This document shows, in pieces, positions 1 to 64,000 of a stretch of 64,000 bases of DNA (the first letter of the stretch is position 1; every line of letters begins with the position of its first letter). The position numbers and the translations under genes were made by a program. The DNA lies in IMG/VR virus record IMGVR_UViG_3300023109_001684, one strand, 5' to 3'. The stretch is from a virus. The notes beneath the pieces were generated by a model, which was not told the DNA's origin, did not search any database, and saw only the letters and a list, made by a program, of their open reading frames with translations.

Positions 1-372
1 GTCTGCTTGTGGATTAATTGCTCCCAAGTCAACATCGGCTCTAGTTACATATACTCTGCTGCTTATTCCTAATATAGAATATGCTGCTTGTAAACCGTAT
101 TCGTTTAGTTCGCCGCCGTGTACTGGGTTGTTATTAGCGTCTGTATAGAACGTTGGGTCTCCGAACGTTTCTGCTAACTCTCTTTGTGATGTAAGCAAGT
201 ATGGTTTACCTGCGTTTGCTGCCAGTGTTCCTGGTGCTGTGCCTGTGCCGCTGCCGTTAATTTTATTACTTGCAGAAGCTACAAAAATCATTGGTACAGT
301 GCCTGGTTCGGCCGGCGTGTAAAAACTTTCATCAATTACACTAACCTGTACTCCTGGTGATACTAAAGCCAT
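1..372 (-). CDS. gp18: Tail sheath protein, T4 gp18-like (N-terminal part, runs off the window)
   Basis: Not in the ORF track. Hand translation from ATG 372 gives MALVSPGVQVSVIDESFYTPAEPGTVP...ETFGDP...ELNEYGL...VYVTRAD, a typical sheath N-terminus (SPGV motif). AGGAG RBS and TAAATA box upstream. Confidence 0.9.
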   Translation of the reverse strand, partial: MALVSPGVQVSVIDESFYTPAEPGTVPMIFVASASNKINGSGTGTAPGTLAANAGKPYLLTSQRELAETFGDPTFYTDANNNPVHGGELNEYGLQAAYSILGISSRVYVTRADVDLGAINPQAD

Positions 373-404
373 TTGTGTTCTCCTATATGGGTTGTTGTTA
401 GTAG

Positions 405-410
405 TATTTA
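405..410 (-). promoter_or_regulatory. T4-type late promoter for the sheath gene
   Basis: GCTAAATACTAC on the minus strand about 33 nt upstream of the ATG; resembles T4 TATAAATA. Confidence 0.65.
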
Positions 411-480
411 GCGTATACTAAACAAAACCCCTTGATAAACACCCTGAAAAAGGGACCGAAAAGGGCAGCTAAATATGAGT

Positions 481-822
481 ATGCGTCCATTATGTAAAAA
501 ATGTAAGAAAAAACCTTCTGCGATCAACTATCACAAAGATAATAGAACATTCTACCGAAGTATGTGCGAAAGTTGTTGCCGTACAGGCGGAGGAGCCAAA
601 GGTATTCCTCGATGGCAAGAGAATGGTTATATTAAAAAGTCTAAATGTGAGAAATGCGGATTCAGTAGTAGAAACGAAAAACAGTTTGATGTTTATCACA
701 TAGACGGCAGATTAGATAATTGTCGTCCTAGTAATTTAAAAACTATTTGTGCTAACTGTCAAAGAGTCCTACAGGATGAGGAAGTCCGTTGGCGTCAAGG
801 TGACCTAATCCCCGATCTTTAA
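481..822 (+). CDS. Zn-finger/HNH-like endonuclease family protein
   Basis: Several CxxC pairs and an HNH-like core HIDGRLDN...NLKTICANCQ. Start could be 475 or 481; TAAATA at 470-475. Confidence 0.65.
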   Translation: MRPLCKKCKKKPSAINYHKDNRTFYRSMCESCCRTGGGAKGIPRWQENGYIKKSKCEKCGFSSRNEKQFDVYHIDGRLDNCRPSNLKTICANCQRVLQDEEVRWRQGDLIPDL

Positions 823-1318
823 ATTCTATATGATCTATTAGGCTACACACATTAAATTCTAATTCATCAATATCGCCATTGTTGTCAATAGTATAGTCCG
901 ACATCCATTGTTCTAAACTCATACTATCTTTTGATTCAGGAGGTAGATGATCTGATCTGTCAACCCAAATACAGTAGTCAAACACACCTGTGTTTTGCAT
1001 TGCAAAGAATTCACGCTTATTACGTAGTCCACAATATATGTCAAACTCGTTAAACATTGCTCGTCCTAACCGAGCAGCATCGCCCTTATTATAATCACAA
1101 ATAGCATTATACCACTCTGCTCGGTGATTATGCCTATCTGCATAGCATTCTTCTTCGGTAGTATAATTGTACTTGTCTTTTAAATCATTATAGATAAAAA
1201 GTTTAGAGCAGAATTGACTGCTTGATTCAAATGTGTATCCAAATTTATCACGTAAAATTTCGCATACAGTATCTTTGCCGTGGCGGCCGTGTCCAATAAC
1301 TAATAGTTTAGGTAACAT
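752..1318 (-). CDS. P-loop deoxynucleoside monophosphate kinase-like protein (T4 gp1-like)
   Basis: N-terminal P-loop VIGHGRHGKDT and C-terminal DYTIDNNG typical of phage dNMP kinases; GGAG RBS. Confidence 0.7.
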   Translation of the reverse strand: MLPKLLVIGHGRHGKDTVCEILRDKFGYTFESSSQFCSKLFIYNDLKDKYNYTTEEECYADRHNHRAEWYNAICDYNKGDAARLGRAMFNEFDIYCGLRNKREFFAMQNTGVFDYCIWVDRSDHLPPESKDSMSLEQWMSDYTIDNNGDIDELEFNVCSLIDHIEFKDRGLGHLDANGLPHPVGLFDS

Positions 1319-1341
1319 GCATATATCTCCAATGTCTTTAC

Positions 1342-1370
1342 AGTATATGCTATTTTTAGTTATTTGTCAA
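1342..1370 (-). promoter_or_regulatory. Sigma70-type promoter for the kinase gene
   Basis: TTGACA-N17-TATACT. Confidence 0.85.
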
Positions 1371-1378
1371 GTATTTTT

Positions 1379-2140
1379 TTATCCAATTAAGAAACCGTAG
1401 CCAGTTCCGCCCGGTACTGCTTGACTAACTTCTAGTTCTAACTTATCCATCTCTTGCTGAGCTTCAGCTTTTAGTGAATCACCATTAAGACTTGTACCGC
1501 CTTGTGGTCCTGCAATAGTAGCAAACTTTGAACGTGCTTCGCCTAGCATATATTTACAACCTGCTAGTGTATAATCTTTAATCCATTGTTTCGCAAGATA
1601 GTCGTTTAGTAATTCTGAATCAGGACGATAGTTGTAAGCGTATAATAATACATTTTCGTTTGCTCTTGGACGCTGTAATATAGTTAATTTTTTAGTAGTG
1701 TTATTCCAAGTAAACTCTATAAATGCGCCGAACATACGTCCTACTAATTCTTGATACCCTGCAAACATTTCATACGTAGCAAGCCCGCCCATTTGACTTG
1801 ATCCACTTAAAAGGTATGTGTTTGTATAAGCAAGGTTAAACGGTTCGTGTAAACTTCCGCCGTCTCCACCGCCTGTACGTGAACCAATACTTCTACGATA
1901 GACTTTACGGATTTCCATCACTTCACTTGGTAATATATAATCGTTTTGATCTTCAACTAAATCTAGAAATAAGTAACTTTCTTCTACACTTGCATCACTG
2001 CGTTGTCTAAAACGTGTAAGTGCCTTGGTCAATGCTGTGTCATAGTGGATAGGATCAAGTTCAACATCGACCATTCCTCCGCCTAAGAATGCATTAACGT
2101 AATCAAATATTTCTTGTTTTTGTGTTTGTAAATTTGCCAT
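1379..2140 (-). CDS. gp13: Neck protein, T4 gp13-like
   Basis: LGGGMVDVELD and WIKDYTLA...KF...GPQGGTSLNG resemble gp13 homologues; next to gp14/gp15-like genes. Confidence 0.8.
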   Translation of the reverse strand: MANLQTQKQEIFDYVNAFLGGGMVDVELDPIHYDTALTKALTRFRQRSDASVEESYLFLDLVEDQNDYILPSEVMEIRKVYRRSIGSRTGGGDGGSLHEPFNLAYTNTYLLSGSSQMGGLATYEMFAGYQELVGRMFGAFIEFTWNNTTKKLTILQRPRANENVLLYAYNYRPDSELLNDYLAKQWIKDYTLAGCKYMLGEARSKFATIAGPQGGTSLNGDSLKAEAQQEMDKLELEVSQAVPGGTGYGFLIG

Positions 2141-2158
2141 GTGATGTTCTCCGTATAG

Positions 2159-2191
2159 TATTTATCGTAGTTGCTATCGTTACGATAAATA
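2159..2191. promoter_or_regulatory. Back-to-back late promoters forming an inverted repeat (TACGATAAATA on each strand)
   Basis: tatttatcgta (2159-2169) and tacgataaata (2181-2191) between the divergent gp13- and gp14-like genes. Confidence 0.75.
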
Positions 2192-2196
2192 TGTAT

Positions 2197-3420
2197 ATGC
2201 CAAGATTAAGTTTATATAAACCCCAAAGGGGAAATGATTACAAGTTTATGGACAATAGAGTCTATGAAATGTTTACCATCGGCGGTACTGATGTGAATAT
2301 ACACAAGTACATAGGTACTGATGACGGTGAATCTGTAAAAGATCACACCCAAATACAAGACATACTTTTCTTAGAAAATAGAGACCGAAAATACGATCCA
2401 GACATATACACAATACGTTGTGTCTATAATGTACAGGATATTGATTTTGATTTAAGTCAATTTGGGTTATTTTTAAGTAATGATACACTGTTTATGACTA
2501 TTCATATTACAAGAAGTGTTGCTGCTCTTGGAAGAAAAATTATGAGCGGCGATGTTATTGAATTGCCGCACTTACTAGACGAACATGCCGAAAATGATTT
2601 TGCTACAAGTTTGAAAAGATACTATGTAGTAGAAGATGTTAATCGTGCAGCAGAAGGTTTTTCTCCTACATGGTATCCTCACTTATATAGACTTAAATTA
2701 AAACAGTTAGTTGACTCGCAAGAATTTGCAGATGTGTTAGTACGTCCTGAAGATGATGATATTTTTATAGGTGATTACGATAGTAGCATAACATACGAAA
2801 TTGGGCAAGTTGTAAAATATAAAGGAAAATTGTATAAAGCAACGGCTCAAACTATTGGTAATACTCCTACTGATGTTTTTAATTGGGGCGAATATACTGA
2901 GAATACTTTGAGAGATCTTTTAAGTACATACGAAAATGAAATGCAAATAAACAATGCTGTACTTTCAGAAGCAGAAGCAGACGCTCCGGAAAGCGGATTT
3001 GATATTTCTCATTATTATACTCTTGCTGTAGACGAAAACGGAAGAACACAAGTTGATACTGTAGAAGATCCAAATGCCAGTAGGCCAGACAGATCAGGTT
3101 ATGCAGGATATTTGGTGTCTGGTGATTCTCCTCCTAATGGTACAGCATTTGGTAGTGGTACTTCTTTTCCTAATATTAACGAAAAAGACGATTATTTTTT
3201 AAGGACTGATTATCTGCCTAATAGACTATTTAAATATGACGGATCTAGATGGATGAAAGTAGGTGACGATGTACGCATGACAATGACTAACGGCGTAAAT
3301 CGACAAACACTTAAAGGAAAATTTATCAATAATGTTAAAACAAATAATATCGGTGGCGAAGCTGTACAAGAAAGACAATCTCTTAGTAAAGCACTTAGGC
3401 CTAAGGCGGATGATGTATAA
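2197..3420 (+). CDS. gp14: Neck/head-completion protein, T4 gp14-like, with C-terminal extension
   Basis: DLSQFGLFL, GDVIELP and LYRLKLK motifs. Start placed at MPRLSL (2197) because the track's 2122 start overlaps gp13 and the promoters. Confidence 0.7.
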   Translation: MPRLSLYKPQRGNDYKFMDNRVYEMFTIGGTDVNIHKYIGTDDGESVKDHTQIQDILFLENRDRKYDPDIYTIRCVYNVQDIDFDLSQFGLFLSNDTLFMTIHITRSVAALGRKIMSGDVIELPHLLDEHAENDFATSLKRYYVVEDVNRAAEGFSPTWYPHLYRLKLKQLVDSQEFADVLVRPEDDDIFIGDYDSSITYEIGQVVKYKGKLYKATAQTIGNTPTDVFNWGEYTENTLRDLLSTYENEMQINNAVLSEAEADAPESGFDISHYYTLAVDENGRTQVDTVEDPNASRPDRSGYAGYLVSGDSPPNGTAFGSGTSFPNINEKDDYFLRTDYLPNRLFKYDGSRWMKVGDDVRMTMTNGVNRQTLKGKFINNVKTNNIGGEAVQERQSLSKALRPKADDV

Positions 3421-4907
3421 TGCAATATTTTTATGATGGACAAATTAGACGCTATATTACTCAAATGGTGCGTTTATTAAGTAATTTCAATGTAAGTGAT
3501 TCACATAATAATCTTACACAAATACCTGTAATGTACGGAGACTTAACTAGACAAGTAGCTAATATTATTCGAGACAATAGTGAAAATAAAATTCCTAGTG
3601 TGCCAAGAATTGCAGTATATGTAACTGGTTTAGAAATGGATCGCGAAAGAACAGGTGATAGTAGTTTTGTAAACAAAATAAGTGTTAGAGAACGGGCATA
3701 TGATTCTACAAATGAAGAATATTTAAATACACAAGGTAAAAACTATACTGTTGAAAGATTGATGCCAAGTCCTTATACACTAAGATTACAAGCTGATATA
3801 TGGGCAAGTAATACCGAACAAAAATTACAGATATTAGAACAAATACTTGTACTGTTTAATCCTAGCTTTGAAATACAAACAACAGACAATTATCTTGACT
3901 GGACTAGTTTAAGCGTTGTAAATTTAGACAATGTAACCTTTAGTAGTCGTAGTATTCCTGTAGGAGTCGACTCCGAAATTGATGTTGCAAACATGCAATT
4001 TAGTACTCCTATATATCTAACTCCTCCTGCAAAAGTAAAACGCCTTGGCGTGGTTACAAATATTATTACAAGTATATTCAACGAAGACACTGGAAGTATT
4101 AATTTAGGATTAACGCTAGATGGTGTTGAACCTATATTTGAATCAACAAGAACAGAAGTAGGCGAAGACGGTGAAGAAGAAAGAATTGTTGATGACGGAC
4201 AATTTCCTAATGACGGGACTGGTGTTATGGATATCAGTGCAGAGTATAGATGGGCAGGTCTAACATCTAGCTCAACATATCGTAATTACGGATTAAATGT
4301 CATCGGTAGTGAAGCAGAAGTAGTATATAGAGGTACATCAGGAGAAGTTACATTTACTGAACTATTAGACACTATTCCAGGTACATATACAGCAGATGTA
4401 AGTAAAATATATCTAAAAACAGATGACTCAGATAATTATGTAATTGGCACAATTACAATAAATGCTTTAGATAATACAAAATTATCTATTAACTTTGACA
4501 ACGACACATTACCTAACGATACTGTTATTACCGGGCCTACTGGAGATAGAGCTAGTATTGATTATATAATTGATCCGTTACGTTTTGATCCTAATCAAGA
4601 CAAATCAGTAGGTATAAGAATATTATTACTTGGAGCCATCGGCGACGATGACAATCAAGACGGTGCAGATGCTTGGAAAAATACAGACGGTACTGACTTT
4701 GTAGCACAAGAAAATGATATTGTAGAATGGGACGGATCTAGATGGCATATAATATTTGATAGTAATGTTGACGACAGTACAACTATCTATACAAGTAATC
4801 TTACATCTGGTATACAATATAAATGGGATAATGCTAACAAATACTGGGTAAGGTCTTACGAAGGTGAGTATTATCCCGGAACATGGACATTCATATTAGA
4901 TGCCTAA
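3420..4907 (+). CDS. gp15: Tail terminator/sheath stabiliser, T4 gp15-like, with C-terminal extension
   Basis: MQYFYDGQIRRY, IPVMYG, PSPYTL and QILEQILVLFNP match the gp15 family. Confidence 0.8.
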   Translation: MQYFYDGQIRRYITQMVRLLSNFNVSDSHNNLTQIPVMYGDLTRQVANIIRDNSENKIPSVPRIAVYVTGLEMDRERTGDSSFVNKISVRERAYDSTNEEYLNTQGKNYTVERLMPSPYTLRLQADIWASNTEQKLQILEQILVLFNPSFEIQTTDNYLDWTSLSVVNLDNVTFSSRSIPVGVDSEIDVANMQFSTPIYLTPPAKVKRLGVVTNIITSIFNEDTGSINLGLTLDGVEPIFESTRTEVGEDGEEERIVDDGQFPNDGTGVMDISAEYRWAGLTSSSTYRNYGLNVIGSEAEVVYRGTSGEVTFTELLDTIPGTYTADVSKIYLKTDDSDNYVIGTITINALDNTKLSINFDNDTLPNDTVITGPTGDRASIDYIIDPLRFDPNQDKSVGIRILLLGAIGDDDNQDGADAWKNTDGTDFVAQENDIVEWDGSRWHIIFDSNVDDSTTIYTSNLTSGIQYKWDNANKYWVRSYEGEYYPGTWTFILDA

Positions 4908-4934
4908 CCTACATATTTTTCTATAACTAATTAT

Positions 4935-5378
4935 ATGAAGGACATTATTTGTAGTGGTGCATTACTATATGCACTTAACACTAAACGATTTTTATTTTTG
5001 CATCGTGCTAAAGGCAAGCACAAAGATCTTTGGGGATTAGTAGGTGGTACTAGTGAGCTCGGAGAGACTCCTTGGTCTGCATTACAACGTGAAATACAAG
5101 AAGAAATTGGCAACGTTGATGTTGTTAAAACAATACCGTTAGAAAGTTTTGTCAGTAATGATAACGCCTTCCATTTTCATACATATCTCGGAATAGTCGA
5201 ACAAGAATTTTTACCTAATCTAAATGACGAACACACTGGTTATGCGTGGGTTGAATTAGGAAAGTGGCCTAAGAGCTTACACCACGGGCTACGTAATACT
5301 TTACAAAACAAAACAATACAATCTAAACTTAAAACTGTTATAGATGTAATAAACTTATTAGAGAAAAATAATGGATAA
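4935..5378 (+). CDS. NUDIX hydrolase
   Basis: Nudix box GGTSELGETPWSALQREIQEEIG. Confidence 0.9.
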   Translation: MKDIICSGALLYALNTKRFLFLHRAKGKHKDLWGLVGGTSELGETPWSALQREIQEEIGNVDVVKTIPLESFVSNDNAFHFHTYLGIVEQEFLPNLNDEHTGYAWVELGKWPKSLHHGLRNTLQNKTIQSKLKTVIDVINLLEKNNG

Positions 5379-5727
5379 TATTAAAGAAACTACTTATGGC
5401 TATGAAATATGCTGGGCAACTACTGAAAATTATTCAGGAAAAATACTTATCTTTAATAGACCGATAAAAACTGATTTAGCATTTCATAAAGAAAGACAAA
5501 AATCATGGTTTATAAATTCAGGCGATTTTAGAATTAGATGGATAGATACTGCTGACGGTAAACTCTACGAAAAACAAGTAAAAGAAGGTAGTGTATTCCA
5601 TGTTGATCCGTTAACTCCTGTTAGTATTGAATCTCTCACTAGTGACGGAAGTATTGCAGAAGTAAGTACTCCAGAAAAAGATAATGACACATGCTGTGTT
5701 ATACCTTCGCAGAATATTGGAGATTAA
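5371..5727 (+). CDS. Cupin-fold protein (sugar-isomerase-like, degenerate)
   Basis: GYEICWA...YSGKIL...FHKERQKSWFINSG...EVST pattern of small phage cupins. Confidence 0.55.
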   Translation: MDNIKETTYGYEICWATTENYSGKILIFNRPIKTDLAFHKERQKSWFINSGDFRIRWIDTADGKLYEKQVKEGSVFHVDPLTPVSIESLTSDGSIAEVSTPEKDNDTCCVIPSQNIGD

Positions 5728-5728
5728 T

Positions 5729-5986
5729 ATGTTTCCAAAGTTACAAGAAAACAACAAAGTCCAAAAAGAGTTAAAAAAGTTTGATGCAGCTATTAAACAA
5801 ATAAAAAATATTCACGTTAAAAACTCGGCAGCAAACTTGTTACAAGAATTAAAAAACGAATATGAAATTATTGACGGATCTTTTTTAGGAACAAACGGTC
5901 CGGTAACTCCTGGCGTAGCAAGAGAATCTGCAATGAAAACAATGGATTTGCGTAGTAAACTTAATAGTCTGTTAAAGCGACGATAG
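5729..5986 (+). CDS. Hypothetical protein
   Basis: ATG 5729 with GGAG RBS directly after the cupin stop codon. Confidence 0.6.
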   Translation: MFPKLQENNKVQKELKKFDAAIKQIKNIHVKNSAANLLQELKNEYEIIDGSFLGTNGPVTPGVARESAMKTMDLRSKLNSLLKRR

Positions 5987-7615
5987 TCTTTTTACAGTAA
6001 TAGATCCAACCATTGCCGGATGTAGTGTACATTGATATGCAAATGTACCACTAGTACTTTCCGGTATACTCCATATTAATGTTCCGCCATCTTGTGCTTG
6101 TGCGCTTGTATCTGCACTAGGAGTACCATCTTCTGCAATGTGTAATAAATTAGTAGTAATCGGAGTCAAAGTGCCGTCTAGGATTTCAAACGGATGTCCG
6201 CCTACATTAAGTTTAAAACTGATTTGCATTCCGCTGATAACAAAAATTGATGGATTGCTTCCAGTGTATAAAGGATTAAATGTATAAGCAGTTGCACCAA
6301 TATTATCTACTTCAAAATGCATTCCGCTTCGTACAACAAATTCGTCAATAGTTGCTAAGTTGGCAGTTTGTGCATCTCCTAACTGATCAAAATCAGTTAC
6401 ACCAGATGCTCCATTGTAACTTACAGTAATCGTATCACCAGATACTGCTGTTGTAATACCAGCACCGCCAGCAACTGTTAATGTATCAGTTGCTGAATTT
6501 GCAGTTGTTGACCCAGTGTCACCGGATACTGTTTCAAATAAATTTTGTGTTGCTCCGCCAGCAGACACAGTCCTAAAAGTAAAGTTTCCAAACCCATCTG
6601 TGCCAAGTACTTGATTGTTTGATCCATCAGCAATACCTAAGTCAGTTAAGTCAGCAGGTATAATACTGCCTGTATCTGTAAGATCTCCTAGGTCAGTAGG
6701 TATAGTAGGCGTACTAGATAAATCAGTATAAAGCCCGCTTGTTGCTACTGTTGCAAATCCTGCTTCTACTGGTGTTTGGTTTATCCATGAACTAGATGCG
6801 TTATCATATGCTAGGAGATCATTGTCTCCTACTGATGTAATTGCTATATCAGTAATATTATCTATTGCTACACTTACCAAAGCACCAATTCCTGCTGCTG
6901 TAGGCGGAGTGTATCTAAAAACACCTGTTGTGTTGTCGTATCCAATAGCGCCGTTACCACTAGCTGTAAGTTCATTGCCTACACTAAAGTCCGTTAATGT
7001 AGCAATGGCTGGAGTGTTACTAAAGTTATTGTAATCTAAAAAGTATGTACTATCAAAGCCGTCAAGTGTATCAGCGTCAGTACCGCCGCCTCCAGATGTA
7101 GCGTCTGCTCCAGGTGCCCAATTAGTTCCGTTCCATTTTAGCACCTGTCCACTTGTTGGAACACTGCTAGAAGTATCAACATCACTTAAAAAGTCAATTC
7201 CAAATGCATCCATATTTACAGTAAGATTAGAAGTGTCTGTTGATATCTCTGTAGAGATATTAGTACCGCCTAAAATATTTAAAGTATCGTCCTCACCGCT
7301 TGCTACTGCTGTACCGTCATCTGATACTATATTCTTAAATACATCGCCTGCGCCGCCGCCTGCTTCGCCTGTAAAATTAAATGTAACAATATCGTCAACA
7401 ACACTAGTTGCAATATTTGTGCCGCCTGCTAATGTTAATGTGTCAGCAACTCCGTCTGCGGTTGTTTGACCTGTGTCACCTTGGATTGTTGCAAAGATAT
7501 TTGCGCCGGCTGCTGAAGACGTTACATTCCAAGCAGTTCCGTCCCATTGCCACGTTGTATTACCGACAGTAAATACCTCGTTTAACCCGGGTGATGCTGG
7601 ATAATTAATTGCCAT
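5972..7615 (-). CDS. Tail fibre-like virion protein with C-terminal cupredoxin-like domain
   Basis: G/T/D-rich fibre repeats (DTLTLAGGTNI, GQVLKWNGTNW); C-terminal GHPF...YQCTLHPAMVG. Confidence 0.7.
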   Translation of the reverse strand: MAINYPASPGLNEVFTVGNTTWQWDGTAWNVTSSAAGANIFATIQGDTGQTTADGVADTLTLAGGTNIATSVVDDIVTFNFTGEAGGGAGDVFKNIVSDDGTAVASGEDDTLNILGGTNISTEISTDTSNLTVNMDAFGIDFLSDVDTSSSVPTSGQVLKWNGTNWAPGADATSGGGGTDADTLDGFDSTYFLDYNNFSNTPAIATLTDFSVGNELTASGNGAIGYDNTTGVFRYTPPTAAGIGALVSVAIDNITDIAITSVGDNDLLAYDNASSSWINQTPVEAGFATVATSGLYTDLSSTPTIPTDLGDLTDTGSIIPADLTDLGIADGSNNQVLGTDGFGNFTFRTVSAGGATQNLFETVSGDTGSTTANSATDTLTVAGGAGITTAVSGDTITVSYNGASGVTDFDQLGDAQTANLATIDEFVVRSGMHFEVDNIGATAYTFNPLYTGSNPSIFVISGMQISFKLNVGGHPFEILDGTLTPITTNLLHIAEDGTPSADTSAQAQDGGTLIWSIPESTSGTFAYQCTLHPAMVGSITVKRLSSL

Positions 7616-7632
7616 ATTGTGTACCTTTTAAA

Positions 7633-8811
7633 TTATGCATAAGTGTTTAAACTTCCGTAGACAATCCAACTGCTTGATAATCGTAGTAAAGTAAATCCTA
7701 CTATATCAGTTTGACTTGCAGTTCCGCTAGGCGCTGATCCGCCTTGCCATAATATTGTTTGCGCTACGCCGTCCACTTGAAGTGCTGTAGGCAAATACGG
7801 AGTTGATCCTTGCGTAATTACTACAGCAATACTTATTGATTTATTATCGTCTGTTGGAACATTAGTGATGTCCGCTGTAAAATTAGCAGCAGATGATGTA
7901 TGTTGCCATAGCGATGATATACTAAAGTCGTGTGTTACAACCCCAGTTGCTCCTACTATTAATTGCACATGTTCTCTTGTGCCTGCAAGATCAGCTATTC
8001 CTGTAATACTAATGTCACCTGCAACACTTATATCGTTGCTTACATTTACTGCATCTGGTGCAGTTAAATTTATACTACTTGCACTTGTTATACCAGGAGT
8101 TCCTACTCCTGTTGATGTAATGCTATCTGCAGAAATTGTTGTTGCTGTTATTTCGTCAAATGCTACATCGTCAGTTGTATTAAGAGATTGGTTATAAGAG
8201 GTGCCACCGCCGCCACCTCCGCCACCAGTTACAGTTGTAAATGAAAACGCTCCTGAACCGTTGGTTGTTAAAACTTGTCCTGAGCTGCCATCTGAAATTC
8301 CTAAGTCTAGTAAACTTATTGGTATAGTAGGTTTATTTTGTACGTTTGCCCAATCTAATATTGGAAGGGGATAACTTGGTTGTATCCATTGACTAGAATC
8401 AGTGTCAGTTACATATACATAAATTTGGCCGTTAGTGCTGTTGAACCAAATATTTCCTTGTTCTGGTGATGTAGGTACTGTATCACCTACATCTACACTT
8501 GCTCCGCCGCCGCCTTCAAACCCGCTTGCTGTAATTTTATTAGCAAATACAGTGTTATCGATGTTTGTAAGATCTGCAAGAGCTATTCCTGCTTCAGACG
8601 AAGCAGATTGAAATTGTGCTGTAGTTACATTAGTTAGATCGCTTCGAGCAATTTCAAAACCACCAGTATCTTTACCGCTATACACTCTAAGTGTATTTGA
8701 TGATTTACTAAAGAAAATCTCGCCGCTTGATCCTACATTCCGATCTAAAAAGTCAGTCGGACGTGGGATAATTCTAATTCTGTCTACTACAGGTGCTTGT
8801 GATGATGACAT
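7633..8811 (-). CDS. Tail fibre-like virion structural protein
   Basis: GNIWFNSTNGQIYVY, GQVLTTNGSG and poly-Gly linkers. Late box TAAATA at 8830-8835 and AGGAG RBS. Confidence 0.65.
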   Translation of the reverse strand: MSSSQAPVVDRIRIIPRPTDFLDRNVGSSGEIFFSKSSNTLRVYSGKDTGGFEIARSDLTNVTTAQFQSASSEAGIALADLTNIDNTVFANKITASGFEGGGGASVDVGDTVPTSPEQGNIWFNSTNGQIYVYVTDTDSSQWIQPSYPLPILDWANVQNKPTIPISLLDLGISDGSSGQVLTTNGSGAFSFTTVTGGGGGGGGTSYNQSLNTTDDVAFDEITATTISADSITSTGVGTPGITSASSINLTAPDAVNVSNDISVAGDISITGIADLAGTREHVQLIVGATGVVTHDFSISSLWQHTSSAANFTADITNVPTDDNKSISIAVVITQGSTPYLPTALQVDGVAQTILWQGGSAPSGTASQTDIVGFTLLRLSSSWIVYGSLNTYA

Positions 8812-8835
8812 ACTATACTCCTTGTATAGTATTTA

Positions 8836-9252
8836 TTAATATTTGGTATAGTACAATCGATTAGCAATGTCTTGTACGTTATCATTTTTTAGGATAAACT
8901 TGCGTACATTGTCTATATGAATAAGTTTCCTTTGTTTTCCAGGAAAACTTACTACTGGAAGATGATTCATTCTTAACAATTCGTCGCCTCTGTAAGATTC
9001 AATTTCGATAGGAACTTCATCTATTGGTAACATTCCATAGTGTTTAAACTTCATTGTACACACTGACGTTACTAATTTGTCGTCTTCGATATATTCCATA
9101 ATTAATTCATTTTCTTTTAATAATTCTATTACCCATTCATACAACTTTTTTCGATCTTTTTGTATCTTACGTTTACTGTACTCGTCACCTTTATCTTTCC
9201 GCGGAGTAACTGTGTATATTACTAGTTCGTCTGTATAAAATTCTTCCATCAT
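8836..9252 (-). CDS. Hypothetical protein
   Basis: Last ORF of the coupled enzyme cassette; start overlaps the upstream stop. Confidence 0.6.
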   Translation of the reverse strand: MMEEFYTDELVIYTVTPRKDKGDEYSKRKIQKDRKKLYEWVIELLKENELIMEYIEDDKLVTSVCTMKFKHYGMLPIDEVPIEIESYRGDELLRMNHLPVVSFPGKQRKLIHIDNVRKFILKNDNVQDIANRLYYTKY

Positions 9253-9983
9253 GATTTGCTTCCAAAATACTTATAGTATATATCTTTAATTAATGTTCGT
9301 TTTTGTTTAAACGTATGATTCATTAAAAATTTAGATTTAGTAACCCAATTTAAATCTTTTTCTGTTGCATTACGCACTTCCAAGTCAAAGATTTTTTCTG
9401 ACAATGGTATTATCTGTGCTAATGGTTGTCCTGCTTTAATCATAAATTTACCTTTAGGTACATTACAGTATGCTTGTATGTTTATTTCAGAACTTATGCC
9501 TGGGTCTAATATACCCGAACTACTTTCAAGTTCAAAATTATCAGGATAAGGTATTGGAATCATTAGAAACTTTACACCTTTAGGAGCAATAATGTGCCAC
9601 GGCATATTAATCTTTAATAACGGTCCAACAGTCCAAGGTTTTACAGGCATTAATGTTTCGACGCCAGTCTGTTGTCTTGAAATAATGTCTTTACCACTTG
9701 CTAGATCAACTATATCTGATGTAGGGATAGTCCATTTATAATTTCCTGTGCCATCTGTTTCTATTAAAACATCGTGCCACATTGGAATAATGTATCCAGT
9801 TTTTGCTAAATCAAAAATACCCGGGCATTGGTATATGTGATCCATTCTGCCGTCGGCTGCATCTAATTTTCTTTTAAAATCGTTTCTGGCTCTATTCATC
9901 CAGTCTGGTTTATATTGCTTTGCTGGTATGATCGGAACTGCTTCAGCTAAGCCGTCAATAGTACTAAAAAATTCAATTTTCAT
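9249..9983 (-). CDS. Conserved phage protein, possibly DUF6065/dUTPase-like fold
   Basis: CPGIFD..GYIIPMW, KINMPW..APKG and IKAGQPLAQIIP pattern recalled from phage oxygenase clusters. Confidence 0.55.
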   Translation of the reverse strand: MKIEFFSTIDGLAEAVPIIPAKQYKPDWMNRARNDFKRKLDAADGRMDHIYQCPGIFDLAKTGYIIPMWHDVLIETDGTGNYKWTIPTSDIVDLASGKDIISRQQTGVETLMPVKPWTVGPLLKINMPWHIIAPKGVKFLMIPIPYPDNFELESSSGILDPGISSEINIQAYCNVPKGKFMIKAGQPLAQIIPLSEKIFDLEVRNATEKDLNWVTKSKFLMNHTFKQKRTLIKDIYYKYFGSKS

Positions 9984-10551
9984 TTTTAAACCTTATGTCA
10001 AATGCAATATTAATTCTAGATTTATTAGATAAATTCGGTTCAACTTCGTGCGGTAACCAACTAGGCCACATAATTAAATCTTTGTCCTTAGGTGAAAAGA
10101 AAAAGTCTCTAGTAAATGGACTTTTTGTATTACACTCACCTAATGTATTTGCAGGATTCATAATACGGAGATCACCTGTACCTGATCCTTGTATATAATA
10201 CACTCCGGATAATATTCCAGGCTTGTGTGCATGCATAACATTTCTCGAACCGATATTATTTACGTTTGCCCAGTAATGAATGTCAAACTGTTGATTAGAA
10301 TACATTGCAAAAGTATTATCAATATCTGAATAATATTTAAATTGTTCTTTTACTGATGTTTCTATTGCCTCTAATAAAAATTTAATATTATGTAATTGTT
10401 GAGTACCCCGCCAGCAACCGTCGTTACTAAACGAACTATTAGGAAACTTTGTACTGTTTTCTAATATTTCTTGTTTTAATAAATCTAAATTACTATCTGA
10501 ACCAACTTCATTATAATTAAAAAGTCCAGCATGTAGGATTGTTGGGATCAT
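9973..10551 (-). CDS. 2OG-Fe(II) oxygenase, TIGR02466-like
   Basis: WANVN...HAH...LSGVYY...PSWLPHEV...RINIAF. Confidence 0.85.
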   Translation of the reverse strand: MIPTILHAGLFNYNEVGSDSNLDLLKQEILENSTKFPNSSFSNDGCWRGTQQLHNIKFLLEAIETSVKEQFKYYSDIDNTFAMYSNQQFDIHYWANVNNIGSRNVMHAHKPGILSGVYYIQGSGTGDLRIMNPANTLGECNTKSPFTRDFFFSPKDKDLIMWPSWLPHEVEPNLSNKSRINIAFDIRFKNEN

Positions 10552-12059
10552 CTATCATACCAATCAGTTAAGTACTCGTATTGATTTTTAAACATGTTTT
10601 CAACTAAATCTAATCTTGCATTAGTGCAATCAATAAAATACTTTCCGTATCGTTCTTGAGATTCTGTTAAGTACGGCTCTACGTCTTTATATGCGCCGCC
10701 TGCGTGTAATACACTAAACCATTGAGTAATATTAAACATACTACTTGGTGTTAAATTCATAAAGCGTTGAGGATAAGGCAAAAATGCTGATAATATATCT
10801 TTAATAAACTTTGGCATTTCTTCTAATTTTTGCTCACGTATTTCTTTCCAGTACGGTGTATCATTACGTGAACTAAAGTAATAGTGCGCCCAAACAAATG
10901 CTAGAATTTCTTCTGACATTTCACTAAAGCCTCTATTAATAAATCCTTTTGTTTCAGTATTCCAAATATTTCCAGTATTATTCAATAAATCAACAATGCT
11001 CATAACTGCACCTGTTGTAAACGTAATGCCTGTTGCTTCTAACGGTTCAACAAATCCTGCACTTAGTCCAACTGCAATTACATTTTTTACTGCAATTTCT
11101 TTGTGATACCCGCATTTCATTTTTAAATGATTTGCAGGAGCTACGTATTCTCCAATTGACTCACGCAACTCTGCTTCAGCGTCTTCTTTAGATATATGCT
11201 TACTAGAATATACATACCCATTTCCTACTCTTGTAAAAATAGGAATAGTAAAGCGCCAACCTGCTTTCATTGTAGTTGCTTTTGTATACGGAAAACATTC
11301 TTCTTCTGGATTTTTATATTGTTTAGGTATAACTACTGCACTATCATTTAGCAGTATGTCGTTATAACTATGGAAGGGAATATTAAGTTCTTTTTCAAGT
11401 AATCTACTTTGAAATCCTGTACAATCAATATATAAGTCTGCAGAATACTTATTTCCATTAGAGTCTATTAATGCTGTTATACCGTTTTGATCTTTTTGTA
11501 TATTGTCTATTTTAGCATCAATATGTTGTATTGTGTCGCCTAATATTTCTTTAAGAGTTTTAATTATATTATGAGCATTAAAATGTACTGCACCAAAGTG
11601 TAATGGCCCCATACGATGATTTACATCTAAGTAGTCATCAAATTTTTGACATATGTTTTGTTTTGCAAGACGGTATGCAGGATGATAGTCTTTAAATTCT
11701 TTATTTGTTTTACCTATAAAGTAATCAGAGATATAATAATCTTCTGCAATTAATGTATTATCAGGAGAGTCGTTATCTACAAAGTACGGCTCATCATTCC
11801 ATCCCTCAAGCTCAACACCATACTTAAAACTAGCATCACTTGTATTCATCCATTGCTTTGGTGGTATACCGCATTTACCTAAAAAGTGTGCGGTGGCAGG
11901 TTGTGTTCCTTCACCAACTCCGATTGGCCCTGCACTGACATCTTCTATTAATGTTATTTTAGTGGGACGTTGTAAATTTCTAGACATATATGCAGCAGTT
12001 AGCCAGCCGCTTGTTCCGCCGCCAAAGATTATTATGTGTTGTACTTTATTTAAAAACAT
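10548..12059 (-). CDS. Flavin-dependent halogenase, tryptophan halogenase (PrnA) family
   Basis: GGGTSG FAD motif, GVGEGT, catalytic-Lys region ASFKYG, DCTGF, GWRFTIP and FVEPLEATGI. Confidence 0.9.
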   Translation of the reverse strand: MFLNKVQHIIIFGGGTSGWLTAAYMSRNLQRPTKITLIEDVSAGPIGVGEGTQPATAHFLGKCGIPPKQWMNTSDASFKYGVELEGWNDEPYFVDNDSPDNTLIAEDYYISDYFIGKTNKEFKDYHPAYRLAKQNICQKFDDYLDVNHRMGPLHFGAVHFNAHNIIKTLKEILGDTIQHIDAKIDNIQKDQNGITALIDSNGNKYSADLYIDCTGFQSRLLEKELNIPFHSYNDILLNDSAVVIPKQYKNPEEECFPYTKATTMKAGWRFTIPIFTRVGNGYVYSSKHISKEDAEAELRESIGEYVAPANHLKMKCGYHKEIAVKNVIAVGLSAGFVEPLEATGITFTTGAVMSIVDLLNNTGNIWNTETKGFINRGFSEMSEEILAFVWAHYYFSSRNDTPYWKEIREQKLEEMPKFIKDILSAFLPYPQRFMNLTPSSMFNITQWFSVLHAGGAYKDVEPYLTESQERYGKYFIDCTNARLDLVENMFKNQYEYLTDWYDR

Positions 12060-12062
12060 TTT

Positions 12063-12662
12063 TTATTCCTGATATGTGTATCTAAAATCAGCATTAAATG
12101 CCAATGATATTCTAGTATTAGTTGTCCGGTTGGGCATAACTTTATGTAATAGCCAATTTGGAAATAATAAAAGCATGCTTTGCTCTACTGCTATATTTAC
12201 AATATTTGTATAAGTTGGTGTCTGATGTGGGAACGATACTACAAACGGATTTGGGCTTTTGAATTGTATATCGCCACTGCCTGGAGTAAATTTATGATAA
12301 TATACTCCGCTTACTACATTTGGTTGATACCCGTGTTCGTGAAATCCAATTAACTGTTCAGTAGAAAATTTATTAAGCCACGAACTGTTTACATTAATAC
12401 TATCAGTTTGATAACGTTGCCCAGTTTGTTCTAAGTAGTTTTTAACATGTTGTTTTATAACATCATTAGTAACTTTCATATCAAAAGTTGGTATGATATT
12501 CATCATATCATTACTAAAGGTTGTTTCAGCTGTATCGTTATCAGGTTGCCAATCATTTTTAAATATAGCACTAGACACTACATTATCTATTTCAATATCT
12601 AATAAGTCAGTATCTTCAACAGTATGAATATAGATTGGGGTAGAGAAAAAGTTTTCAATCAT
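12063..12662 (-). CDS. 2OG-Fe(II) oxygenase, TIGR02466-like
   Basis: FSTPIY, SWLN...HEH...VSGVYY...FPNWLLHKV...RISLAFN. Confidence 0.85.
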   Translation of the reverse strand: MIENFFSTPIYIHTVEDTDLLDIEIDNVVSSAIFKNDWQPDNDTAETTFSNDMMNIIPTFDMKVTNDVIKQHVKNYLEQTGQRYQTDSINVNSSWLNKFSTEQLIGFHEHGYQPNVVSGVYYHKFTPGSGDIQFKSPNPFVVSFPHQTPTYTNIVNIAVEQSMLLLFPNWLLHKVMPNRTTNTRISLAFNADFRYTYQE

Positions 12663-14326
12663 TTAGCTACAACAAGTATATATAACCCGTTCCACCATTG
12701 ACTAATATCTTCAACATCATTTAGCATTAGTTTTTCGTATGTAACATAACCTCCGCACTCATTAATGCCTTCTCTAGCACCATTAACTACTCCGTCCCAA
12801 TTTGCATCATCAAATATTAAAACAGTTTCGTTTTTAAAAGTATTCCAATAATGTTTAACTACATTCTTTGTAGATTCTTGATCATGAGGACCATCGTAGA
12901 AAAACATGCTAAATGCATTTGACATATTTGTAGTATCAATTGCAAACATATCATTATTAATTACTTCAATTCTATTATTGCCTTTATACGGTTCAACATT
13001 TTTAATAAACTCATCTAAAGAGTTAGGAGGAGTAGTACTTCCATTAGCTGGCTGTATTTGCTCTTCCCACTTATCGATAGCAACAGCAAGAAGCATATTG
13101 TCTTTTAATACCGAACTTAGAGTTGCTCCTAAATACGATCCAATTTCTAAATAAGAGTCGACACCTTTTGCAATAGAGTTAAGAAGAGTTTGTACTCTAG
13201 GTGAAGTTAGCCCAGGTATGTCAACTTTTGTTGTAGGAATACCGCTTGACTCAACACAAGTAACTACATGCTTAACTAAATCGCTGTGATCAATTTCTGT
13301 TTTTGCTTTGTAAATTTTATCGCAAAATTGACATTCCCAACAGTCAAATTTACAGTTCTTAATAAGTTTGCGCCATGCGTCAATAGGACGTTCTTTTAAA
13401 TTTGTATCTTCTAAATATTGGTTAAATGTTTCTATTAATATTTCTTCGTTATCGTCCCATTTTTTAATTATAGTCATGGTTTCGAAAAGTCTACTTACTG
13501 CTTCTCTACCATGCATTTTAAATACGTCAATACCGCAATCATTAATCAATTCTTCCCAATCTTCTTTCCATGGCGGCAGATCAGAAGTTTTTAAATGTAC
13601 TGCTGGATCTATAAAGTCCCATTTAGGACAACTTACTCGACTTATAGGATCATTAAAGTATTGCGGATCGTTACCTTGTCTAGTATTATTATATTCAAAA
13701 TGTTCTACCATCATAGGGCAGTTACCTAAACACCCTTCATTTGCTAATAAACTAATTTTAATTTCTTTTCCTAAATTATCCTTAATCCATTCTTTAGCGG
13801 CTTTAATGCGTAATAGCGTATCTCTGTCACGCATTAAGTCTCTATCTAAATTGATATAATCAAACCCAACTTTAGCAAGATTTACTATTTCAGTTGCAGT
13901 TCTTACATCACGTAAAATAGTATTCTTAACCATTAACTCAGGAAATGCACGTTTTATTTGACCAGTTGCCATCCAGTGTGTATGTGGTATAGTAGCTATA
14001 CGTACACCTGCATCATATATAGGTTTGAAATTCTTTATAAAGAGATCTAAATTCTTTTGTGTCGGGGGAACTTGTATATTATTAAATGTTGCACTGATCG
14101 GAATATCTAAACTTTTTTGTATATAGATAGCCATGTCAATAGCATGAGAATAGTCTTCGTTATGTATAAAGATATCTCCCATTGCATCTTGTGCAAAGGG
14201 GGAAATCCTCGAAGTAAAATATACATCGTAAATTAAATGTTTATATGTTTTTAGAAAAGAAATAAACTCGTCGAATTCTTCTTTACTTAATTTAGGATTT
14301 AAAGGTACACTGAATATCTTTTGCAT
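12659..14326 (-). CDS. Peptidase U32-like (Fe-S hydroxylase family) domain fused to class I SAM methyltransferase
   Basis: INLDRDLMRD, LLANEGCLGNCP, DVFKMHGRE and CKFDCWECQFC; C-terminal YLEIGSYLG, FFYDGPH and LIFDD. Confidence 0.75.
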   Translation of the reverse strand: MQKIFSVPLNPKLSKEEFDEFISFLKTYKHLIYDVYFTSRISPFAQDAMGDIFIHNEDYSHAIDMAIYIQKSLDIPISATFNNIQVPPTQKNLDLFIKNFKPIYDAGVRIATIPHTHWMATGQIKRAFPELMVKNTILRDVRTATEIVNLAKVGFDYINLDRDLMRDRDTLLRIKAAKEWIKDNLGKEIKISLLANEGCLGNCPMMVEHFEYNNTRQGNDPQYFNDPISRVSCPKWDFIDPAVHLKTSDLPPWKEDWEELINDCGIDVFKMHGREAVSRLFETMTIIKKWDDNEEILIETFNQYLEDTNLKERPIDAWRKLIKNCKFDCWECQFCDKIYKAKTEIDHSDLVKHVVTCVESSGIPTTKVDIPGLTSPRVQTLLNSIAKGVDSYLEIGSYLGATLSSVLKDNMLLAVAIDKWEEQIQPANGSTTPPNSLDEFIKNVEPYKGNNRIEVINNDMFAIDTTNMSNAFSMFFYDGPHDQESTKNVVKHYWNTFKNETVLIFDDANWDGVVNGAREGINECGGYVTYEKLMLNDVEDISQWWNGLYILVVAK

Positions 14327-14348
14327 TAATTATCTCACTCTCTATTAG

Positions 14349-14354
14349 TAGTTA
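14349..14354 (-). promoter_or_regulatory. Late-promoter variant TAACTA at the head of the enzyme cassette
   Basis: ATAACTACTAATAG about 23 nt upstream of ATG 14326; the same variant occurs at 4924-4929. Confidence 0.5.
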
Positions 14355-14378
14355 TTATAACAGAGAGTGAGCTAGTTG

Positions 14379-14927
14379 TCAAGTTGGTTCTAGCCAATGT
14401 ATCTTAAATTTTGGAGCTCTCTTCCTGCGCATATTAATCGGAAACCCTACATCAAAGTAGTCATACATTAATTCTTGGGTTGCATTTATAGTAGTTAATT
14501 GATTAATTGCTGCATTTAAACCAGCAACTGATTTACTGTTTGGCTCAGTATGATTTTTTAAGTGTATTCGCATTATAGTTTTATAAAATTCTACACAGTT
14601 AAGGGTATCTGTTTGTGTAAGTCTGTAGTAAACTTTAGTTTCATCCAGTTCTTCAGTATCTCCGCTTCCGTCAAATATTTCAGCATAAACGTTTGTCGAC
14701 TTTCTTACAGAAATTTCACCTTCGTGGGCACTAGTAAATTTATAAGCTTTAGCTACATTCTCTGATACTTTCTGACCATGTAACCAAGAGTACACAATGT
14801 CATCGTTATTGCTAGGAAATTTAATGACGCTATAGCACCAAAACTCTCCCATTCTTTCCATTAGAGGATGCAATCGAGGATCGTCACCTGCAACAGTTTC
14901 ATGTATTATATAAGTCGTATCCGTCAT
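14379..14927 (-). CDS. Hypothetical protein
   Basis: 182-aa ORF overlapping the upstream gene on the same strand. Confidence 0.7.
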   Translation of the reverse strand: MTDTTYIIHETVAGDDPRLHPLMERMGEFWCYSVIKFPSNNDDIVYSWLHGQKVSENVAKAYKFTSAHEGEISVRKSTNVYAEIFDGSGDTEELDETKVYYRLTQTDTLNCVEFYKTIMRIHLKNHTEPNSKSVAGLNAAINQLTTINATQELMYDYFDVGFPINMRRKRAPKFKIHWLEPT

Positions 14928-15759
14928 CTAATGTTGTATCCTGTGTAGTTAGTTGCGGCCCGGCATTTGGTGAATTATCTATACCCAATGACGTTAAGTC
15001 TGGTTTAGTAAGCGACAAATTACTTCCGTTCTCAAGACCTAAATCTTTCTCAACTTCTAATTGAATAGCAGTTTCGGCTTCTTTCAACTGCGTAGCAAAA
15101 CTATGAGCTAATGCTAAAGTGTGCGCTTGTTGTTCTTCGCTCATACTTAATATTGCATCCATATTACCTGTATTAACTCGACCATAGAATAACAAATCTG
15201 ATGCTGCTTGTTTACCTAATCTATGTGTCCAATACTCTTGTTCATACAGATCTTCTTCGTCTGTATTAATAATATCAAAGTAAGTTCTACCGGTACCGTC
15301 TGGTAATAGTACTTCGGGTGATGCTTTAAATTCATTTATGAGATCGATAAATTGTTGTCTTTCTAAAAACCAATCTTGTAGTCTACGTCTAGTAGCAACT
15401 TGTTGTCTGTTTAACTTGTCTGCTTCTATTGCGTGTAATCTTTTCTCAAATGGGTCAGGATCGTGTTCTGCTAGATAAGTGTGTCTATCTATTTCAACTT
15501 GCCATTTTAGAATTTCGTATTCTGTATGTTCAATACCTTCTTCACGAGTACGTAACTCTAAAAGCCACTGACGCAATTTTGCAAAAGGTGTTATTTGAGT
15601 TTGACCTACAAAGTATCTCATTTTGAACTTTGGGTTAGTCCATTCTTTGTTTATAGCAAACAATACAGTTTGCTGATCTTCATCAGATAACGAATCGGTA
15701 TTAGTTCTTAAATCATTTATATAGTGGGTGTTCGCAAACTGCGCTAATCTATCAACCAT
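14899..15759 (-). CDS. Helical/coiled-coil phage protein following the beta-propeller fibre genes
   Basis: 286-aa charged helical ORF with GGAG RBS; TAAATA at 15786-15791. Confidence 0.7.
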   Translation of the reverse strand: MVDRLAQFANTHYINDLRTNTDSLSDEDQQTVLFAINKEWTNPKFKMRYFVGQTQITPFAKLRQWLLELRTREEGIEHTEYEILKWQVEIDRHTYLAEHDPDPFEKRLHAIEADKLNRQQVATRRRLQDWFLERQQFIDLINEFKASPEVLLPDGTGRTYFDIINTDEEDLYEQEYWTHRLGKQAASDLLFYGRVNTGNMDAILSMSEEQQAHTLALAHSFATQLKEAETAIQLEVEKDLGLENGSNLSLTKPDLTSLGIDNSPNAGPQLTTQDTTLDDGYDLYNT

Positions 15760-15792
15760 AATATCTCCTAAGGCTTATGTGAAAATATTTAG

Positions 15793-17262
15793 TTAGTCTC
15801 GCCAGCCACCGATACCTGAACTGGTACCTGGTATTCCTGATGGTTGCATTGACGATGCTCCAGTTGTTTGCACTTCTGTTGCATACACAAATTTTGCTGA
15901 TAAATTATTCTGTAGTCCGTTATACTGACCTAACATATACTGATGATCTTGGCCTAGTGTATAGTTTTCTTCGCCACAGTTAGTATATGCTTTACCAATA
16001 CCAGGAGTAGTTACTGTACCAGTCGTAAAGTTTGTTTTACGATATGTATATCCACCGGCCCAAGATCCTTCATTACCTGCATATCCATTAACTACCTTAC
16101 TTTGAATAGATTTTTGTTGGAAATGTCTTCCTGAATGTGTTCCGGAACGTGTAGTTATTGTTTCTGTAGCAAAAACGAAATCCCAGTGGTTTACGCCGCC
16201 GCCACTGCCTTCTCCACTATACCAAATACCGTAATTTTCATCACAAGTCATACCCCACGGTCCGCCTGCTGTAGCGCCACCTTGCCCACTGTAACTCGGA
16301 TTGTTAAAAATACTTGAAGTTACCATAGATTCTGTAATAGTATCAAATTTTTCAATTTCTCCTCTATTACCGCCCATAATCCAAGTAGCATAATGTTCTT
16401 TAAATACAGTACCCATATGCCCGCGGCTGTTTGCCATATGTGAGCGACTCTGCGGGGAAAACGCAGTTTCTGTTCTTGAACTAAATCCTGTAGTTAAGTT
16501 ACTAGATGCATTGTGTGCATTACCTGCACCAAACACAAAAATTCTATCTTTACCTACTGCACCTGCTTTGTAGTTAAAGGTTCTATCTAATAAATCTCCT
16601 AGATCAGTAGTAACATCTGTTGCTGCAACAGTTCTGTTGACTCTTTTGTACGTTACTCCTGACTTATATCCGCCTAAAATATAACCATTAGTAATAATAC
16701 TTCTATGGAGGTACGGAATAGTAAAGTCTTCCCATTTGCCGTCATATTCAGTTGTATAAAATTCTACTTTATTTTTATCTGTATTATAACGAATTACACC
16801 AGCATCAGGAATAACATCAAACAAATACATTGCAGAGTAATTATCAAATGAATAGTTTCCAGCTGCATAGTCTTTATAGTAGATATACATTGTGTCGCCG
16901 TAACCGGTTAGATATGGCTTGTTAGTTTCAATGAGTGTCCACCCGGTGAGGTCAACAGCTGACCAGCTGTCCTGGCGCATTAGATAAACTCTGCAGGCTG
17001 GCAATGCCCACGTTGATCCTTGAGTGTCATTAATACAAGTTGTGGTCCTTAATCCTAACAGATAGTCTGGTAAATTTCTATAGTCTGCCCAACCTGATCC
17101 GTTACCACTAATTGTAAGAGATAAACCGTTTGAAGCGATAGCAGTATTATTATTAAATAATCCACTTAATGTTATATTTAAAGTTCCTCTTTCAGCAGTT
17201 GTGCCGCCAGGTATTTTAATATAACCTGTGTCATTAATAATACTATTTTTTAACGTTGCCAT
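15793..17262 (-). CDS. Virion protein with Kelch-like beta-propeller (candidate receptor-binding tip)
   Basis: MATLK..I.DTG..IPGGTTAER adaptor followed by GG-containing blade repeats; paralogue of 17275..18321. Confidence 0.65.
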   Translation of the reverse strand: MATLKNSIINDTGYIKIPGGTTAERGTLNITLSGLFNNNTAIASNGLSLTISGNGSGWADYRNLPDYLLGLRTTTCINDTQGSTWALPACRVYLMRQDSWSAVDLTGWTLIETNKPYLTGYGDTMYIYYKDYAAGNYSFDNYSAMYLFDVIPDAGVIRYNTDKNKVEFYTTEYDGKWEDFTIPYLHRSIITNGYILGGYKSGVTYKRVNRTVAATDVTTDLGDLLDRTFNYKAGAVGKDRIFVFGAGNAHNASSNLTTGFSSRTETAFSPQSRSHMANSRGHMGTVFKEHYATWIMGGNRGEIEKFDTITESMVTSSIFNNPSYSGQGGATAGGPWGMTCDENYGIWYSGEGSGGGVNHWDFVFATETITTRSGTHSGRHFQQKSIQSKVVNGYAGNEGSWAGGYTYRKTNFTTGTVTTPGIGKAYTNCGEENYTLGQDHQYMLGQYNGLQNNLSAKFVYATEVQTTGASSMQPSGIPGTSSGIGGWRD

Positions 17263-17274
17263 ATTTATATTTCC

Positions 17275-18321
17275 TTAAGATGTCCATGCTGCAACAGCAC
17301 TACTCATTCCTGCGTGACCTTTAGGTTCACCCGACGAGCCAAGTTGGAAGCCTGTTTGTGTACTATAGTTCCATCTGTGACTTAAATTATTTTGCAGTCC
17401 ATTATACTGACCTAACATATACTGATGGTCTTGACCCATTGTATAGTTTTCTTCACCACAATTGCCAATTGGTTTATTTACAGTTCCGCTAGTAGTATTA
17501 GTATACATATTAGTTACACGATACGTATAGCCGCCGTTATAAGACCCATTGTCGCCACACCATTGATACGAGTGCTTTGACTGTACTGATTTTTGTTGGT
17601 GATGATTGCTTACTGTTGTTCCGCCTCTAGAAGTAAGTGTTCTTGTAGCAAATGTCCAATTCCTATTGTCATTTGATGTAAATAGAATTGCAAAATTTTC
17701 ATGACTCATTGCCCATGCATTACCTGTTGTATATGAACTACCGCTTGCACCAATATGAGTTTTTGTGGTCATATTGTATTCTTCAATTTCTGCGTTACCG
17801 CCTCCATGTATCCAAGCATAATCGTTTTCTTGGAACGCACAACCAAAGCGTATTCTGTTATGATTCATATTACGATTTATATCAGTCATATTTTGTTCAG
17901 TGCGCATGTTATATGCAATAACATAGTTTGATGCTACAACATGTCCGTTACCTGCGCCAAAGGTATATGCATAATCTTTTGAACATGCACCAGCTTGATA
18001 GTTATGTCCTCTTTCAATACTACCGTCGCCTAGGTTAATTGTTGTGTCTGTTGATGTAAAACATTTGTTTACATTACTCCATACCGCTGAACTTTTATAT
18101 CCGCCGTGTACATATGCTGTTGATATAATTTGTCTATACGGAAACGCAATAGTATTTGTTTCCCAACCAAACCCGCTCCAGTATTCTAGATCACCGCTTG
18201 TACTATTAATTCTTACTGCGCCTAGTACACTTGGGTCTCCAGCCGGGCGTTCAGCATCATTACCTATCGGTAATCGTAAGTAGCCTGTGTCATTAATAGT
18301 TGTTGCTTTTAAATTTGCCAT
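17275..18321 (-). CDS. Virion protein with Kelch-like beta-propeller
   Basis: Same N-terminal adaptor; shares CGEENYTxGQDHQYMLGQYNGLQNNLS with its neighbour. Confidence 0.65.
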   Translation of the reverse strand: MANLKATTINDTGYLRLPIGNDAERPAGDPSVLGAVRINSTSGDLEYWSGFGWETNTIAFPYRQIISTAYVHGGYKSSAVWSNVNKCFTSTDTTINLGDGSIERGHNYQAGACSKDYAYTFGAGNGHVVASNYVIAYNMRTEQNMTDINRNMNHNRIRFGCAFQENDYAWIHGGGNAEIEEYNMTTKTHIGASGSSYTTGNAWAMSHENFAILFTSNDNRNWTFATRTLTSRGGTTVSNHHQQKSVQSKHSYQWCGDNGSYNGGYTYRVTNMYTNTTSGTVNKPIGNCGEENYTMGQDHQYMLGQYNGLQNNLSHRWNYSTQTGFQLGSSGEPKGHAGMSSAVAAWTS

Positions 18322-18324
18322 GTT

Positions 18325-19224
18325 TTATATCCCAAACTTGTTTCTAAGTGCGACTGTATTTCTTATCATATCATCGTCATCGAGTCCAGTACTATATATT
18401 GCAAAAAATGCTAACTTGGCATCCCATGTATTTGGATATTCTCTACAATTGCCTACTTGCGCTGCTGTTCCGTTTAAATCAATGTTTTTAGCAGTAGTAC
18501 CAGTTTCTACAAGATTAATACCATTTTTCCAAATACTTCTTGCTTGTTTATTTTTTAAAGACCTAAATGCAATTACATTCCAACGAGTCATTATTGGTTC
18601 TCCGTAGGGAGATGAGTTAGTGTCTATTCTTTCGTCTGCATCACAACACCCGCCTTGATCAAAATATATTTGATTATTTGACCAACTACAGTGAGCAAAT
18701 ATTCCTCGTCCTGGTGATGATGTAACTCCAGTGCCACCTTCCCATCTAAACGCTCCACTTGAGTTTGGACTATTTTGTCTAAATACCATAAAAACTGTAT
18801 AGCCGCTGTTATTATCAATGTTAAAACTATTTGACGCCGGGCCTTCTGCTCGTACGCCATTTGTTTCGATATATGGAATACCCGGGCTATTATGTTCGTG
18901 TGTTGTGTCGTATCCGATAGTTCTTGCAGTTGACCAAACAAAGTGTCTGTCGTTGCCACTTATATCAAGCCAATTTGTACCGCCACTTGTAAAGCTTGCT
19001 GAACTACCTACGTCTAGTACTAATTCTAGATTTGGACCAGTAATACCTCCGGTATTAGTTCTAGCATCTACCCAAAATCCTCTGTAATAAAATTCTACAT
19101 ATCCAAGATCAGTATTATACCTACAGTCGCCGTTTACTGGATTAGTTGGACGCTGACCTGTAGTTCCTACTGGTATTTTCATTGAAGCTGTATCATCAAT
19201 AATTGTATTTTTAAGTGTTGCCAT
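18325..19224 (-). CDS. Virion protein with concanavalin A/LamG-like lectin domain
   Basis: Same adaptor, then LELVLDVG..S...WLDISGNDRH ... WDAKLAFFAIYSTGL. Confidence 0.7.
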   Translation of the reverse strand: MATLKNTIIDDTASMKIPVGTTGQRPTNPVNGDCRYNTDLGYVEFYYRGFWVDARTNTGGITGPNLELVLDVGSSASFTSGGTNWLDISGNDRHFVWSTARTIGYDTTHEHNSPGIPYIETNGVRAEGPASNSFNIDNNSGYTVFMVFRQNSPNSSGAFRWEGGTGVTSSPGRGIFAHCSWSNNQIYFDQGGCCDADERIDTNSSPYGEPIMTRWNVIAFRSLKNKQARSIWKNGINLVETGTTAKNIDLNGTAAQVGNCREYPNTWDAKLAFFAIYSTGLDDDDMIRNTVALRNKFGI

Positions 19225-19232
19225 TTAGATTA

Positions 19233-20120
19233 TTACCCTCGAGTTTTTAATTCTTCTACCTCTTTAGTAAGAGTTTTAACAGCTTCAATCAAATAAGCCG
19301 TTAGCTTTGTATACTGGATACCATTTCCTTGTACTACATTAGGTAAAATCTTTTCAACGTCTTCTTTAATTAGACCAGCTTCCATTTTACTTGAACCATC
19401 TTTACGATCGTACGTTACACCTGCAAGTTGCATGATAGCGTCTAATGCATTATTAATTGGATTAACATTCTCTTTGAGTGTTATACTCGAAGTCTCTGTA
19501 ATAGTTGAAGCAACTAAGGTTGCAAATGTTCCGTTAGCGGCACTTGCACTACCAATAGTAGTTCCGTCTATATTACCAGCATTTATATCAACAGTTGTAA
19601 GTGTACTTGTTCCTGTTGCACTTATACCAGTTACAGATATATTATTAACATTTAATGTGCCTGAACTTGGTGTAAATTCTATTTTATCATTACTATATGT
19701 TAGTGAATTAATACTTCCATCGTCAGCATCAGCATCATCCATTAAGGCGACATAATATGCGCCTGTTGACGTAGTATTATTATTTGCTTCTATACTAAAG
19801 TCTCCGAAGCTTACAGTGCCACCAGTGTCTACTAGCATTGCATAGCCGTTTGCTGCTGGTGCTGCTGCTGGCATAGTTAAAGTATACGATGTAACATCAT
19901 TTGGTGCTTTAATGCCAACGTATGCACTAGTATCAGCATCACCAAGTCGAAGTTCGCCTTGGGCATTAAGTTGCAAATGGCTATTACATTTTGTAATACC
20001 TGATCCGTTTGCATCTAAAATAATATCGATATTAGTTTCGATAGATTTTAGAGTATTTTCTTCGGCAGTAAGTGTACCTAATATCGGTCCACCTTGAATA
20101 CCTGTTGTAATTCTACGCAT
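19233..20120 (-). CDS. Tail fibre/spike protein with C-terminal S74 intramolecular chaperone
   Basis: TSSITLKENV...ALDAIMQLAGVTY...GLI.EDVEKILPNVV...YTKLTAYLIEAVKTL. Confidence 0.8.
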   Translation of the reverse strand: MRRITTGIQGGPILGTLTAEENTLKSIETNIDIILDANGSGITKCNSHLQLNAQGELRLGDADTSAYVGIKAPNDVTSYTLTMPAAAPAANGYAMLVDTGGTVSFGDFSIEANNNTTSTGAYYVALMDDADADDGSINSLTYSNDKIEFTPSSGTLNVNNISVTGISATGTSTLTTVDINAGNIDGTTIGSASAANGTFATLVASTITETSSITLKENVNPINNALDAIMQLAGVTYDRKDGSSKMEAGLIKEDVEKILPNVVQGNGIQYTKLTAYLIEAVKTLTKEVEELKTRG

Positions 20121-20129
20121 ATCTACTCC

Positions 20130-20450
20130 TTATACTGTTGGTGTTTCTATGCCGTAAATAACTGCTGATACATCAGTGCTATTGCTTCTTATAACAATAA
20201 CTTTGTTTGCATCTACAACTATTCCGCCACGTTCTAGTACACCGTTACCAATTAATGCAGTGTCATATTCAATGAAATCAGCTAATGCTGGTACTGCGCC
20301 ATCAGATATTGCAATTCTTACTGCTCTATCTTGACCGTTACGATTTGCAACATTAACTGTTATAACACTAAAAGTATCAGCTGGAACAGTGTATACTGCT
20401 GTGTCTGTTGCAGCGGCTAAGTCTGCTCTTCCTAAAACTCCGGTTGCCAT
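20130..20450 (-). CDS. Small virion protein (paralogue of 35134..35463 and 45504..45884)
   Basis: VYTVPA..SVITVNVAN pattern; follows a giant fibre gene. Confidence 0.65.
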   Translation of the reverse strand: MATGVLGRADLAAATDTAVYTVPADTFSVITVNVANRNGQDRAVRIAISDGAVPALADFIEYDTALIGNGVLERGGIVVDANKVIVIRSNSTDVSAVIYGIETPTV

Positions 20451-20462
20451 GTCTTTCTCCTA

Positions 20463-23400
20463 TTATCTCAACATATAGTTCAATGCTAAAGGTATACCTG
20501 TTACAGATTTTGTAAAGTTTACGTTTGCATTGATATTTATTAGTTCTCCACTCACAGTGGTTATTTGGTTGGTATTTATGAATATGTCACCAGCTGTAAC
20601 ACTGTTAACATTAAGTGACGCACCACCGCCACCAATTTGTGCTTCGATATATGCTTTAACTGCTCGCTGTGTTGGTACAACACTATCGCTATTTGCAGTA
20701 AAGAATGGATCTGTACTAAATTCAGTAATTGAAGCTGAGTTACCGCCTAGTGTAACTGTTCCTAGTGATAGTTCTTGTAGACCAGCAATATTAAATGCTT
20801 CAGCATCAAGTGTAGCAACACCTGTTGCCTGTTCAATACTAAACAAGTCGCCAACTCTAAAGTTACCATCTTGGTCAGTTGCTGTGAAGAATACTCGTCC
20901 ACCTGCACTATCAGTAGTTTCTTTATTTTGATCTGGCAAGTTAACCGGCGGACCATTTACTTCATTTGGATAGTTTGAATCAGCAAAGTTACCTGTTCCG
21001 ATATCTAAGAAGTCATGTCCTGTTAATCGTACCTGACTAAATCTAATTCTTAGTTCTAATTCAGTACCTTCAGCTGGTGCTTCGTCAATTTCTAATGTTG
21101 GCGAAACTTGTAAGAATCCAGTAAAGCTACCTTCGTTAGTTCCTCTAAAGCTAACAGTATTAACAAGTTTAAATACTCTTCCAGGCAAACTTGTAAATTC
21201 AATATTAGAACCTGCTACTGGTCTTGAACTTAGTCTCTTAACAGCTACAAATGCTCCTGATTGGAAGAAGTCTGCAGATCCATTAGATGCATTTTCATTT
21301 ACATCTGATGTTGCTGTAATAAATCCTGTTCCTCTATTTGCAAAAGTAGGATTAGCAAGTAGTCCAGTTCCTACACGTACTTGTATGTTTACATCTTCAG
21401 TATTGTTAGGATCAGTTACAGTAATTGTTGGAGTACTTGTATAGTTTGAGCCTGGCTCTTCTAGTCTAATAGCAAATACTTGCTCATTTGAAGTACTTGC
21501 ACGACCTCTTGCTTGAACTCCTAATCTAACATTCATTACATCAGCAGTAATGCCAGAACCTATTGCTACAAATTTTGGTGTCTTATCTGGGTTACCAAAT
21601 GCAATTGCACCGCCTGCACTAAAGTTAAAGCCTGCGCCGCCTTCAGTTGCCCATGTTAGCCCATATTCAGAATATGTTAGTTCATTAGAGTTACTAGTAA
21701 CAGCAAACATTCCTTGTCCGTAAGCAATTTTACTATATGTACCAGTTGGTAAATCTTGTTGTGTCCAAGATACACCGTCTAAACTGTATGCTGCTGTTCC
21801 GTCTGTAGCAATAGCAATAAATCTACCATTACCCCACGATATGTCTATCCACGGTGCGCTTGGCAATCCGGTACCTGCACTCCAAACTAATCCGTCCGCA
21901 GAGTACATTGTATCTGTTGTACCGCTTCTAAGAGCTACAAATTTTCCTGCTCCATTTGCTAGTGCAGAATAGTTTGTACCAGTAAGAACTGTGCCTGTAG
22001 TTGACCAAGTAACGCCGCCGTTGTCACTATACACAACGTCAGTATCATTACCACTAATTGCAATAAATCTACCAAGGCTTTCTGCAACTTGTCCAAATGC
22101 AACCATTGATGCACCTGCTGTTGCAAATGTACCTGGTAACGTAACACTAGTCCATGCTACACCATCTAAACTATATGCAGCAGGGCCGCCTTCGGATATT
22201 GCTATAGCAACACTTTGTTTAAATGTTGACGATCCGTCATCTATTAGTCCACTTGTAATATTATCCCAAGAGTTACTTGCTCCAGCATCTGGTAATGAAT
22301 TTGAAACCCACGTAACACCGTCAACACTATATGCGCCGCCGATATTAGCATCTGGTATCGCAACAAATACTCCTTTTTGTCCGTAGCCGCTAAAGTCAAA
22401 GTCTACAACAGCTCCGTTTACATCAACAGTAGTAATTGTAATTACTAGATCATTTAATGGAGTTGCACCACCTAATGACGTACCTGGTATTTCACAATGA
22501 TTTAGTCTTCCGTAGCCTGCACCACCTTGGTTAAGAGTTACATAGTACTTTTCACCATTACGTGTTACATCAAATGTTGCTCCAAGACCATCAGATTCTG
22601 TTAATGTTACTACATTAGTATATTGCGCCGATGTAGTAACATATGTTGCATCAGTATAAGTATTTGAAGTTATAGTTGCTTGTGTTGCAGTATTTGTCGG
22701 AGCACTAAATGCTACTGCTGGTTCAATTTGATATGTTGTTGTAGCATTTGGAGCAACAATAGGTGTTCCAGGAACAACATGATTCCATTCAGTAACTGTT
22801 ACTTCTTTAGTACCAGCATCGTATGTTTGAATAATAGCATACTGTCCATTACCTGCACCACCTACAAGCTGTATTCTAGTTCCAGGGTATGCTGAACTTA
22901 AATTACCATCTGTTGCTGATATAAATATTCCTGTTAAGCTTCCTGACTGTGCAACGTTTGACACTGTTGTATAACCAGCACCACCTGTTGTAACACCTTC
23001 AGTTTCACTAGGAATGATTCTACCTTCAAATACGCCTAAGTCTCTAAATTCGTCTGTAATTACAACTTCGTTTGAACCGCCGCCGAATATTTCAAGTTCA
23101 GCTTCAGTATAATCATTACCTGCATGTGTAAATTCTATGTTAAGTATTTGGTTAGCATCTGTGTTAACTAATCCTACAGTAGCGTTATACTGTGTAAGAT
23201 TGTCAACAACAGCTGATGTTGCAGTTTCTTCTGGATCAACACCTTCTGCTACAGAACCAAATTTACCGTATGAATTGTTACCGTTTGTAGCACGTACTCT
23301 ACCGCCGGACTCTGCCAAGTATCCCATGTGTGAGTAGTATGTAAACACTGACACAAGTTCTGCTCTACCGTTGTTAAGAATGTGTGCGCCAATACCGTCA

Positions 23401-26400
23401 CTTATGACTTGTGTAAAGTCGTTACTAACAATTGAATCATTACCGCCGTTATGCAATGCACCGTCAATTCTTTGACCAGTTGCACCAAATCCGAATGTTG
23501 TACAGTTTTGTACATACGGTGAACGTGCAGTAATCCATACACGTTTATCATCTGGACCCCAACCTGGATCAAGTGATGCATATGCTCCTGCTGTTGGTCT
23601 ACGTGTTCCGTATATATTACTTGCACCTAGATCACCATTTAGACCTTGCATAGTTTGTAGTCTTAATCCTGTACCATTACGTAAGTAATAGAAATCTTCT
23701 TCTTGCGATCCTATCATTGCATTTACATAATATCTTGCTGCAAGTCTTGTTTTATAAGCAGCAGGACGATAAACTACAACATCGTTAGTGTAAGTTCTCT
23801 TCCATTCCTGGCCCCATACTAGATCCCATTTCATAGCATTAATATATTCTTTAATATCTCTAGCACAAATAGCTCTATTATATGTATATGCTGTTTTTAC
23901 AATAAACTGGTTATTTGTTCCGTCTACTTGTACATACACGCCGCCTACTGTATTTGAAACAGCAAACTCAGTAGCACTAAAGACATCAGCAACATAAAAC
24001 TTATTATTTAGGAAGAAGTTAGTATTTGTTAAAATATTATTTGGATTTTCAAATGCTATTTCCATTCCAACTTTTAGCCAACCTGTATCTGCAACAGTAA
24101 GTGTATACAGATCTACTCCGCCTGATGCACCACCAATTGTTACAGTAGTATCAGTTACAGTTGACCTAAAGTAATCATTGACATATGCTATTGCTTCGTC
24201 TACAATAAATTCTTTATTCACCTCTAGTTGTCTAACAGCATTATAAACTTCAATATCGTCTGTTTGTCTATTACCACCTTCATTTGATCCTGCCCAGATT
24301 GTATCTTGTACTAGATCCCATGTTTCATTAATTCCAGTAATAGCTGTAGCTTCAGAAATTTCTGCAACAGCTAGTCCTAGCGCAAATTGATTTGCTGCTA
24401 TTGTTGCTGTTTTTTGCGGACCTGTTACTTTATTACTAGTTCTACGTAAGTAAGACAAGCCTGCATTAACACTTGCATAGTTTGTTCCTAGCATCCAATC
24501 ATATCTAGCAGCATCAATTATAAGTCCTAAATCTCTAGAACACTTAGCATGATCGTATTTAAAGTCATTGTATGTATTTGTAATAAACTGAATTACATTT
24601 AATATTACGTCTGATCTACTATTGTCAATAGTTGTTTTAGCAGTTGTAAATTCAGCATCTGCCCATGTTACACTTGGATATGACACTGCGCCTAATACTG
24701 CCGACAATGTTGTAGTACCGTCAATTACATCACTAACTGTTTCTACAAGTGCTTGAACTGCACTTCCTTCAGTTGCACTTGCTGGTGTTCCTAGTGTAGT
24801 TTGTAGTGTAGTATTTCCAGTTTGTGCAGTTACAGAAGTCTCTTGTACGATATCTGACATAATGCTTGCTAAGTGATTGTAAGCTGCTGCTGTTTCTGTA
24901 GTTTGACCATCTACTTGTATTGTTCCGTTTACAAAATAAGATTCACAAATTCTACTAGTAGCTTGGTTACCGCCATATAAGATATCATAACTTGCTGCGT
25001 TAACAATGTATTCTACATCTCTTGCACACTTAGTACTATCATAAACTAAAGAACCATAGTTTTGTGCAATATACGCAATAACATCATCTTTCATAAAAGC
25101 AATGTTTGCTTGTAAGTTATCTTTTGCATCTACTTTATTTTGGTCAACGCCTGTTGGGCTTGGTAATACTAATGCATTAACTGTGCCGTCTCCTGGCATT
25201 GCTGTACCTAACGACCCGTTTTGGATAATATCAACTATTTCGTTATATGCAGTATTAAGTCTAGTTAAGTCATTGCCAGAACCAAGTAAAACTCTATACT
25301 GATCTCTAGCATTTCTAATAGCACCTACAGTTTCAACTCTTTGGTTTTGTAGATTGTATGCATTATTTGGGCGCTGATAAGCAATACCGTTAAATGTAGC
25401 GTTATAGTTTGTACCAAGCGCAATATCATATGCTGTATCAGTAATAATGTTTGTTAAGTCTCTGCGGCACTTTGCACTATTATATTTAAAGCTACCAAAG
25501 TTTGCATTTATAAAGTCAATTGTTTTTTCTTGTATAACTGGTAACGCTGCAACTAAGTTTGTGCTATCTGATTGTAATCCAACTGAAGCACCTGCAACAC
25601 TTGGATATGTTATCGATGCAGCTGAGATACCGTTAGTGACCGCAGGTATAACTGTATTATTAAACAATGCTGCAATAGCGTTTGATACTGTTGCATTACC
25701 TGGCTTACCACTAATTTGTGTTACGCCTGTTTGATATGTTGGAGTAACTGTAATATCACGTCCTACTGTTTGTAATAAATCACGCAAGTATCCGTAAGAT
25801 GCAATAGTAGCAAGCTTTTGCGGAGTGTCAATACTTACATCGTCAATATCAACAATACCTGCTGCATCAGTTTCAAAAATAATTTCTGTTTGCAATGCAG
25901 TAGCAGTAAACGTATACGAAACACTGCTTGTAGATGTAAGATCTATTGCAGTAGCTAATGCTGTGTCTGAATTTGGATTTCTTGCAAATACACTTGCTCC
26001 GTCAGCAGTATGAGTAACTGAAACGTTTACTGTATATTCTTGACCTGGCGTAGTATAAACAGTTTGCAATGCAGTACCTGCAGTTCCACCGGCAGCAACA
26101 AGTTCGTTACCTGTTATTGCAAATGCACCATTTGTAATAGTCCAATCAGTTGTAGTTGCAAAATCGCCGTTAGTTATTAAACCAGTTATTTTATTAACAT
26201 TTCCACTACCGTCATAGTATGATTTAGTAGCATTATATGTCTGCCAGTTGCCGCCATAAACTAGATCGTATGCAACTGCATCTATTATAAATCCAACATC
26301 TTGTTTACATTTTGTTTTACCATATTCAAGATTTGGATATTGATCTGCAATATATGCAATAATTTCTTCTTGTATAAACTCTTTGTTAGAAGCATTTAGT

Positions 26401-29186
26401 TCTATTGCATAACCGTACTCTGGTACACCTAACTCATGTGGCTTAGGTAAAATAGCATTTTCTTTAATACCTGTTCCAATTGCAACTCTGTCAGCAATAT
26501 TTCTTGCTAGGCGCTTTGTTTCAGTAGCTACAGGAGTAGTTTCTGCGTAAGGCCACGTAACATCTTGTGTTGTTGTATTGCCTGTAGTTGGAGTAACTGC
26601 TGAACCTATTACAACATCTCCTACAATTGCTTCAATTCTTTTAATTGCTTGGTAACTGTAGCTGATGTCTTTTTTGTCTGTTAATGTACTATTAATAGTT
26701 GTTCTTGGCTGTACATTAGTAGAACGAAGTTCGTCTCCTATAATACAGCATTCTGCTGGAACAACAATTGGAAGTACTTCGTAGTACTTTCCGGTTGACA
26801 CTTTAATTAATGTATTTCTAATTAATCTTTCAGGTATATTAGTAGCAACACCTGCTGTTATTGCATCTGTAATAATCTTTGCTAGACCTTGAATGTCTGC
26901 ATAAACACTTTCTGTTCTTAGTAATTCATTAGTAAACTGTACTGATACTCTAGTACTATTATCGCCATTTGTTGTTTGATAGTTAACTGCTGGCGCTGTT
27001 TGATCTAATATATTTTCAATTAAAGTAATGCCGTAATTTATAGAAGCATTAGTTTCAGCTTTTTGTGTTAAGTATGGTGATCCTACTGTATCATTTACAT
27101 AAGATAATGCTGCTTCTCTAGAACGTACATTACCGCCGTGTGTAATATCCCAAATTAGAGCATCAACGATTAGACCCATATCTCTTTCACATTTTTCTGT
27201 CTTGTAATCAAATGCTGTAGTAAATGGTGCAAGGTTATTTGTTATTTGGTACTGTGTCCATTCAACAATTTCTCTTTGTATAAATCTTCTGTTAAGTTCT
27301 AATAACTGTGCTGCATCTGGATTTCTAGCACCTTGCTCAACTTGCTGTGCTGCATACTTAATTGTTTTATAAGGTTTATCAATTGTTGTACCATAAATTG
27401 GAGCAGGTAAATCTAAACCGTGTTCTGCAACATAATAAACATCAGCAGTAGAACCAATAAATGCCCATTCCGGAATACCAGTTGAACTTACTGTTAATAC
27501 TTGTCCGTCTCTACCTACTGGTAGTCTAGTTGGTGCTGAACCACTATAATAAACTAGGTCGCCTTTGGTTGTAAGTACACTAGACTCTGAACCAATTGCT
27601 AATGCACTCCAAAACTGTCCGCTATCTGCTAAGTCTGGGCGTGATCCTTCAGCACCTGAGCTTAGTGAACTATAATCGTCGCCTTCTGAAATATGTCCTA
27701 ATATACATACATATGAATTGTCGCCATAACGTACAACATCACCTTCGTAATACTGTGCATCATCTCTCCACTCACCTCTCCACTCAAAACCGTAGTTTAA
27801 TCTTGTCCAATAAACTTCGTTAGGTGGTATTTGGTTTTGGTGATCTGCAATACAACGATATGTATAGCCGCCGTGTCTTACAACGTTACCTACTTGATAT
27901 TCGTATTGTGACGAATCTGCTCCCCAGTCGCCGATGAATTTAAATCCTTCAGTAAATAGGTCCCAGCTTGCTGGAACAACAGTTGGTCGATCATTTTCGT
28001 TATCTGTTTTACTAATATACTGGTTACCACCGTAGCGTACAATGTCGCCTGGTTGGTAAACACCATTATATGCCCATTCATTTTCAAATTGGAAGCCTTC
28101 TACAAACTTTTCCCAGTTTGCACTATCGTCTGTAAATGCAGCAGCACTTGTATGATAGCTAGTTGCAATCCATAAGCTCGCACCGTACTTTACAACATCA
28201 TTAACAAGATATTTTCTACTTGTAAGCCATTCATTTTGATAGCGGATACTTTGATTAAATGCGTCCCACTTTATTAAGTCATTTTCTAAACCTAAGCCTG
28301 TGCCAATTCCTGTAGACTGGTGCGGATCGATACAAACAAAACTTGCACTACCGTACTTAACAAAATCACTTAAACGGTAATGGAAATCTTCGTGCCATTC
28401 GCCCTTCCAATCTAATCCATCAGCAAATACATTCCAATTGGCTAAATCTGTTTCTAAACCTAAGCTAATAATTTCTGCACTTGCATTGCTGCTCATGCCA
28501 GCATGTTGATAGCAGAAATAATGAAGTGTGTCTGGAGCGTCATCTGGAACAGTAATACGCATTTCTCTAGTAGTAGCAGCAGCAAATCCTGCATCGTATG
28601 CTGCGGCATCAACTACTTCGACAGCATCTAGGAAATATGTTACACCGTCAGTATATATTGCTCCGCTGTTGTGTGTTCCGTCTTTAGTAGTACTAATAAC
28701 CATTGGATGTCTAGCAACGCCGGCACCAGCGAATAAGTTAGTAGCACTATTTTGCTGCCATATATATGTGTTGCCTCTTACCATTTGAATGTCTGGAGCC
28801 GCAACGCCGTCTATATAAAATACGCCGTTACTTACATTAGGGTCGTCTGCTACTGTGATTACATATGTTTCGGAGTCGGACTGTGTGGTAGAAGTATGAA
28901 TGGCATCACAAATATATAACCTTGCACCGTACTTTACAATATCATTGTACACATATGATGTGCCGTTGGACCAGTCACCCTTCCAAGTTTGACCATCACT
29001 AACTAAATTCCACTTTGTCGGAACTACATCTAAATCTGTAAAAAAGTTAGCATCACTGCTATGTCCTTCTACACATATATACGCTTTCCCACCAAAAGCA
29101 ATTACGTCATCCTTGTAGTAAACAGTGCCTGTGGTCCAGTCACCTTTCCATACAAAGCGTATTCTACCTAACTTAAATTCTGCCAT
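20463..29186 (-). CDS. Giant (2907 aa) multidomain virion fibre/baseplate protein
   Basis: N-terminal W..Y..DVV.YG..Y.C...H repeats (CBM5/12-like), cupredoxin-like insert, beta-helix-like region, six C.(R/Q)D helical repeats, CBM-like insert and Asp-box YSxDGxxW repeats. TAAATA at 29210-29215 and GGAG RBS. Confidence 0.85.
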   Translation of the reverse strand: MAEFKLGRIRFVWKGDWTTGTVYYKDDVIAFGGKAYICVEGHSSDANFFTDLDVVPTKWNLVSDGQTWKGDWSNGTSYVYNDIVKYGARLYICDAIHTSTTQSDSETYVITVADDPNVSNGVFYIDGVAAPDIQMVRGNTYIWQQNSATNLFAGAGVARHPMVISTTKDGTHNSGAIYTDGVTYFLDAVEVVDAAAYDAGFAAATTREMRITVPDDAPDTLHYFCYQHAGMSSNASAEIISLGLETDLANWNVFADGLDWKGEWHEDFHYRLSDFVKYGSASFVCIDPHQSTGIGTGLGLENDLIKWDAFNQSIRYQNEWLTSRKYLVNDVVKYGASLWIATSYHTSAAAFTDDSANWEKFVEGFQFENEWAYNGVYQPGDIVRYGGNQYISKTDNENDRPTVVPASWDLFTEGFKFIGDWGADSSQYEYQVGNVVRHGGYTYRCIADHQNQIPPNEVYWTRLNYGFEWRGEWRDDAQYYEGDVVRYGDNSYVCILGHISEGDDYSSLSSGAEGSRPDLADSGQFWSALAIGSESSVLTTKGDLVYYSGSAPTRLPVGRDGQVLTVSSTGIPEWAFIGSTADVYYVAEHGLDLPAPIYGTTIDKPYKTIKYAAQQVEQGARNPDAAQLLELNRRFIQREIVEWTQYQITNNLAPFTTAFDYKTEKCERDMGLIVDALIWDITHGGNVRSREAALSYVNDTVGSPYLTQKAETNASINYGITLIENILDQTAPAVNYQTTNGDNSTRVSVQFTNELLRTESVYADIQGLAKIITDAITAGVATNIPERLIRNTLIKVSTGKYYEVLPIVVPAECCIIGDELRSTNVQPRTTINSTLTDKKDISYSYQAIKRIEAIVGDVVIGSAVTPTTGNTTTQDVTWPYAETTPVATETKRLARNIADRVAIGTGIKENAILPKPHELGVPEYGYAIELNASNKEFIQEEIIAYIADQYPNLEYGKTKCKQDVGFIIDAVAYDLVYGGNWQTYNATKSYYDGSGNVNKITGLITNGDFATTTDWTITNGAFAITGNELVAAGGTAGTALQTVYTTPGQEYTVNVSVTHTADGASVFARNPNSDTALATAIDLTSTSSVSYTFTATALQTEIIFETDAAGIVDIDDVSIDTPQKLATIASYGYLRDLLQTVGRDITVTPTYQTGVTQISGKPGNATVSNAIAALFNNTVIPAVTNGISAASITYPSVAGASVGLQSDSTNLVAALPVIQEKTIDFINANFGSFKYNSAKCRRDLTNIITDTAYDIALGTNYNATFNGIAYQRPNNAYNLQNQRVETVGAIRNARDQYRVLLGSGNDLTRLNTAYNEIVDIIQNGSLGTAMPGDGTVNALVLPSPTGVDQNKVDAKDNLQANIAFMKDDVIAYIAQNYGSLVYDSTKCARDVEYIVNAASYDILYGGNQATSRICESYFVNGTIQVDGQTTETAAAYNHLASIMSDIVQETSVTAQTGNTTLQTTLGTPASATEGSAVQALVETVSDVIDGTTTLSAVLGAVSYPSVTWADAEFTTAKTTIDNSRSDVILNVIQFITNTYNDFKYDHAKCSRDLGLIIDAARYDWMLGTNYASVNAGLSYLRRTSNKVTGPQKTATIAANQFALGLAVAEISEATAITGINETWDLVQDTIWAGSNEGGNRQTDDIEVYNAVRQLEVNKEFIVDEAIAYVNDYFRSTVTDTTVTIGGASGGVDLYTLTVADTGWLKVGMEIAFENPNNILTNTNFFLNNKFYVADVFSATEFAVSNTVGGVYVQVDGTNNQFIVKTAYTYNRAICARDIKEYINAMKWDLVWGQEWKRTYTNDVVVYRPAAYKTRLAARYYVNAMIGSQEEDFYYLRNGTGLRLQTMQGLNGDLGASNIYGTRRPTAGAYASLDPGWGPDDKRVWITARSPYVQNCTTFGFGATGQRIDGALHNGGNDSIVSNDFTQVISDGIGAHILNNGRAELVSVFTYYSHMGYLAESGGRVRATNGNNSYGKFGSVAEGVDPEETATSAVVDNLTQYNATVGLVNTDANQILNIEFTHAGNDYTEAELEIFGGGSNEVVITDEFRDLGVFEGRIIPSETEGVTTGGAGYTTVSNVAQSGSLTGIFISATDGNLSSAYPGTRIQLVGGAGNGQYAIIQTYDAGTKEVTVTEWNHVVPGTPIVAPNATTTYQIEPAVAFSAPTNTATQATITSNTYTDATYVTTSAQYTNVVTLTESDGLGATFDVTRNGEKYYVTLNQGGAGYGRLNHCEIPGTSLGGATPLNDLVITITTVDVNGAVVDFDFSGYGQKGVFVAIPDANIGGAYSVDGVTWVSNSLPDAGASNSWDNITSGLIDDGSSTFKQSVAIAISEGGPAAYSLDGVAWTSVTLPGTFATAGASMVAFGQVAESLGRFIAISGNDTDVVYSDNGGVTWSTTGTVLTGTNYSALANGAGKFVALRSGTTDTMYSADGLVWSAGTGLPSAPWIDISWGNGRFIAIATDGTAAYSLDGVSWTQQDLPTGTYSKIAYGQGMFAVTSNSNELTYSEYGLTWATEGGAGFNFSAGGAIAFGNPDKTPKFVAIGSGITADVMNVRLGVQARGRASTSNEQVFAIRLEEPGSNYTSTPTITVTDPNNTEDVNIQVRVGTGLLANPTFANRGTGFITATSDVNENASNGSADFFQSGAFVAVKRLSSRPVAGSNIEFTSLPGRVFKLVNTVSFRGTNEGSFTGFLQVSPTLEIDEAPAEGTELELRIRFSQVRLTGHDFLDIGTGNFADSNYPNEVNGPPVNLPDQNKETTDSAGGRVFFTATDQDGNFRVGDLFSIEQATGVATLDAEAFNIAGLQELSLGTVTLGGNSASITEFSTDPFFTANSDSVVPTQRAVKAYIEAQIGGGGASLNVNSVTAGDIFINTNQITTVSGELININANVNFTKSVTGIPLALNYMLR

Positions 29187-29219
29187 TTGTTCTTAACTCC
29201 AGTTATATATATTTATCCA

Positions 29220-32200
29220 TTACTGCGTGGTGTCGTTAAATGTTTTTAACACTAGCATTTGACTTAAAAATGTTCCTTGGACCCTAGGTAAATTACCAAA
29301 TGCATCTACACCTGAGAAGTCTACCGGAACATTTATTTGTAATGTTTCATCGTTATTCATATTAAATTCGTTTGCTTCGCCGCCAATAATAACTTGACCA
29401 GCAACTAATCTATTTGTTTCAAGATCCTCGCCACCTACAGATAATCTGTCTGCGAGGAATGTTGCAATTGCACGTTGTGTTGGAACAACGTTATTACTAT
29501 CTTCTGACATAGTCGGGTCAGTAGAAAAATCTCTAACTGCTGCGCCCGAACCACCTAGTCTAACTCCGCCTAGTGATAGTTCTGAAAGCCCGTCTAAGTC
29601 AAAAAACTCAGCACTAATAGTAACAATACCTGTACTCTGTTGCACACTAAATAATTCACCAGTTCTAAAGTTACCGTCTTGGTCTGTACTTGTATAAAAT
29701 ACTCTACCGCCGTTTGTTTCATATACTTCATTTTCAGGTGCTGCAACAAAATAATTTCCGTCTGCATATAGTTCTGGATAATTTGATTGAATGAAGTTTC
29801 CTGTACCAATATCTAGGAAATCGTGCCCAGTAATTCGTGCTTGACTGTATAGTGATCTTAATTCAACACCTGTAGCGTGAGCAAGATTGTCTTCATTATC
29901 TATAGATGGTGAAATTTGCATTTGAACTAATCTAGTTGCATTACCAGTTCCGTCATCTCCTAAGTCTGTTATCTTAACACCGTTAAATAATTTTAAATCA
30001 CTAGGATCTTCAGTAAGAGGATCAAGAATAGTATTAATTCTTATTTGAACACCTGGACCTGGAACTGTATCAACACCAGCAAGTGTTATTGTATTAGCTT
30101 CTGGTATAATATCAGCATAACCGTCACCAGTTAAAGTAACTACTGTAGAATTTGATCTGTATCCCGAACCTCTACTCTTAAAGCTAGGTTGAGCTATTGT
30201 TCCATTACCTATTCTTTTTTCTAGTTCGACCTCTGTTACAAACTGTGTGTCTGTTACAGTAATTGTCATATTATCAGGATTAGGTGAATATCCACTACCC
30301 GGATCCCATATCTTTACACGTTGGAATATTCCAGTAAAAGTATCTGATCTAAGTTTTGCTCGCTTACCTGTTTTAATATTTGCAACTCCGCCTAATGTTA
30401 CACCGTCAGCTAGTAACACCCATTTTGGATCACCGTCAAGTGACGCAAATGATAACGTTTTCCACGCCTGAGACGATGCTAAATTATTTTGTCTCCATAC
30501 CAGCCCATCTTCAGTAGTAGCATTTAAACTTGTTGGAGTTCCGCCATCAGTACTGATTACCATAAACACACCTTGAGCATATTTACAATCTACATATGAT
30601 AAACTAGATCCGCCATTTTGCGGAACATTTTCACCTTGAATAAAAGTTTCGCCTTTATCAACACTATACATAACTGATCCGTCTGATCTAATTATTATAA
30701 ATCTATTATCTCCGTAAACTAAACTTACAATAGTCGGTGCACCGCCTAGTGGTAAAGCAGTACGTGATGTCCAAGTGTTCCCGTTATTATCTGAAGTTAT
30801 AACAGCACCTGATTCAGCGATACAAACATATCTTCCTTGACCATATGCAACTTTAGTGTAAGTGTCTGCTGCTACTGTAGAACTTGAACTCCATGTTAAA
30901 CCGTCAGTACTGTATGCAAATTCTGTTGCTCCGTTTGCAACTACTACAAATCCTGTCGGACTTGCTGCTGCATCTGACCAGTCTTCTGTTGCTGGTAATG
31001 CTCTTGTAGTCCAGTTTTCGCCTGTATAAGAAAAGTTATATTGATTAGTTCCTGATGCTATTGCTATAAATCTATTTTTGTTAGCAAGTACTTTAATCCA
31101 AGTTGCTGTTATATCAAGATTAGATTCTTGCCAAGTAGTACCAGTATCACTGTATACAACAAAGTTTGGATCTGCTAATGCTACAAATCTTCCGCCTCTA
31201 CCTGTACCTGATGATTTAATAGTAGCAATACTATTTGTACTATCATCTGATGTAGTTAATACATCAATTATAAGATCATTGTCAGGAGTTGCACCTCCTA
31301 GTAAATCACCTCTGATAGTTAATCTATCATTCTCAGCATATCCAGCACCGGCATTGTTTATAGATACAACGTAGTCACTGCCTCTTCTTGAAACATTAAA
31401 TATTGCTTCAATTTGCGGTAATCCAAATGTTTCGCCAGTTCCTAAGCCGCCTGTTAACCCTCCGTAAGTATTTGTTATTCCACCAAAGTCAACGTCAATA
31501 AATGTTCTTTCTGCTGGTAAATTTTGTACAGTAGAAGTAAACCCTGGATGACTAACTGCCATTCTCGGTTCTATTCTATATCTAGCAGTTGAATCAAATG
31601 CTGCTACTAGAGGTGTACCAGGAATTAAATGATCCCACCCTGGCTGATCGTCAGATTCTCTTGATACAGTAACTTGTCTAGTTACTGCACTGTATCCAGA
31701 TATATAACCGTATTGTCCGTATCCAGTGCCTTGAATAACTAGTATTCTCATGCCTGCAACATCTTCATAAAATTGTGTTGCATCACTTGTACTTAATTTT
31801 AAGTATTGGCTTGCATCTAAAGTTTCTTGGGCGTTACCTTGTCTTACTAGATAATTTGTACCGCCTTCGCTTCCTGATCCTTTAGTGTTTATAAGTCTAA
31901 CATTATATAATGAGCCATCTCTAAAGTCATCAAATTCTACATTAACGCCAGCGCCGGCACCTGTAATTGTAGCCGATGCTGATTTATAGTTCTCGCCACA
32001 ATGCTCGTATTCAAACAATGCTATACTATCTACTGTTCCACCGGAATCAGCAGTGTCTACAAAAGCTTGATTATTTCTATTCCATATTGTTGCTGTATCA
32101 GGTATTTCTGTTGGATCGTTTCCGTCTGCAATTGACCCGTAATCACCATAAGAGTTGTTGCCGTTTGTAGCACGTATAATTCCGCCGTCTTCAGCAAAAT

Positions 32201-34691
32201 ATCCTACAGCACAATAATATGTAAACACAGAAACAAGTTCTGCTCTGCCCCCATTGGTTATCCAAGCGCCAATACCGTCACTTAGTACTTGGGTAAAATC
32301 GTTTGATGTCATAGACTTGTTGCCGCCGTTATGTAGGCTGCCGTCTACTTTTTTACCTACACAAGAACTGCCAATATTTGTTACGCCTTGGATATAAGGT
32401 GATCTATTATTAATCCATACACGACTATCATCTGGTCCCCAACCTGGATCTAATGCAACAAATGCACCACCTGTTGGACGTTGGTATAAGTCAAATACAC
32501 CTGGAGGATTAAGCGTTCCGACTAATCCTTTTAATGTACATTGTCTAATTCCTGTAGTATCTCTTACCCAAAATAGATCATCGTTTTGTGATCCGTTGGC
32601 AGCATTTATATATCGTCTCGATGCAAGTAAAGTTGCATAGTTTCCGCTATATTTCAAATCTCTTGCAAGGCCTCTAAATATAGAATTTACATCTTCGTAC
32701 ACTGTGTCTTTGTCTACAGTAAACCCTTCTTGTAGTAAGAACGCATAAATTTGTCCACTAATAAAAATAATGTTTTGGCTAATATTTTCGCCACCATTAA
32801 CAAAATTAGTGTCTGCGTTTAATGTATTAGATCCGGTCATTACTGGACTAATTTCTCCAGTAAACACGTTAAATTCTACATTATTTTTATAGTCTGTAAA
32901 TAATTCAACACATCGTTGTGCTACGTCTTCCGAACCAAAAGGACCATTTAAAACTTGTGTTTCGGTATTACCTGTTAATGGTGTGATTGGAACATTTAAT
33001 AATAAGTCAAGAATAAATGTTTCAGTAAATGTTAAATAATCTTGTACTTGGTTATAATTATCGTAGTAATCTTGTTTCCTAGGGTTTGCAACAATTGTAG
33101 TAGATCTTAATTCGTCTCCCATTATTGCACAACCTGCTGGAACTGTTATTGGACCAATTTCTTCGTAATAGCCTGTTGCTATTGATATTTTTACTGGATT
33201 GCCAGCTATAAAATTATCTTCAACAAATTCGGATGCATACTTAACTGTTTTAAATGGGCGCAAAGGAGTTCTACCGTAACCTGGTCTGTTTATTCCTTCG
33301 TTACTAACATATATAACATCGCTATCAGTTAAAAAGTTTCTCCAAAATAAATCTAAATCAGTAGTAACAGATAATGCTTGTCCTACTTCGTCGCCTAGTT
33401 TTAATCTAGTGTCTCCTACAGTACTACCGTCATCAGCACCTGTTCGTGATAACCCAAAAGTAAGCAAGTCGCCTTTGTCGTGTAATCCGCCTGGCTGTCC
33501 TGCTTGTACAAGTATATCCCAATAATCGTAGCCGCTTCCGTTATCGCCTGGAAAGTTTTCAGCAGTTGCTTGGTGTTCAAAATTACAAAAGTATGCAGTA
33601 CCTAGATGATATACTATTTCACCAACTGCATAATATCCTGTAGTACTCCATGGACCAACAAACTTTTTACCTGGTATAATTAGTTCGTATATTTCTGGGT
33701 CTTGCCAAACCAACGTACTATCGTCGCCGTCGTTAATATTAACATCTCTTAGAATTTGGTATAGATAGCCGCCTCGTACAACAATGTCACCTGTTTTGTA
33801 AGGAGATGTTATATCCCAGTCGCCTCTAAAATTATATGTTTTTGCAAGTACAATCCAATCTTGGGTACTGTCGCCACCTGATGTATAACCAGCTGTTACT
33901 CTGCTAGGGTCGCTATCGATATTGTTTGCAACGGCGTAGTACACATGTCCGCCATATCTAACAATATCACCTAAATTATATGCAGTTAAACTTGACCATT
34001 CACCGTCAAACTGTGTACCAGGAAATTCTAATGTAAACTTTGTATCATCAAGTTGCACAACACCCGAAGTATGAGTTTCTGTACAACGGAACACAGAAGC
34101 ACCATATCTTACAATATCATTTTTTCTATAAACGGTTTCAGTTATCCAAGAATTTCTATATTCGTCACCTACATGAAATTCTAACCAATCTGTTTGGTTG
34201 TCTTCTAAAGTAGCACTACCAATATGTGCTACTAGACATTTGTAAACATATCCGTTATACTTTACAAGAGCACCGTGTGCATATGTAGTATTAGGTGTCC
34301 AGTTAGAAACAAAACTAATGCTTTTAGTAAATACTTCCCAGTTTGCAATTTCAGTTGCAAAACTTTGCCCGTTATGTGCTTCAATACAAAGCCAAACAGT
34401 ACCGCCATTTAAAACAAGATCGCCCTTGTTATAATTTGTAGCAGTTACCCATTCGCCGATAAAACTTTTACTTACAGTCATTACGATCCATCTTGGATCT
34501 GGTTGCGGCGGAACACTATTAGGTATTGTAGCATTTAAGTCACTGCCAAAATCACCTGATGATGTGTGACCTTTAATACACACATACGATCTACCGTTTA
34601 TCCTTGCAATATCGTCTCGTTTATAATCTGAACTTGGAGCCCAATCTCCCTTCCAGTTATACTTAAATCTATCAATTTTAAATTCTGCCAT
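29220..34691 (-). CDS. Giant (1823 aa) virion protein, paralogue of 20463..29186
   Basis: Shares the MAEFK..R start, SNDFTQV.SDGIGA, RATNGNNSYG and TGHDFLDIGTGNF blocks. Confidence 0.85.
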   Translation of the reverse strand: MAEFKIDRFKYNWKGDWAPSSDYKRDDIARINGRSYVCIKGHTSSGDFGSDLNATIPNSVPPQPDPRWIVMTVSKSFIGEWVTATNYNKGDLVLNGGTVWLCIEAHNGQSFATEIANWEVFTKSISFVSNWTPNTTYAHGALVKYNGYVYKCLVAHIGSATLEDNQTDWLEFHVGDEYRNSWITETVYRKNDIVRYGASVFRCTETHTSGVVQLDDTKFTLEFPGTQFDGEWSSLTAYNLGDIVRYGGHVYYAVANNIDSDPSRVTAGYTSGGDSTQDWIVLAKTYNFRGDWDITSPYKTGDIVVRGGYLYQILRDVNINDGDDSTLVWQDPEIYELIIPGKKFVGPWSTTGYYAVGEIVYHLGTAYFCNFEHQATAENFPGDNGSGYDYWDILVQAGQPGGLHDKGDLLTFGLSRTGADDGSTVGDTRLKLGDEVGQALSVTTDLDLFWRNFLTDSDVIYVSNEGINRPGYGRTPLRPFKTVKYASEFVEDNFIAGNPVKISIATGYYEEIGPITVPAGCAIMGDELRSTTIVANPRKQDYYDNYNQVQDYLTFTETFILDLLLNVPITPLTGNTETQVLNGPFGSEDVAQRCVELFTDYKNNVEFNVFTGEISPVMTGSNTLNADTNFVNGGENISQNIIFISGQIYAFLLQEGFTVDKDTVYEDVNSIFRGLARDLKYSGNYATLLASRRYINAANGSQNDDLFWVRDTTGIRQCTLKGLVGTLNPPGVFDLYQRPTGGAFVALDPGWGPDDSRVWINNRSPYIQGVTNIGSSCVGKKVDGSLHNGGNKSMTSNDFTQVLSDGIGAWITNGGRAELVSVFTYYCAVGYFAEDGGIIRATNGNNSYGDYGSIADGNDPTEIPDTATIWNRNNQAFVDTADSGGTVDSIALFEYEHCGENYKSASATITGAGAGVNVEFDDFRDGSLYNVRLINTKGSGSEGGTNYLVRQGNAQETLDASQYLKLSTSDATQFYEDVAGMRILVIQGTGYGQYGYISGYSAVTRQVTVSRESDDQPGWDHLIPGTPLVAAFDSTARYRIEPRMAVSHPGFTSTVQNLPAERTFIDVDFGGITNTYGGLTGGLGTGETFGLPQIEAIFNVSRRGSDYVVSINNAGAGYAENDRLTIRGDLLGGATPDNDLIIDVLTTSDDSTNSIATIKSSGTGRGGRFVALADPNFVVYSDTGTTWQESNLDITATWIKVLANKNRFIAIASGTNQYNFSYTGENWTTRALPATEDWSDAAASPTGFVVVANGATEFAYSTDGLTWSSSSTVAADTYTKVAYGQGRYVCIAESGAVITSDNNGNTWTSRTALPLGGAPTIVSLVYGDNRFIIIRSDGSVMYSVDKGETFIQGENVPQNGGSSLSYVDCKYAQGVFMVISTDGGTPTSLNATTEDGLVWRQNNLASSQAWKTLSFASLDGDPKWVLLADGVTLGGVANIKTGKRAKLRSDTFTGIFQRVKIWDPGSGYSPNPDNMTITVTDTQFVTEVELEKRIGNGTIAQPSFKSRGSGYRSNSTVVTLTGDGYADIIPEANTITLAGVDTVPGPGVQIRINTILDPLTEDPSDLKLFNGVKITDLGDDGTGNATRLVQMQISPSIDNEDNLAHATGVELRSLYSQARITGHDFLDIGTGNFIQSNYPELYADGNYFVAAPENEVYETNGGRVFYTSTDQDGNFRTGELFSVQQSTGIVTISAEFFDLDGLSELSLGGVRLGGSGAAVRDFSTDPTMSEDSNNVVPTQRAIATFLADRLSVGGEDLETNRLVAGQVIIGGEANEFNMNNDETLQINVPVDFSGVDAFGNLPRVQGTFLSQMLVLKTFNDTTQ

Positions 34692-34702
34692 TGGTCAAAC
34701 CT

Positions 34703-35134
34703 TTAATAATCTGTTGTACTGTTTGAAGTAATTACTTCGCTATCTTTGCCTTCGCCATAACCAGGCGAACTTATATTTTGTGGGAAATCATACCCTTCGG
34801 AAATACGTTGAACAAGAAATCCTGTATCTTGTTCTATGTAATATATTAAGCTTCTACCGTCCCATTTAAGTTGTGGATAACGTAAGTTTGGATATACAAC
34901 TGCACCATCTGTACCTACACCGTCTAAGAAATCAATACCTTCTTCAAAGTCTGGAAAGTTTTCTTCTTCAATACCTAAATCGTTAATAACAACAACATTT
35001 TCGTCGCCGCCTTGTAATTGGTCAACTCTAACTAAAAACAATTCGCCATCATCATTTCTACGTAAACCGTAAAAATATCTTTTGATAAATCCGTTTGCTA
35101 CTTGTTCTGGTGTATTCCCTATAAAATGACTCAT
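34703..35134 (-). CDS. Hypothetical protein (probably structural)
   Basis: Coupled ORF within the fibre operon. Confidence 0.65.
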   Translation of the reverse strand: MSHFIGNTPEQVANGFIKRYFYGLRRNDDGELFLVRVDQLQGGDENVVVINDLGIEEENFPDFEEGIDFLDGVGTDGAVVYPNLRYPQLKWDGRSLIYYIEQDTGFLVQRISEGYDFPQNISSPGYGEGKDSEVITSNSTTDY

Positions 35135-35463
35135 TATACAATCTCCGCAAAGCTGACGATAACGTCTACGCTATCGCTTACACTTGATTTTACTTGTAAT
35201 TTATTACTAGGTGCAAGTATCAATTTTTCACCTGTTGCTACTACACGTAGACTTGTGTTTGCAGGCAATAATGTTTCTTTCAAATAGTATCCAGTTACAC
35301 TACTGTCATCTTGCACTAGTACATCTACATAAACAAAACTTGTTGTTAAGTTTGTAATACTCATGCCAATTACCGTTGCTCGCTGTGTAACATCTGTTTC
35401 AAATATATCTACAGGTAAAACACCTATGTTTTTTATTACTTTGTTTTTTAAAATTGCTGCCAT
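35134..35463 (-). CDS. Small virion protein (paralogue family)
   Basis: ATVIGMSITN...LPANTSL...EKLIL; similar to 20130..20450 and 45504..45884. Confidence 0.65.
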   Translation of the reverse strand: MAAILKNKVIKNIGVLPVDIFETDVTQRATVIGMSITNLTTSFVYVDVLVQDDSSVTGYYLKETLLPANTSLRVVATGEKLILAPSNKLQVKSSVSDSVDVIVSFAEIV

Positions 35464-35467
35464 GTTA

Positions 35468-38400
35468 TTATCCGAATATTAATACCTTTTCAATTGCAAG
35501 ATCCTCTGCGTCTGCTGGAGTTAGACCCCCTTGCGAACCTGCGACACTTACCCAGTTAACACCATCAAATACTTCAACCCTTTGGTCTTCAGTGTTAAAA
35601 CGAGTCATGCCTATTTCTCTATAACCAACGCCGGGTCTCTGAGGACTTGTACCTACCGGTAAAACTAATCCAAATGTTCCGTCAAATTTGACATAACCAT
35701 TATTAGTATTTTGGAATAATGTAATACTATCAGAAACTGTGTTTGTAATAGTATTATTTTTTATTCCAAAATTTTCAAATCTTACCGAACCAGTACCTTG
35801 GGCTGTTAATAATAAATCTGTATCTGCACTACTACTTATCTCATTGTTGTCTATGGTAATATTATCTACGGTTAATTTATTAACATTTAATCTATCTGAA
35901 TCTAAGTCAGCAACTAAAACATTTTGACTGTAAAAACGTATTACTCCGTCATTATCACCTTCGTTTAGTTCTGCAGTAATTTTAGTATCACCGTCTAAAT
36001 CTTCAACGCCTTGTAGTATTACCCAATTAGATCCATTGTATCCTTCATATCTCTGTAAAGAAGTATTGTATCTAATTTGTCCAGCTGCTAGTACTGCTGG
36101 TCTAGTACCTGTAGAACCTACTGGTATATTCAACGCACCAGTGGAATCAATTATTACATGTTCAGAACCAGGATCTAATATAATGTCATTAGTTGATGTT
36201 ATTGTACTATCAAATATTTCAAAATTATCTATTACTACATTACCAGTGCCACTTGTTTTTAGTTCTAAATTACTGTTTGAATTTGTTGTAGTAATATAAT
36301 TACTATCAATTAAAATATCACCTGTAGTAAATCTATTTGCAGTAATAGTCCCAGATGCATCAATATCTTCTACAAATAATGTGCTAACAATATTTAGATC
36401 GTTATTAATAACAACATTATTATTTGGTATTTCAATGACGCCTGTACCATTTGCACGTAAGTCTAAATTACTATTTGAAAGAGTAGTTTCTAAAACATTC
36501 CCTGCAATACGTATATTTTCAAATTGCATTGCACTAGTAATATTAACACCGCCGGAAACTGTAAGATTGCCTGTTAAATTATAATCGCCAGTCTGTGAAG
36601 TATTACCTACGTGTGTAGTTGTTCCTGTAATAGTTGTGTCTTGTAAATTAGTATCACCGTTTACAGTTAAGTTTTGTTCTAGTATAACATTATTACTAGG
36701 TACTACAACTTCACCAGTGCCATTAGCACGTAATTCTAAATCACTGTCTGTTTGAGTAGTAGTGATAAAGTTATCGTCAATTAATACATCGCCAGTAGTA
36801 AATTGATCAGATGTAACAACACCACTATTTACAATAGTTGTTGTTGTAAGTTGACCTGTAATTTGTGTGTTATTATTAACTACAAGATTATTACTAGGAA
36901 TAAGAATGTCGCCAGTGCCATTAGCACGTAATTCTAAATCAGCATTTGATGTAGTTGTAGTAATAAAGTTGTCGTCGATTAATATTTCTTCAAACTGCGC
37001 TGTGCCTGTAACATCTAAATTATTACCTACATTAACATTATTGTTAACAGTATATTCACCTGCTTGTGTAATGTCACCTGTAATTGCAACGTTACCAGTT
37101 AATGTTGTGTCGCCAAGTGTAGCATCGCCACTAACAAATAAGTTATTAGTAATTCTAACATCGTTATTAGGAATTAGTATATTACCAGTGCCGCTTGCAC
37201 GTAGTTCTAAATCTGAATTACTTTCAGTTGTAGTAATAAAATTATCTTCAATTAATATATTACCGTTAGTAAATTCTCCTAGTAATGTTAAATTACCAGT
37301 TTGTGTTGTATTACCAATTTGAATAACACTTCCGTTAATTGTAACATCATCTAAATCAGTACTACCGTTTACAGTTAAACTTTGTGATATTGTTGTGTCA
37401 TTATTAATAATAACACTACCTGTACCGCTTGTGCCTAATTCTAAATCACTATTAGAAAGTGTTGTTGTTATTGTATTACCGAGGATTTGTATATCATCTG
37501 ATTGGAATACTGTAGCATTTATTGTTTGTGATGCAGTAATGTTGTCAGCTGTAATATCACCGGTTACGTCTAAATTATTTGTAATTTCTACATCGTTGTT
37601 AGGTATTAAAACTTTTCCTGTGCCTGCTGCACGTAATTCTAAATCAGTGTTTGACGTAGTTGTAGTAATAAAGTTATCGTCAATTAATATTTCTTCAAAC
37701 TGTGCAGATCCTGTAACATCTACATCTTGTGTAACTGTTAAGTTGCCAGTAATACCTAAGTTACCAGTTTGTGTTGTATCGCCAACATGAGTAACTGTAC
37801 CTGAAATAGTAGTACCTTGTAAGTTAGTTGAGCCGCTTACAGTTAAGTCATTATCAATTTGTACATTATTATTAGGAATTAATATTTTGCCAGTGCCATT
37901 AGCACGTAACTCTAAATCAGCATTTGACGTAGTTGTAGTAATGAAGTTATCTTGTATCTCAATGTCGTCAATATTAGCTTGATCTACATATAAATTTCTC
38001 CAGCGTAAAGACGCAGTTCCTAATTTATACTGACTAGTTTCACTAGGAATCATGTCACTGTCAATGCCTGCAACAAATTGGATAGTATCGCTTGCTTCGT
38101 CACCGATTGTAATATTACCGCCTATTGTAACATTACCTGTGACATCTAAATTACCTGTTACATTTACATTATCTTGTAGATTTATTGTTCCGCTGTTTGC
38201 GTCAATATTTACATCACCGGCTAGTGTTTCTATAGTATTTCCACTAAGTCGATAATTGCCTATTTCAATTTTTTCACCATTTACAAAACTTGTATTTCCG
38301 TTTGTATTAAACGTTACACCGTCAGTAATATCAATGTTTAGACTGTTAAGTGCAAAGTTAACTGTACCGCTTTGTTGGTCTACAAAGAATAAATCGCCTA

Positions 38401-40201
38401 CTCTAAAGTCGCCGTCGTGGTCAACAGAGTTATATCTAATTTTAGAATCATTTAATTCTATTATTTCATTTGCTTGTATAACTGTGCCTGGATCATTAGT
38501 AACTTCTTTACCGTTACCAATGTATGCAAGATTGTGTCCAATAGCATAAACTAATACGCCTGGTCCGTCTCCTACTAATCCTTGATTACCGTAAACACTA
38601 GCTGAACCAATCATTCTAATTTCAGCACCAAAGTCTCTTACATCAAGATTTTCAATTGTTGTAGCAGTGCCGCTGCCGCTAAATGCAATAGTTGCTGGTG
38701 TAGTATCAAATCCAATTAGTCCAGTAACTTTACTATCTATAACAAGTATGTCACCACCTTCGACACTTTCAATTGTTAAAGGACCAACAACAGTTGAACT
38801 ATCAGTTGATGTAAATGTTACAGTTTGTGCTGCTGCTGGCGCAGTTCCAGATAAGCCACTTAATCTAATACGTGTTTTACCGTCGTTGTATTTTCCTGCT
38901 GTGCCGTCTAAGGCGTATACACCTTTATCAGCAAAGTATGAAAAAGAATTTAACCATTCTACTCTAACACCATTTGTTGCTACAAGTGCGTTAACATTCG
39001 GTGTAATAAACGTTACTGCGTGGAATAGACATGCTGCTTCTTTTGAGCTTGCGTTAACAACACTACCATCTAAGTATGCACCTGCACCTGCATCGCCTTG
39101 ATTAAAGCCTCTAGGATCTTCAGCTGTTAATACACTACCTTTTGTAATAACCGTTACGTTTCTTATGTATGGACTTCTGCTTGAAACAAGCATATTGTTT
39201 GCATATTTAAATGCATAGCCTGGGCTATAAAAATCTTTTATTGTTACATCTTCAACAGTTGTTTCACCGTTAAGTAAAAATGCATCATTTGTATTTGTAC
39301 CAGATGTAGGTGTAATTGTAACACTTCTTAATGAGTGACCCTTTACTGTTACTCCTACTGGAACAGTAAGTGGAAATATCTCTTCGTATGTTCCAGGGTA
39401 TAGATAAACTGTATCGCCGGCACTTGCAATACTAACTGCATAAGCTAGTGTTGCTACAGGGTCATTAGGGTGTGTACCAGTGTTTGTATCGTCACCGTTA
39501 GTAGATACATAGTATAAGTTACCTGGACGTAATCCAAGGTCAACACCGCCTACGTCTAAGTCTTGTGTGTCGATATTATCAACAACAAAACTGTTTACAT
39601 AGATGTTATCCCAACGCTTTGTAGGAGTACCTAGTGTATAAGTGTCAGTTGTGTCTGGTATAATGTGTGATGCTACGTCTGCATCAAAAGTTAGTGAATC
39701 TGTGTCTGCATCACCAAGTGTAATATTGCCGCCAATTGTAACATTACCACTTACGTCAACATCGCCGTTAACTTGTAAATCTGAATAAACTTCAACTTGA
39801 CCTGTGCCGTTTGGACGTAATTCAATGTTTGCGTTTGACTCATTAGTTTCAATAACATTGTCATAAAGTGATAGACTCTGAATGTCTAGTTGCCTTTGAT
39901 ATACAACTGTATCAGTACCTGTAGTTAATAAATTTAATGTGTTTGCACTAGAAATAGTATTGCCAGTAATAGTAATATCAGCAATATCTGCTTGTGTATC
40001 AACAAGTAAATTATTAGTTCGGGTTGTACCATTAATATGTAATTCGTGTGACGGAGTAACAGTTTTAATACCAATCTTATGATTAGCTGGATTACCGTTA
40101 GATACATCTAGGTATAAAAGATCCGTCTCAAAAGCTAAATCAATTCCATTACGAATTAAATTTGACTTTAAAAGCGGACCGGATATGCGACCAACAGCCA
40201 T
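35468..40201 (-). CDS. Large repetitive virion fibre/baseplate protein (1577 aa)
   Basis: Repeated ILIDDNFITTTTSNADLELRANGTG units and a beta-helix-like domain (YYVSTNGDD...GDTVYLYPGTYEE). Confidence 0.85.
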   Translation of the reverse strand: MAVGRISGPLLKSNLIRNGIDLAFETDLLYLDVSNGNPANHKIGIKTVTPSHELHINGTTRTNNLLVDTQADIADITITGNTISSANTLNLLTTGTDTVVYQRQLDIQSLSLYDNVIETNESNANIELRPNGTGQVEVYSDLQVNGDVDVSGNVTIGGNITLGDADTDSLTFDADVASHIIPDTTDTYTLGTPTKRWDNIYVNSFVVDNIDTQDLDVGGVDLGLRPGNLYYVSTNGDDTNTGTHPNDPVATLAYAVSIASAGDTVYLYPGTYEEIFPLTVPVGVTVKGHSLRSVTITPTSGTNTNDAFLLNGETTVEDVTIKDFYSPGYAFKYANNMLVSSRSPYIRNVTVITKGSVLTAEDPRGFNQGDAGAGAYLDGSVVNASSKEAACLFHAVTFITPNVNALVATNGVRVEWLNSFSYFADKGVYALDGTAGKYNDGKTRIRLSGLSGTAPAAAQTVTFTSTDSSTVVGPLTIESVEGGDILVIDSKVTGLIGFDTTPATIAFSGSGTATTIENLDVRDFGAEIRMIGSASVYGNQGLVGDGPGVLVYAIGHNLAYIGNGKEVTNDPGTVIQANEIIELNDSKIRYNSVDHDGDFRVGDLFFVDQQSGTVNFALNSLNIDITDGVTFNTNGNTSFVNGEKIEIGNYRLSGNTIETLAGDVNIDANSGTINLQDNVNVTGNLDVTGNVTIGGNITIGDEASDTIQFVAGIDSDMIPSETSQYKLGTASLRWRNLYVDQANIDDIEIQDNFITTTTSNADLELRANGTGKILIPNNNVQIDNDLTVSGSTNLQGTTISGTVTHVGDTTQTGNLGITGNLTVTQDVDVTGSAQFEEILIDDNFITTTTSNTDLELRAAGTGKVLIPNNDVEITNNLDVTGDITADNITASQTINATVFQSDDIQILGNTITTTLSNSDLELGTSGTGSVIINNDTTISQSLTVNGSTDLDDVTINGSVIQIGNTTQTGNLTLLGEFTNGNILIEDNFITTTESNSDLELRASGTGNILIPNNDVRITNNLFVSGDATLGDTTLTGNVAITGDITQAGEYTVNNNVNVGNNLDVTGTAQFEEILIDDNFITTTTSNADLELRANGTGDILIPSNNLVVNNNTQITGQLTTTTIVNSGVVTSDQFTTGDVLIDDNFITTTQTDSDLELRANGTGEVVVPSNNVILEQNLTVNGDTNLQDTTITGTTTHVGNTSQTGDYNLTGNLTVSGGVNITSAMQFENIRIAGNVLETTLSNSNLDLRANGTGVIEIPNNNVVINNDLNIVSTLFVEDIDASGTITANRFTTGDILIDSNYITTTNSNSNLELKTSGTGNVVIDNFEIFDSTITSTNDIILDPGSEHVIIDSTGALNIPVGSTGTRPAVLAAGQIRYNTSLQRYEGYNGSNWVILQGVEDLDGDTKITAELNEGDNDGVIRFYSQNVLVADLDSDRLNVNKLTVDNITIDNNEISSSADTDLLLTAQGTGSVRFENFGIKNNTITNTVSDSITLFQNTNNGYVKFDGTFGLVLPVGTSPQRPGVGYREIGMTRFNTEDQRVEVFDGVNWVSVAGSQGGLTPADAEDLAIEKVLIFG

Positions 40202-40312
40202 CTCTTCTCCTTAACACGGGGATCCTGTCCCTCTAGCCTAAGTTTTCAGCTTTCGCTCTTTGCTGGCTAACCACAGTTTGACCCTGCAACATTAATGGTC
40301 GTATGCTGCATT
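40202..40312 (-). ncRNA. Structured 5' leader (candidate cis-regulatory RNA) of the 1577-aa gene
   Basis: About 110-nt GC-enriched leader between late box TAAATA (40318-40323) and the RBS, with several stems, a GAAA tetraloop and a possible pseudoknot. Confidence 0.55.
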
Positions 40313-40347
40313 AATAGTATTTATCGTATGTAGGAAATAAGTGGTGA

Positions 40348-43300
40348 TTACCCTAGAACTAGAGTCCAAAAATCAATAATTTCTTCAAACTCTGAAGCAT
40401 TAACATTATCAACAATACCCCTAGCTGCAATCCATTCTGTACCATTGTAAACTTCTTGGATTTCCAGTGCTGTATTCCAACGTATTTCACCTTGCTGCGG
40501 TGTTGCACCTTTGTTTGTTTCGTCACCTACTGGAGTAACTACACCTGTTGTTGAATTAATTTTTGTATATCCAAAGCCTGTTTGACCGATAACTAGACCT
40601 GTTGCTGATTCATTTAATATTATGTTATTATCAAACTTTAAGCCGTTTGGTATAGTAATACCTGTCCCTGGCGGAGATAACGTTAAATCATTTGCACCTG
40701 ATATTGCTATGTTGTTATTTCTAATAGATATTGCGTCGACGTCTAAACCAGTCATAGATAGCTCTGTAGACGTTAATGTCCCTACTAGACTGTTATTAAC
40801 ATTAAATTCTACAGTATTATTAGTTGTTGTTGATACGTTTGTTCGTGAATTTGCACTATACACACCGCCAAAGTATTGTAAATCTTGACTGAAGCCTTCA
40901 AATAGACCAAGTTGACTATTATAACGTATATCGCCTAAGTTTCCCGACGGTACTGGAGCAACTCCAGCATCTAATATTAAATCATTTGGTCCAAATATTG
41001 TGGTTGCATCACCACCGTCATAAACAGTTATTAGTATATCGTCAGCATCGCCGCCATCAATAATCTCATCTGCTAATCTTTGTATTCTTTGTGAAATATC
41101 TCCAACTGGTATTTGTAATGAACTATTTGATTGTATATCTATATTAGTTGTGTTAAGTATTATAGTACTATCTGTTGTTGATATTACGTTTTCGTTAAAT
41201 TTAATATTTTGTAACTCAACAAATCCTGTACCTGCTGCACGTAATTCTAAATTTGAATTAGAGTTTGATGTGGTAATTACGTTATCAAATAATTGCACAT
41301 CTGTTGCACTTACCATATTTTCTAAAGCAAATTCGTCATTAATAACAATGTCAGTTACTGTTATATCTCTTGCTGTTAAATTATTTGTTACATTAACATT
41401 ACTATCAAAATTTACAGTGCCGGTGCCATTAGATTCTAGACTTAGATTACTATTACTAAGAGTAGTAGTTAATACATTTCCATCAATAAGTATATCTTCA
41501 AATAGGAATGGTTGGTTTGTAATACTAAAATTACCACTTAAATTAATGTCGCCTGTTAAATTTAAATTACCAGTTTGATTATTATCCCCAACATACGTAA
41601 TTGTACCTGTAATAGTTGTGTCTTGTAAATCAGTATCGCCATTTACAGTTAAGTTTTGATTTATAATAGTGTTTTCTTGAGAAACTACATTTCCAGTAGC
41701 ACGTAATTCTAAATTACTATTTGACAATTCTGTAGTAATAAAATTGTCGTCTATTGTTATATTATTATCAGTTGTAGAAAATTTATTAGAAGTAATAATT
41801 TGAGAATTAACAATATTATTAGTATCCATACTAGGCGAGGACATAGTGTTTGGTATTACTGTATTTTCAGTAAACAATATATCGCCAGTGCCGTTTGCAC
41901 GTAATTCTAAATCAGCATTTGATGTAGTTGTAGTAATAAAGTTATCGTCAATTAGTATTTCTTCAAGTTGTGCGTTACCTGTAACATCTAAATTTCCTGT
42001 AACATTAAAATCTTCAGTAATAGTTAAATTACCATCTTGAATATTACCTTGTAAAGTTACGTCACCGTTAATTTGCAAGAAGCCGTTATATTGTAAAACT
42101 CCTCCTACAGTTAAATTATTAGATATTGTAACAGTGTCGTCAGTGTCAATTAAAATATCACCAGTGCCATTTGCACGTAATTCTAAATCCGAATTACTTT
42201 CAGTTGTAGTAATAAAATTATCTTCAATATACAAATTAGAATTACTAAATTCTCCTGCAAGAGTATAATTTCCAGTTTGTGTTTTATTTCCAGTTTGTGT
42301 AATATTTCCGTTAACCGTTACATTGTCAATATCAGTAGTGCCATTAACTATTACATTATTTTGTACAATAGTATCCGCACTTATATTTGTAACATTCATT
42401 AACCGAAGATAATCATTACCAACTGAAGGCTTATGTGTTATTTTATTGCCTTGTATAACCACATTAGTTATATTTGCAGTATCAAACCTAACATTATCAG
42501 TTACAGTAATTATACTGTTTGGTGCAGACAAATCACTCAGTGATAAATTATTATTAATTTGTACTTGTTCGCTTGTATTAATAGTACCAGTGCCGGCAGC
42601 ACGTAACTCTAAATCAGCATTTAACGTAGTTGTAGTAATTACGTTTCCGTCAACTAATATTTCTTCAAGTTGTACTTGAGATCCTGAAACTAAATTTCCA
42701 TCTAAATTAAGATTAGTAATACTAATATTGCCTGTAGTATTTTTATCACCTACGAGCTGTATATTTCCAGTTACATCTAAAGATTGTAAATCAGTGTCGC
42801 CACTTACAGTTAAGTTATTATCAACTTGTACATTGTTATTAGGAATAAGAATGTCGCCAGTGCCGTTAGCACGTAAATCTAAGTCAGCATTGCTTGAATC
42901 AGTTGTAATAAAATTATCTTCAATATGTATGTCGTCTATTTGTGCTTCAGTAAGCCAAATGCCGTTCCACTTTTTATTTAAAGATCCTAAATCATAAGAA
43001 CTTGTAATATTAGGATTAATATCTTGATCAAAATTAACATTAAATTTTAATGTATCAGATGCTTGATTACCCATTAAGTTTAACTGCCCGTCGAACGTTA
43101 GGTCTCCGGTAATGTCTACATCGCCAGTTACATTTGTATTATCTAGTAGATTAATATCTCCGCCAAATGCATCTACATTTATATCACCAATTACAGAAGA
43201 TATTGTATTTTGATTGAATAATAAATTACCTGTACTTACTTCTTCGCCGTCAATTATAGTTACGTTGCCGTTTGTCGTTGCACGTAGCCTACCAAAGCCT

Positions 43301-44922
43301 TGTACTTGGCCTTCATTAATTACAATACTACTTTCACCAGTATCTTGGTTAATAAAAAAGTTATCACCAATTCTAAAATTGCCAGCATGATTAACAGTTT
43401 GATAATAAATGTTACCACTGTTTAATTTTGATATTTCTTGCGATTGTATAACTCGACTAGGATCATTATCAGAATATTTTCCTACACCAACATATGCCAT
43501 ATTGTGTTGTATAAGGTACATTAACGTATCTGAACCGTCTGCTACTGCTCCGTAATTTCCATAGACATTTGCAGATCCTATTGATCTTATTTCTGCGCCG
43601 TAGTCTACTGTTGACCCGTCTGTGCTTAGATGTCCTGTGCTTCCGTTAACAGCATACAGTCCTCTATTTGCAAAATATGTAAACGAGTTTAACCATTCAA
43701 CTTTTACACCATTAGTCATTGTAAGTGCATCAACACCCGGAGTAATAAATGTTACAGCATGGAACAACATACTTGCATCTTTACTAGTGCTTAGTACACT
43801 TGCTCCGTCTACTAGGGCGCCTTTACCAGCATCACCTTGTGCAAAACCTCTTGGGTCACTTGCACTTGTTACGCTACCTCTTGTAAGTACAGTTATGTTT
43901 TGAACATACGGGCTACGACTTGTTACTGTTGCGTTCGGCGCAAAACTAAATGCATACCCTGTATAAAAATCTTTTATAGTTAAATTAGTTACACTTGATT
44001 CGCCATTGAGTAGAAAAATATTATTTGCATTAGTAGCTTGCGTAGGTTTAACTATAGTATTTCTTAAATCAAGACCAGTTATTGTTACGCCTTGAGGAAC
44101 TGTTATAGGACAAATTTCCTCATATTCGCCTGGCGCAATATGAATAGTGTCGCCTGCTGATGCTTGTGATGCCGCATGCGCAATTGTAAGGAATGGTCCT
44201 TGTGGATGATCGCCTACATTTGCGTTATCGCCGTTAGTTGACACATAATACAAATTACCAGGTCTTGTGCCAATGTTAACGTTGCCAATAAGAGCAACTT
44301 GTGCGTCAATGTCTTGACCGTTTAATAGTCTTGCTTCAATTGTCTGCCAGCGTTTTCCTGGAGTACCTAAGTTATAAGTTACGTCAGCATCAGGAATAAT
44401 ATTTGATGTAACGTCTGCGTCAAATGTTATACTATCTGTGTCTGCATTACCAAATGTAACGTCACCGTCTAATCGTACATCACCTGTAACATTTAGATTA
44501 TTCTCAACCCATAAGTTATTAAACTCAGTTATACCAGTTCCGTTTGGTCTTAATTCAATATTAGTATCTGTAGTATATGTACTAATACGATCGTCGTCAA
44601 TTAGTAAATTATCTGTTTTTACTCGATTAGCTGTAATGTTATGCCTTGCATCGAGTACAATATTATTAGTGCCGCCGAACGGTTGCACTGTGCTGTTTGT
44701 AAAATTTAGTATTGGAAAATTAGCTTCAGTATCTACAATTAAATTTGTAGATCTAGTAGTTTGAGAATTTTGTAATTCATTACTTGGAGAGTTAGTCTTA
44801 ACACCTACTCTACCGCTACTAACGTCAAGATATATTAAGTCAGTTTCAAAGCTGAGATCAATACCGTTACGTATTAAATTTTCTTGTAATAATGGTCCTG
44901 ATATTCTACCTACTTGCGACAT
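40348..44922 (-). CDS. Large repetitive virion protein (1524 aa), paralogue of 35468..40201
   Basis: Shares the VGRISGPLL..NLIRNGIDL.FETDL start and repeat units; late box at 44941-44946. Confidence 0.85.
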   Translation of the reverse strand: MSQVGRISGPLLQENLIRNGIDLSFETDLIYLDVSSGRVGVKTNSPSNELQNSQTTRSTNLIVDTEANFPILNFTNSTVQPFGGTNNIVLDARHNITANRVKTDNLLIDDDRISTYTTDTNIELRPNGTGITEFNNLWVENNLNVTGDVRLDGDVTFGNADTDSITFDADVTSNIIPDADVTYNLGTPGKRWQTIEARLLNGQDIDAQVALIGNVNIGTRPGNLYYVSTNGDNANVGDHPQGPFLTIAHAASQASAGDTIHIAPGEYEEICPITVPQGVTITGLDLRNTIVKPTQATNANNIFLLNGESSVTNLTIKDFYTGYAFSFAPNATVTSRSPYVQNITVLTRGSVTSASDPRGFAQGDAGKGALVDGASVLSTSKDASMLFHAVTFITPGVDALTMTNGVKVEWLNSFTYFANRGLYAVNGSTGHLSTDGSTVDYGAEIRSIGSANVYGNYGAVADGSDTLMYLIQHNMAYVGVGKYSDNDPSRVIQSQEISKLNSGNIYYQTVNHAGNFRIGDNFFINQDTGESSIVINEGQVQGFGRLRATTNGNVTIIDGEEVSTGNLLFNQNTISSVIGDINVDAFGGDINLLDNTNVTGDVDITGDLTFDGQLNLMGNQASDTLKFNVNFDQDINPNITSSYDLGSLNKKWNGIWLTEAQIDDIHIEDNFITTDSSNADLDLRANGTGDILIPNNNVQVDNNLTVSGDTDLQSLDVTGNIQLVGDKNTTGNISITNLNLDGNLVSGSQVQLEEILVDGNVITTTTLNADLELRAAGTGTINTSEQVQINNNLSLSDLSAPNSIITVTDNVRFDTANITNVVIQGNKITHKPSVGNDYLRLMNVTNISADTIVQNNVIVNGTTDIDNVTVNGNITQTGNKTQTGNYTLAGEFSNSNLYIEDNFITTTESNSDLELRANGTGDILIDTDDTVTISNNLTVGGVLQYNGFLQINGDVTLQGNIQDGNLTITEDFNVTGNLDVTGNAQLEEILIDDNFITTTTSNADLELRANGTGDILFTENTVIPNTMSSPSMDTNNIVNSQIITSNKFSTTDNNITIDDNFITTELSNSNLELRATGNVVSQENTIINQNLTVNGDTDLQDTTITGTITYVGDNNQTGNLNLTGDINLSGNFSITNQPFLFEDILIDGNVLTTTLSNSNLSLESNGTGTVNFDSNVNVTNNLTARDITVTDIVINDEFALENMVSATDVQLFDNVITTSNSNSNLELRAAGTGFVELQNIKFNENVISTTDSTIILNTTNIDIQSNSSLQIPVGDISQRIQRLADEIIDGGDADDILITVYDGGDATTIFGPNDLILDAGVAPVPSGNLGDIRYNSQLGLFEGFSQDLQYFGGVYSANSRTNVSTTTNNTVEFNVNNSLVGTLTSTELSMTGLDVDAISIRNNNIAISGANDLTLSPPGTGITIPNGLKFDNNIILNESATGLVIGQTGFGYTKINSTTGVVTPVGDETNKGATPQQGEIRWNTALEIQEVYNGTEWIAARGIVDNVNASEFEEIIDFWTLVLG

Positions 44923-44951
44923 AATTTACTCCTGTGCAAGTATTTATCGGG

Positions 44952-45503
44952 TTATTTGTCGAAGTTATGTACTACAGTTACAGGCTTAGCAAGATCAACT
45001 GGACTTGTAAACTTAATATACCAACCGTCTGCATACGGTGAATTAGGTCCTGTTAAATTACCTGCTGAACTTTGTTCTAATGTATAGTTTGTTGTAGGTA
45101 GTTGAACAACGTTCTCAACTAATACAATTACATGTTCTGCTGCTTCTGGTTGTACATAATCCGGATCGCCACTGTTAAGTATGCCAAACACCGTTTCGGT
45201 TGCATCGCCGTTACCTAAGTTTTGCCATACAATGCCTGGATTTGTGTTTGGTTCTTTATAGCGTAAACGTCTCCACTCACTGTCATTGTATGCTTCTAAG
45301 CCAATCTCAACTCCGCCTGTATCTAATGATGTATTATAGCGAATGTGCCCGTTATTAGGTGTAGCTGGGCGTTGTGCTGTTGTACCTTTAGGCACAAGCA
45401 TACTATTTGTTGAGTCAACAATTACTTGATCGTCAATATCATACTTAACACCTTTTCCGTAGATGTTGCGTAGATTAGTGTTTTGTGCCTTAAGTAATCT
45501 CAT
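44952..45503 (-). CDS. Virion/baseplate-associated protein
   Basis: VPKGTTAQRP..GHIRYNT adaptor plus VIVLVENVVQLP...Y motif typical of baseplate-wedge repeats. Confidence 0.6.
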   Translation of the reverse strand: MRLLKAQNTNLRNIYGKGVKYDIDDQVIVDSTNSMLVPKGTTAQRPATPNNGHIRYNTSLDTGGVEIGLEAYNDSEWRRLRYKEPNTNPGIVWQNLGNGDATETVFGILNSGDPDYVQPEAAEHVIVLVENVVQLPTTNYTLEQSSAGNLTGPNSPYADGWYIKFTSPVDLAKPVTVVHNFDK

Positions 45504-45884
45504 TTATAATACCTTCATATAGCTCACTGTACATGCTAGTCTTCCTGTACCGCCTACACTTGCTTCACCGTTTATTACAACACTGTCGCCGCCTTCTAAA
45601 ATTACACGCTCAGTGTCAAACGTAAATGTTTCGCCAGCTGGTAAAGACAGTCTGCGAACTACACTAGTAGTAGCATCTGCATATGCTCCTGTACTAGGAA
45701 CTAGGTGTAAATCAAATGCACAAGTTTCGTTTTCTGGATTTGCAGCAGTAGGATTGTAAGTGTTACAGACAAGAATATTTGTAATTGCCCATTGCTCACC
45801 TACTGGTACTGTTAACATTGTATACCTAAAGTTATTAGGTGCATTTGCTACGTTATCTATAATTGCTTGATTTACTATTGCCAT
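45504..45884 (-). CDS. Small virion protein (paralogue family)
   Basis: LTVPVG..AITNILVCN...LPAGETFTFDTERVILEGGD. Confidence 0.65.
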   Translation of the reverse strand: MAIVNQAIIDNVANAPNNFRYTMLTVPVGEQWAITNILVCNTYNPTAANPENETCAFDLHLVPSTGAYADATTSVVRRLSLPAGETFTFDTERVILEGGDSVVINGEASVGGTGRLACTVSYMKVL

Positions 45885-45893
45885 TTTATTTCC

Positions 45894-46910
45894 TTAAAAA
45901 ATCATACTATACAAAAGTGCTCTGTTTCTACTTACTAGTTCATCTCTTTGTGAATTTTCATTAACAAAAAAGAGTCCAGAACCTCCAGCATTACTGGTAT
46001 TTGCAAAAACTGTAACACCTTCATCAGGTACAGGAATATTATCAGGTGTAGTTTGATCACCTTCGTGACCTAATCTTTGTATTCTAAAATTATCTTCAAT
46101 AACAACTTGACCTGTACCCATTGCTCCGAGTATCAAATCGTTACCGCTTGTTTCTGTTGTTTTTAACTCAACGCCTCGTCCAGTTAAAGACTCTATTCTT
46201 AAACCATACAAGTCAGCATAGTCGCCAAACACTTCAACTACATCAACGTCATCGATAGTAGCTACTATACGACTAGGTGTGCCAGTTTGCGAATCATCAA
46301 ATGTTTCAAATTTTGTTAAATTACCAATTGGACCTTCTTGTATCCTGCTTGGTACTGTTACGTTAAAGAAGTTTGTAATTGAATCATCAACATATTTTTT
46401 ATTCGGAATATCATCATCGTCAGTTACTCGTAACTCGTAGTCGTTTGCGCCGTCAATAGATATTTTTGCACTAGCATTATTACTATCAATATAAAATGCA
46501 AAAGGATTACCGCTTGTTGTAATACTAACAGTTTCAATACCTAATATATTTCCTGACGTATCCCTACCAGACCAACCACCGCTTCTAGTAGTTCCTGGTA
46601 CAGTAGTATCAGTCCAATCAATTGCATCAACAAATAACCATCTACCGTTAACGTCAGTTCCTCTTTCTACTTCGATACCAGCTTGACCGCCTCTAGTGAT
46701 GCCGCTTGCTGTTTCACCTTGATTTAATATTATAATATTATCTTCAATGGTCATGTTAGTAGTTTCAACTACTGTAGATTGGCCTTGTACTACTAAATCA
46801 CCAGTAATAACAACATCTCCAATCTCATTGCCTGTATCAAGAGTTATTCTTCCTCCTGATTCTGTAGAGATTTTGTAATCACCGCCAATTTTTAAAAACT
46901 TTGTTGACAT
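45894..46910 (-). CDS. Virion structural protein
   Basis: VVITGDLVVQG.STVVETTNMTIEDNIIILN..AGIEVERG motif typical of fibre-base proteins. Confidence 0.65.
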   Translation of the reverse strand: MSTKFLKIGGDYKISTESGGRITLDTGNEIGDVVITGDLVVQGQSTVVETTNMTIEDNIIILNQGETASGITRGGQAGIEVERGTDVNGRWLFVDAIDWTDTTVPGTTRSGGWSGRDTSGNILGIETVSITTSGNPFAFYIDSNNASAKISIDGANDYELRVTDDDDIPNKKYVDDSITNFFNVTVPSRIQEGPIGNLTKFETFDDSQTGTPSRIVATIDDVDVVEVFGDYADLYGLRIESLTGRGVELKTTETSGNDLILGAMGTGQVVIEDNFRIQRLGHEGDQTTPDNIPVPDEGVTVFANTSNAGGSGLFFVNENSQRDELVSRNRALLYSMIF

Positions 46911-47273
46911 TTAAATATCCCTTAGCAAAACAATAGATTGTGTTGAATCATGATCAAGTTCCCACTTATAATTATTATTCTTAAAATCTATCATTATATC
47001 ATTTATTACTTTCTTTATAAAAACACTAGAACACATCTTTAAACAAATTGCATATAACGACATTTCGTTATCTTTTAATTCATCTGTATCTTTAGATACT
47101 AATGTACATGTTCCAATGTTTCCGTTGTTATCTTTAACCTTAAATGTATTATCGGAAAGTTGCTCTAAAACAGACCCAAATGGATCTGCCTTAGAGTTTC
47201 CTATCTTAACCGAAACGATCAAATCTTTTAGATTTTTTAAAAAATTCCAAAAAACATTAATTGGTCGTTCCAT
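46911..47273 (-). CDS. Hypothetical protein, diverged paralogue of 47285..47743
   Basis: MERPIN versus MGRPLN start and shared F.V...TC.L...L...EM pattern. Confidence 0.6.
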   Translation of the reverse strand: MERPINVFWNFLKNLKDLIVSVKIGNSKADPFGSVLEQLSDNTFKVKDNNGNIGTCTLVSKDTDELKDNEMSLYAICLKMCSSVFIKKVINDIMIDFKNNNYKWELDHDSTQSIVLLRDI

Positions 47274-47284
47274 TACATCAGTCC

Positions 47285-47743
47285 TTATGCGTCTGCTGTG
47301 AAATCGTCATCATCAGTGTTGGAGACATCATCTTCACCAGCTTCTTCAACTTGTGCTGCACCATCTGTAGTACTTGTACTAAAGTTCCATGGCACTGACT
47401 TTCCGTCATATGCGTTTGCGCCTGTAGCACTTGGAGCAACTAGTGTTACTTTACGTCCAGAAATTTTACTTACTGTGTATGTTTCTGCATCATCCATTTT
47501 GAATGAAATAGCCATTTCACCTGCTGTTAGTGCTGCTGGTAATTTGCCAGTTGTTAGCACACAAGTATGTAATGTATCTAACGTACCTGTTTCTGAACAT
47601 ACGAATCTTTTAGATCCTTTTTGCTTTACAATGAAGCCTTCTTTAACGCCTGCTCCGTCGTGAAAGTTAACTTTGATTTCATCTCCTGCACCAGGACCTG
47701 TAGTAGCATCTGCAAAAAATCTCTTGTTTAGTGGTCTTCCCAT
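47285..47743 (-). CDS. Hypothetical late protein (possible head decoration)
   Basis: Own late box (47840-47845), structured leader and AGGAG RBS; lies downstream of the capsid gene. Confidence 0.7.
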   Translation of the reverse strand: MGRPLNKRFFADATTGPGAGDEIKVNFHDGAGVKEGFIVKQKGSKRFVCSETGTLDTLHTCVLTTGKLPAALTAGEMAISFKMDDAETYTVSKISGRKVTLVAPSATGANAYDGKSVPWNFSTSTTDGAAQVEEAGEDDVSNTDDDDFTADA

Positions 47744-47764
47744 TTTTTTTCTCCTATAAAAAGT

Positions 47765-47838
47765 AGTCCAATGCCCGTTCTATGAGCTACGCTGTGGGTA
47801 CAGCATAAGTCCGCCTTGCGGCACACTATTTGACATTA
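47765..47838 (-). ncRNA. Structured 5' leader (three-way junction)
   Basis: CUAAUGUC/GGCAUUGG closing stem, GCC-GCAA-GGC hairpin and UAUGCUGU-ACCC-ACAGCGUA hairpin. Confidence 0.55.
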
Positions 47839-47871
47839 GTATTTATCAAAGGGTTAACAGAAAAGAAAAAG

Positions 47872-47906
47872 AAAAAAGGCCTACCGCATTAGTGGGTAGA
47901 CCTTTT
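47872..47906 (-). terminator. Rho-independent terminator, possibly bidirectional
   Basis: AAGGUCUACC...GGUAGGCCUU stem followed by a U-run; T-runs flank the stem on both strands. Confidence 0.8.
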
Positions 47907-48120
47907 AATAATAAAGTGATAGGTTGGGATTAATGATTACCAACAACTCCTCAGCAACTCATTTCTAAGTTCGGAGAGCCTAACATCGGAAAGTTACTTC
48001 CAAAATACGCATCTTTGTATCTCTACACTCATGCGCTCCTACTACAGGTGCTAGCCAAGTTTACAACGCTGCGGTTGCTTATTCCTTGCACTATCTAATC
48101 TAAACCGTCGTCTAGCTTAT
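47872..48120 (-). ncRNA. Candidate stand-alone structured ncRNA, about 250 nt
   Basis: Own sigma70-like promoter and terminator, no substantial ORF, multi-stem fold closed by GAUAG/CUAUC. Confidence 0.65.
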
Positions 48121-48126
48121 GTACTT

Positions 48127-48154
48127 AATATAACATCATTATAAACAATGTCAA
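48127..48154 (-). promoter_or_regulatory. Sigma70-type promoter for the candidate ncRNA
   Basis: TTGACA-N16-TATATT with extended -10 TG; overlaps a TAAGTA late-like box. Confidence 0.7.
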
Positions 48155-48173
48155 CCACTTTTTTAAAAAAAGT

Positions 48174-48201
48174 CAAAAAAATAGGCCCCGAAGGGCCTAT
48201 T
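48174..48201 (-). terminator. Rho-independent terminator of the capsid gene
   Basis: AUAGGCCC-UUCG-GGGCCUAU followed by a U-run. Confidence 0.9.
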
Positions 48202-48220
48202 CTAGTTTAATAAATTAAAC

Positions 48221-49402
48221 TTAGCTGAAGCTTACTGCACTGTTAGTAATGTCAACTTTACCTAAGTAATCAGCTGCGTTACCAAGCGATGATGCTGTGT
48301 TGTTTAGTTCCACATAACCATAACGTGTCATGAATGATACAGTTGGTTCAAATGTATCTGGATCTAGTACAACGCCTGAGCTCATTAGTGGGATATATGG
48401 GCAATAGAACGCTGCTGCGTCTGATTCGCTTGATCCTTTGTAACCAATAAGTACTGGACTGCTGTCAGCTGCATATGTGTTTACATATACTTTCATTGCA
48501 TTGTTCAATGTACCAACCATTTTAGTGTTAGTTGGTGCTTCGAATGTACCTTCTGTTGTTCTTGCGAACGCTGAAGTTGTAGCAGACTGTAGGATAGTTA
48601 GTGCAAATGGTGATACCACTGCCCAGTTACCTGCGCCTCTACGTGTACGCTGTGCAATCAAGTTACTTACGCGGTTGATTTGTACTGCTAATGCAGCATG
48701 CTCATCACCTACGAAAGTAGCTGTGCCACTTACTGCTGATTGGTCATAAGTTTCAGCAGCAGATCCTGCTAGTGAACCTAAAGAAGCTAATACTTCTTGA
48801 TCAATTTCAGCTGTAATTTCTTGTGCTAGAGCAGCCATAATTTCTGCTTCAACATCAATACCATGCTGTGACTGTGCATCTTGAGCTGCCTCAAAGGTCC
48901 AACGTGCTGATAGCTTACGTGATTTAGCTTCAACAGTCTGCTTTAAGATCTGAATGCTCATTCTGTTGCCTGCCGCGCCTTCTAATGCGCTTGTGGCTGC
49001 TGCCCTGTCGTCTGCTGCGGCACCTGAGTAACCTTCAGCAATTTTGAATGGGCTTAGTGCTTCATCACCAGCTGCTGTGTCTGTTCCGTTGGTGCTGTTA
49101 AAAGCATCTGCGTAACGTACACGTAGTGTGTGAATCTGACCAACTGGACCAGTCATAGGTTGTACACCTACTAACTCGTTAGCAATAACAGTTGGCATAA
49201 CACGTCTGATAACTGGTAGGATAACACGGTTAAGTGTTGCTACGTTACCTGCGCTTGTTGCACCCGCTGTTGCAGCTTCTGAAAGATACTTGCGAGTGTT
49301 TTCTAGTGTGGCAGCCATTACTGACTTCTTGTTACCGTCTAGGCCTTCAAGAAGAGCAGTCTTTGTGTCTGTCCAGCGACTTTCTAATAGTTCTGACATC
49401 AT
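48221..49402 (-). CDS. gp23: Major capsid protein, T4 gp23-like
   Basis: LVGVQPMTGPVG, VEAKSRKLSARWTFEAAQD, FYCPYIPL and MTRYG. Confidence 0.97.
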   Translation of the reverse strand: MMSELLESRWTDTKTALLEGLDGNKKSVMAATLENTRKYLSEAATAGATSAGNVATLNRVILPVIRRVMPTVIANELVGVQPMTGPVGQIHTLRVRYADAFNSTNGTDTAAGDEALSPFKIAEGYSGAAADDRAAATSALEGAAGNRMSIQILKQTVEAKSRKLSARWTFEAAQDAQSQHGIDVEAEIMAALAQEITAEIDQEVLASLGSLAGSAAETYDQSAVSGTATFVGDEHAALAVQINRVSNLIAQRTRRGAGNWAVVSPFALTILQSATTSAFARTTEGTFEAPTNTKMVGTLNNAMKVYVNTYAADSSPVLIGYKGSSESDAAAFYCPYIPLMSSGVVLDPDTFEPTVSFMTRYGYVELNNTASSLGNAADYLGKVDITNSAVSFS

Positions 49403-49409
49403 AATCTCC

Positions 49410-50507
49410 TTAATTTAATCCAGCAAGACGGCGTAAGTCTAATACATTAGAATCGTCTGCTTTTGGTGTCATAGTTTTTTCTTGTGTTCTGTTGCCTGTA
49501 ATTTCTTTTGCCTCTGATAAGACTGCCTTGCGCTTCGCTGGTCCGTTGCCGTCAATAACTGATGGTAGGTACTTATTGAAAGATTTATTTAATCTGTCAG
49601 TTTGTACACTTTCCAGTAAGTCTGTCATGATATCGCGCTGATCCTTTGATAAAGGAGCAACTAGATCTGTCATAATTTTCTCTCTGCGAACTGATTCAGA
49701 AAGTACTTTATTTTTATTTTGCTGTGCTTCTGCAATTTCAATAGCTTTCTTAGCAGCAACTTTTGCTTCACTAATCTGCTTGTTCTTTGCATCGACAACT
49801 TTTAAAAGTTTAGATGTTTCTGAGTTTTCGTTTAGATAGCTACTTGTGTATTCACTTGCGAATGCTTCAAATAACTTACGACCAAAGTCGTTCTGTCTTG
49901 CTTCATCAATATCTTCTTTAAGTTGATGTATTTCGCTACGTAGAGCTTTGTCAACTGTTTCTGATACTGCTATTGCACTTCTTTCGATAAAGTCTGTTTT
50001 GACCTTAGCGAAGTGTTCCTTAGCTTCACGTACTAATCGTACTTTCGTTTCAGCTAAGTCTTGTTTATCTTCGTGGAACTCTGCAATTTCTTTAGATAAT
50101 GCTTCAACAACAAAATCTTCAAGTTTAGCATGCTGTACAGCCATTGCTTTGCGTTCTTCGTGTAGTTCGGAAACTTCTGTTTTAAGCTGTTCCATAACAA
50201 AACCTTGCATAAGGTCTGCGTTTTCACGCATAGCAATAGCATACTTCGCTTTTGCTTCAGCTAACTGCTGACGATCTTCTGCAAATTCTGAAATTTCTTC
50301 AGCTAGACGTTCCTCAAGCAACTTGTCAATAGCTTCCACCATTGTTTGCTTGTCATGCTCGTACTTTTGAGCAAACTCCTCACGAAGTTCCGCAGTGACT
50401 GCTTTACGGTTTTCACCGATTTTAGCTTCCCATGCTTCTTGAAGTTCTGCTTTTACATCATCTGTAAGTGCATCGCTTTCGAAGAGTGATTTTAATGCGT
50501 CCAACAT
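49410..50507 (-). CDS. gp22: Prohead core scaffold protein, gp22-like
   Basis: Acidic coiled-coil protein between protease and capsid genes. Confidence 0.85.
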   Translation of the reverse strand: MLDALKSLFESDALTDDVKAELQEAWEAKIGENRKAVTAELREEFAQKYEHDKQTMVEAIDKLLEERLAEEISEFAEDRQQLAEAKAKYAIAMRENADLMQGFVMEQLKTEVSELHEERKAMAVQHAKLEDFVVEALSKEIAEFHEDKQDLAETKVRLVREAKEHFAKVKTDFIERSAIAVSETVDKALRSEIHQLKEDIDEARQNDFGRKLFEAFASEYTSSYLNENSETSKLLKVVDAKNKQISEAKVAAKKAIEIAEAQQNKNKVLSESVRREKIMTDLVAPLSKDQRDIMTDLLESVQTDRLNKSFNKYLPSVIDGNGPAKRKAVLSEAKEITGNRTQEKTMTPKADDSNVLDLRRLAGLN

Positions 50508-50521
50508 ATTATTCTCCTCGT

Positions 50522-51151
50522 TTATTGGAGACCATTGATTATATTAACCAATTGATTCTTTAAAAACTTTTGTGCCTTTGCATCTTCTTTTGTTGCCTCT
50601 GCTAATTCATATGCCTTCATCCCGCCACGAGTATTCATGATATGTTCATATATCGGAGTTGGATATGCACCAGGGGCGCTGGGTTGAGCCACAACGTCCA
50701 CAGTGATTATTTCAAAACCAGTAACGTTGCCGTTACCGTCAACTTCACCAGAGCCCCTAGAGGAAACACCTAGTTTAACACCTGCTTCTAACATAGTTTT
50801 AACTAACTGTCCCATAGGGGTTGGTAAGATTTTCATTTTGCCGAAACCGTTATCGCCATCCATCCACATATCTGTGATCATATGACTTACACGATCTAAG
50901 TTAATGTTAAGACCCTCTGGGTGGTCAACTTCGCCGATTACACTAAAACCTTCGCTGATTTGATCATTGAGAGTTTTGACAGCCCTTCCAATCTCATTTA
51001 CAGGATACACACGCTGGTTAGCGTTGCGTACTCCGCCCTGGATACAAATACCTTTTAGGTAAAGATCTTTGCCTCCATTTGAGTTTTCCGCGGTCTCAAG
51101 TACCATGCCTGCTTGGTCAAATGTCAAATGTTCTCTTAAAAAGTTGGCCAT
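50522..51151 (-). CDS. gp21: Prohead protease, gp21-like
   Basis: NANQRVYP, GEVDHP, LGVSSRGSG and DVVAQPSAPGA. Confidence 0.95.
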   Translation of the reverse strand: MANFLREHLTFDQAGMVLETAENSNGGKDLYLKGICIQGGVRNANQRVYPVNEIGRAVKTLNDQISEGFSVIGEVDHPEGLNINLDRVSHMITDMWMDGDNGFGKMKILPTPMGQLVKTMLEAGVKLGVSSRGSGEVDGNGNVTGFEIITVDVVAQPSAPGAYPTPIYEHIMNTRGGMKAYELAEATKEDAKAQKFLKNQLVNIINGLQ

Positions 51152-51172
51152 GTTTGGTTCCTAACGTCTTTT

Positions 51173-52132
51173 TTAGCCGCCAATAGTTGGTTTTTTATTA
51201 GCTGCTGTCTCTGGCTTGCCCTTTTTCTCAGCGCCGTGGCCAGGTTGATTGCTGCCTGCTTTAGCAGCTTTACCGCCTGGAACATTTACGTTACCAGCCG
51301 AATCTTCTTTTGCACTTGTATCACTTAGTGCTGAACCTTTTACAGTTGAACCTGCGCCTGCTTCTGGATCACCAGCTACTGCATTTTTTGCAATATTAGC
51401 ACTTGTGCCGCCCATGTCATTTTTACCTGCTACTGCTGACTTTGTACCGTTAGTACCTGTGTCACCCATTGTAGCTGATACTTTTTCAACATACTCGCGC
51501 ATTGTTTCGCCTGCTGACTTTTTGCTTTCATCAACTTCTTCGTCAGTTGCTTCTTCGACTTCTTCGTCTGATTCAAAAGCAATTGCTTCGTCTTCAACAT
51601 CGTCTATCATGTCGTCAACTGCGTCTCCGCCTTCTTCATCATCACCAGCTTCGTCGTCGCCGTCCATCATTTTTTCAAATTCTGCTTTTAGGTCGTCTAG
51701 CGCATCTTCAAGATCCATTACACGATCTTCCATGTCACCTTCTTCACCTTCGTCGTCGCCTTCTTCGTCGCCGCCCATTTCCATGTCGTCGCCTGCGTCA
51801 CCACCCATCATTGCGTCCATTGGGTCAGCTTCAACTTCAAATTCGCCTAAGTCGAATCCTTCTTCAACTTCTTCATCATCTGACTCGTCTAGATCTTCGT
51901 CATCTGACTCGTCTAGATCTTCGTCATCTGACTCGTCTACTGCTTCATCATCTGACTCGTCTACTGCTTCGTCATCAGCTTCGTCTAGATCTTCTAGATC
52001 TGACTCTAGTAAACCTTCGTATATGTTACGTGATTTTTCTACCACAATCTCGTGGAAAAGCTCTTCTGCACCTGCTTTATCTTCGTTGATAAGGCGCTCA
52101 AGCATTTCTTCAAATTTATTTTGATCTGCCAT
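51173..52132 (-). CDS. Highly acidic prohead core-like protein
   Basis: D/E-rich with tandem repeats, directly upstream of gp21. Late box at 52185-52190 and leader hairpin UUACCC-AACA-GGGUAA. Confidence 0.7.
   Translation of the reverse strand: MADQNKFEEMLERLINEDKAGAEELFHEIVVEKSRNIYEGLLESDLEDLDEADDEAVDESDDEAVDESDDEDLDESDDEDLDESDDEEVEEGFDLGEFEVEADPMDAMMGGDAGDDMEMGGDEEGDDEGEEGDMEDRVMDLEDALDDLKAEFEKMMDGDDEAGDDEEGGDAVDDMIDDVEDEAIAFESDEEVEEATDEEVDESKKSAGETMREYVEKVSATMGDTGTNGTKSAVAGKNDMGGTSANIAKNAVAGDPEAGAGSTVKGSALSDTSAKEDSAGNVNVPGGKAAKAGSNQPGHGAEKKGKPETAANKKPTIGG
51874..51976. repeat. 24-nt coding tandem repeat (about 4 copies)
   Basis: tcatctgactcgtcta(g/c).. units encoding (V/L)DESDDE(A/D). 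Confidence 0.9.
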
Positions 52133-52248
52133 TGTTTTCTCCTATAAATGAATGTATTACCCTGTTGGGTAAGGCTGTCAATACTATTTACTCTATACGG
52201 AAAAAAGTATGCAGAAATAGGCCAAAAACAGGCTGTTTTCGGCTGGCA

Positions 52249-52959
52249 CTATGATATTTCGAACATTTTCGTGAAATCTTCAACAAGAACTTCGTTATAA
52301 TTGTCAAAAGTATTTAGTTCGTCGGGTGAATAATTATCTGATGCTATTATTCTTACATAGTTAATATCTTTGTTTTCTTGGATTACACTACGTGTTTGGC
52401 GCATCCAATTCCCATAAAAAGTAGGTCCGTCTGTAGATTTTTTATAATTCATAGTACTTGCATATATGTTATTAAACGATGTATTATCTTTTAACCCTTT
52501 ATAATCAAACCCTAAAATATAAATTGTTTCGTAACCATGTTGACTTGCTAACCATAATGCTGTCGGGCCACTACTCCATCCTTTACTTGGAGAGAAAAAA
52601 TTTAGATGTTTGATGTGAGAATAGCTTTTATTAGGATTAGTCCATACTGAATGTGTATGTTGATATTTAGATTTATTAATTTCTAATATCATTTTTACAT
52701 CTACTGCTACAAGGAAGTCGGGTGCAAAAGATCTATATAATGCGTTGCATCCGTATGTTTTACCGTATGGCCAAAGATCGGCAGGATCAATTGTAGCACG
52801 ACTAGTGCCGTTGCCTAATACAAATGCAGTTTTTTTATTTTTTCGGTGACTAGTTTCGACAAGTTTTTTATTTTTTTCTACAACTTTTTGGATACGGCGT
52901 TGGTTTCTAATTTCTCGCCATTCTTGTTTTGTGTATTGAGTCTTGTCTATTTTTGCCAT
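52249..52959 (-). CDS. DUF115/Maf-like (sialyltransferase-like) nucleotide-sugar transferase family protein
   Basis: AFVLGNGTSR, YGCNALYR, DFLVAVD, SSGPTALWLA and IYILGFD. Confidence 0.6.
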   Translation of the reverse strand: MAKIDKTQYTKQEWREIRNQRRIQKVVEKNKKLVETSHRKNKKTAFVLGNGTSRATIDPADLWPYGKTYGCNALYRSFAPDFLVAVDVKMILEINKSKYQHTHSVWTNPNKSYSHIKHLNFFSPSKGWSSGPTALWLASQHGYETIYILGFDYKGLKDNTSFNNIYASTMNYKKSTDGPTFYGNWMRQTRSVIQENKDINYVRIIASDNYSPDELNTFDNYNEVLVEDFTKMFEIS

Positions 52960-53204
52960 TAAATGCCAGCTTCAGCTTGGTTAGCAATGCCATACATTTG
53001 TCTTACAAATTGCAGTTCTTCTTTTGCTTCTTTGTTATGTAGTTCGCTTGCTTTACGTATTCTGTTTATCTGGCGTAATGTTAATTTGGTTTTGCGAGTA
53101 TCACCTTTCTTAATAGGTGACTCGTCATACTGAGGTTCATACCTATTGTCCTCTGTAGGCTCAATAGTGTCTGGATCAAAATAAAATAGTTCTCTAAGTA
53201 TCAT
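52959..53204 (-). CDS. Small head-region protein
   Basis: ORF right after portal, with TATAAATA at 53209-53216. Confidence 0.7.
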   Translation of the reverse strand: MILRELFYFDPDTIEPTEDNRYEPQYDESPIKKGDTRKTKLTLRQINRIRKASELHNKEAKEELQFVRQMYGIANQAEAGI

Positions 53205-53211
53205 ATTGTAT

Positions 53212-54957
53212 TTATACCGTTTGGTCCGTTGTTGCTGCTCCAGAACCTAACTCTTGTCCTGTAACAGTGTCAGGTGGTGTTGTATCTCCGCCTGCTTCTA
53301 TATCTGTATCTAATGCTTCGTCTTCAATTCCAGCTAAATCGCCTTCAATTCCAGCACCAGTAACTCCTGCTGAACGCATTTCACCTGTTGCGTCAGTAGG
53401 CGGTTGCTCTAGAGCTTCGTCATTTTCTTCACGCCACATACGTTCGTTATCTGCAATTTCTTCGTCTGTCATTCCTAAGAAACGTTTCATTGCAAATCTA
53501 TTTGAAACATAAGGTATAGCACTCATTTGTGTAAATGTAGGAATACGTGCATTATCAATTTCACTTTGTCTATATGCTGCAAAGTTTTGTGGTGGCTGGA
53601 ATGATAAATCAAACATTGACGTATCAATGTTTACACCCTTTTCTAATACATAACGTTTAAACTCTTGATCAAAACCTTCTACAAGTAAACCTTGCAGTCT
53701 TTCACAGTATGTATTAAAACGTAATTCTTGTATGTATGCAGTACCTACTCTACCGTCATTGTATTGGCTAGCTGAATCGTCAGCGCCGGTAGGCAAGTAG
53801 CTGCTAGGAATTCGTAAACCACGTACAAGCTTATTAGTAAAATATCTAAGGTCATCAATTTCTCCTAGGTTAGTTCCGCCTGGTAGTGTTTCAACTTTTG
53901 ATCCACGCCCTTCAGCAGTTTGTGGGAAAAAGTAATCTTCGTTGATTGACAGTGGATTATATGAACTGTCTATGACATTCTGACCGCCGCCTGTCGCCGA
54001 TGGGATACGTCTTTGATGTATTTCCGTTTTAACACGCTCAACAAATTGCATAGCAAGGTGTGAAGGCATGTTGCCCACATCAACGTAGAATACTCTGCGC
54101 TCTGGCGCACGTTGTACACGATAGATAATAATAGCATCTTCGAGTAATTCTTTTTGTTTGTAAACTTTAAAAATAGTTTCAAGTAGACTGTTACCAAACG
54201 GATAGTTGTTGTCTAAGCCTTCTGATAAACTCAAATGCAAAATGTGTTCTGATGAAATTGTTATTTCACTTTCTTCTCTACTGAACCTTGTGCCTGCTTG
54301 TCCTGCACTTTGTCCTGCAAGATATCCTTTACCTGCACTAGAACTTTGGTAACTGCCTTGTCCGCCGTTATTTAATTGACCTTGAGTTTGATGTGGTGTT
54401 GTTGCAACAAGATCTTTAAAGTTAAGATTCATATCTTTAACAACATACTGCTCAGGACTTTTACCTTCACTTTCGTTTACAATAATTTTTGTAAGGTTAG
54501 CGCAGTCAACGTGAAATAATTTTTTAGTTTCTGGATCTCTAACAAATATTTGATCACCATACTTAAATGTATTGCGTAACAGTCTAAACATTCTAGTTTC
54601 AAACTTGTTTATTTTACACCATTGTTGTAGATACTGTGATATAATTGTTACTTCTGAATTAGTTGCCTTTTGTCTAAAATCAATTTTAAAATTAGTACCG
54701 TTCTGATCATTCTTTTGTGTACAAAACTCAGCAAGAATATCTAAAGCAGCATTTACTTCTGAGTCACTGTCCATTGTATTGTATTGACCATAACGTTCAA
54801 TACGGTTTGGTGAACCAACATAAACATCAGGAAGATGTGAATTATAATTCCTTGCTGCAGGACCGGGCATATATCCTCGAGATCCTGACAGCGGAGAAAA
54901 TGTTCCGCTTGGGTTATCTCCTGTTGGTACTGGGGTAAAATATTTTTTCCAACTCAT
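53212..54957 (-). CDS. gp20: Portal vertex protein, gp20-like
   Basis: IYRVQRAPERRVFYVDVGNMP and EDYFFP..GRGSKVETLPGGTNLGEIDD. Confidence 0.97.
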   Translation of the reverse strand: MSWKKYFTPVPTGDNPSGTFSPLSGSRGYMPGPAARNYNSHLPDVYVGSPNRIERYGQYNTMDSDSEVNAALDILAEFCTQKNDQNGTNFKIDFRQKATNSEVTIISQYLQQWCKINKFETRMFRLLRNTFKYGDQIFVRDPETKKLFHVDCANLTKIIVNESEGKSPEQYVVKDMNLNFKDLVATTPHQTQGQLNNGGQGSYQSSSAGKGYLAGQSAGQAGTRFSREESEITISSEHILHLSLSEGLDNNYPFGNSLLETIFKVYKQKELLEDAIIIYRVQRAPERRVFYVDVGNMPSHLAMQFVERVKTEIHQRRIPSATGGGQNVIDSSYNPLSINEDYFFPQTAEGRGSKVETLPGGTNLGEIDDLRYFTNKLVRGLRIPSSYLPTGADDSASQYNDGRVGTAYIQELRFNTYCERLQGLLVEGFDQEFKRYVLEKGVNIDTSMFDLSFQPPQNFAAYRQSEIDNARIPTFTQMSAIPYVSNRFAMKRFLGMTDEEIADNERMWREENDEALEQPPTDATGEMRSAGVTGAGIEGDLAGIEDEALDTDIEAGGDTTPPDTVTGQELGSGAATTDQTV

Positions 54958-54966
54958 TTAGCTTCC

Positions 54967-57555
54967 TTAATACACCGATCCTACGGATCCAAGTGCAGAT
55001 ATTTGTTTCTTACTATTTTTTTCAATTGACATTAAAATAGAAGCGGTGTTACTCATAGTAGTATTTAATTGATTTATAGCATTTATGACACCTTCTTGAT
55101 TAATTGTAGCACCATTATTATTAGTTGTCAATGAATTTAATTGTGCTTGCATCTTATCTGCATTTGCTAAAAACTTACCAGCGTTGCTATCTTCAGGAAC
55201 AACTGCTTCACGATTGTGTAGTTCTGCTAGTGTACCTGTTCCAAAGTCTCTAAATCCGTTAGTACCGTTCCTAAACTGTGGTGGCTGTCCAGCAGGGTTT
55301 AATATTGCCCTATGTTTAGCAATTTCAACTAATAGATCTGCAGGCATTGGTCGGTTCCTAAATGCTTCTATCCTTGCTGCATATTCTTCGTCTGTTTCTG
55401 CTTCTCTTGCACCTACACCAAAGAGACCATTAGATGCTTGTAGTTGCTCGCCAACAACTTGGCCTTGCATATACTCTAACCTATTAATATTTTTTTGTAG
55501 ATCTTCGTTTACTAAAGTAGCATTAGCAGGATCTAATCTTCCAGACTCAAGTCCGCGGATTTCGTAGTCTTTACGTTCTCGTCTTAATCTTTCGTTATCT
55601 AATACACCTAACTTATTATCAATTCCTTCTTGTAATCTTAACATTACTCCTTCAAAGTGATAACCAACAGTGTCTACTAATTGTGTGCCGCCAGTGGATG
55701 ACATAAAATCTTTTATAGAATCTACAAATGCGTTACCAATTCGCACTCCTAAGCTTTCACCTTCTTCGCCAGGAGGAAATAATTTGTCCATAACCTGTGA
55801 CATTAAACTTTTACCAGCAGTTTCGGAATCTTCAAGTCCAATCTTTTTCAAAAATTGTGCATATATTGATTCGGAACCTTCTCCAGTTTCGAACCCCACA
55901 AGTTCTAAGAACTTATTTGATACAAATTTATACATATCAGCAAATCCGGATGCTATTTTTTCAAATAATCCTCCTTGGCGTTGCATATCAGTTTCTTGAT
56001 CTCTTGGATCTACATCTACTAGCTCACCTAAGAAATAATCTTTTATATTTTCATATATTTCGCTAATCTTTCCTGAAGGATTAGCAGCAAACTCGTCAAC
56101 AAATTGATTAAAGTTTGTAATAAATCCTTGTATCTTTTCGTCAGTAAACATACCATCTAATAGATTAGTAATTGCAGGTGCTAATTTATCTATCATCGGT
56201 GTAAGAATTTTTGCTCTCATTTGTTCAATCATATTACTAAATTGAGCAAGTCCATTTGTAAGATCATCTCGTTGTGCTTGTTCGTCTTCTGCTGCTTTAC
56301 CTGATGCGTCTGTAATAGATAAAAATGCTGCTGCACTATCTTGTAAATCTGCAATCGGATGTCCTAATTGTCTCAATCCGCCAATTGCTTCGGGACTATT
56401 CATGAAATCAGCCATCATCGGGCCCATTTGTTTTAGTCTATCATTAAATTCTTCTTGAGTTAAGTTTCCTGCTCGGTATGCTTTCATTGTTTCTAATGCA
56501 AGACCGTCAGTCATACTTACTAATGAAGCTTCTAATGGATTGTTTGCAATTCCATCTGCTAATCCTTTTAGTGCTGTTACTGCTGCGCCGCCGCCTTGCT
56601 CTGCTATTTGACTCAGTCTAGCTGTGTTTGCATCAAATTCAGCTACATTTCCATTTCTAGCTAGAATTTCAGATCTAATACTACGAACCATTGCATCGGC
56701 TTGAGTTGCAGCAAGTGCCTGTTCAGCATCTTTTCTATTCATGCCTGTAATTTTTGTTAGTTTATCTAGTTCTTTAATGTAACTTACACTACCTTGTAGT
56801 AATTGATCATTAGATAGTCTTTCTAGATTACCTAAACGTGCTTGGTTTCTAGTATAGCTTGCTAAACCTTCCACAACGCCTTCAACAGTAAGTCCCATAC
56901 CAATCAATTGGCCGCGTAATCCTTGCTCCCCCATTGATTGATTTAATTGAATAAATCGTTTTGCACCTTCACTAGCAGTACTACCTAACATTTTCATTAC
57001 ATCTGAATTTCCAATTAGTGCATTTTCAAGTATTTCTGCATTAATACCTGATGTTACTAAGCTTCTTCCCATTTCTTTAATATCATTATTAAAAGATATA
57101 CCTACATCGGAAAAACTACGTAATCTATCCACTGCCGCTTCTAAGAATCGAGTAAAACTACCTAAATGCTCTCCTACCACAGGTAAATGATCAGCAAAAT
57201 CAGATAATCTAGTGCCTCCCATAACAAGTTGTTTAGATAGTCCAGTTGCACTACCTGCAATTCCTGCAATTCCGGCAACTAATCCATTAAATGCGTTACC
57301 TGCTAAACCTGATAGTGTACTTGTGCTCTTTTTCAGTGCAGCAGTATTTTTATCACGCTCTTCTGTGTTGTCTGCAATACTACCGGAAGCAGTTTTTAGT
57401 GATTTTTCATAATTTTGTAATACTTGTTGTTTAGGAGAATTTATGCCATTTGCTTTTGCCAACTTATCCATAGCCACAAGAAGCCTACGCAGAGTAACTT
57501 CACTAGCTACTCCGGCTTCGCCGCCTACATTACCAATATCGACTTCTTCTGCCAC
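54967..57555 (-). CDS. Tape-measure-like tail protein
   Basis: 862-aa A/G/L-rich helical protein with C-terminal GT.GF.DFG.GTLAELHNREAVVP motif; GTG start with GGAG RBS. Confidence 0.7.
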   Translation of the reverse strand: MAEEVDIGNVGGEAGVASEVTLRRLLVAMDKLAKANGINSPKQQVLQNYEKSLKTASGSIADNTEERDKNTAALKKSTSTLSGLAGNAFNGLVAGIAGIAGSATGLSKQLVMGGTRLSDFADHLPVVGEHLGSFTRFLEAAVDRLRSFSDVGISFNNDIKEMGRSLVTSGINAEILENALIGNSDVMKMLGSTASEGAKRFIQLNQSMGEQGLRGQLIGMGLTVEGVVEGLASYTRNQARLGNLERLSNDQLLQGSVSYIKELDKLTKITGMNRKDAEQALAATQADAMVRSIRSEILARNGNVAEFDANTARLSQIAEQGGGAAVTALKGLADGIANNPLEASLVSMTDGLALETMKAYRAGNLTQEEFNDRLKQMGPMMADFMNSPEAIGGLRQLGHPIADLQDSAAAFLSITDASGKAAEDEQAQRDDLTNGLAQFSNMIEQMRAKILTPMIDKLAPAITNLLDGMFTDEKIQGFITNFNQFVDEFAANPSGKISEIYENIKDYFLGELVDVDPRDQETDMQRQGGLFEKIASGFADMYKFVSNKFLELVGFETGEGSESIYAQFLKKIGLEDSETAGKSLMSQVMDKLFPPGEEGESLGVRIGNAFVDSIKDFMSSTGGTQLVDTVGYHFEGVMLRLQEGIDNKLGVLDNERLRRERKDYEIRGLESGRLDPANATLVNEDLQKNINRLEYMQGQVVGEQLQASNGLFGVGAREAETDEEYAARIEAFRNRPMPADLLVEIAKHRAILNPAGQPPQFRNGTNGFRDFGTGTLAELHNREAVVPEDSNAGKFLANADKMQAQLNSLTTNNNGATINQEGVINAINQLNTTMSNTASILMSIEKNSKKQISALGSVGSVY

Positions 57556-57582
57556 TTATTCATCTCTCCAATTAACTACGTA

Positions 57583-57620
57583 TATAAATATATATGATAC
57601 ATATTTACACATTGTATTTA
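57583..57620. promoter_or_regulatory. Overlapping opposed late promoters
   Basis: TATAAATA on + (57583-57590) toward the gp26-like gene; TAAATA on - (57602-57607 and 57615-57620) toward the tape measure gene. Confidence 0.65.
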
Positions 57621-57633
57621 TCAGGAGAAAAAC

Positions 57634-58485
57634 ATGTCGGAAACAAATAATCCGTTACATAAATTTTATAGACAGCCTAAAATTTATATTACATTACCAT
57701 CTAAAGGGCAATTTTGGAAACAAGGCTCTATTGATTTACCTGAGTCAGGTGAAATTCCAGTATTTGCTATGACAGCTAAAGACGAATTAATGACTAAAAC
57801 ACCAGATGCGTTATTAAACGGCGAAGCAACTGTTGAATTAATTCAAAGTTGTGTTCCTAATATCAAAGATGCTTGGCAAACACCAAGTACAGACTTTGAT
57901 GCAATACTAATTGCTATCCGTATTGCTACATATGGAGAGAATATGGACATTAGTTCATTTACTCCAGTAATATCAGAAGAAAAAACATTCTCTTTAGACT
58001 TAATAAGACTGCTGGATACTATTCAAGTCGAGTCATTTGAGACTCAGTTACATACTAACGAACTATCATTCGAAGTTAGACCGCTAACATATAAAGAAAT
58101 GACCGACACAACAAACGAAACGTTTGAAGAGCAGCGTATCTTTAATGCAGTGTCAAATAACGACATGCCTGAAAATGAAAAAATAGCACTTTTTAGAGAT
58201 AGCTTTAAAAAACTTACTGCACTAACAGTTAGAACATTAGAAAAAAGTATTGTTAGCATTACTGTTGGTGAAGATGTTGTAGTTAACCCAGCAATGATTG
58301 CAGATTTTATTAATAATAGTGAAAAAACTGTTTTTGAACTAATAAGCAAGCACATCGAAGTACAAAAAGATAAGTTTAAAATTAAACCTATGATTGTTGA
58401 TGCAACTCCGGAGGAAATTGAAAAAGGTGTTCCTGAAACCTATGAACTGCCTTTGATATTTGACCCATCAAGTTTTTTCGTATAA
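57634..58485 (+). CDS. gp26: Baseplate hub/tail assembly protein, T4 gp26-like
   Basis: ITLPSKG, MTAKDEL, D.DAILIAIRIATYGE and C-terminal SFF. Confidence 0.7.
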   Translation: MSETNNPLHKFYRQPKIYITLPSKGQFWKQGSIDLPESGEIPVFAMTAKDELMTKTPDALLNGEATVELIQSCVPNIKDAWQTPSTDFDAILIAIRIATYGENMDISSFTPVISEEKTFSLDLIRLLDTIQVESFETQLHTNELSFEVRPLTYKEMTDTTNETFEEQRIFNAVSNNDMPENEKIALFRDSFKKLTALTVRTLEKSIVSITVGEDVVVNPAMIADFINNSEKTVFELISKHIEVQKDKFKIKPMIVDATPEEIEKGVPETYELPLIFDPSSFFV

Positions 58486-58709
58486 GGATCTTAACTTTAA
58501 CGGTCGAAGAAGTATTAGCAGAAGTTAAGGTCCTTGAAAACGAGTGTAAAAATTTAAAATTAGAACTATTTAAATTTGCATGGTTTAGTCGAGGTAGCTT
58601 AACTATTGATCATGCATTTGATTTATGTATAGAAGATCGTGAACTTCTTCACGAAATGATTCAAGGAAATTTAGAAACTACTAAAGAATCAGGATTACCG
58701 TTCTTTTAA
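58473..58709 (+). CDS. Start-less -1 frame ORF (gp51-like small hub protein), probably reached by frameshift
   Basis: Not in the ORF track. Reads FFRIRILTLTVEEVL...AWFSRGSLTIDHAFDL...ETTKESGLPFF* and fills the gap exactly; no ATG/GTG/TTG until its last quarter. Confidence 0.7.
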   Translation, partial: FFRIRILTLTVEEVLAEVKVLENECKNLKLELFKFAWFSRGSLTIDHAFDLCIEDRELLHEMIQGNLETTKESGLPFF

Positions 58710-58710
58710 T

Positions 58711-59442
58711 TTATTTTGCTTGTCTAAACAATTGAAGAATACGTTGCTGACCGCCTTGGTCATTCATAGCTTGTGCTAACTTACCCAATAACGGTGCAAT
58801 TTCTTTTCTTTCATTAGGTGCTAGTACTTCACCGTTGCCTGCTTTTTGTAATGCTTTAGCAGCTATTGCAGGACTCTTAATACCAGTAGTAGATTTAAAC
58901 TTGTTCATAGCTTGTGCTACAGCTTTGTTATTTCCGGCTGCTGCTGGTGCACCGCCATCTGTAGCATATTTACTGCGCTGTTGTTGACCAGGTGCTTGTT
59001 GTTTAAACCCTTGTTGTACTAAACTCATAATAACTTTATCAATTACTTGCGGAGCAACAGCTTCAGTAACACTATTGTCTAAACTAGCTGTTAGTGTAGC
59101 TGGATTTGGCTTAGGTGTTGCAACAGGTTTCTTTGGAACAATTTTTCTTACAGTTTGTACAACTGAATTTTTATCAAACCCTGCTTTTTGTAAAAAGTCA
59201 ACTAGGTCATTAAGTTCTAATTGATTTTTCTTAATACCTGCTCCTGACATAAATTGATTTAATTCTCTTTTGATACGATTTGCTTCGTCACCTACATCAG
59301 CCTTAGTAGCCATCTTACCAGCAGCATTTTGCATACCAAGTTTACCTGCTACAGCTGAGCCAATTTTACGTGCTGCTTGACCTAACGCTCCAGCTGGTGC
59401 TTCATCTAAGTCATTTTCATTAAGAAGATCATTTATTTTCAT
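58711..59442 (-). CDS. Hypothetical late protein (possible internal head protein)
   Basis: Late box at 59474-59479; N-terminal MKINDLLNENDLDEAP with L-x-E sites; A/K/Q-rich. Confidence 0.7.
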   Translation of the reverse strand: MKINDLLNENDLDEAPAGALGQAARKIGSAVAGKLGMQNAAGKMATKADVGDEANRIKRELNQFMSGAGIKKNQLELNDLVDFLQKAGFDKNSVVQTVRKIVPKKPVATPKPNPATLTASLDNSVTEAVAPQVIDKVIMSLVQQGFKQQAPGQQQRSKYATDGGAPAAAGNNKAVAQAMNKFKSTTGIKSPAIAAKALQKAGNGEVLAPNERKEIAPLLGKLAQAMNDQGGQQRILQLFRQAK

Positions 59443-59490
59443 CAGAGTTAATCCTTTGTGTACTAGTTAAAGTTATTTATCATACTATTG

Positions 59491-59610
59491 AATATCTACT
59501 TCGTAGATATTAGTTATCGCTAACGCTCAAACTACTTACTTCGTTTATAATTATGTTTGTTAGAAGTGATTATAATATGAACAAATGCATTATTACGAAT
59601 GTAATAATGT
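59491..59610. repeat. Two perfect 9-bp inverted repeats in an AT-rich tract
   Basis: AATATCTAC-ttc-GTAGATATT (59491-59511) and CATTATTAC-gaat-GTAATAATG (59588-59609). Confidence 0.85.
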
Positions 59611-59611
59611 T

Positions 59612-60051
59612 TAAGTTTCATGTAGATTGTTTCAGTCAGACGGAACCTGTTACGGTCCCATCTAATCTCAAAATACGCTTCATGTGAGTCGCACCAGCCG
59701 AGACATTGGAAGTAGGTAATTGTTTATACACAAAGTACAATGGGCTCTGACCTTTCCCAACCTACGTCGACATCGCTTGCGCTACCTCTCGCTTCGTTCC
59801 TATTGCTAAAGAGTTTTTATGTACTGTGTTGTGTTTTTCGACTGCCAACATGCAATCTATATCAACTAGTGAGCCCAATTTGTTTGATGGCTTCCTACCT
59901 CTGGGTAGTCAATCAATATGTACGTGTGCTTCTATACGAGAGCTTTTTCCACAGCGGTATTTTTAATCTGGCCCGCCAACCTTAGGTGTTGGAATGCTTT
60001 GCCTGTATGTAATATTTTTAGGAATGCCTGTTGCTATAATAAATCTGCCTA
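59612..60051 (-). ncRNA. Candidate large structured ncRNA, about 440 nt
   Basis: Near-consensus sigma70 promoter, no track ORF on this strand, many hairpins and long-range complementarities. Confidence 0.65.
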
Positions 60052-60057
60052 TAAACA

Positions 60058-64000: not shown

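Follow-up and report, generated by a model that had tools for sequence, protein, structure and literature searches.

A diverged manA-family RNA, apparently an independent gene, next to the capsid gene of an uncultured giant T4-like phage

The manA RNA (RF01745) was described from marine metagenomes, T4-like cyanophages and two gamma-proteobacteria (Weinberg 2010, PMC2864571). It was found "commonly in potential 5' UTRs" and was rated a riboswitch candidate for its complexity and its 5' UTR position, and one part of its structure was marked "pseudoknot?" in the same work. In a recent preprint (10.64898/2026.07.01.735769), cryo-EM of several manA RNAs revealed octamers, decamers and a 60-mer T=1 cage. 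The cages are built from pentamers and held by kissing loops (L5-L7', L8-L9' or L3-L8') together with a GNRA L6-P6' contact, and five different manA RNAs all gave discrete closed oligomers in vitro. They were made at high RNA concentration and 10 mM Mg; manA is still termed a putative cis-regulatory element there, and no in vivo data are given. The introduction of the preprint also names ROOL, GOLLD and OLE as large ornate RNAs that form RNA-only multimers. The manA family is still labelled cis-regulatory, and the sole structural work on it was done in vitro.

RNAs of the ROOL, GOLLD and OLE type often lie in phages or prophages near tRNA genes. Phage T4 makes the stable RNAs C and D (species 1 and 2), which are small and non-coding, lie in its tRNA cluster and are expressed with the tRNAs from an early promoter. 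Here we analyse an RNA encoded in a 64,000-nt stretch of viral DNA (IMG/VR record IMGVR_UViG_3300023109_001684; hereafter the window). Like ROOL, GOLLD and OLE, it appears to be stand-alone and is highly structured, while self-assembly through loop contacts is a property of theirs; these RNAs are far longer, have neither sequence nor fold in common with it, and gave no Rfam match at the window locus.

The locus behind the capsid gene

The RNA is encoded on the minus strand, as are all elements of its transcription unit, whose coordinates were checked letter by letter (Table 1). On this strand, the gene order runs from a prohead protease (50522-51151) through a scaffold-like gene (49410-50507) to the gene of the gp23-type major capsid protein. 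This capsid protein was found to be nearest to those of jumbo phages of Vibrio, Sinorhizobium, Pseudomonas (PA5oct) and Erwinia/Serratia, with 67-71% identity; cyanophage capsids are not the nearest. A gene-free gap of 477 nt separates gp23 from an ORF of 152 amino acids, for which no Pfam or PHROG family was found and tblastn against cultured phages returned no match.

The preliminary description of this DNA, made from its letters, had placed in the gap a promoter, an RNA body and an intrinsic terminator, shielded from read-through by the UUCG terminator of gp23, and all of these elements were located. The promoter consists of TTGACA (48154-48149), a 16-nt spacer with an extended TG, and TATATT (48132-48127), with the RNA predicted to start at the A at 48120. 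The terminator (47906-47872), a strong one, begins 11 nt past the fold. Five other promoter-like sites of the form TTGAC-N18-TAnnnT occur on the minus strand of the window (1342-1370, 14354-14382, 55103-55131, 60058-60086 and 63560-63588), all of them on the coding strand within the late structural gene region.

Between 47827 and 48220, neither strand holds an ORF of 30 amino acids or more. A small-peptide gene was considered for the RNA stretch and rejected, since the longest frame within the RNA has about 12 codons and the substitutions are patterned as in paired RNA. In agreement with the preliminary description, which had recognised no hallmarks of tRNA, tmRNA, 6S or SRP RNA, ARAGORN reported neither a tRNA nor a tmRNA on this stretch, and an Rfam search with E values up to 10 gave only manA and matches at chance level.

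Beyond the terminator stands the word GATAAATA. All eight of its copies in the window lie just 5' of an ORF start and on the strand of that ORF, a distribution that fits a T4-type late promoter. About 15 nt past this word begins a match to the freshwater-2 RNA (47825-47741), which reaches into the start codon of the 152-aa gene and is the sole Rfam report in the window at gathering scores. It looks like a 5' leader of late transcripts; a literature search on freshwater-2 found nothing relevant. The same leader was also seen behind the manA unit in many relatives.

Table 1. Features of the RNA gene and its surroundings in the window
Feature	Position	Strand	Basis
Major capsid protein gene, gp23 family	48221..49402	-	Pfam Gp23 E = 4.9e-99; PHROG 138 major head protein
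Intrinsic terminator of the capsid gene, UUCG loop	48178..48203	-	11-pair stem and T run
Sigma70-type promoter with A-rich tract upstream	48127..48154	-	11/12 consensus positions
manA-family RNA body, ~213 nt	47908..48120	-	Rfam manA match 47913-48115; model R1 217.5 bits; covariation
5' hairpin, GACG loop	48115-48100	-	part of manA RNA body
Closing stem	48095-48091 with 47922-47918	-	part of manA RNA body
Hairpin arm	48088-48056	-	part of manA RNA body
Second-hairpin loop CGCAGC, probably L3	48068..48073	-	long-range complementarity to a P4-arm segment
Three-hairpin sub-junction	48054-47980	-	part of manA RNA body
GNRA tetraloop GAGA capping the extended arm (L6 by mapping)	48020..48023	-	GAGA, GAAA or GUGA in 40/40
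P4 arm	47976-47947	-	part of manA RNA body
GUUGCUG, 3' side of the P4/P8 arm	47952..47958	-	pairs with 48068-48073; part can pair locally with AACUU 47971-47967
Last hairpin	47944-47923	-	part of manA RNA body
Intrinsic terminator of the RNA gene	47872..47906	-	hairpin -17.1 kcal/mol; independent in whole-transcript fold
Late-promoter word GATAAATA of the next gene	47840..47847	-	upstream of ORF starts; kept downstream of the RNA in relatives
freshwater-2 RNA (RF02980), putative 5' leader of the 152-aa late gene, outside the manA unit	47741..47825	-	68.6 bits against a cut-off of 49.9
152-aa ORF, downstream neighbour	47285..47743	-	no Pfam or PHROG family; behind the RNA in 22/40 loci

Fold and family membership

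Since the single window sequence folds only slightly better than its shuffles (z = -2.15), relatives were collected, and the structural evidence comes from the comparison with them. Retrieval by capsid protein gave 80 IMG/VR loci, and in 23 of them gp23 is followed, on its own strand, by a homologue of the RNA. Further IMG/VR copies were added with a 14-letter core word, resulting in 40 distinct sequences. In blastn searches of 50,697 cultured phage records, neither the intergenic region nor the RNA of one relative found a match.

The structure used for the covariation analysis was derived from the window copy. In a MAFFT alignment of 14 sequences, 88.2% of the cells were paired compared to 35-43% for slid partners, and 37 of the 58 pairs had changed on both sides. 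With 23 distinct sequences, in an alignment that was fitted to the model, these values rose to 90.2% (37-42% for slid partners) and to 52 of the 58 pairs. None of 500 shuffles reached such numbers of changed pairs. On this comparative evidence, the manA-type fold behind gp23 is real.

This structure agrees with the helices drawn in the preliminary description, which had suggested covariation as a check, and most of these were borne out: GAUAG/CUAUC, CAAG/CUUG, GCAAC/GUUGU, GCGCAU/AUGCGU, UGUA-GAGA-UACA, GGAAG/UUUCC, CUCC/GGAG and GUUGG/CCAAC are all present and covary in the relatives. A further helix, AACUU/GAGUU, turned out to be weak, with 49-57% paired in the alignments and with a 3' strand that overlaps a segment covarying better with the hairpin loop of GCAAC/GUUGU. 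The pseudoknot proposed between UAAUC and GAUUA was not upheld, as the 5' linker is always (A/G)UUA and the 12-nt loop is free to change. A search for further tertiary pairings among the unpaired columns gave only near-invariant short matches.

The Rfam manA model (RF01745) matched positions 47913-48115 with 42.8 bits and E = 1.3e-9 (permissive thresholds in a 701-nt search; about 1e-7 when rescaled arithmetically to 64 kb). Model positions 1-192 of 192 were aligned with every helix represented, at a score below the gathering cut-off of 55.2 bits. Among the homologous copies, however, L027 (79.9 bits) and L045, L055, L040, L075 and L029 (55.5-58.6 bits) exceed this cut-off. We built model R1 from window-type copies, which links the relatives to the window copy. 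With R1, the Rfam-passing copies were recovered in the corresponding position after gp23, with scores of 71-128 bits, and a single manA-type RNA was found within the 64-kb window. Because copies that pass the cut-off occupy the same spot in relatives, the window RNA is, by homology, a diverged member of the known manA family and no new kind of RNA. The preliminary description had taken it for a novel RNA and named a search of Rfam as a check; that search returned a known family, and novelty is refuted by the criterion set in that description. An RNA family with no known relatives would account for a window copy that the gathering score misses and for the lack of blastn matches among cultured phages, but a manA match that runs full length, helix by helix, and homologous copies above the cut-off make it exceedingly improbable.

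The likeness to manA extends over the whole helix topology: a 5' hairpin with a GACG loop, the closing stem, a hairpin arm, a three-hairpin sub-junction bearing a GNRA loop, the P4 arm and a last hairpin whose loop starts with GGUA. Also shared are GUG and GAAUAA, the junction words that follow the closing stem, and a T4-like phage as the carrier. In contrast, the closing stem is GAUAG/CUAUC in the window and GGGAG/CUCCC in manA, the GNRA arm is lengthened, and the L7-type loop is UAAC instead of an ACC-containing loop, with the canonical L5-L7 match absent. The window RNA ends at its own terminator, whereas the textbook manA runs into an ORF. The carriers differ too, the window capsid being nearest to those of proteobacterial jumbo phages, unlike the cyanophage carriers of manA. 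The range of the family is thereby extended from cyanophages to T4-like phages with a capsid of this kind.

Transcription unit and genomic context

We then compared the surroundings of the RNA across its relatives. Both promoter hexamers and the TG were kept in all 40 members at a fixed distance from the RNA, with a spacer that varies. The consensus comprises an A-rich tract, GGTTGAC, a spacer of 17-18 nt of free sequence, TGyTATATT, and ACATAAG at the predicted start. Fixed hexamers around a free spacer are the conservation expected of a promoter, unlike that of RNA structure. An intrinsic terminator was found no more than ~15 nt past the fold in 31 of the 40 members, with a median of -15 kcal/mol and with stem sequences that differ, and the distance from start site to terminator was 242-259 nt. 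These features support the earlier view of a stand-alone, early-type RNA with its own promoter and terminator, for which the timing is what we infer.

The neighbours of the RNA are less constant. In 34 of the 40 loci gp23 lies upstream, while L091, L130 and L113 sit elsewhere, and a gene of the 152-aa type follows in only 22. Another sigma70 promoter stands after the terminator in L045 and L055, and some members have more structured RNA ahead of the terminator. The Cis-reg label of manA is based on a position in 5' UTRs. The window RNA is not in one: a terminator, a late promoter and a leader precede the next ORF, and likewise in 31 of the 40 homologues.

Two relatives, L088 and L102, have no terminator, and a tRNA-Gly(UCC) gene directly adjoins the manA RNA. 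In L102, the tRNA (4366-4436) begins at the base after the manA tail. In both, manA and the tRNA are probably made as one precursor. The setting, with manA fused to the tRNA-Gly gene in the two relatives, recalls that of the T4 RNAs C and D, to which no relation in sequence or structure is expected.

Together, its own promoter, terminators of variable sequence, a varying downstream gene, and the separate late promoter and leader of the next gene point to autonomy of the RNA. Judged by these sequence features, it looks like a gene of its own rather than a 5' UTR switch.

Elsewhere in the family the arrangement may differ. The canonical manA of P-SSM2 (181.6 bits) resembles the window RNA in having a sigma70 promoter directly at its 5' end, a perfect one in the same position, but it is followed 15 nt on by a purL-annotated ORF with no terminator between them, so that cis action is plausible there. 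Among 90 canonical IMG/VR copies, a crude scan found a promoter in 62 and a terminator-like hairpin in 34, the latter count being only indicative. The first entries of the Weinberg seed alignment include manA copies located between tRNA genes and before an annotated terminator. Thus, both arrangements exist in the manA family, and the window lineage is, by its sequences, uniformly free-standing.

A terminator so close to a complex conserved fold could also belong to an attenuator, in which the manA fold would sense a metabolite and set the balance between a stop at 47906-47872 and read-through into the 152-aa gene. Transcription-terminating riboswitches have the same order of elements, a fold followed by an intrinsic terminator, here 11 nt away; manA was proposed as a riboswitch candidate (Weinberg 2010, PMC2864571), and about a third of the 90 canonical copies have a terminator-like hairpin nearby in the crude scan. 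However, neither terminator arm overlaps the fold. The 5' arm would gain only -1.0 kcal/mol from the RNA body in the window (median -1.9 kcal/mol in the homologues), and when 33 whole transcripts were folded, the terminator formed by itself in 27 (tRNA false positives accounting for 2 of the 33). With no partner for the 5' arm and an independent hairpin, nothing points to an expression platform that could switch. The terminator sequences vary with no conserved alternative pairing. Nor is there a constant gene to regulate: the downstream one differs between loci and is served by a separate late promoter and leader, and behind some copies stands a tRNA or a further sigma70 promoter. Given these features, we consider attenuation by the window RNA quite unlikely.

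Other elements were noticed around the RNA in its relatives. In L016, L027, L029, L045, L055, L059, L075 and L161, the manA promoter is preceded by a glutamine riboswitch aptamer (RF01739, 43-58 bits), which lies past the capsid terminator. In L016, where this module covers 4234-4393, a 28-aa ORF (4307-4393) after the aptamer overlaps the manA promoter. The aptamer module is missing from the window. In L091, L149, L130 and L113, which lack a terminator directly after manA, the 100-200 nt between manA and the next late promoter hold a conserved hairpin-rich sequence with no Rfam match, which may be a second co-transcribed RNA. On the viral contig of L091, which carries a manA-type RNA, there is also a permuted two-piece tmRNA gene of the alpha type (12888-13275, 118 bits), which could belong to the phage itself or be a clue to the host group.

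Loop contacts and a proposed role

To relate the window RNA to the manA cages, its helices were mapped to the numbering of the preprint by counting from 5' to 3', which places the GNRA arm at L6. Under this inferred mapping, L5 and L7 correspond to the loops GGUGGUG and UAACCAG of the canonical consensus; they are complementary to each other, so the numbering looks right. An L5-L7 match was found as GGU/ACC in the L040 group and as AGU/ACU in L027. In the window type, GUAGU faces UAAC with no Watson-Crick match of 3 bp.

A different contact stood out in the window lineage. In 36 of the 40 members, the loop of the second hairpin and the 3' side of the P4/P8 arm are complementary over at least four contiguous Watson-Crick pairs, and ten or more different sequence pairs are represented (GUAGA/UCUAC, ACAGA/UCUGU, GUAAG/CUUAC, CCCA/UGGG, ACAUA/UAUGU and GCAAC/GUUGC among them). 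The mean longest match was 4.45 compared to 3.00 for permuted partners (z = 10.5; 0 of 1000 permutations), in a permutation test that involves 29 distinct combinations and ignores relatedness. The same 3' segment can usually also pair within the arm, as in the AACUU helix of the preliminary description, with a lower signal for this local helix (z = 4.6). In 34 of the 40 members the long-range and the local pairing overlap, and they either compete or swap between molecules. The same test on 91 canonical cyanophage-type copies met copies too alike for it and a crude extraction of the loops. By its covariation, the L3-P8 contact could equally be an intramolecular pseudoknot or an intermolecular kissing contact, which look alike in such an analysis. 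The covarying loop-arm pairing and the invariant GNRA loop resemble, by analogy, the contacts of the manA RNAs solved by cryo-EM (10.64898/2026.07.01.735769).

We propose that the window carries a free-standing gene for a diverged manA-family RNA that is early, ~250 nt long, trans-acting and self-assembling, a reading that we regard as reasonably probable. Host RNA polymerase with sigma70 would start at about 48120, presumably early in infection, and would stop at the predicted terminator (47906-47872), releasing a discrete RNA of ~250 nt with the ends as predicted. This RNA would fold into the multi-helix manA core and would most likely act in trans as a folded particle rather than as a switch of the gene that follows. 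In analogy to the manA RNAs solved by cryo-EM, it would probably join its own copies via loop contacts, for which the pairing of 48073-48068 with 47958-47952 and the invariant GNRA loop are the candidate joints.

The same evidence of autonomy would fit a trans-acting RNA that works singly with no self-assembly, for instance by holding a host or phage protein in the manner of 6S or decoy RNAs. The loop-to-arm pairing can equally be formed within one molecule, as the "pseudoknot?" of Weinberg 2010 (PMC2864571) would have it, and the window subfamily shows no evident complementarity for L5-L7 kissing. On the other hand, all five manA RNAs studied in the preprint were closed oligomers in vitro (10.64898/2026.07.01.735769), the GNRA loop that makes the intermolecular contact there is invariant in the window lineage, and no candidate partner protein is consistently encoded beside the RNA in the 40 loci. 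We therefore consider a single-molecule role unlikely, and the self-assembling RNA remains our preferred reading.

In about 40 natural variants, the RNA appears to form an early gene by itself, with a length that is constant, and in two of them it is fused to a tRNA gene. The constant-length gene, the tRNA fusions and the compensatory contact argue, as far as comparison of sequences goes, that the fold works as a particle in trans. This comparative evidence, to which the covarying contact is added, speaks against the cis-regulatory label of manA. A wider claim would be that manA RNAs are early phage genes and no gene switches, with products that assemble into RNA-only shells or rings in the infected cell; we offer it tentatively, as a possibility we rather doubt. 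If it were true, the loop-to-arm contact would be a natural intermolecular joint of RNA shells, and an RNA cage, encoded beside the gene of a protein capsid, would for the first time have a rationale in vivo.

The two ends of the RNA may also meet. A conserved terminal helix of 8-9 bp (AUAAGCAA/UUGCUUAU), with no covariation, is present in more canonical relatives. In the window, the predicted 5' end AUAAG (48116-48120) can pair with UUAU/CUUUAU (47908-47914), just before the terminator on the minus strand.

What the first reader, a model, noticed from the sequence alone, without database searches (positions are those of the whole stretch)
58461..58709. Probable -1 programmed frameshift extending the gp26-like protein (lambda G/GT-type) in a T4-like phage
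Seen: the gene ends AGT TTT TTC GTA TAA, placing the slippery heptamer T TTT TTC at 58473-58479. The -1 frame opens just before it (TGA at 58461) and runs to TAA 58709 as a protein-like sequence with no ATG/GTG/TTG until its last quarter. A shift would yield a 358-aa product beside the 283-aa one. Established: tail assembly chaperones next to tape-measure genes use such shifts (lambda G/GT; P2 E/E' on a T6 run), whereas T4 gp26 and gp51 are annotated as separate genes. Here the gene is divergently adjacent to the tape-measure-like gene. Inference: this pair is the G/GT chaperone equivalent.
Basis: partly seen in the sequence, partly recalled or inferred. Interest (0 to 1): 0.72.

Follow-up and report, generated by a model that had tools for sequence, protein, structure and literature searches.

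The report
Frameshift in phage tail chaperone gene
One tail-assembly gene of this uncultured marine giant phage very probably makes a short and a long protein because some ribosomes slip back one base on a conserved TTTTTTC, a trick already reported for T4-like phages, so this is a well-supported new example and not a new principle.

Summary
The gp26-like gene (57634-58485, Pfam PF12322) ends AGT TTT TTC GTA TAA. The -1 frame is open from 58464 to TAA 58707-58709 and has no ATG/GTG/TTG before 58656.

All 148 split loci examined (122 distinct) keep an in-phase T_TTT_TTC. The preceding codon is always NNT, although it encodes six different amino acids. A 76-residue -1-frame domain aligns without gaps from the Arg codon at the shift site.

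Twenty natural single-frame proteins join both parts exactly at that point (…F|R…). Eight in-frame loci lack the heptamer. Five of five in-frame phage records carry an adjacent short and long paralogue. Four of four frameshift-type records carry one gene.

A covarying hairpin starts 3-6 nt after the heptamer (window: 16 bp, z -3.75). The N-terminal 140 residues fold most like HK97-type tail assembly chaperones (Z 6.2, 5.7, 5.0).

So this is a tail assembly chaperone pair (short form TAC-N, long form TAC-NC) made by -1 ribosomal frameshifting. T4 makes the equivalent pair from genes 26 and 51. Papers citing Vladimirov et al. 2022 indicate the principle is in print. This scan has also found it in at least eight other genomes. 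No protein-level evidence exists.

The parts
57634..58485 (+). Zero-frame ORF for the short form (TAC-N-like, gp26-like), 283 aa
   Evidence: ORF list. Pfam PF12322 T4_baseplate scores 36 bits against a cut-off of 24.5, and phrog_150 'baseplate hub' matches. Residues 1-140 fold like HK97-type tail assembly chaperones.
58473..58479 (+). Slippery heptamer T_TTT_TTC in X XXY YYZ phase
   Evidence: Read. It is present and in phase in all 148 split loci, 122 of them distinct, and absent from 8 of 8 in-frame loci.
58483..58485 (+). Zero-frame stop TAA, one codon after the heptamer
   Evidence: In relatives the stop lies 3, 9, 12, 18 or 33 nt after the heptamer.
58479..58709 (+). -1 frame extension: 76 codons from CGT at 58479, plus TAA at 58707-58709. 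This is the C-terminal domain of the 358-aa long form.
   Evidence: Translation. It aligns without gaps from the first Arg in 52 distinct relatives. It forms the C-terminus of 20 natural single-frame proteins.
58483..58498 (+). 5' arm of the predicted frameshift-stimulating hairpin
   Evidence: strand folding gives a 16-bp helix with MFE -22.1 kcal/mol and z -3.75. Covariation appears in the 16 sequences that share this register.
58521..58536 (+). 3' arm of the hairpin
54967..57555 (-). Divergent neighbour of 862 aa, tape-measure-like by position
   Evidence: The order portal, large virion protein, divergent gp26-like gene recurs in PA5oct and 121Q; RaK2 and pEa_SNUABM_47 show the large protein beside the gp26-like gene. 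Relatives annotate it as a virion structural protein or a putative tape measure. Atlas look-alikes are tape-measure clusters at score 0.93. No Pfam, PHROG or NCBIfam hit.
57583..57590 (+). TATAAATA, the T4-type late-promoter motif (motif recalled), 44 nt before the ATG
   Evidence: Read. Its function is inferred and was not tested.

Best explanation
The gene at 57634 encodes a tail/baseplate-hub assembly chaperone of the T4 gp26/gp51 family. Most ribosomes stop at TAA 58483 and release a 283-aa short form. A fraction slips back one base on T_TTT_TTC (58473-58479), with both Phe-tRNAs re-pairing on TTT. A hairpin beginning 3-6 nt downstream probably stimulates the slip. These ribosomes continue in the -1 frame to 58709 and make a 358-aa long form (…SSFF-RIRILT…) that carries a three-helix C-terminal domain. 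Both forms are needed. Phages without the heptamer encode a short and a long paralogue side by side, and T4 encodes gp26 (short) and gp51 (long). By analogy with lambda G/GT, the shared N-terminal part would hold the tape-measure/hub proteins and the extra domain would dock them to the growing tail. The sequence comparisons show the slip site, the -1 coding domain, the hairpin and the single-frame orthologues. The slip itself, its efficiency and the binding partners are inferred.
For: 1. Slip site. 69 of 69 loci with the gene end present (window, 3 cultured, 65 IMG/VR; 2 more are cut) have in-frame TTTTTTC. So do 8 of 8 further cultured jumbo phages and 72 of 72 split loci of a second scan.

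2. Synonymous constraint. In 122 distinct contexts the preceding codon is AAT 78, AGT 28, CAT 5, GAT 5, ACT 4, CGT 2. It is always NNT although it encodes six amino acids. FF is always TTT TTC. T4 gene 26, which has no extension, uses TTC TTT.

3. The -1 domain. The extension aligns without gaps from the Arg codon at the shift site. The zero-frame stop moves (3 to 33 nt after the heptamer), and the occasional ATG is the Met variant of an I/L/M column.

4. Natural fusions. 20 of the best 150 hits of the extension profile are 319-351-aa proteins with the domain at their C-terminus, and 20 of 20 carry PF12322. P0022 residues 2-255 align to window gp26 11-282, and residues 256-331 align to the extension 1-76. 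The fused model has pLDDT 96.1 and pTM 0.91.

5. One gene or two. 8 of 8 in-frame loci lack the heptamer. 5 of 5 in-frame records have an adjacent long (with extension) and short (without) PF12322 gene. 4 of 4 frameshift-type records, three of them at least 95% complete, have one.

6. Hairpin. An uninterrupted helix of 10 bp or more starts 2-9 nt after the heptamer in 72 of 120 distinct sequences, against 25 of 1080 control anchors. Covariation is 0.185 against 0.112 shuffled and 0.324 against 0.195 shuffled, with 0 of 500 shuffles reaching either value. The window's fold has z -3.75.

7. Chaperone fold. The top three of 48,161 chains are 3klu (Z 6.2), HK97 tail assembly chaperone 2ob9 (Z 5.7) and 3fgx (Z 5.0); the next is 3.4.

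8. Literature. T4 gp26 and gp51 are listed as 'hub assembly chaperone' (PMC3004832). Papers citing Vladimirov et al. 2022 describe short and long chaperone genes and poly-T slip sites in T4-like phages.
Against: There is no protein, ribosome-profiling or reporter evidence for any member. 67 of 122 distinct relatives have an ATG, GTG or TTG within five codons after the shift site, so separate initiation cannot be excluded for them from sequence alone. About a fifth of the sequences show no convincing hairpin (helices of 5-6 bp in 20 of 120; z near 0 for L032-L036, L043, L057, L059 and L060). The related sequences are not independent, so the p-values overstate support. The spacer to the first, weak pairs of the window's helix is only 3 nt (6 nt to the G-C core). 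The structural matches to tail assembly chaperones have modest Z and high rmsd (7.1, 7.3 and 4.5 Å). Homology of the 48-residue C-terminal tail of T4 gp51 to this extension is not significant. The gene is divergent from the tape-measure-like gene, and that gene's identity is not shown.
Confidence: 0.88

Rival explanations
1. Two separate proteins. The downstream ORF is translated on its own by termination-reinitiation, or from a non-canonical or nearby start, giving a free ~70-aa protein. The TTTTTTC would then be conserved only because it encodes Phe-Phe.
For: GenBank records annotate a separate small CDS in 121Q, GAP32, CBB, XbC2, fHe-Yen9-04, pEa_SNUABM_47, Phosso and SD-6_S16. 67 of 122 distinct relatives have a canonical start within five codons of the shift site, often ATGA or TAATG overlaps.
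Against: The window has no start before 58656 and PA5oct has none at all. 49 of 122 have none within five codons. Conservation in the -1 frame begins at the heptamer, upstream of the annotated starts and of the zero-frame stop. The NNT TTT TTC codon choice is a synonymous-site constraint that the protein cannot explain. Single-frame orthologues are continuous across the junction.
Confidence: 0.05
2. Transcriptional slippage. RNA polymerase adds one U on the T6 run, and the altered mRNA encodes the long form.
For: The element is a homopolymer run. Contigs cannot show rare RNA variants, so one search does not exclude it.
Against: Six T is shorter than the runs of nine or so known to give efficient slippage in bacteria (recalled). 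A covarying hairpin placed 3-6 nt downstream suits a ribosomal mechanism. The RNA-library contig across the site carries the templated T6.
Confidence: 0.04
3. A broken gene or an assembly error: the two ORFs are a single gene split by a one-base error in a homopolymer.
For: Homopolymer runs are error-prone in some sequencing chemistries.
Against: The same split with the same heptamer occurs in 148 loci from many samples and in 11 cultured phage genomes. Independent DNA and RNA contigs agree. Single-frame relatives have one Phe codon at the junction, not a T7 run.
Confidence: 0.01

Closest known systems
T4-like tail assembly chaperones TAC-N / TAC-NC, i.e. T4 gp26 and gp51 (Vladimirov, Gautam & Davidson, Virology 2022;566:9-15, PMID 34826709). 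The paper is not held. I saw only its title and what two papers say when citing it.
   Same: Same protein family: window gene, T4 gp26 and T4 gp51 are all PF12322. All give a short and a long form. According to PMC12846349, poly-T slip sites are known in TAC-N genes of T4-like phages. According to PMC10274946, some T4-like phages instead carry a short gene and a long fusion gene.
   Different: The window belongs to a jumbo-phage branch. Its nearest cultured relatives are Atu_ph07, Phosso, PA5oct and the RaK2/121Q group at 30-32% identity. I could not check whether the paper covers that branch. T4's genes are divergent and separate. The C-terminal tail of gp51 (48 aa) shows no significant similarity to the 76-aa domain here.
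Lambda gpG/gpGT and P2 gpE/gpE+E': the conserved -1 frameshift in tail assembly chaperone genes (Xu, Hendrix & Duda, Mol Cell 2004). Recalled; also summarised in PMC10274946.
   Same: A -1 slip on an X XXY YYZ heptamer close to the zero-frame stop gives a C-terminally extended minor form. The gene lies beside the tape-measure-like gene. The N-terminal fold resembles HK97 tail assembly chaperone 2ob9 (Z 5.7, 88 residues aligned).
   Different: No sequence-level membership: only PF12322 is found, and no Phage_TAC family. The short form is about twice as long (283 aa) and has extra helical parts. The gene is divergent from the tape-measure-like gene, not directly upstream and co-oriented.
The dnaX tau/gamma and IS-element -1 frameshift cassettes (heptamer plus downstream stem-loop). 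Recalled.
   Same: An in-phase slippery heptamer followed within a few nucleotides by a stable hairpin.
   Different: I saw no upstream Shine-Dalgarno-like stimulator in the window. Here the shift lengthens the protein. The 3' arm of the hairpin sits at different distances in different clades (helix end near 38, 54, 73 or 98 nt after the heptamer).

Membership tests
Programmed -1 ribosomal frameshift cassette | Slippery heptamer X XXY YYZ in the zero-frame phase | tested here: met
   T_TTT_TTC at 58473-58479 with codons TTT and TTC in frame. In phase in 122 of 122 distinct relatives.
Programmed -1 ribosomal frameshift cassette | The -1 ORF overlaps the site, runs past the zero-frame stop and is conserved as protein from the site onward | tested here: met
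   The extension has 76 codons in 103 of 122 distinct relatives.
Programmed -1 ribosomal frameshift cassette | Stimulatory RNA structure a few nucleotides downstream | tested here: met
   A 16-bp helix at 58483-98/58521-36 with z -3.75. Covariation controls. 72 of 120 sequences against 25 of 1080 control anchors have a helix of 10 bp or more. A subset shows no helix.
Programmed -1 ribosomal frameshift cassette | A trans-frame protein is actually made | not testable with these tools
   No proteomic or ribosome-profiling data were at hand. Contigs from RNA libraries show only that the stretch is present in them.
Pfam PF12322 T4_baseplate (T4 gp26/gp51) | Profile match above the gathering score | tested here: met
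   36 bits against 24.5, residues 40-242. T4 gp26 scores 215.6 bits and gp51 177.5 bits.
Tail assembly chaperone, lambda G/GT type | Short and long forms share the N-terminus, and the long form comes from a -1 shift near the stop | tested here: met
   Shown at sequence level only.
Tail assembly chaperone, lambda G/GT type | Tail assembly chaperone fold | tested here: met
   Model of residues 1-140 (pLDDT 84.5). The only chains with Z of 5 or more among 48,161 are 3klu_A (Z 6.2, rmsd 7.1, 90 aligned), 2ob9_B HK97 tail assembly chaperone (Z 5.7, rmsd 7.3, 88 aligned) and 3fgx_B (Z 5.0, rmsd 4.5, 87 aligned); the next is 3.4. Z is modest and rmsd is high.
Tail assembly chaperone, lambda G/GT type | Sequence membership in a Phage_TAC Pfam family | tested here: not met
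   Pfam returns only PF12322 for the short form and nothing for the extension.
Tail assembly chaperone, lambda G/GT type | Gene directly upstream of, and co-oriented with, the tape measure gene | tested here: not met
   It is adjacent but divergent: 54967-57555 on the minus strand against 57634 on the plus strand. The same arrangement occurs in PA5oct, 121Q, RaK2 and others.
Tail assembly chaperone, lambda G/GT type | Binds the tape measure protein (shared part) and the tail tube protein (extension) | not tested
   No complex prediction was run.

The most novel reading that the evidence does not exclude
The jumbo-phage branch (RaK2/121Q, PA5oct, Atu_ph07/Phosso and a very large set of uncultured aquatic relatives) uses a frameshift cassette that is neither annotated nor described for it. 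The cassette has an invariant T_TTT_TTC and a covarying hairpin. The hairpin's 5' arm is fixed, but its 3' partner has moved at least three times during evolution, so that the codons for R-L-L-T and E-S-K-A co-vary. The one-gene frameshift solution and a tandem short-plus-long two-gene solution have replaced each other within one protein family.
Probability: 0.4. Interest if true: 0.5.

Novelty: new member of a known kind. Interest (0 to 1): 0.38.

Why it matters
It places the T4 superfamily, giant phages included, under the rule that long-tailed phages make a short and a long tail assembly chaperone. It also shows within one protein family that a frameshift and a gene duplication are interchangeable ways to get the pair.

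In practice, none of the 11 cultured jumbo-phage records inspected annotates a joined (slippage) product. The records either leave the region empty (PA5oct, RaK2), annotate only an internal piece of the -1 ORF as a small gene (Atu_ph07), or call a small hypothetical gene (the other eight). These annotations should be corrected.

The cassette is short, strictly conserved and present in cultured phages. It is therefore easy to test, and it is a clean case for studying how an RNA hairpin constrains the protein it encodes.

Tried and rejected
- **Extension against libraries.** Searches in Pfam, PHROGs and NCBIfam gave no family. tblastn of the 81-aa ORF against cultured phages found no match, because the query is too short and divergent.
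- **T4 gp51 tail.** hhalign of the extension profile against T4 gp51 or gp26 gave probability 8% on the wrong region and 0.1%. hmmsearch placed gp51 residues 224-246 on extension positions 41-63, but at -2.5 to 0.3 bits. Homology of the gp51 tail is not shown.
- **gp51 relatives.** A region search with gp51 residues 190-249 returned only 3 close relatives, so it was no use for a profile.
- **P0022 in IMG/VR.** The search for related loci with P0022 alone found nothing. The alignment query worked.
- **Structure searches.** Foldseek against the PDB gave nothing for either model, with best E 0.43 and 0.46. VIA-align on the whole 331-aa model matched only generic helical hairpins at residues 130-184, best Z 8.2. 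The profile of A4 against PDB sequences gave nothing relevant.
- **The 862-aa neighbour.** Against PA5oct gp335 the only match is 78 residues at E 0.005. Its tape-measure identity stays positional.
- **CBB virion mass spectrometry (PMC5259590, passages only).** The list I saw includes CBB_251 but not 250 or 249. The paper's gene numbering may differ from RefSeq, so I draw nothing from it.
- **Laid contigs.** They cannot show rare slippage variants or expression level, and uncovered bins mean nothing.
- **Not available or not run.** The window's own assembly is not held.
- **Literature searches for the frameshift in print** found no paper describing it for these jumbo phages. One search found only papers that cite Vladimirov et al. 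2022.

Full report
**What is in the window**

One search shows the gene 57634..58485 (+) ending AGT TTT TTC GTA TAA. The heptamer T TTT TTC occupies 58473-58479 in X XXY YYZ phase. The -1 frame is closed by TGA at 58461-58463. It is then open from 58464 to TAA 58707-58709. Its first ATG/GTG/TTG is the ATG at 58656. A -1 slip on the heptamer gives 282 + 76 = 358 residues beside the 283-residue zero-frame product.

The gene is a member of Pfam PF12322 'T4_baseplate' (36 bits, cut-off 24.5) and of phrog_150 'baseplate hub'. Upstream and divergent lies an 862-aa ORF, followed by a T4-type portal gene (PF07230, 1.6e-109). Downstream lie a convergent 243-aa ORF and two large minus-strand ORFs at 60749-63531 that look like T4 gp46 and gp47 (names recalled; relatives annotate their counterpart as gp46-type recombination endonuclease). 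A TATAAATA motif (T4 late-promoter consensus, recalled) sits 44 nt before the ATG.

**Relatives and the slip site**

The nearest cultured relatives are jumbo myoviruses at 30-32% identity: Atu_ph07, Phosso, the PA5oct group, and the 121Q/PBECO4 and RaK2 groups (94 records).

- In 69 of 69 loci whose gene end is present (window, 3 cultured, 65 IMG/VR; two more are cut), an in-frame TTTTTTC lies 10-19 nt before the zero-frame stop, and a -1 ORF continues for about 70-75 codons past that stop. One IMG/VR locus is identical to the window.
- Eight further cultured phages (RaK2, GAP32, CBB, XbC2, fHe-Yen9-04, pEa_SNUABM_47, Phosso, SD-6_S16) all have it, with the stop 10-40 nt from the heptamer's first base.
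- A second IMG/VR scan kept 80 of at least 598 matching loci. Of these, 72 are split and 72 of 72 have the heptamer at the junction. Eight are single-frame and none of them has it.

Over 148 loci (122 distinct contexts), the codon before TTT TTC is AAT 78, AGT 28, CAT 5, GAT 5, ACT 4 and CGT 2. The amino acid there varies among six kinds, but the third base is always T, and Phe-Phe is always TTT TTC. A protein-level constraint cannot explain this. T4 gene 26 ends …KEFFELL* and has no extension; it writes the same Phe-Phe as TTC TTT.

**The -1 frame is a protein domain that starts at the slip site**

The 76-residue extension of 52 distinct loci aligns without gaps from the Arg codon that follows the heptamer. 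The consensus is RxRLLxL…WYMRGG…ER..II..IIKENLETTKKSGLPFF. The position of the zero-frame stop varies: 3, 9, 12, 18 or 33 nt after the heptamer.

The ATG that overlaps the stop in some relatives is the Met variant of an Ile/Leu/Met column. In the phages with annotated downstream CDSs, the conserved RxxLL… residues lie upstream of the annotated start.

In fairness to the rival, 67 of 122 distinct relatives have an ATG, GTG or TTG within five codons of the site. 18 have the first one 6-20 codons in, 30 have it more than 20 codons in, 1 has none, and 6 have one upstream.

**Natural single-frame fusions**

A profile of the extension (27 sequences) was searched against 1.84 billion representatives. 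It found 491 proteins at E ≤ 1e-3 and 198 at E ≤ 1e-10. Of the best 150, 20 are 319-351 aa long with the domain at their very C-terminus. All 20 carry PF12322 in front of it, above the cut-off.

P0022 residues 2-255 align to the window's short form 11-282 (5e-32). Residues 256-331 align to the window's extension 1-76 (1e-19). The junction …SELF|RNKIL… matches …SSFF|RIRIL…. AlphaFold models the natural long form as one confident body, with pLDDT 96.1 and pTM 0.91. The extension forms helices 251-260, 264-293, 298-302 and 306-325.

No cultured phage has the single-frame form. In 93 records, tblastn matches with P0022 stop by about residue 240-257, at or before the junction (residue 255), and none covers 80% of the query.

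Five of five records holding a single-frame long gene also hold an adjacent second PF12322 gene. That second gene lacks the extension domain: it matches profile positions 3-4 to 230-256 and gives no hit to the extension profile. Four of four frameshift-type records, three of them 95-99% complete by CheckV, hold a single PF12322 gene.

T4 has two PF12322 genes, gp26 (208 aa) and gp51 (249 aa), and gp51 is longer at the C-terminus. This pattern argues that both forms are needed. The similarity of the 48-residue tail of gp51 to the 76-residue domain is not significant, so that particular equivalence is inferred.

**Downstream RNA structure**

In the window, a 16-bp helix (58483-58498 with 58521-58536, three G·U pairs) follows the heptamer. 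The spacer is 3 nt to its weak outer pairs and 6 nt to the G-C core. MFE is -22.1 kcal/mol and z is -3.75, with 1 of 200 shuffles folding as well.

- Over 50 sequences, the 95 nt after the heptamer fold better than shuffles (mean z -1.9). Windows inside the same genes give -0.44 (Wilcoxon 4e-7).
- In 120 distinct sequences, the best uninterrupted helix starting 2-9 nt after the heptamer has 10 bp or more in 72. Only 25 of 1080 control anchors reach that.
- The 5' arm is fixed, but the 3' arm ends near 38, 54, 73 or 98 nt in different clades.
- In the largest class (50 sequences), eight pairs show double changes. Examples are U-A to C-G in 7 sequences and G-C to A-U in 7. The covariation score is 0.185 against 0.112 in shuffles (0 of 500 reach it) and at most 0.096 when the partner is slid.
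- In the window's class (16 sequences), the score is 0.324 against 0.195 (0 of 500).

Three caveats apply. I derived the structures from these sequences. The sequences are related. About a fifth show no convincing helix.

**What the protein is**

T4 gp26 and gp51 are listed as 'hub assembly chaperone', and gp51 is said to be required but absent from the particle (PMC3004832, passages; PMC9024508, passage).

A model of the window's residues 1-140 (pLDDT 84.5) was compared with 48,161 chains. Only three reach Z 5: 3klu_A YqbN (6.2, rmsd 7.1 Å, 90 aligned), 2ob9_B 'bacteriophage HK97 tail assembly chaperone' (5.7, 7.3 Å, 88 aligned) and 3fgx_B (5.0, 4.5 Å, 87 aligned). The next is 3.4. Z is modest and rmsd is high, but the hits are specific and coherent. 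Foldseek found nothing.

The 862-aa neighbour has no family hit. Its homologues by position are annotated as virion structural proteins or tape measures. Atlas look-alikes are tape-measure clusters at 0.93, which is a lead only.

**Presence in nature**

The stretch occurs in marine metagenomes of at least 15 studies. A contig from an RNA library covers 58402-58641 with no difference. An independent DNA contig covers 58374-58750 with one substitution and no indel. This excludes an assembly error. It does not measure expression or rare slippage.

**Literature and novelty**

My own searches found no paper on a frameshift in gp26-like genes of jumbo phages.

The paper is not held. I saw only its title and two citing passages. 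PMC10274946 says that some T4-like phages carry a short gene and a long fusion gene instead of frameshifting. PMC12846349 says that poly-T slip sequences are known in TAC-N genes of T4-like phages.

So the principle appears to be in print, and I rate this a new member of a known kind. I could not check whether the paper describes three things: the jumbo-phage branch, the covarying and relocated hairpin, and the correlation between tandem paralogues and loss of the heptamer. The scan has reported the same cassette in at least eight other genomes.

**Verdict**

The most likely mechanism is -1 ribosomal frameshifting on T_TTT_TTC, stimulated by a downstream hairpin, giving TAC-N (283 aa) and TAC-NC (358 aa). 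My confidence in the recoding is 0.88. My confidence in the chaperone role with the tape-measure/hub proteins is lower, about 0.7, because that role is inferred.

Noticed in passing
window 57583-57590: TATAAATA, the T4 late-promoter consensus (recalled), lies 44 nt upstream of the gp26-like ATG. An ORF at 63585-63998 (-) resembles the T4 late sigma factor gp55 by my recollection of that protein; it was not scanned against any library.
   Followed up: no
L071 7803-8090 (T4 gene 26'): The T4 record annotates an internal in-frame product 26' (95 aa) inside gene 26. T4 therefore also makes nested products from this gene, by internal initiation rather than by frameshift.
   Followed up: no
window 57634-58485; alignments A4 and A5: The single-frame relatives keep four invariant cysteines (C96, C99, C244, C247 of P0043), a zinc-ribbon-like pair of CxxC also present in T4 gp26 and gp51. 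Some frameshift-type relatives keep them too, but the window's protein has lost them.
   Followed up: partly
L076 617-1492 (Yersinia phage fHe-Yen9-04 g243c): The gp26-like gene is annotated as 'Lead, cadmium, zinc and mercury transporting ATPase', which is clearly a mis-annotation. PA5oct and RaK2 leave the extension region unannotated, and Atu_ph07 annotates only an internal piece of it.
   Followed up: partly
T4 gp51 relatives P0004-P0006: The precomputed domain list shows a family PF28602 beside PF12322. It is not in the Pfam copy at hand, so I could not see which part of gp51 it covers.
   Followed up: no
window 58711-59442 (-): A convergent 243-aa ORF ends 2 nt after the extension's stop. 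It has no family, only sub-threshold UBA-like hits (E 0.004-0.009), and it is rich in Ala, Gln and Lys.
   Followed up: no
alignments A2, A6 and A7; The 3' arm of the hairpin lies in different codons in different clades (helix end near 38, 54, 73 or 98 nt after the heptamer), while the 5' arm stays put. The amino acids R-L-L-T/S and E-S/T-K-A co-vary with the pairing.
   Followed up: partly
window 60091-60537 (-): A 148-aa ORF with a motif that looks like GIY-YIG (…YLITNTTTGQKYIGK…), probably a small homing-type nuclease.
   Followed up: no
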